Positions 1-24,000 of a stretch of 24,000 bases of DNA are shown piece by piece. Under the pieces are notes generated by a model. That model made no database searches. It was not told where the DNA came from and saw only the letters and a list, made by a program, of their open reading frames with translations. This stretch comes from an uncultured Actinomycetota bacterium (GTDB lineage: Bacteria; Actinomycetota; Actinomycetes; Propionibacteriales; Nocardioidaceae). Location of the stretch: positions 148,159 to 172,158 of the forward strand of contig CAVUEG010000001.1 in NCBI GenBank assembly GCA_963740525.1. Reading direction: 5' to 3'. Both the position numbers and the translations under genes were made by a program. Each line of letters starts with the position of its first letter. The stretch's first letter is position 1.

Positions 1-987
1 CCCGGCCGCGTGCTGCTCGCCGAGGCCAACCAGTGGCCCTCCGACGTCGTCGACTACTTCGGCGGCGAGGTCAACGAGGACGGCGCCCTGGTGGGCACCG
101 AGTGCCACATGTGCTTCCACTTCCCGGTGATGCCGCGCATCTTCATGGCGGTCCGTCGCGAGTCCCGCTTCCCGATCTCGGAGATCCTCGAGCAGACGCC
201 GTCCATCCCAGACGGCTGCCAGTGGGGGATCTTCCTGCGCAACCACGACGAGCTGACGCTCGAGATGGTGACCGACGAGGACCGCGACTACATGTGGGAC
301 GAGTACGCCAAGGACCCGCGCATGGTCGCCAACATCGGCATCCGGCGCCGGCTTGCTCCCCTGCTCGACAACGACATCAACCGGATGGAGCTCTTCACCG
401 CGCTCCTGCTCTCGCTCCCTGGTTCCCCCGTGCTCTACTACGGCGACGAGATCGGGATGGGCGACAACATCTGGCTCGGTGACCGTGATGGCGTGCGCAC
501 GCCGATGCAGTGGACCCCGGACCGCAACGCCGGGTTCTCGGTGGCCACGCCCGGCAAGCTGCACCTGCCGGTGATTCAGGACCCGGTCTTCGGGTACCAA
601 CGCGTCAATGTGGAGACCGAGCTCGAGAACGCGTCGTCGCTCCTGCACTGGACCCGGCGAATGATCCACGCGCGCCGCAACCACCCTGCGTTCGGGCTCG
701 GCGACTTCGCCGACCTGGGCGGTTCCAACCCGAGCGTGCTCAGCTACATGCGCGAGCACACCAAGGCCGACGGTACGACCGACACCGTGCTGTGCGTCAA
801 CAACCTGTCCCGCTTCCCGCAGCCGGTCGAGCTCGACCTGCGCCGGTGGGAGGGCGTGGAGCCGATCGAGCTCCTCGGCGGGGTGCGGTTCCCCCAGATC
901 GGCGAGCTCCCGTACCTCCTGACGCTGGGCGGCTACGGCTTCTACTGGTTCCGCCTCCACCAACCAGACGAAGGGATCGCGACGTGA
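1..987 (+). CDS. treS: Trehalose synthase / maltose alpha-D-glucosyltransferase, C-terminal ~328 aa (5' end outside window)
   Basis: The frame of ORF 10..987 stays open back to base 1. The translation has GH13 TreS blocks (FLRNHDELTLEMVTDEDRDYMW, GSPVLYYGDEIGMGDNIWLGDRDGVRTPMQWTPDRNAGFS). The TGA stop at 985-987 overlaps the GTG of the next gene (GTGA). Confidence 0.9.
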   Translation, partial: PGRVLLAEANQWPSDVVDYFGGEVNEDGALVGTECHMCFHFPVMPRIFMAVRRESRFPISEILEQTPSIPDGCQWGIFLRNHDELTLEMVTDEDRDYMWDEYAKDPRMVANIGIRRRLAPLLDNDINRMELFTALLLSLPGSPVLYYGDEIGMGDNIWLGDRDGVRTPMQWTPDRNAGFSVATPGKLHLPVIQDPVFGYQRVNVETELENASSLLHWTRRMIHARRNHPAFGLGDFADLGGSNPSVLSYMREHTKADGTTDTVLCVNNLSRFPQPVELDLRRWEGVEPIELLGGVRFPQIGELPYLLTLGGYGFYWFRLHQPDEGIAT

Positions 988-2348
988 CGCTTCACCTCAC
1001 CGACTATGTCCTGTCCGCACGCTGGTTCGGGGGCAAGGGGCGCGACGGCGCCGTCACCGACCTGCGCCGGCTCGCCACCTTCGGCGAGCAGCCGGTGGTC
1101 GCCATCGAGCTCGTCACCGTCACCTATCCCGACGGCGACTCGGAGCTGTACCAGCTCCCCCTCGCCTACTACTCGACTCCGCAGGACCATCTCCACCACG
1201 CCTACGTCGGAGAGGACGACGACGACCAGCTAGGTCACGTCTTCGTGTACGACGCGCTCCACTGCCGCGACGCCACGGGTCACTGGCTCAGAGCCTTCGG
1301 CGAGTCGCTGACCGTCGACGGGCTGGTCTTCCACCGCCTGCCCGGTCACGACATCGACCTCACCACCCACTCGACCCTTTTCAGCGGTGAGCAGAGCAAC
1401 TCCTCAGTCGCCTTCGGCGAAGACAGCCTGATGAAGGTCTTCCGCAAGATCACCCCCGGCCAGAACCCCGACATCGACATCCACCGGGCACTGACCGAGG
1501 TCGGCAGCGACCACGTGGCGGCCCTGTACGGCTGGTTGGAGGCCCCTGCGCCCGATGGTGGCCCTGGCCTCCAGCTCGCCATGCTGCAGCAGTTCCTGCG
1601 CACGGGCTCGGACGGGTGGGTCCTCGCGCTCGCCAGCGTCCGCAACCTGTTCAGCGAGGCGGACCTGCACGCTGACGAGGTCGGTGGAGACTTCGCCGGC
1701 GAGGCCGAGCGACTCGGGATCGCGATCGCCGAGGTGCACGAGACCCTGCGAGAGCACTTCCCCACCGAGACCTGGGAGCGTGAGGCCGCCGTCCGGCTCG
1801 CCGACGCCATGGACGCCCGCCTCGAGGCTGCCGTGAAGGACGCCCCGGCTCTCGCCCCACACGCCGAGGGGCTGCGGGCGCTGTTCCACGAAGTCCGGAT
1901 CCTCGACGAGCCGGTGCTGGCCCAACGGGTGCACGGGGACCTCCATCTCGGCCAGACCCTCCGCACCGTGCGTGGCTGGAAGATCGTCGACTTCGAGGGC
2001 GAGCCAGCCAAGCCGCTCGCCGACCGACTCCTCCCGGACTCGCCCTGGCGTGACGTCGCCGGCATGCTCCGGTCCTTCGACTACGCCGCCCACGCCGCCG
2101 AGCGCGACGTCGAGGGTGACCCACGCCAGATCGCCCATCGCGCTCGCGAGTGGTCGCAGCGCAACCGTGACGCGTTCCTCTCCGGCTACCTCTCAGTCGC
2201 GACCCCGGACAAGGCGGAGGACGTCCTGCTCCGGGCCTACGAGGCGGACAAGGCCGTGTACGAGACCGTGTACGAGACCCGGAACCGGCCGACGTGGGTC
2301 ACGATCCCGCTCGCCGCTGTCGCGGCACTCTCCGGAGGTGTCGGATGA
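984..2348 (+). CDS. mak: Maltokinase (maltose 1-phosphate-forming, Pep2/Mak), 454 aa
   Basis: GTG at 984 is in the frame of ORF 510..2348. From this point the translation is maltokinase-like (VTLHLTDYVLSARWFGGKGR, SNSSVAFGEDSLMKVFRKI, HGDLHLGQTLRTVRGWKIVDFEGEPAKP, RDVAGMLRSFDYAA). The upstream 158 codons of the ORF are Arg/Pro-rich and overlap treS, so I rejected them. The position between treS and glgB fits the GlgE pathway. Confidence 0.85.
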   Translation: MTLHLTDYVLSARWFGGKGRDGAVTDLRRLATFGEQPVVAIELVTVTYPDGDSELYQLPLAYYSTPQDHLHHAYVGEDDDDQLGHVFVYDALHCRDATGHWLRAFGESLTVDGLVFHRLPGHDIDLTTHSTLFSGEQSNSSVAFGEDSLMKVFRKITPGQNPDIDIHRALTEVGSDHVAALYGWLEAPAPDGGPGLQLAMLQQFLRTGSDGWVLALASVRNLFSEADLHADEVGGDFAGEAERLGIAIAEVHETLREHFPTETWEREAAVRLADAMDARLEAAVKDAPALAPHAEGLRALFHEVRILDEPVLAQRVHGDLHLGQTLRTVRGWKIVDFEGEPAKPLADRLLPDSPWRDVAGMLRSFDYAAHAAERDVEGDPRQIAHRAREWSQRNRDAFLSGYLSVATPDKAEDVLLRAYEADKAVYETVYETRNRPTWVTIPLAAVAALSGGVG

Positions 2349-4514
2349 GTCGCACCGTCCCGCTCGCCGAGATGCAGCAGATCGTGGAGGGCCGCCACGG
2401 TCAGCCACACACCATCCTCGGCCCCCACCCGCTCGACGGTGTCGTCACCTTCCGCGTCTTCAAGCCACTGGCCGAGTCCGTCGCGGTGGTTCACGGCGAC
2501 ACCCGCACCGAGCTCACCCATGAGCACGAGGGCATCTGGGCCGGCGACCTCGAGGCAGCCGACGTGCCCGACTACCGCGTCGAGGTCACCTACGCGGGCG
2601 CTCCGCCGGTGACCGTGGACGACCCCTACCGCTACCTGCCCACGCTCGGCGAGATCGACATCCACCTGATCAACGAGGGACGGCACGAGCGGCTCTGGGA
2701 CGTGCTCGGCGCGCACGTCCACACCTACGACGGCCCCACCGGCTCCGTGACCGGCACCGCATTCGCGGTGTGGGCCCCGAACGCCAAGGGCATCCGGGTG
2801 AAGGGCGACTTCAACAGCTGGGACGGCCGCGAGCACCCGATGCGCCAGCTCGGCACCTCGGGCGTCTGGGAGCTGTTCGTCCCCGATGTCGTGCAGTGGC
2901 ACGAAGTACAAGTACATCGTCCTGGGTGCCGACGACGCCTGGCGCGAGAAGGCCGACCCGATGGCCTTCCAGTCGGAGATCGCCCCGGCCACCTCCTCGG
3001 TCGTCTTCGCCTCGAGCCATCAGTGGAGCGACCAGGACTGGATGGCCGCTCGCGCCAACCAGACCGGCATGCACGCGCGCCCGCTCTCGGTCTACGAGGT
3101 GCACCTGAACTCCTGGCGCCGCGACCGCTCGTACGTCGACCTGGCCGACGACCTGGTCGGCTACGTCGCCGACCTGGGCTTCACCCACGTCGAGCTGATG
3201 CCGGTGATGCAGCACCCATTCGGCGGCTCGTGGGGCTACCACGTGACGTCGTACTTCGCTGCGGACTCCCGGCTCGGCGACCCCGACGGTCTGCGCTACC
3301 TGATCGACCGGCTGCACCAGGCCGGCGTCGGCGTGATCCTGGACTGGGTTCCCGGGCACTTCGCGACCGACGAGTGGGCGCTGGCCCGCTTCGACGGTAC
3401 GCCGCTCTACGAGGACCCGAACCCGCAGCGCGGGTGGCACAAGGAGTGGGGCTCCCACATCTTCAACTTCGGGCGCAAGGAGGTCCGCAACTACCTCGTC
3501 GCCAACGCGCTCTTCTGGCTCGAGGAGTTCCACGCGGACGGGCTCCGCGTCGACGGTGTGGCCTCGATGCTCTACCTCGACTACTCCCGCGAGCCGGGCG
3601 AGTGGTCCCCCAACGTGTACGGCGGCCGGGAGAACCTCGAGGCGGTCCAGTTCCTCCAGGAGATGAACGCCACCGTCTACAAGCGGGTCCCCGGGGCGAT
3701 GACGATCGCGGAGGAGTCGACCTCGTGGCCCGGGGTGACCCGGGCGACGAGCGACGGCGGCCTGGGCTTCGGCTTCAAGTGGAACATGGGGTGGATGCAC
3801 GACACCCTCGGCTACGTCGAGAACGAGCCCGTGCACCGCAGCTATCACCACGGTCAGATGACGTTCTCGCTCGTCTACGCGTGGTCGGAGAACTACCTGC
3901 TGCCGATCAGCCACGACGAGGTCGTACACGGCAAGGGCTCCCTGTTGCGCAAGATGCCCGGGGACCGCTGGCAGCAGCTGGCGAACCTCCGCAACTACCT
4001 GGCATTCATGTGGGCGCACCCCGGCAAGCAGCTGATCTTCATGGGTTCGGAGTTCGGCCAGGAGTCCGAGTGGGCCGAGGCTCGCGAGCTCGACTGGTGG
4101 CTGCTCGACCATGTGGAGCACCGCGGGGTGCAGTCCCTGGTGCGAGACCTCAACCGGGTCTACGCAGAGACTGCCGCACTGTGGTCCCAGGACACCGACC
4201 CAGCCGGGTTCGAGTGGCTCGACGCCAACGACGCCGACCGCAACGTGTTCGGCTTCGTCCGCAAGGCGTCCGGAGACCAACCGCCGCTGGTGTGCCTGGC
4301 GAACTTCTCCGCCATCCCGCACGAGGGCTACACCGTGGGGTTCCCCCACGCCGGCGAGTGGCGCGAGGTCATGAACACCGACGCCGAGACCTACTCCGGG
4401 TCGGGGGTCGGCAACCTGGGGGTCGTGACCGCGACGGAGACGCCGAGCCATGGTCAGCCCGCCTCGGCCACGCTCCGGCTGCCTCCCCTCGGAACTCTCT
4501 GGCTGGCGCCCTGA
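2345..4514 (+). pseudogene. glgB: 1,4-alpha-glucan branching enzyme GlgB, interrupted by one frame break near 2894 (real frameshift or sequencing error)
   Basis: The N-terminal ~183 aa lie in the frame of ATG 2345 (MSRTVPLAEMQQIVEGRHGQPH...[29 protein letters not shown]). The rest lies in the +1 frame ([22 protein letters not shown]...[13 protein letters not shown]...[15 protein letters not shown]...[10 protein letters not shown]...[12 protein letters not shown]) and ends at TGA 4512-4514. The switch falls between 2891 and 2897. Total length is 2170 nt, which is 1 mod 3. ATG 2345 overlaps the mak stop (ATGA). Confidence 0.85.
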
Positions 4515-4527
4515 CTAGGGTCGACCC

Positions 4528-5604
4528 ATGAGCGCCCCGGAGCCACAGCCCGAGCTCACCGACGGCGTGGTGACCCTGCGGGCCTGGCGTGACGACGACG
4601 TCGAGGCCGCCGTCGCCGGTCACGACGAGGAGATCGCGCACTGGTTCGGCTGGCCGGGCCAGCGACCGACCCCCGGGAGGATGCAAGCGTCTGTCGATTC
4701 CTGGCGGCAGGGGTACGCCGACAACCGGTCCGTGGTCGCTTTCGTGATCGTGCACGACACCGAGGTCGCCGGCAGCATCGACATCCGCGCCATCGGGGAG
4801 GGGACCGGCCACGTCTCCTGGGCGCTGTACGCCGGCCACCGGGGTCACGGCTACGCCACCCGGGCGCTGCGGCTCCTGTGCGACTACGCCCTGGCCGAGC
4901 TCGGGATGACCCGCGTCGAGGCCAAGGTCGAGCCGGGGAACCAGGCCTCGCTGCGCGTCGCCACGCGAGCCGGGATGCGCCGCGAGGGCGTGCGAAGAGT
5001 GGCGCCGGGCTCAGGCGACCGGGCCGAGACGACCGAGTACGTCCTGTTCTCACGGCTCGTCTCTGATCCCCCGCTGGAGGAGCCCGAGGCCTTCCGGGCC
5101 CTGTTGAACTCCTTCCTGCCGCGCAAGCGAGCGATCAGCCAGATGCTGATCCGCGACGACACCGGCCGGGTGCTGCTGTGCCAGCTCACCTACAAGCGCG
5201 ACTGGGACCTGCCCGGCGGGGTCGTCGAGGTCGGGGAGTCGCCGCAGCTGGCCGTCGCCCGCGAGGTCGAGGAGGAGCTCGCCCTGACCGTGCCGGCAGG
5301 ACGGCTGTTGCTGACCGACTGGCTGCCGGCCTGGAGCGGCTGGGACGACGCGGTCTGCCTGGTCTTCGACGGCGGGACTCACGACCCGGCGATCGTCGAG
5401 GACATCGTGCACGAGGCCCGCGAGATCCGGGGCGCCGAGTTCTGCACCGCTGAGGAGGTGCGTGCCCGGTGCGCCGACTTCACCGCCCGCCGGATCGCGG
5501 CCGCGCTGGCGAACCTCGTCTCCGGCGGTCCGGCGTACACCGAGAGCGGACGCAGTCCCGACACGGCGGATCCCGACCCCTCAGACCGGCTGCGGACCGA
5601 TTGA
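4528..5604 (+). CDS. Two-domain protein: N-terminal GNAT (RimJ/RimL-like) N-acetyltransferase fused to C-terminal Nudix hydrolase, 358 aa
   Basis: This is a single uninterrupted ORF. Residues ~10-175 look like a GNAT fold (VTLRAWRDDDVEA..., HRGHGYATRALRLLCDYALAELGMTRVEAKVEPGNQASLRVATRAGMRREG). Residues ~215-240 carry a near-canonical Nudix box, GGVVEVGESPQLAVAREVEEELAL (GX5EX7REUXEEXGU with the last G replaced by A). Confidence 0.75.
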   Translation: MSAPEPQPELTDGVVTLRAWRDDDVEAAVAGHDEEIAHWFGWPGQRPTPGRMQASVDSWRQGYADNRSVVAFVIVHDTEVAGSIDIRAIGEGTGHVSWALYAGHRGHGYATRALRLLCDYALAELGMTRVEAKVEPGNQASLRVATRAGMRREGVRRVAPGSGDRAETTEYVLFSRLVSDPPLEEPEAFRALLNSFLPRKRAISQMLIRDDTGRVLLCQLTYKRDWDLPGGVVEVGESPQLAVAREVEEELALTVPAGRLLLTDWLPAWSGWDDAVCLVFDGGTHDPAIVEDIVHEAREIRGAEFCTAEEVRARCADFTARRIAAALANLVSGGPAYTESGRSPDTADPDPSDRLRTD

Positions 5605-5653
5605 GGGCGGGTCAACCCTGTCGGACCGCGAGCCAGCGGGGCAAGATCAGGGT

Positions 5654-8332
5654 GTGAGCGCCTACGTATTCGACTTCACCGACGGTGACAAGGACCAGAA
5701 GGATCTCCTCGGCGGCAAGGGGGCCAACCTCGCCGAGATGACGAACCTGGGACTACCGGTCCCGCCGGGGTTCACGATCACGACGGCGGCCTGCCTGGCC
5801 TACCTGGACCAGGGGCGCCTGCCCGACGGCCTCGCCGACGAGGTGACCGCGCACCTGGGCGGCGTCGAGAAGGCGATGGGACGCCGACTGGGCCAGGCAG
5901 ACGATCCCCTGCTCGTGTCGGTGCGGTCCGGCGCGAAGTTCTCGATGCCGGGGATGATGGAGACCGTTCTCAACGTCGGCCTCAACGACGAGTCGGTGAG
6001 CGGGCTTGCCGCAGTCTCCGGCGACGAGCGCTTCGCCCAGGACTCCTACCGGCGCCTGATCCAGATGTTCGGCTCCACCGTCCTGGGAGTCGAGTCCGAG
6101 GTGTTCTCCGCCGCCCTCGACTCGCTGAAGCAGGAGCGCGGCTCCGACAACGACCTCGACCTTGATGTCGACGCGCTGCGAGAGCTGGTCGCGACGTACC
6201 AGGAGCTGGTGCGTGAGCACGCGGGGCGGGACTTCCCCCAGGACCCGCGCGAGCAGCTCGACCTGGCGGTGCAGGCGGTCTTCGACTCCTGGAACACCGA
6301 CCGCGCGGTGCTCTACCGCCGCCAGGAGCGGATCCCCGACGACCTCGGCACCGCGGTCAACGTCCAGTCGATGGTCTTCGGCAACCAGGGCTCCGACTCC
6401 GGGTCCGGCGTGGCCTTCACCCGGGACCCCGCCAGCGGAGCCCAGGGCATCTACGGCGACTATCTCCAGAACGCCCAGGGCGAGGACGTCGTCGCCGGGA
6501 TCAGGAACACCGTCTCTCTCGCCGACCTGGCCGAGCTCGACCGCACCTCGTACGACGAGCTCGTCGCGATCATGGAGAAGCTCGAGAAGCACTACCACGA
6601 CATGTGCGACATCGAGTTCACCATCGAGCGCGGGAAGCTGTGGATGCTGCAGACGCGGGTCGGCAAGCGGACCCCCGAGGCGACGTTCCGGATCGCGGTC
6701 CACATGGCCGACGAAGAGCTGATCGACCTCGACGAGGCCGTACGCCGCACCAGTGGAGCGCAGCTGGCCCAGCTGATGTTCCCCAGCTTCGACGCGAAGG
6801 CCCAGCGAACCCTTCTCGCCAAGGGGATGAACGCATCCCCCGGCGCGGCGGTCGGGAGGGTGGTCTTCGACTCGGACACGGCGGTCGAGTGGGCCGAGCG
6901 CGGCGAGGACGTGATCCTGGTCCGCAAGGAGACCAACCCCGACGACCTGCGCGGCATGGTCGCCGCGCGCGGCATCCTGACCAGCCGCGGAGGCAAGACC
7001 TCGCACGCGGCCGTGGTCGCCCGCGGCATGGGACGCACCTGCGTGTGTGGCGCGGAGTCGCTGGACGTGAACAGTCGCGACCGGGAGTTCCGGGTGCGCG
7101 GCGGTGACATGGTGCGCGAGGGCGACCTGATCTCCATCGACGGGACCACCGGCGAGGTGTTCGCCGGGGCCGTCCCCGTGACCGACTCCTACATCGTGCG
7201 CCACTTCGAGGGTGAGCACGTCGAGCAGGACCTCGTGGTCTCCGTCGCGAAGATCATGGAGCGCGCCGACGACGCCCGGAGGCTCAGGGTGCGGGCCAAC
7301 GCCGACACCCCCGAGGACGCTGCCCGTGCCCGTCGCTTCGGCGCCGAGGGGATCGGCCTGTGCCGCACCGAGCACATGTTCCTCGGCGAGCGGCGCGCCC
7401 TGGTCGAGGACCTCATCGTCGCCGAGGACGAGGATTCCCAGCAGGCAGCTCTGGCCGCGCTCCTTCCCCTGCAGCGCAAGGACTTCGTCGAGATCCTGGA
7501 GGTGATGGACGGTCTCCCGGTCACGATCAGGCTGATCGACCCGCCGCTGCACGAGTTCCTGCCCGACTACACCGAGCTGTCGATCAAGGTCGCCGTCGAG
7601 GACGTGCGCGGCAAGCACAACAAGCGACAGCTGAAGCTCTTGGAGGCGGTCAAGCGACTGCACGAGCAGAACCCGATGCTGGGTCTGCGCGGGGTCCGGC
7701 TGGGCATCGTGATCCCGGGACTGTTCACGATGCAGGCACGCGCGATCCTCGAGGCCGCCGCAGAGCGGCTCGAGGCCGGAGGGGACCCCCAGCCCGAGAT
7801 CATGATCCCGCTGGTCGGCTCGGTCCGTGAGCTCGACCTGGTCCGCGAGCAGATCCTGGTCGAGGCCCAGTCGGTCGCGGAGGAGAAGGGCCGGAAGATC
7901 CCTCACCGGATCGGGACGATGATCGAGCTCCCCCGTGCCGCGCTCACGGCCGGACAGATCGCCGAGTCTGCGGAGTTCTTCTCCTTCGGCACCAACGACC
8001 TGACCCAGATGACGTGGGGCTTCTCCCGTGACGACGTGGAGGCTGCGTTCTTCTCGACCTACCTCGACCAGGGCGTCTTCGGTGTCTCGCCCTTCGAGTC
8101 GCTCGACGTCGAGGGCGTCGGCGAGCTGGTCAGGGTCGCGGTCGAGCGCGGTCGTCGTACGCGCCCGGACCTGCACCTGGGAATCTGCGGTGAGCACGGC
8201 GGTGACCCAGCCTCGATCCACTTCTTCGACGACGTGGGCCTCGACTACGTGTCCTGCTCCCCCTTCCGGGTCCCGGTGGCCCGGCTCGAGGCGGGACGCG
8301 CCACGCTCGGCGGCGAGCCGCCCCGGCAGTGA
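5654..8332 (+). CDS. ppdK: Pyruvate, phosphate dikinase, 892 aa
   Basis: GTG at 5654 is in the frame of ORF 5462..8332. PPDK blocks run from the first residues (VSAYVFDFTDGDKDQKDLLGGKGANLAEMTNLGLPVPPGFTITT). The catalytic-His region is GGKTSHAAVVARGMG. The PEP/pyruvate domain shows GLCRTEHMF and FFSFGTNDLTQMT...ICGEHGGDP. The upstream 64 codons are Arg/Pro-rich and overlap the previous gene. Confidence 0.92.
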   Translation: MSAYVFDFTDGDKDQKDLLGGKGANLAEMTNLGLPVPPGFTITTAACLAYLDQGRLPDGLADEVTAHLGGVEKAMGRRLGQADDPLLVSVRSGAKFSMPGMMETVLNVGLNDESVSGLAAVSGDERFAQDSYRRLIQMFGSTVLGVESEVFSAALDSLKQERGSDNDLDLDVDALRELVATYQELVREHAGRDFPQDPREQLDLAVQAVFDSWNTDRAVLYRRQERIPDDLGTAVNVQSMVFGNQGSDSGSGVAFTRDPASGAQGIYGDYLQNAQGEDVVAGIRNTVSLADLAELDRTSYDELVAIMEKLEKHYHDMCDIEFTIERGKLWMLQTRVGKRTPEATFRIAVHMADEELIDLDEAVRRTSGAQLAQLMFPSFDAKAQRTLLAKGMNASPGAAVGRVVFDSDTAVEWAERGEDVILVRKETNPDDLRGMVAARGILTSRGGKTSHAAVVARGMGRTCVCGAESLDVNSRDREFRVRGGDMVREGDLISIDGTTGEVFAGAVPVTDSYIVRHFEGEHVEQDLVVSVAKIMERADDARRLRVRANADTPEDAARARRFGAEGIGLCRTEHMFLGERRALVEDLIVAEDEDSQQAALAALLPLQRKDFVEILEVMDGLPVTIRLIDPPLHEFLPDYTELSIKVAVEDVRGKHNKRQLKLLEAVKRLHEQNPMLGLRGVRLGIVIPGLFTMQARAILEAAAERLEAGGDPQPEIMIPLVGSVRELDLVREQILVEAQSVAEEKGRKIPHRIGTMIELPRAALTAGQIAESAEFFSFGTNDLTQMTWGFSRDDVEAAFFSTYLDQGVFGVSPFESLDVEGVGELVRVAVERGRRTRPDLHLGICGEHGGDPASIHFFDDVGLDYVSCSPFRVPVARLEAGRATLGGEPPRQ

Positions 8333-8390
8333 GCCGACCCGTAGGTTGGTGTCAGTGGCACGTCACCTCAGGTTCGGACAGGGAGCAGAC

Positions 8391-9173
8391 ATGAGCACGC
8401 GCGACGGCACCTCAACGTCCACCGGCATCAGCCCCGAGCGCTTCGCGCGGCTGCGAGCCTGGAACCTCGGGCTGACGGCACTCCACCTGGCACAGGCCGT
8501 GGGGATCCTGCTGCTGGCGGGCACCTTCGCGATCACGGTCACGTCCTCCTTCCCCGAGGGACCTCCCGGGAGCGCAACCCCGGCGCCCGCGAGCCTGTTC
8601 GACGTCCGGATCGGGTGGGCGGTCGCGGTGTTCCTGGGCCTGGCTGCGCTCGACCACCTGCTGACCGCCACCGTGGCCCGCGGGCCGTACGAGCGGGACC
8701 TCCAGCGCGGCATCAACCGGTTCCGCTGGGTGGAGTACTCCGTCAGCGCCACCCTGATGGTGGTGCTGATCGGGTTCTACTCGGGGATCACCGGCATCAA
8801 CGCCGTGCTCGCCGTCATCGGCGCCAACGTCGCGATGATCCTGTTCGGGTGGCTCCAGGAGCTGATGAACCCGCCGGGACGCACCAGCACGACGATGCTG
8901 CCGTTCTGGTTCGGGACCCTCGCCGGGCTGGCTCCGTGGGCGTCGATCGCGGTCAACGTGCTGGGGTCCGAGACGGTGCCGGGCTTCGTCTACGGCATCG
9001 TGCTGGCCCAGGGGCTGCTCTTCTTCAGCTTCGGCCTCAACCAGTGGCTGCAGTACCGCGGAGTCGGTCGGTGGCGCGACTACGCGTTCGGGGAGACGGC
9101 GTACCTCGTGCTGAGCCTGGTGGCGAAGTCGCTGCTCGCCTGGCAGATCTTCGGTGGCTCACTCGCCGGCTGA
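8391..9173 (+). CDS. Heliorhodopsin (7-TM retinal protein of the heliorhodopsin family), 260 aa
   Basis: ATG at 8391 has GGGAG at 8381-8385, 5 nt upstream. There are seven hydrophobic segments. Family-specific blocks are present: FRWVEYSVS (Glu115, codon 8733-8735), MILFGWLQE, LPFWFG, VPGFVYGI, and YLVLSLVAKSLLAWQIFGG (Lys246, codon 9126-9128). His32 and His89 occupy the two conserved histidine positions. I recognised the family by recalled similarity to reference heliorhodopsin 48C12; no search was run. Confidence 0.85.
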   Translation: MSTRDGTSTSTGISPERFARLRAWNLGLTALHLAQAVGILLLAGTFAITVTSSFPEGPPGSATPAPASLFDVRIGWAVAVFLGLAALDHLLTATVARGPYERDLQRGINRFRWVEYSVSATLMVVLIGFYSGITGINAVLAVIGANVAMILFGWLQELMNPPGRTSTTMLPFWFGTLAGLAPWASIAVNVLGSETVPGFVYGIVLAQGLLFFSFGLNQWLQYRGVGRWRDYAFGETAYLVLSLVAKSLLAWQIFGGSLAG

Positions 9174-9185
9174 GGCACCCCTCAG
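9170..9185. terminator. Short hairpin CTGAGG-cacc-CCTCAG between convergent genes; possible weak bidirectional terminator
   Basis: A perfect 6-bp stem with a 4-nt loop is read directly from the sequence. The left arm contains the heliorhodopsin TGA (9171-9173). The right arm contains the minus-strand TGA of the YbbN-like gene (9182-9184). There is no U-tract. Confidence 0.25.
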
Positions 9186-10123
9186 AACAGTGCCGACGCG
9201 AGCGCCTGACGACCCTTGAGGACCCTCGGGTCGTCGTTGCCGACGGCCGCGAAGAGCCCGAGCAGGTGGTTGCGGGCGGCGTCGCGGTCGGCGTCGGTGG
9301 TACGACGCACCAGGTCGACGAGCCGCTTGAAGGCGTCGTCGACGTGCCCTCCGAGCAGGTCGAGGTCAGCCACCAGGATCTGGGCCTCGACGTCGTCGGG
9401 GTTCTCCGCGGCGGCGGACCGCGCGGCGGTCAGGTCGACCCCCTGCGTGCGCTGGAGCACCTTGGCCATCGCGAGACCGCCCGAGGCCTCGGTGTCGGCG
9501 GGGTTGCCGTCGACAAGCTTCTGGTACTCCGCGACGGCACGGTCGATGTCGCCTGCCTCGAGCGCATCCTGGGCCGGCTGGTAGCGCGGGTCGACCAGGT
9601 CCTCGGCTGCCACGTCCTCGTCGGTCGCGGCCGCGACGGTCCTCGGCTGGTGCCGCGCCGTCACGCCCTGGGCGGTGACCTGCTGCATGACCGAGGTCAG
9701 CGCGGTGCGGAGCTCCTCGAGGGGAGCCACCTGCTGGAACAGCGGCATGGGACGGCCGTCCATCACCAGCGCCACCATCGGGATCGACGGGATCTGCATC
9801 GCCTGCGCGATCTGGGCCGCCTCGTCGACGTCGATCCGGCCGAGCAGGAACCGCCCTTCGAACTCCTCCGACAGGGTCTGCAGGTCGTCGGCCAGGGTCA
9901 GACTTTCGGGCATCTTCGCCGCTGAATAGAAGACGAGCATCACCGGCGCGGTCATCGAGCTCTCCAGCACGGCCTGGAAGTTCTGCTCGGTGACGGTCAC
10001 GGCGTACGACCCGGTGGCTCCCCCAGCGCCGGCAGCACCCTGCCCCTGCGTGGCCGAGGGAGCGGGCTGCCGGAGAGCGGAGAGGTCGAAGGCGCCGGGA
10101 CGGGAGAACGGTTGCTGCGTCAT
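9182..10123 (-). CDS. Thioredoxin-fold plus TPR-like C-terminal domain protein (YbbN/CnoX-type co-chaperone), no CXXC motif, 313 aa
   Basis: The N-terminal half has a thioredoxin-like layout (VTEQNFQAVLESSMTAPVMLVFYSAAKMPESLTL...IPSIPMVALVMDGRP), with SAAKMPES where WCGPC would sit. The C-terminal half is helical-repeat and Ala/Asp-rich, like YbbN. AGGA lies 7 nt upstream of ATG 10123. Confidence 0.7.
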   Translation of the reverse strand: MTQQPFSRPGAFDLSALRQPAPSATQGQGAAGAGGATGSYAVTVTEQNFQAVLESSMTAPVMLVFYSAAKMPESLTLADDLQTLSEEFEGRFLLGRIDVDEAAQIAQAMQIPSIPMVALVMDGRPMPLFQQVAPLEELRTALTSVMQQVTAQGVTARHQPRTVAAATDEDVAAEDLVDPRYQPAQDALEAGDIDRAVAEYQKLVDGNPADTEASGGLAMAKVLQRTQGVDLTAARSAAAENPDDVEAQILVADLDLLGGHVDDAFKRLVDLVRRTTDADRDAARNHLLGLFAAVGNDDPRVLKGRQALASALF

Positions 10124-10132
10124 GCCCCAATC

Positions 10133-11351
10133 CTAGGGATCGCCCGCGAGCCCCAGCGCCAGGGCCTCCTCCCACAGCTCCTCACGCACGGCGGGGTGCG
10201 CGGAGCGCTCGATCAGCTGCCTGGCCTGGGCTCGCTGGTCGTGGCCGTAGATCTCGGCCGTGCCCTGCTCGGTCACGACCGCCGACATCTGGAAGGAGGT
10301 CACCGGCTCGTCCACCATGGGCACGATCGTCGAGCAGTCCGCCTTCGGATGCCACGACCGCAGGGCGATCAAGGCCTGGCCCCCGGCGCTGTGCAGGGCA
10401 CCGACGATGAAGTCGGTCTGCCCGCCGAAGCCGGAGTGGATGCGGGCGTTGATCCGTGAGGCGTTGGCCTGTCCGAAGAGGTCCACCTGGAGCGCCGTGT
10501 TGATGCTGGTCATCGCCGGGTTGCCCGCGATCAGGGCCGGGTCGTTGGTCTTCTCGGTCCGCTGCATCAGCACCCGGTCGTTGCCGTCGACCCAGGCCAG
10601 CAGCTCGGGGGACCCGAACACGAACGACGTCACGACCGGGACGTCGGGGTCGAGCGCACCCGCGCGTTCGAGTTCCAGCACGCTGTCGCTGAACATCTCC
10701 GTCCAGATCCGCAGCCCCCGCCGCCCGCTCAGACCACGCATGGTGGCGTCCGGGACCGCCCCGATCCCGGCCTGGAGCGTGGCGCCGTCCGGGACCCGGC
10801 CCGCGACCTGGGCGCCGATCTCGGCCGCGGTCTCGTCGACCGGCACGGGCGGAGCGTCGGCCAGTGGCTCGTCGGCCTCGACGAGCAGGTCGATGTCCCG
10901 CACCGGCACCAGAGCGTCCCCCCGGGTGAAGGGCAGGTTCCGGTTCACCTGGGCCACGACCCGGCCTCCGCGTCGGCGTACCGCGTCCAGAGCGGCCGGG
11001 GAGCACGTTGACCTCGACTCCCAGGGAGACCATCCCGTCACGGGGCGGCGTGGTGTGCACGAGGACGAGGTCGGGAGGCTGGTGGGCCGCGAAGAGCCGG
11101 GGAACCATCGAGAGCCGTGCCGGGACGTAGCTCAGCCGCGGGCTCCGGCGCATGCCCGGGCCGACGAACGGCGTCTCGAGCACGACGCCCTCGCGGTCCG
11201 GCACGCCGACCTGGGCGTTGAGCATCCAGAGGCGGTACTCGTCCAGACCCTGGTCGAGCAGCCGGAGCGTGTGCCACGGCGTCGCGTGGTTGCCGGTGAC
11301 GACCAGACGCGGGTTAGCCGGCAGGGACGCGAGCACGCTGGTCAGATCCAC
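10133..11351 (-). pseudogene. Acetyl-CoA hydrolase/transferase family enzyme (4-hydroxybutyrate/butyryl-CoA:acetate CoA-transferase-like), one frame break near 10996
   Basis: The N-terminal ~117 aa lie in the frame of GTG 11351 (MDLTSVLASLPANPRLVVTGNHATPWHTLRLL...RDGMVSLGVEVNVLP). The rest lies in the frame of ORF 10133..11041 (AALDAVRRRGGRVVAQVNRNLPFTRGDA...SGFGGQTDFIVGA...). The junction on the minus strand reads gtgctccccGGccgct, which looks like one extra base in a C/G run. Length is 1219 nt, which is 1 mod 3. Confidence 0.8.
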
Positions 11352-11355
11352 CCGA

Positions 11356-11416
11356 CGAGTATCGCGGCAACCGGCAGGCCGCGGGGGGTCAGAAGCGGGC
11401 AGGCTCGCGATACTCG
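11356..11416. repeat. 11-bp perfect inverted repeat (CGAGTATCGCG / CGCGATACTCG) with a 39-nt spacer, spanning the icmA stop codon and ending 4 nt before the CoA-transferase GTG
   Basis: Read directly: 11356-11366 is the reverse complement of 11406-11416. The spacer contains a GGCAGGC direct repeat. Confidence 0.5.
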
Positions 11417-13134
11417 CCCCACTCGGCGCGGAGTACGTCGCAGATCTCGCCCAACGTCGCCTCGGCGCGGCAGGCGTCGAGCATCGCCGGGATCATGTTG
11501 TCGGTCGTGCGGGCCGCGTCGATCAGGCGCCCCAGGGCCTCGTCGACGACGGCCTGGTCGCGGGACTCGCGGCGCTGGGCGAGGTCGCGCACCTGGTCGA
11601 CCTCGACCTCGTGGCTCACCCGCAGGATCTCCAGGTCGTGGGTGACCGAGGCGGTGTGGCAGTTGACGCCGACCACCTTCTTGTCGCCCTTCTCGAGGCC
11701 GATCTGGTACTGGAAGGCGGCCTCGGCGATCTCGGACATGAACCAGCCGTCCTCGATGCCGCGCAGGATCCCCTTGGTCATCGGCCATGCGTTGGCCGTG
11801 CGCGCCTGCTGTCCGGCGCTCTCGCGCACCTGCTCGGCGAGCGTGGCGTGGTCGGAGGCGGAGGTCGTGGACCCACCCATGGACAGGATCTTGTCGAAGA
11901 TCTCGTAAGCCTCGGCCTCGATCTTGTCCGTCAGCGCCTCGACGTACCAGGAGCCGCCGAGCGGGTCGGCCACGTTGACGACGCCGGTCTCCTCCATGAT
12001 CACCTGCTGGGTGCGCAGGGCGATCTCCGCGGCCTGCTCGGACGGCAGCGCCAGCGTCTCGTCGAGGGCGTTGGTGTGCAGTGAGTTCGTCCCACCGAGC
12101 ACGGCGGCGAGCGCCTCGATGCCGGTGCGGACCACGTTGTTGTAGGGCTGCTGCGCGGTCAGCGATACACCCGCGGTCTGGGTGTGGAAGCGCAGCCACT
12201 GTGCCTTCTCGGTCTTGGCGCCGTACACGTCGCGCAGCCAGTGCGCCCAGATCCGCCGGGCGGCACGGAACTTCGCGATCTCCTCGAAGAAGTCGAGGTG
12301 GCTGTCGAAGAAGAAGCTGAGCCCGGGTGCGAACAGGTCGACGTCCAGCCCGCGCGAGAGGCCGAGCTCGACGTACCCGAAGCCGTCGGCGAGCGTGAAC
12401 GCCAGCTCCTGCGCGGCCGTGGAGCCGGCCTCACGGATGTGATAGCCCGAGACCGACAGCGGCTTGTACGCCGGGATCTTCTCGACGCAGTACTCCATCA
12501 GGTCACCGATCAGCCGCAGGTGCGGCTCGGGGGTGAACAGCCACTCCTTCTGGGCGATGTACTCCTTGAAGATGTCGGTCTGCAAGGTGCCGTTGAGCGT
12601 CGAGGTGTCCACCCCGGCCCGCTCGGCGGCGACGATCATCATGCAGAAGACCGGGACGGCAGGGCCGCTGATCGTCATCGAGGTGGTGACCTGACCCAGG
12701 TCGATCCCATCGAAGAGCGTCTCCATGTCGGCCGCGGTGTCGACGGCGACGCCACAGTGCCCGACCTCGCCGAGCGACTGCGGGTCGTCGGAGTCGCGGC
12801 CCATCAGCGTCGGCATGTCGAACGCCACCGACAGGCCGCCGCCGCCGCGCCCCAGGATCATCCGGTAGCGCTCGTTGGTCTGCTGGGCGTTGCCGAAGCC
12901 CGCGAACTGGCGGATCGTCCAGGTGCGTCCGCGGTAGCCGGTGGGGTAGAGCCCGCGCGTGAACGGGAACTCGCCCGGCCACTCGCCGGAGCCGTCCTCC
13001 GGCCCGTACGCCGGCTCGACCTCCATGCCCGAGAGGGTGGTGAAGTCGGCCTTGCGGACCCGGGAGGCCGCGTAGCGCTGCTCCCAACGCTCGCGTGCCG
13101 TGCCGCTGTCCGTGCTGGGAACCTGGTCTGCCAT
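11389..13134 (-). CDS. icmA: Acyl-CoA mutase large (substrate-binding) subunit with isobutyryl-CoA mutase signature, 581 aa, no B12-binding domain
   Basis: ATG at 13134 starts the product (MADQVPSTDSGTARERWEQRY...). The methylmalonyl-CoA mutase family TIM-barrel domain is present throughout. TWTIRQFAGFGNAQQTNERY has Phe77 (codon 12906-12904) where methylmalonyl-CoA mutase has Tyr. TLQTDIFKEYIAQKEW has Gln195 (codon 12552-12550) where it has Arg. The protein ends without a DxHxxG B12 domain. The ORF-track extension to 13698 overlaps marR and was rejected. Confidence 0.85.
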   Translation of the reverse strand: MADQVPSTDSGTARERWEQRYAASRVRKADFTTLSGMEVEPAYGPEDGSGEWPGEFPFTRGLYPTGYRGRTWTIRQFAGFGNAQQTNERYRMILGRGGGGLSVAFDMPTLMGRDSDDPQSLGEVGHCGVAVDTAADMETLFDGIDLGQVTTSMTISGPAVPVFCMMIVAAERAGVDTSTLNGTLQTDIFKEYIAQKEWLFTPEPHLRLIGDLMEYCVEKIPAYKPLSVSGYHIREAGSTAAQELAFTLADGFGYVELGLSRGLDVDLFAPGLSFFFDSHLDFFEEIAKFRAARRIWAHWLRDVYGAKTEKAQWLRFHTQTAGVSLTAQQPYNNVVRTGIEALAAVLGGTNSLHTNALDETLALPSEQAAEIALRTQQVIMEETGVVNVADPLGGSWYVEALTDKIEAEAYEIFDKILSMGGSTTSASDHATLAEQVRESAGQQARTANAWPMTKGILRGIEDGWFMSEIAEAAFQYQIGLEKGDKKVVGVNCHTASVTHDLEILRVSHEVEVDQVRDLAQRRESRDQAVVDEALGRLIDAARTTDNMIPAMLDACRAEATLGEICDVLRAEWGEYREPARF

Positions 13135-13141
13135 GGACCAA

Positions 13142-13159
13142 TAGTAGGACGTCCTACTA
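13142..13159. promoter_or_regulatory. Perfect 18-bp palindrome TAGTAGGAC|GTCCTACTA in the 32-bp marR-icmA gap; candidate MarR operator overlapping a -10-like TACTAT
   Basis: Read directly. On the minus strand the gap reads TAG(marR stop)-gagaaacTAGTAGGACGTCCTACTAttggtccATG. TACTAT (plus-strand 13141-13146) lies 6 nt before the icmA ATG, and no Shine-Dalgarno sequence is near the ATG. Another TCCTACT copy lies at 13165-13171. Confidence 0.45.
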
Positions 13160-13166
13160 GTTTCTC

Positions 13167-13757
13167 CTACTGGGCGTCCTCGGCGGAGCCGTCGCGACCG
13201 GCGGGGCCCGAGGTGTCGCCGGTCGAGCCCACCGGGCCCTGCGGGGCGGCCTCGAAGTCGCCGACGGCTTCCCGGACCGGCCTGAGCAGGGCGGAGAGCG
13301 AGCCGAGCTGTTCTGAGGAGAGCGTGCCGAGCGCGAACCTCGCGGTGACCAGATCGGCGGTCGCCGCCTCGACGAGCGCCCGGCCCGTGGACGTGATCCC
13401 GGCCAGCACCGCCCGCCCGTCCTGCGGATGGCGGCGCCGCTCGACCAGCCCCGCGGCCTCGAGCCGGTCGATGATCGAGGTGATGGACGTCGGGTGCACC
13501 TGGAGCCGCTCCCCCATCTTGCCCAGCGGCAGCTCGCCGGCCCGCGAGAAGGTGAGCAGCACCAGCGCCTCGTAGCGGGCGAAGGTCAGCCCGTGCGGCC
13601 TGAGGATCTCGTCGAGCTGGGCCAGGACGAGCTGCTGGACCCGCATCAGGGAGGTCACGGCATGCATCTGCTCGACCGCTCCCCAGCGCTGGCCCCACTG
13701 CCTTGCCGCCTCGTCGATCGGGTCGAACGGCAGTGTGCGTCGCTGCTTGCCCGGCAT
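13167..13757 (-). CDS. MarR family transcriptional regulator, 196 aa
   Basis: The winged-helix MarR pattern is present (LTFARYEALVLLTFSRAGELPLGKMGERLQVHPTSITSIIDRLEAAGLVERRRHPQDGRAVLAGITSTGRAL). The C-terminal tail is Gly/Ser/Pro-rich. Confidence 0.85.
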   Translation of the reverse strand: MPGKQRRTLPFDPIDEAARQWGQRWGAVEQMHAVTSLMRVQQLVLAQLDEILRPHGLTFARYEALVLLTFSRAGELPLGKMGERLQVHPTSITSIIDRLEAAGLVERRRHPQDGRAVLAGITSTGRALVEAATADLVTARFALGTLSSEQLGSLSALLRPVREAVGDFEAAPQGPVGSTGDTSGPAGRDGSAEDAQ

Positions 13758-13776
13758 GTCGCCAGACCCTACTGCC

Positions 13777-14340
13777 TCAGCGGACCTCGTTGCCGATATC
13801 CGGTACGGCGTGATGCAGGCCGGCGCGACCCCGGAGCCCGGCCTGTTGGACCTGCTCCTGGATCTGCAGGTCGAGCTGGTCCGGAGACGGCACGAACCTG
13901 ATCTCGCGCAGACCCTGCTCCTGCGCGGCCGACTCGAAGACGAAGTGGCCGTAGCCGAGCAGCCTGCCCAGCATCGGCTTGCGGACGGTGATGTCGAGCA
14001 CCCGCGAGAGCGGCATCGTCGCGGCCGACTGGCCGAAGACGCCCCGGACGCGGAACGCCCTCATGTTGGTGAGCACGAAGCGGTCCATGTGCTCGTTGAG
14101 GGCCTTCCAGCCGGCCCACAGCATGACGACCGCGCCGATCGTGAGGAACAGCCACCCGGTCGCGAGGCTCACGAAGAACCCGCCCAGCAGGACCGCGAAG
14201 CCGACCAAGGCGATCAGCGACGGGACGATGTAGACCACCCAGTGGTGTCTCACGTCCTCGACGAGGGTCTCGTCGAGGTGGCGCAGCAGCCGCTCACTGA
14301 CCCGCGGGCTGGCGTAGCGGCGCCACAGCCAGGCGAACAC
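13777..14340 (-). CDS. Membrane protein with two TM helices followed by a bacterial PH (bPH_2/YdbS-like) domain, 187 aa
   Basis: It starts at GTG 14340. HHWVVYIVPSLIALVGFAVLLGGFFVSLATGWLFLTIGAVVMLWAGW forms two TM segments. The following FVLTNMRAFRVRGVFGQSAATMPLSRVLDITVRKPMLGRLLGYGHFVFES matches the typical bPH architecture. The assignment comes from recalled family architecture only. Confidence 0.6.
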   Translation of the reverse strand: MFAWLWRRYASPRVSERLLRHLDETLVEDVRHHWVVYIVPSLIALVGFAVLLGGFFVSLATGWLFLTIGAVVMLWAGWKALNEHMDRFVLTNMRAFRVRGVFGQSAATMPLSRVLDITVRKPMLGRLLGYGHFVFESAAQEQGLREIRFVPSPDQLDLQIQEQVQQAGLRGRAGLHHAVPDIGNEVR

Positions 14341-14346
14341 GTCGAC

Positions 14347-14514
14347 CTACGAGACGAGGGCGTTGAGGAAGTCGATCACGGCCTTGAAGAACTGGGTGGC
14401 GAGCTTCCAGATCGCGGATCCGCCGTTGCTCGCGACGTCCGCCAGGCCGACCGGCTCGGTCAGCAGGTAGAAGCCGATGAACAGAACCACGACGATGATC
14501 GCGGCCTTCTTCAT
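14347..14514 (-). CDS. Small hydrophobic protein, 55 aa (below the ORF-track length cutoff)
   Basis: I translated it by hand: MKKAAIIVVVLFIGFYLLTEPVGLADVASNGGSAIWKLATQFFKAVIDFLNALVS, ending at TAG 14349-14347. GGAGGAG sits 6 nt upstream of ATG 14514. Third codon positions are strongly G/C. It has one N-terminal TM helix. Its stop is 6 nt before the GTG of the PH-domain gene. Confidence 0.55.
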   Translation of the reverse strand: MKKAAIIVVVLFIGFYLLTEPVGLADVASNGGSAIWKLATQFFKAVIDFLNALVS

Positions 14515-14653
14515 GGCGTGCTCCTCCAGCGGGGGATAGGGGGCAGGCGCAACCGACGTACGCCGTCACCTTGTTTGTAGCAAAGCCTCGCCGTCGATCC
14601 GTGGAGGCGCGCTGGCCGGGCGTGCCCGCGTGAGCAGGACCACACCCCCACGA

Positions 14654-15621
14654 CTACTCGGTGTACGTCTCCAGCAGCTCGTCCGCGGCGGCGTACGGGT
14701 CGGTCTCGCCGCGCGAGACCTTCTCGGCCAGGACGTCCAGCTCGGTGCGGAGTGGACGTCGCCCCACCGCTCGCGCAGGGCGGTGACGGCGATCGCCTCG
14801 ACCTCGTCCCTGGCTCGCCGGGTACGCCGCTTGGCGAGGTTGCCGGAGGACTCCAGCCACTCCCGGTGCCGGTCGATCTCGGCGACCACCTCGGCCACAC
14901 CCTCGCCGGTCTGCGCGATCGTCTTCACGATCGGCGGGTCCCAGGAGCCTTCGGTGCGGTCGGCCAGAGCCAGCATCGAGCGCAGCTCGCGGCGGACCTG
15001 GTCGGCGCCGTCTCGGTCCGACTTGTTGATGACGTAGAGGTCGCCCACCTCGAGAATTCCTGCCTTGGCGGCCTGGATGCCGTCCCCCATGCCGGGAGCC
15101 AGGAGCACCAGCGTGGTGTCGGCCAGACCCGCGATCTCGACCTCGCTCTGACCGACGCCGACGGTCTCGACGAGGATCACGTCGCAGCCGGCGGCGTCGA
15201 GGACCCGCAGGGCCTGCGGGTGTGGACCACGAGAGGCCGCCGAGGTGGCCGCGTGAGGCCATCGACCGGATGTACACGCCCGGTCGAGCGCGTGGTCCTG
15301 CATCCGGACCCGGTCACCGAGCAGGGCACCCCGGAGAAGGGGGAGGACGGGTCGACGGCCAGGACCCCGACCCGCCTACCGTCTGCCGCACTCCTTGACG
15401 ATCGCGGCGGTCGAGGTGGACTTGCCGACGCCGGGCGGACCGGTGATCCCGACCACGTGCGCCCGACCCGCGTGCGGTGCCAGCGCCGCCATCACCTCAC
15501 GCAGCAGCGGCGAGGCGTCCTCGACCAAGGAGATCAGCCGAGCGACGGCCCGCGCCTGCCCGGCGCGAGGTTCTCGACAGGTCGGCGACGGGTGCGGCGG
15601 AGCGGCTCCGCCGACCGCCAC
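14654..15621 (-). pseudogene. meaB: MeaB/ArgK-type G-protein chaperone of acyl-CoA mutases, interrupted by at least five frame changes
   Basis: MeaB sequence can be followed through six consecutive frame segments. (1) ...RAGQARAVARLISLVEDASPLLREVMAALAPHAGRAHVVGITGPPGVGKSTSTAAIVKE runs into TAG 15378-15376. (2) AADGRRVGVLAVDPSSPFSG covers 15389-15330. (3) GALLGDRVRMQDHALD covers 15330-15283. (4) PGVYIRSMASRGHLGGLSWSTP covers 15283-15218. (5) QALRVLDAAGCDVILVETVGVGQSEV...YVINKSDRDGA...ALRERWGDV covers 15216 to about 14750. (6) TELDVLAEKVSRGETDPYAAADELLETYTE ends at stop 14654. The GTG 15621 start is a guess. Length is 968 nt, which is 2 mod 3 and consistent with a net -1. Confidence 0.8.
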
Positions 15622-15647
15622 CGCGGCGGCCGACCAGTAGCAGCCAG

Positions 15648-16838
15648 TCAGTTCTTCGGCACGCGGAGCACGAGGGCGTCGCCCTGGCCGCCGCCACCGC
15701 AGAGCGCGGCGGCGCCGACGCCGCCGCCCCGGCGCTTGAGCTCGAGAGCGAGGTGCAGCGCGATCCGGGCACCGGACATGCCCACGGGGTGACCCATGGC
15801 GATCGCCCCACCGTTGACGTTGACCTTGTCCTCGGAGATGCCGAGCTCGCGGGCGGAGACGATGCCCACGGCCGCGAACGCCTCGTTCAGCTCGACCAGG
15901 TCGAGGTCGGCGACCGAGATGCCCTCCTTCTCGACGGCCTTGCGGATCGCGTTGGCCGGCTGGGTCTGCAGTGTGGAGTCGGGGCCGGCGACCTGGCCGG
16001 AGGCGCCGATCTCGGCGAGCCACTCCAGACCGAGCTCCTCGGCCTTCGCCTTGCTCATCACCACGACGGCGCAGGCGCCGTCAGAGATCTGGGACGACGA
16101 GCCGGCGGTGATCGTGCCGTCCTTCGAGAACGCCGGACGCAGCTTGCCCAGGGACTCCGCCGTCGTGTCGCCGCGGATGCCCTCGTCCTGCGAAACGACC
16201 AGCGGGTCGCCGCGGCGCTGCGGGATCTCGACCGGGACGACCTCGTCGTCGAAGATGCCGTTCTTCCATGCCTGCGCGGCGAGCTGGTGGGAGCGGGCCG
16301 CGAAGGCGTCCTGCTCCTCACGGGTCAGCTGGGCGGCAGCCACGTTGCAGGACTCGGTCAGGGTGCCCATCGGCTGGTCGGTGAACTGGTCGAACAGCGC
16401 GTCGTAGGCCATCGAGTCGACGAGCGCGGTGTCGCCGTACTTGAAGCCCTCGCGGGACTTCGGCAGCAGGTGCGGCGCCTGGGTCATCGACTCCATGCCA
16501 CCGGCGACGACGATGTCGTGCTCCCCCGCGCGGATCAGCTGGTCGGCCATCGCGATCGCGTTGATGCCCGAGAGGCAGACCTTGTTGATCGTGATCGCCG
16601 GGACGGTCATCGGGATGCCGCCCTTGACCGACGCCTGACGCGCGGTGATCTGGCCGGCTCCGGCCTGGATCACCTGGCCCATGATGACGTACTCGACCTG
16701 CTCGCCGGTCACGCCGGCCTTGGCCAGGGCTCCCTTGATGGCGACGCCGCCGAGGTCTGCTGCGGAGAGGTCCTTGAGGCCTCCGAGCAGTCGGCCGATC
16801 GGGGTACGGGCGCCTGCGACGATCACGGATCCGGACAT
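15648..16838 (-). CDS. Acetyl-CoA C-acetyltransferase (thiolase II), 396 aa
   Basis: The ORF is intact, with AGGAGG upstream of ATG 16838. Thiolase blocks are present: [12 protein letters not shown] (nucleophilic Cys), [20 protein letters not shown] (His) and [15 protein letters not shown] (second Cys). Confidence 0.92.
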
Positions 16839-17013
16839 GGTGCCTCCTGGCGAGCTGGGTCAGTGTCGGGGTCGAGAGCCGCGCACGCATGGCCCGGCGC
16901 CGACGACACTGGCGACGATACCCACCCGCGGGCCTCCGCCGGGAGTGGCAGGGGCCGATCCCGGGTGAGGAACAAGTCACAGTCCATGGCAGACCTCGTC
17001 GCGCTGGGTCACG

Positions 17014-17502
17014 ATGTGGCCCATGAGCCCCGAGATCCCTGAGATCCCCGAGCACCTTTTCGTGTGCATCGACCACGTCGGCGTCGCCGTACCGGACCTG
17101 GACGAGGCGATCGCGTTCTACCGTGACGCCTTCGGGATGGAGGTCGCCCACCAGGAGACCAACGAGGAGCAGGGCGTGCGCGAGGCGATGGTGCGCGTCG
17201 GCGACTCCGACTCCTGCATCCAGCTGCTGGCACCGATCGACGAGACCTCCACGATCGCCAAGTTCCTCGACCGGTCCGGCCCGGGGCTCCAGCAGCTCGC
17301 CTACCGGGTCACCGACGTCGAGCAGGTCAGCGCGATCCTGCGCGACCGCGGCCTTCGGCTGCTGTACGACGCACCGCGCCGGGGTACGGCGGGCAGCCGG
17401 GTCAACTTCATCCACCCGAAGGACGCCGGCGGGGTGCTCGTCGAGCTGGTACAGCCCGCCGGTCCCGCCGATGGCCCGGCGGAGCGGTCCGGGTCACACT
17501 GA
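17014..17502 (+). CDS. mce: Methylmalonyl-/ethylmalonyl-CoA epimerase (VOC/glyoxalase fold), ~160 aa
   Basis: The product has IDHVGVAVPDLDEAIAFYRDAFGMEVAHQETNEEQGVREAMV...LLAPIDETSTIAKFLDRSGPGLQQLAYRVTDV...RRGTAGSRVNFIHPKDAGGVLVELVQ. The start is ambiguous between ATG 17014 and ATG 17023. Confidence 0.8.
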   Translation: MWPMSPEIPEIPEHLFVCIDHVGVAVPDLDEAIAFYRDAFGMEVAHQETNEEQGVREAMVRVGDSDSCIQLLAPIDETSTIAKFLDRSGPGLQQLAYRVTDVEQVSAILRDRGLRLLYDAPRRGTAGSRVNFIHPKDAGGVLVELVQPAGPADGPAERSGSH

Positions 17503-17585
17503 GACGCTCCGCACACCCTCTCCCCACGAGGGTTACTCACCGGTATCTTTAGCCCACCCACGTCTTCGACCCCCGGGAGCACGCC

Positions 17586-18923
17586 GTGCAGCAGATCCTC
17601 GACGCCATCCTCGCTGGTGACACCAGCGCCCAGGACTTCGCAGCCCTGGAGCTGCCCGAGTCGTACCGCGCAGTGACCGTCCACAAGGACGAGGTCGACA
17701 TCTTCGAGGGTCTCGAGACCCGCGACAAGGACCCCCGCAAGACGCTCCACATAGAGGACGTGCCCCTCCCCGAGCTCGGTCCGGGCGAGGCCTACGTGGC
17801 CGTGATGGCCAGCGCGATCAACTACAACACCGTCTGGACCTCGATCTTCGAGCCGGTCTCGACGTTCGGCTTCCTCGAGCGGTACGGCCGCGTCTCCCCC
17901 CTCGGCAAGCGGCACGACCTTCCGTACCACGTCGTGGGCTCGGACCTCGCCGGCGTCGTGCTCAAGACCGGTGTCGGCGTCCACACCTGGCACCCGGGCG
18001 ACGAGGTCGTCGCGCACTGCCTGTCCGTCGAGCTCGAGGGCCCGGACGGCCACAACGACACGATGCTCGACCCCGAGCAGCGGATCTGGGGATTCGAGAC
18101 CAACTTCGGCGGCCTGGCGCACATCGCGCTGGTCAAGGCCAACCAGCTGATGCCCAAGGCCGACCACCTCACCTGGGAGGAGGCCGCCTCCCCCGGCCTC
18201 GTCAACTCGACCGCCTACCGGCAGCTGGTCAGCCGCAACGGGGCCGGGATGAAGCAGGGCGACAACGTGCTGATCTGGGGCGCCAGCGGCGGCCTCGGCG
18301 GCTTCGCCACGCAGTACGCCCTCAACGGCGGCGCGACCCCCGTCTGCGTCGTCTCGAACGACGAGAAGGCCGACATCTGCCGGAACATGGGCGCCGAGCT
18401 GATCATCAACCGCTCGGAGGCCGGGTACCAGTTCTGGAAGGACGAGCACACCCAGGACCCCAAGGAGTGGCGTCGGTTCGGCAAGGACATCCGTGAGCTG
18501 ACCGGTGGCGAGGACGTCGACATCGTCTTCGAGCACCCGGGCCGGGAGACCTTCGGCGCCTCGGTGTTCGCCGCCCGCAAGGGAGGCACGATCGTCACCT
18601 GCGCCTCCACCAGCGGTTACATGCACCAGTACGACAACCGCTACCTGTGGATGAACCTCAAGAGCATCGTGGGGTCCCACTTCGCCAACTACCGGGAGTC
18701 GTGGGAGGCGAACCGCCTGATCCGCAAGGGCATGATCCACCCCACGCTGTCCCAGGCCTATGCCCTCGAGGACGTCGGCCAGGCCGCTCTCGACGTCCAC
18801 CGCAACGCCCACCAGGGCAAGGTCGGCGTCCTCTGCCTGGCGCCCGAGGAGGGCCTCGGCGTGCGCGACGACGAGATGCGCGCCCGCCATCTGGACGCGA
18901 TCAACCGGTTCCGGGGCGTCTGA
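17586..18923 (+). CDS. ccr: Crotonyl-CoA carboxylase/reductase, 445 aa
   Basis: GTG 17586 has GGGAG 8 nt upstream. The full-length product is Ccr-like (ELPESYRAVTVHKDEVDIFEG..., AINYNTVWTSIFEPVSTFGFLERYG..., RIWGFETNFGGLAHIALVKANQLMPKADHLTWEEAA, VLIWGASGGLGGFATQYALNGGA, HQGKVGVLCLAPEEGLGV). Confidence 0.9.
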   Translation: MQQILDAILAGDTSAQDFAALELPESYRAVTVHKDEVDIFEGLETRDKDPRKTLHIEDVPLPELGPGEAYVAVMASAINYNTVWTSIFEPVSTFGFLERYGRVSPLGKRHDLPYHVVGSDLAGVVLKTGVGVHTWHPGDEVVAHCLSVELEGPDGHNDTMLDPEQRIWGFETNFGGLAHIALVKANQLMPKADHLTWEEAASPGLVNSTAYRQLVSRNGAGMKQGDNVLIWGASGGLGGFATQYALNGGATPVCVVSNDEKADICRNMGAELIINRSEAGYQFWKDEHTQDPKEWRRFGKDIRELTGGEDVDIVFEHPGRETFGASVFAARKGGTIVTCASTSGYMHQYDNRYLWMNLKSIVGSHFANYRESWEANRLIRKGMIHPTLSQAYALEDVGQAALDVHRNAHQGKVGVLCLAPEEGLGVRDDEMRARHLDAINRFRGV

Positions 18924-19092
18924 GAGGCTGCGCCCGCCGGGCAACGGTGCAATTCAGCGGATTCACCCGAATTTGTCCGGGGCGGGGATGCGTCCGGTTG
19001 CCCCATCGGAGACACTGTGGGCGTACGGGCGGCTAGCCCCGCCACTCGGGCCGGAACCGGCCGCCGCAGAAGCCGAAACGAGGAATTGCTCG

Positions 19093-20306
19093 ATGACTGA
19101 CCGCACCGGACTGTCCATCTTCGATGAGCCGCAGGACGGCGACAGCGAGCAGACGCAGGTCATCCCCCAGGTGACGTCTGGCTCGTCCTCGACGGACGCC
19201 GGGCGCACCCTCCCGCCCGCCCCGCAGCAGGGTGGAGCGGCAGGACAGTTCGCCATGGTGCGCCGTGGGTACGACCGTGACGCGGTCGACCGCCACCTCA
19301 GCATGCTGGCCGGCGAGAAGGCCGGGCTCAGCCGCAGCCTGGACGAGGCCAGGAGCCGCGTCTCAACGCTGGAGAAGCAGGTGGCCGCCCTCCAGGAGCA
19401 GCTCAAGGAGAACCAGCAGCCGTCGTACTCCGGCCTCGGAGGACGCGCCAGCGAGATGCTCCGGCTCGCCGAGGAGCAGGCCGACGACGTCATCGCCCAG
19501 GCCCAGCAGCAGGCCGAGGAGATCCGGCAGCGGGCCAACCGCGAGGCCACCCAGGTGCGCACCCAGGCGCAGAGCGACGCCGACGACATGCGGATGGTCC
19601 AGCTCACGGAGCTCGACGAGGCGCGTGCCCGGATGCTCAGCGAGGCCGAGCAGCAGAAGGGCCTGCCCAGGGCGAGGCCGACGACCTGCTGGCGTCGGCG
19701 CGCCGCGAGGCCGAGCAGCTGCGTCTCGCGGCCGAGCAGGAGACCAACGCGATGCGCACCAGCGCCCAGCGCGAGGCGGAGCAGGCCCGCGCCTCGGCCG
19801 ACCGTGAGGTCCAGGAGGCGCGGCGCACGCTCGCCGTCGAGAAGGAGCGGCTCACCCGCGAGGCGGCCGAGCACCACTCCAATGCGACCGAGGAGACCGC
19901 CCGCCTCGTCGCCGAGGCCGAGGAGCGCGGCGCCGCCGCCGAGCAGCGTGCCCGTGAGGCCATCGCGGCGGCGACCGCCCACCGGGAGCAGGCCAACGGC
20001 GAGGCCGACCAGCTCCTCGCCCGCGCCCGCCGGGAGGCCGAGCAGATCACAGCGAGCGCCCGCAGCCAGGCCGCGGCCCATGCTGCGGCAGGTCACGAGG
20101 AGGCCGAGCGCCGGCTCTCGGGGCTGAAGTCCGAGGTGGACCGCCTGAGCAAGCGGCGGGACGCGATCGTCGCGCAGCTCGGCTCGCTGCGAGACGTGGT
20201 CGCCGGGTTCGCCGACGATGCCTCACCCGCCTCTGCCGAGGACGACCGGGCGGCAGCGACGGCCGAGACCGACGAAGGTGACGCCGAACAGGACGACCAG
20301 GGCTGA
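19093..20306 (+). pseudogene. DivIVA-domain coiled-coil protein (~404 aa if repaired), one frame break near 19660-19668
   Basis: ATG 19093 has GAGGA upstream. The DivIVA N-terminal motif FAMVRRGYDRDAVDRHLSML is followed by long Ala/Glu/Arg/Gln coiled-coil. The frame-1 reading (...MLSEAEQQKG) continues in frame 0 (AQGEADDLLASARREAEQLRLAAEQETNAMRTSAQREAEQ...) to TGA 20304-20306. Length is 1214 nt, which is 2 mod 3 and consistent with a 1-nt loss. Confidence 0.7.
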
Positions 20307-21404
20307 TGGCGACCCCGGCCTCCCGGCGCAAGCCCGCCGGGGCGCCGGCCGAGAGCCCCGGCGCTCCGGGGAGCCCCCTCCTGCGGCACTCGCCCTTCTA
20401 CATCGGGTTCATCGGTGGCGCGGGGGCCCTGCTCGCCTTCTGGTTGGGCCAGCGGATCCTCTCCGTCGGCTCCGTGATCATCCTGGTCGTGGTGGCGATG
20501 TTCCTCGCCGTCGGGCTGGAGCCCGCCGTGCAGTTCCTGGCCCGGCACCGACTAAGGCGCCCGCACGCGGTGCTCGTGGTGATCGCGGTCGTGCTCCTGG
20601 CGCTCGCGTTGTTCGTGCTCGCGATCGCCCCGGTGATCGGCGACCAGGTCAGTGCGCTCACCAAGAACGCTCCCGGGTGGCTCGACCAGCTCCAGCACAA
20701 CGGCACGATCAAGGACCTCGATGCGAAGTACGACCTGATCGCCAAGGCGAAGGACTACATCGCCAGCGGCGACCTGGCCAAGCAGGCGTTCGGCGGGGTG
20801 CTCGGCTTCGGCCTGGCAGTGCTCGGCGCGCTGGTCAACGCCTTCCTGATCGTCGTCCTGACCCTCTACTTCCTGTCGTCACTGCCGGCGATCACGAAGT
20901 CGATGGTCTCCCTGGCCCCGGCCAGCCGCCGTGAGCGGGTCACCGTCCTGACCGAGCAGATCAAGTCGAGCGTGGGCGGCTACGTCTCGGGGGCCTTCAT
21001 CGTCGCCTTCTGCGCCGGAGTGACCTCGCTGGCGTTCCTGCTTCGTCGGGCTCGGGCAGTACGCCGTCGCCCTGGCGGTCGTCGTCGCGCTGCTCGACGT
21101 GATCCCGATGATCGGTGCGACCCTCGGCGCCGTGATCGTCTCCGCGATCGGCTTCGCCACGGACCCGAAGACCGGCATCGCCTGCGTGATCTTCTACATC
21201 GTCTACCAGCAGATCGAGAACTACGTGATCTACCCGCGGGTGATGAGCCGCTCCGTGGACATCCCCGGTGCGGTGATCGTGATCGCCGCCCTCGTGGGCG
21301 CCGGGCTGCTCGGCGTGGTCGGTGCGCTGCTGGCTATCCCCACCGCAGCCGCGATCCTGCTGCTGACCCGCGAGCTGTTCGTGCGCCGCCAGGATGCTCG
21401 CTAG
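20306..21404 (+). pseudogene. AI-2E family (PerM/YhhT, UPF0118) transporter (~365 aa if repaired), one frame break near 21041
   Basis: ATG 20306 overlaps the previous stop (TGATG). The first frame gives multi-TM sequence up to ...FCAGVTSLAFL. The +1 frame continues FVGLGQYAVALAVVVALLDVIPMIGATLGAVIVSAIGF...IFYIVYQQIENYVIYPRVMSRSVDIPGAVIVIAALVGAGLLGVVGALLAIP, which is the family signature region, to TAG 21402-21404. Length is 1099 nt, which is 1 mod 3. Confidence 0.8.
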
Positions 21405-22198
21405 CGCTCCGGCTCCGGCATCGGCACGTCGGCGTACGCGGAGAGGTTGTGCGCGTTGTAGGCCGAGGTGTCCGCGGTCTCGATCGGGCCGTCCCACTCC
21501 GTCGGCAGCGGGAGGGCGACCTCCGGGGCCACCCGCTCCACGATCAAATCGAGCACCTTCTCCGCATCGCCCACCCAGAGGTGCTTCGCGCCGTCCACAC
21601 CGACGACCTCCGCCTGCGGCAGCCTGGAGAACCTTTCGCGTGCCTGCGCGGGCTGGAGGTAGTCGTCGTGCTCCGGGACCAACGCCACCACCGGCTTCCC
21701 CGAGTCGCCCCAACGAGTGAGGTCCTCGTCCTCGGAGAACCGCAGCGGGGGTGACAGCAGGATCGCGCCGTCGACCTCTGGGTCGAGGCCGTGCATCAGG
21801 ACCAGGTCCGTGCCGAAGGACCAGCCGAGCAGCCAGATGTGCGGCAGCCCGTGGAACTCGGCGTACTCCAGCGCGGCGGCCACGTCGAACTTCTCGCCCT
21901 GGGCATTGTCGAAGGACCCCTCCGACGTGCCCTGCATGCTGGAGGTCCCGCGGGTGTTGAACCGGAGCACCGCGACCCCGGCCAGGGCGGGCAGGCGGAA
22001 GGCCGCCTTGCGGTAGACGTGGCTGTCCATCATCCCGCCGTGGGTGGGCAGCGGGTGCAGGCAGACCAGCGTGGCCACGGGGTCACGACCCTCGGGCAGT
22101 GCCAGTTCGCCGACCAGCGAGAGACCGTCCGCGGTCTCCAGCGTGATCGCTTCGCGACGCGCCGGGAGCACGGAGTTCGCCCTGATCCTGTGTGCCAT
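21401..22198 (-). CDS. Alpha/beta-fold hydrolase, 265 aa
   Basis: ATG 22198 starts MAHRIRANSVLPARREAITLETADG.... The nucleophile elbow is GWSFG (GxSxG), preceded by the HPLPTHGG oxyanion region. The longer ORF-track start at 22441 overlaps the dehydrogenase gene and was rejected. Confidence 0.7.
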   Translation of the reverse strand: MAHRIRANSVLPARREAITLETADGLSLVGELALPEGRDPVATLVCLHPLPTHGGMMDSHVYRKAAFRLPALAGVAVLRFNTRGTSSMQGTSEGSFDNAQGEKFDVAAALEYAEFHGLPHIWLLGWSFGTDLVLMHGLDPEVDGAILLSPPLRFSEDEDLTRWGDSGKPVVALVPEHDDYLQPAQARERFSRLPQAEVVGVDGAKHLWVGDAEKVLDLIVERVAPEVALPLPTEWDGPIETADTSAYNAHNLSAYADVPMPEPER

Positions 22199-22247
22199 GA
22201 GGTCATTCTCGCGGACGGCAGTCACGCCCCGGCCGCCGGGCCACGGC

Positions 22248-24000
22248 CTACCGGACGCTGTAGTCGCGGAAGCCTCGCTTGGTCTTGCGACCGAGGTAGC
22301 CCGCGGTGACCAGGTGCTCCAGCAGCGGAGCGGGGGCGAACCCGGGCTCGCGGAACTCGAGGTACAGCTCGCGCTGGATCGCGAGCGAGACGTCGTTGCC
22401 CACGACGTCGAGCAGCTCGAACGGCCCCATCGGCAGCGCACAGCCCTGCTTCATCGCGGTGTCGATGTCGTCGGCGGTCGCGTAGTGCGCCTCGAGCATC
22501 TTGATCGCGTCGTTGAGGTACGGGAAGAGCAGCGCGTTCACGATGAAGCCCGCCCGGTCGCCGCACGAGACGGCCACCTTGCCGACCTTCTCGCACAGCG
22601 CGCGAGTCGTCTCGGCGACCGCGTCGTCGGTGCTCACCGTGCTCACCACCTCGACCAGCTTCATGATCGGAGCCGGGTTGAAGAAGTGCATGCCCACGAC
22701 GTCCTGGGGACGCTTGGTGGCCTGTGCGCAGGCGATGATCGGCAGCGAGGACGTGGTGGTCGCCAGGATCGCGCCCGGCTTGCAGATCTCGTCGAGGTTC
22801 TCGAAAAGCGTGGTCTTGACCTTCAGGTCCTCCGCGATCGCCTCGACCACGATGTCGACCTGGGAGAGGTCGTCGAGCGAGGTGGTGCCGGTGAGCCGCC
22901 CGAGCACCTCAGCCTTGGCCGACTCCTCCAGCTTGCCGCGCTGGATCGCCTTGTCGAGCGACCGCTCGATCGTGGCAGCGACGCCGTCGACCTTTGCCTG
23001 CGAGCGGCCGACGTACAGCACGTCGTACCCGGCCTTGGCGAAGACCTCCACGATGCCGGTCGCCATGGTCCCGGTGCCGACGACACCGACCTGCCGGATG
23101 TCGTGACGCAGCTGGGCCCTGTCGTCCGGGGAGGGTGTCTGGTCGTCGGTCACCACGACCGGGCTGTCGGCCGCCTCGTAGGTGTAGAAGCCCCGGCCGG
23201 TCTTCCGTCCGAGCATCCCGGCGGTGACCATCTGCTTGAGGATCGGGGTGGGGGCGTGCAGCCGGTCCCGGCCCTGGCGGTACATCGTCTCCAGGATCTC
23301 GTACGCCGTGTCCAGGCCGATCAGGTCGAGGAGCGCCAACGGACCCATCGGGTAACCACAGCCGAAGCGCATGGCGGCGTCGATGTCCTCGCGGGAGGCG
23401 TAGCGCCCCTCGTACATCGACACCGCGTGGTTGAGGTAGCCGAAGAGCAGCGTGTTGGCGATGAAGCCGGCCTTGTCGCCGCAGACCACCGGGTTCTTGC
23501 CCAGCGACCGGCACAGCTCGGCGACGTCCTCGAGCACGTCCGGCTCCGTGACCACGGTCTGCACGATCTCCACGAGGTTCTGCACGGGAGCCGGGTTGAA
23601 GAAGTGGATGCCGATCACCCGACCCGGCTGGGCGTTGGCCGTCGAGATCTCGGTGACCGAGAGCGAGGAGGTGTTCGTGGCGAGGACGGCGGTCGGACCG
23701 ACGATGGCATCGAGGGAGCGGAAGATCGCCTTCTTGACCTCCAGCGACTCGACCACGGCCTCCACGACCAGGTCACAGTCCTTGAGATCGGTCATCTCCG
23801 TGGTCAGGTCGAGGCAGTCGAAGATCTGGCGCTGCTCGTCGTCGGAGAGCTTCCCTCGCTTCACGGCGCGGTCGGTCGAGTGCTGCACGTGTGCGCGGCC
23901 CCGCTCCAGGCTCTCGGGGGCGAGCTCGACGCCGACGACGCGGTAGCCGTTGCGGGCGAACACCTCCGCGATGCCGGCACCCATGGTGCCGAGTCCGACA
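22248..24000 (-). CDS. Tandem-duplicated 3-hydroxyacyl-CoA (3-hydroxybutyryl-CoA) dehydrogenase, more than 584 aa (5' end outside window)
   Basis: The frame is open to the window edge (..VGLGTMGAGIAEVFARNGY). Two complete HCDH modules are present. Each has a Rossmann GxGxMGxGIA start, an NTSS/TTSS motif, HFFNPAP, a GFI(A/V)N motif and a C-terminal helical domain (module 1 about residues 1-290, module 2 about 300-578). The stop is at 22248-22250. Confidence 0.88.
   Translation of the reverse strand, partial: VGLGTMGAGIAEVFARNGYRVVGVELAPESLERGRAHVQHSTDRAVKRGKLSDDEQRQIFDCLDLTTEMTDLKDCDLVVEAVVESLEVKKAIFRSLDAIVGPTAVLATNTSSLSVTEISTANAQPGRVIGIHFFNPAPVQNLVEIVQTVVTEPDVLEDVAELCRSLGKNPVVCGDKAGFIANTLLFGYLNHAVSMYEGRYASREDIDAAMRFGCGYPMGPLALLDLIGLDTAYEILETMYRQGRDRLHAPTPILKQMVTAGMLGRKTGRGFYTYEAADSPVVVTDDQTPSPDDRAQLRHDIRQVGVVGTGTMATGIVEVFAKAGYDVLYVGRSQAKVDGVAATIERSLDKAIQRGKLEESAKAEVLGRLTGTTSLDDLSQVDIVVEAIAEDLKVKTTLFENLDEICKPGAILATTTSSLPIIACAQATKRPQDVVGMHFFNPAPIMKLVEVVSTVSTDDAVAETTRALCEKVGKVAVSCGDRAGFIVNALLFPYLNDAIKMLEAHYATADDIDTAMKQGCALPMGPFELLDVVGNDVSLAIQRELYLEFREPGFAPAPLLEHLVTAGYLGRKTKRGFRDYSVR

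Follow-up and report, generated by a model that had tools for sequence, protein, structure and literature searches.

The analysed stretch of actinobacterial DNA, 24,000 nt in length and hereafter called the window, contains a heliorhodopsin (HeR) gene within a series of core-metabolism genes (Table 1). On the plus strand, the gene is preceded by the C-terminus of TreS, a maltokinase, GlgB, a fusion of a GNAT acetyltransferase with a NUDIX hydrolase and a pyruvate phosphate dikinase (PPDK), in this order. Beyond HeR, the minus strand encodes a thioredoxin-TPR protein (Trx-TPR, YbbN-like), an acetyl-CoA hydrolase/transferase, a methylmalonyl-CoA-mutase-family protein, a bPH_2 protein, MeaB and a thiolase. 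Farther along lie genes for an epimerase with a glyoxalase fold, a crotonyl-CoA-reductase-like dehydrogenase, a DivIVA-like protein, an AI-2E transporter, an alpha/beta-hydrolase and a 3-hydroxyacyl-CoA dehydrogenase. The metabolic character of this neighbourhood, which had been pointed out in the original prediction, is evident from the TreS/Mak/GlgB genes of the GlgE pathway, from PPDK and from a methylmalonyl/ethylmalonyl-CoA cluster. Genes for retinal synthesis were not seen in the 24-kb window.

The HeR reading frame runs uninterrupted on the plus strand from the ATG at 8391 to the TGA at 9171-9173, and the position of the start is supported by many 260-aa homologues that align starting with residue 1. 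All five sequence blocks that had been quoted for the intact 260-aa product were located in the translation, with FRWVEYS starting at residue 111, ILFGWLQE at 150, LPFWFG at 170, VPGFVYGI at 196 and LSLVAKSLLAWQIF at 241. The GGGAG that precedes the ATG by 5 nt was likewise found as described, and the third codon positions do resemble those of the surrounding genes (GC3 of 0.94 compared to 0.84-0.96 in the neighbours, at 70% GC for the window). The frame contains no homopolymer of five or more nucleotides.

Table 1 Features of the window around the heliorhodopsin gene, with positions counted from the first nucleotide of the window.
Feature	Position	Strand	Basis or remark
glgB frame break	~2883-2890		CCCC run
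GNAT acetyltransferase-NUDIX hydrolase fusion	4528-5604	+	directly 3' of glgB
Pyruvate phosphate dikinase (PPDK)	5600-8332, start approximate	+	PPDK_N, PEP-utilizers, PEP-utilizers_C; frame plot from ~5596
Segment absent from syntenic relatives	8333-9181		849 nt, PPDK stop to Trx-TPR stop: 58-nt spacer, HeR, 8-nt spacer
GGGAG, Shine-Dalgarno-like motif	8381-8385	+	5 nt before HeR ATG, read directly
Heliorhodopsin (HeR) CDS, 260 aa and stop	8391-9173	+	ORF, motifs, HMM and PDB matches, model
Ala85 codon	8643-8645	+	within HeR CDS
Asp88 codon	8652-8654	+	within HeR CDS
Glu115 codon	8733-8735	+	within HeR CDS
Lys246 codon	9126-9128	+	within HeR CDS
Inverted repeat CTGAGG-cacc-CCTCAG	9169-9184		6-bp arms; spans HeR and Trx-TPR stop codons
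Thioredoxin-TPR (Trx-TPR, YbbN-like)	9182-10123	-	Thioredoxin and TPR_20/TPR_19; convergent, 3' of HeR
Acetyl-CoA hydrolase gene frame break	~10995-10999		GGGG run
Mutase gene frame break	~13170-13250
meaB frame breaks (three)	~15283, ~15218, ~14750
AI-2E transporter gene split	~21015-21045

Folding of the inverted-repeat and spacer regions was compared to that of shuffled sequences and yielded z-scores of -1.3 and -0.03. As this is no better than shuffled, we do not claim a terminator at the inverted repeat. A scan of the PPDK-HeR spacer detected neither a sigma-70-like promoter nor a terminator, and folding of both spacers was no more favourable than that of shuffled sequence. Since both genes are co-oriented and separated by 58 nt in which no terminator was detectable, PPDK and HeR may be co-transcribed, and a lineage-specific functional link could hence exist. 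Transcription of HeR could result from read-through from PPDK or start at an actinobacterial promoter that escaped recognition. No family-wide motif emerged from the 150-nt regions preceding 82 HeR starts. An AGGTT(N)GACA-like string occurs twice upstream of HeR in the window (8343-8385) and also upstream of HeR at three other loci (L004, L005 and L010), at differing distances from the start; it could be a chance occurrence or a promoter element.

Family membership and predicted structure

The protein matched the Pfam model PF18761 (Heliorhodopsin) with 316.5 bits (E = 1.3e-94, cut-off 26.7) over profile positions 1-242 of 242, and the NCBIfam equivalog NF038020 ('heliorhodopsin HeR') with 260.7 bits (E = 1.2e-77, cut-off 100) over positions 1-244 of 244. 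These full-length matches, obtained in the search that the original prediction had proposed as a check, confirm its assignment to the heliorhodopsins. Among proteins of solved structure, the chains of 48C12 (6su3, 6uh3, 9ljj) were matched with E-values of about 3e-63 and the Thermoplasmatales HeR (6is6, 7clj) with about 1e-48. A word-indexed protein search returned 6,135 relatives at E ≤ 1e-10, many of which already carry the name 'heliorhodopsin HeR' (Streptomyces, Cellulomonas, Lapillicoccus, Nocardioidaceae), and a library of 50%-representatives contained 2,974 matching proteins at E ≤ 0.001. A 100% identical protein (P0001) is already present in NCBI and ENA. Full-length and nearly gapless alignments were obtained with 41 relatives at 76-83% identity, all key residues being retained. 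HeR hosts have been described as monoderm prokaryotes (Bulzu et al. 2021), and the host of the window agrees with this in its GC content of 70%, in an epimerase that falls into a cluster of at least 90% identity with Nocardioides and Marmoricola, and in the occurrence of the HeR relatives in Actinomycetota.

An AlphaFold2 model based on a 42-sequence alignment (pLDDT 87.3, pTM 0.84) contains the seven helices that had been expected from the hydrophobicity of the sequence (residues 15-42, 74-93, 110-130, 136-159, 170-192, 198-223 and 231-258) as well as an extracellular beta-hairpin in the loop between helices 1 and 2 (strands 47-51 and 68-73). Compared by Foldseek to solved HeRs (6su3, 6uh3, 6is6, 9ljj), the model reached TM-scores of 0.84-0.87 at an rmsd of about 2.1 Å, and this superposition, also suggested in the original prediction, placed the lysine and the counterion homologously. 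Type-1 rhodopsins gave TM-scores of about 0.5-0.65, the best of them about 0.6 at 12-17% identity, so that the predicted fold is that of a HeR. Lysine and arginine residues number 13 on the predicted cytoplasmic segments and 1 outside, a predicted distribution that fits the inverted topology with the N-terminus inside. Arginines are clustered in the region of cytoplasmic loop 1 (R97, R102, R106, R110, R112) and in the region of loop 3 (R223, R227, R229), with R164 in loop 2.

The window HeR is about 46% identical over the 7TM core to 48C12, a freshwater actinobacterial HeR (6su3, 6su4, 6uh3, 9ljj; TM-score 0.84-0.87). It differs from 48C12 in a shorter loop between helices 5 and 6, in its high-GC host (about 70%) and in having no glutamine-synthetase neighbour. 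TaHeR from a Thermoplasmatales archaeon (6is6, 7u55, 7clj) shares the fold (TM-score 0.85-0.87) and the arrangement of counterion and lysine at 36% identity, but has an archaeal origin and a more divergent sequence.

Residues of the retinal pocket

In the alignment to 48C12, H32 corresponds to H23, H89 to H80, E115 to E107 and K246 to K241. K246 lies in the ungapped block LSLVAKS and is invariant in 42 relatives. E115, located in FRWVEYS, aligns to the glutamate of the RWxEY motif, and 85 of 94 diverse representatives have Glu at this position. These representatives are the near-full-length proteins among the best 150 of the 2,974 matches in the 50%-representative library. The roles that had been proposed for Lys246 as the retinal lysine, for Glu115 as the counterion and for His32 and His89 as the conserved pair are therefore in agreement with the 48C12 equivalents. 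Also in register are the other residues of the hydrogen-bond network described for 48C12 (PMC9726877), namely N25, Q35, Y100, R112, S119, E157, E235, S242 and W251, which correspond to the conserved 48C12 residues N16, Q26, Y92, R104, S111, E149, E230, S237 and W246. The network residues show no variation among the 42 close relatives and predominate across the 94 diverse representatives.

The subfamily signature by which the protein differs from 48C12 consists of Ala85 in place of S76 and Asp88 in place of F79, beside the equivalent of His80; neither residue varies among the 42 close relatives. In 48C12, S76 is one of three Schiff-base serines that were termed highly conserved, and QM/MM calculations assigned it to the proton-transfer path with a contribution of -9 nm to the absorption wavelength (PMC9726877). 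The original statement that every chromophore-critical residue is present thus holds for the lysine, the glutamate and both histidines, but not for this serine. Despite the replacement, the polar cluster at the Schiff base is represented by S119, S242, H32 and H89. Among the 94 diverse representatives, Ser occupies the S76 position in 44 and Ala in 38, and in the branch nearest to the window protein the Ala is usually paired with Asp88. Because the family is split in this way, Ser is not a defining residue at this site. We considered Ala85 as a functional lesion and rejected this on account of the 38 representatives with Ala, which indicate a subfamily trait rather than damage. Ala85 may slightly shift the colour or the kinetics of the M state, and the kinetics may thus differ from those of 48C12. 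The gene at 8391-9173 encodes a typical bacterial heliorhodopsin, belonging to the Ala85/Asp88 subfamily of high-GC actinobacteria, and adds one more member to a large known family.

Comparison of loci

To evaluate the gene context, we compared two sets of loci. The HeR-anchored set comprised 80 genome loci with HeRs 70-82% identical to the window protein and the closest relatives (83-84% identity), 84 loci in total. The Trx-TPR-anchored set comprised 80 metagenome loci with Trx-TPR proteins of 57-73% identity.

Neither PPDK (searched within 6-10 kb) nor Trx-TPR was found near HeR in any of the 84 HeR-anchored loci. Within 6 kb of HeR in the 80 genome loci, the only traces of the metabolic neighbours of the window were two weak matches, obtained with bPH and thiolase as queries. 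The closest HeR relatives are preceded by unknown proteins of 297 aa and 162 aa and followed by MFS/nitrate reductase or acetyl-CoA carboxylase genes. Clustering of the ORFs within 4 kb of HeR at the 84 loci revealed no dominant shared neighbour. The largest cluster covered 14 of them, with an SDR-like motif in its longest ORF, and the next clusters, branched-chain ABC-permease-like and NAD-epimerase-like, covered six loci each; all of these labels were assigned by reading the sequences, not from Pfam. The SDR-like cluster echoes one of the ten HeR-partner groups defined by Cho et al. 2024 (PMC11109279), which are glutamine synthetase (GS), NAD+ synthetase, photolyase, MerR, TerC, ABC transporter, SDR, alpha/beta-hydrolase, DUF2177 and DUF2238. 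The adjacent genes of the window, co-oriented PPDK and convergent Trx-TPR, both fall outside these groups.

The Trx-TPR-anchored loci retain the backbone TreS-Mak-GlgB-GNAT/NUDIX on one side and TrxTPR-(hydrolase/mutase)-bPH-MeaB-thiolase / epimerase-CCR on the other, and none of the 80 contains a HeR. The GNAT-NUDIX fusion keeps its place by the GlgE-pathway genes in most syntenic relatives. The slot between GNAT-NUDIX and Trx-TPR, 4528-10123 in the window, was readable in 37 loci among L086-L162. In eight of these (L086, L089, L093, L103, L106, L135, L137 and L160) PPDK adjoins Trx-TPR, with 13-114 nt between the ends of the tblastn hits. Two further loci (L145 and L153) contain PPDK together with a PIG-L deacetylase, the filler amounting to 849 and 912 nt, which is the size of the 849-nt HeR segment of the window. 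The slot is without PPDK in 27 of the 37 loci and is occupied by unrelated cargo of about 0-3 kb, for example CysZ/EI24, LysR and EamA genes (L118), an amino-acid permease (L128), an acyltransferase (L104) or a Crp-like regulator (L155). The interval between GNAT-NUDIX and Trx-TPR is thus a hotspot of gene turnover within an actinobacterial block that is otherwise conserved.

The variability of this slot, together with the lack of HeR from all 80 syntenic loci, identifies HeR as a lineage-specific single-gene gain at 8333-9181. The gene had been regarded as native; its GC3 agrees with that of the neighbours, but the comparison speaks for a gain at this site. Rfam, tRNA and repeat searches revealed no signs of a mobile element, there is no mobile-element gene at the insertion, and no target-site duplication is visible at the junctions. 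The original prediction had further held the genomic context to be informative. Given the outcome of both independent comparisons, HeR-anchored and Trx-TPR-anchored, the context is uninformative with regard to HeR function. Judged from these gene arrangements, HeR and PPDK most likely adjoin by coincidence, and a partner of the HeR is probably encoded elsewhere rather than next door.

Proposed function and alternative explanations

Heliorhodopsins had been introduced as proteins without an agreed physiological role, which is out of date. Light-dependent regulation by HeRs has been published for glutamine synthetase (AbHeR, PMC9529153), for a photolyase (TfHeR, PMC9769723) and for the ABC exporter OmrDE (OcHeR, PMC11109279). 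In these three systems positive charges of the cytoplasmic loops are determinants of partner binding, and pumping was not seen. The window HeR resembles these non-pumping bacterial HeRs in retaining Arg clusters in all three loops, and OcHeR also originates from a high-GC actinobacterium. The systems differ in that the published partner is an adjacent, co-oriented gene of a recurrent group, whereas the PPDK of the window belongs to no such group and is not conserved beside HeR.

By analogy with the characterised proteins, all-trans-retinal would be bound at K246 in helix 7 as a protonated Schiff base, with E115 in helix 3 as the counterion. The pigment would be expected to absorb near 550 nm (OcHeR absorbs at 554 nm, 48C12 at 551 nm). 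Upon illumination, the proton would pass to E115 and from there to the His pair and would never leave the protein. A slow photocycle free of ion pumping can be expected. A long-lived photoproduct may then alter the cytoplasmic face, and the Arg-rich cytoplasmic loops may bind and modulate a partner protein. Overall, a non-pumping retinal photosensor or light-dependent activator, acquired by single-gene gain and adjacent to PPDK by coincidence, is very likely the best explanation of the locus.

A functional coupling to the upstream PPDK, in which HeR would be co-transcribed with this enzyme, modulate it in the light and thereby tune the pyruvate/PEP node, appears improbable. It would be in line with the shared strand, the 58-nt gap in which no terminator-like structure was detected, the origin of the published HeR partners from adjacent co-oriented genes, the connection that Bulzu et al. 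draw between HeRs and carbon and nitrogen metabolism, and the Arg-rich loops. Yet PPDK is missing from the surroundings of HeR at all 84 loci, the closest relatives included, ten syntenic relatives carry PPDK in the same position and have no HeR, and PMC11109279 does not list PPDK in its ten recurrent groups of neighbours. In addition, the gap exceeds the range of -20 to +30 nt that is cited in this paper as typical of operon partners. Slightly less probable again is the more specific version according to which HeR was captured 3' of PPDK in this lineage and, being co-transcribed, became its light-dependent activator. If there were such a coupling, PPDK would constitute a new class of partner beside glutamine synthetase, photolyase and ABC exporters, and its activation would extend the short list of directly rhodopsin-controlled enzymes to the pyruvate/PEP node. 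The chances are smaller still that HeR acts together with the convergent Trx-TPR against light-induced oxidative stress, as might be supposed from the 8 nt between the genes and from the finding of Bulzu et al. that redox proteins, thioredoxin among them, are enriched near HeRs. Convergent genes cannot share a transcript, the 80 loci in which Trx-TPR is a conserved part of the block are all devoid of HeR, and Trx-TPR accompanies HeR at none of the 84 HeR loci.

Even less credit is given to a light-driven or light-gated proton transporter similar to viral V2HeR3 in place of a sensor. Proton transport has been reported for some HeRs including a viral one, as cited in PMC11109279 and PMC12873467, and the invariant Asp88 beside His89 is an additional carboxylate; however, the bacterial HeRs 48C12, AbHeR and OcHeR showed no ion transport when tested, and the window HeR has the same network as 48C12 at about 46% identity. 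We regard it as least likely of all that the HeR gene is silent, decaying or mis-assembled. This suspicion could arise from frame breaks, at least seven within the 24 kb, that interrupt conserved genes nearby. They became apparent when intact ORFs of syntenic relatives were aligned to the window (Table 1). As these breaks accumulate in otherwise well-conserved core genes, they probably represent indels of a long-read assembly rather than pseudogenes or decay. Three of them sit at runs of four G or C. Many of the related MAGs are long-contig assemblies, and a similar split is seen in related contigs (narG, L082 compared to L081). A doubt about the HeR frame itself was rejected in view of its full-length alignment to the 41 relatives with conserved key residues; moreover, the frame is uninterrupted and uniform in GC3, it is free of long homopolymers, and PPDK and Trx-TPR both end normally at the junctions.

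The lesson for the clade of the window HeR is that the neighbourhood is an unreliable guide to function, since close relatives reside in unrelated contexts and the copy in the window sits in a slot with a turnover of unrelated single genes. Its sequence can reasonably represent the Ala85/Asp88 subfamily of high-GC actinobacteria and is otherwise mainly of value for annotation.

The HeR relatives that are 70-82% identical to the window protein come from Acidimicrobiia, Thermoleophilia/Gaiellales and Actinomycetes. By comparison, Trx-TPR of the syntenic relatives reaches no more than 57-73% identity, and their PPDK 71-79% over long alignments. The high identity of HeR across classes, together with its scattered contexts, suggests horizontal spread or an unusually strong constraint on HeR. 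Three MAGs contain two HeR loci on separate contigs (L005/L010 in CAYPYK01, L045/L052 in DASRUA01 and L032/L061 in REDU01), and paralogous HeR copies per genome thus seem to be common in this clade.
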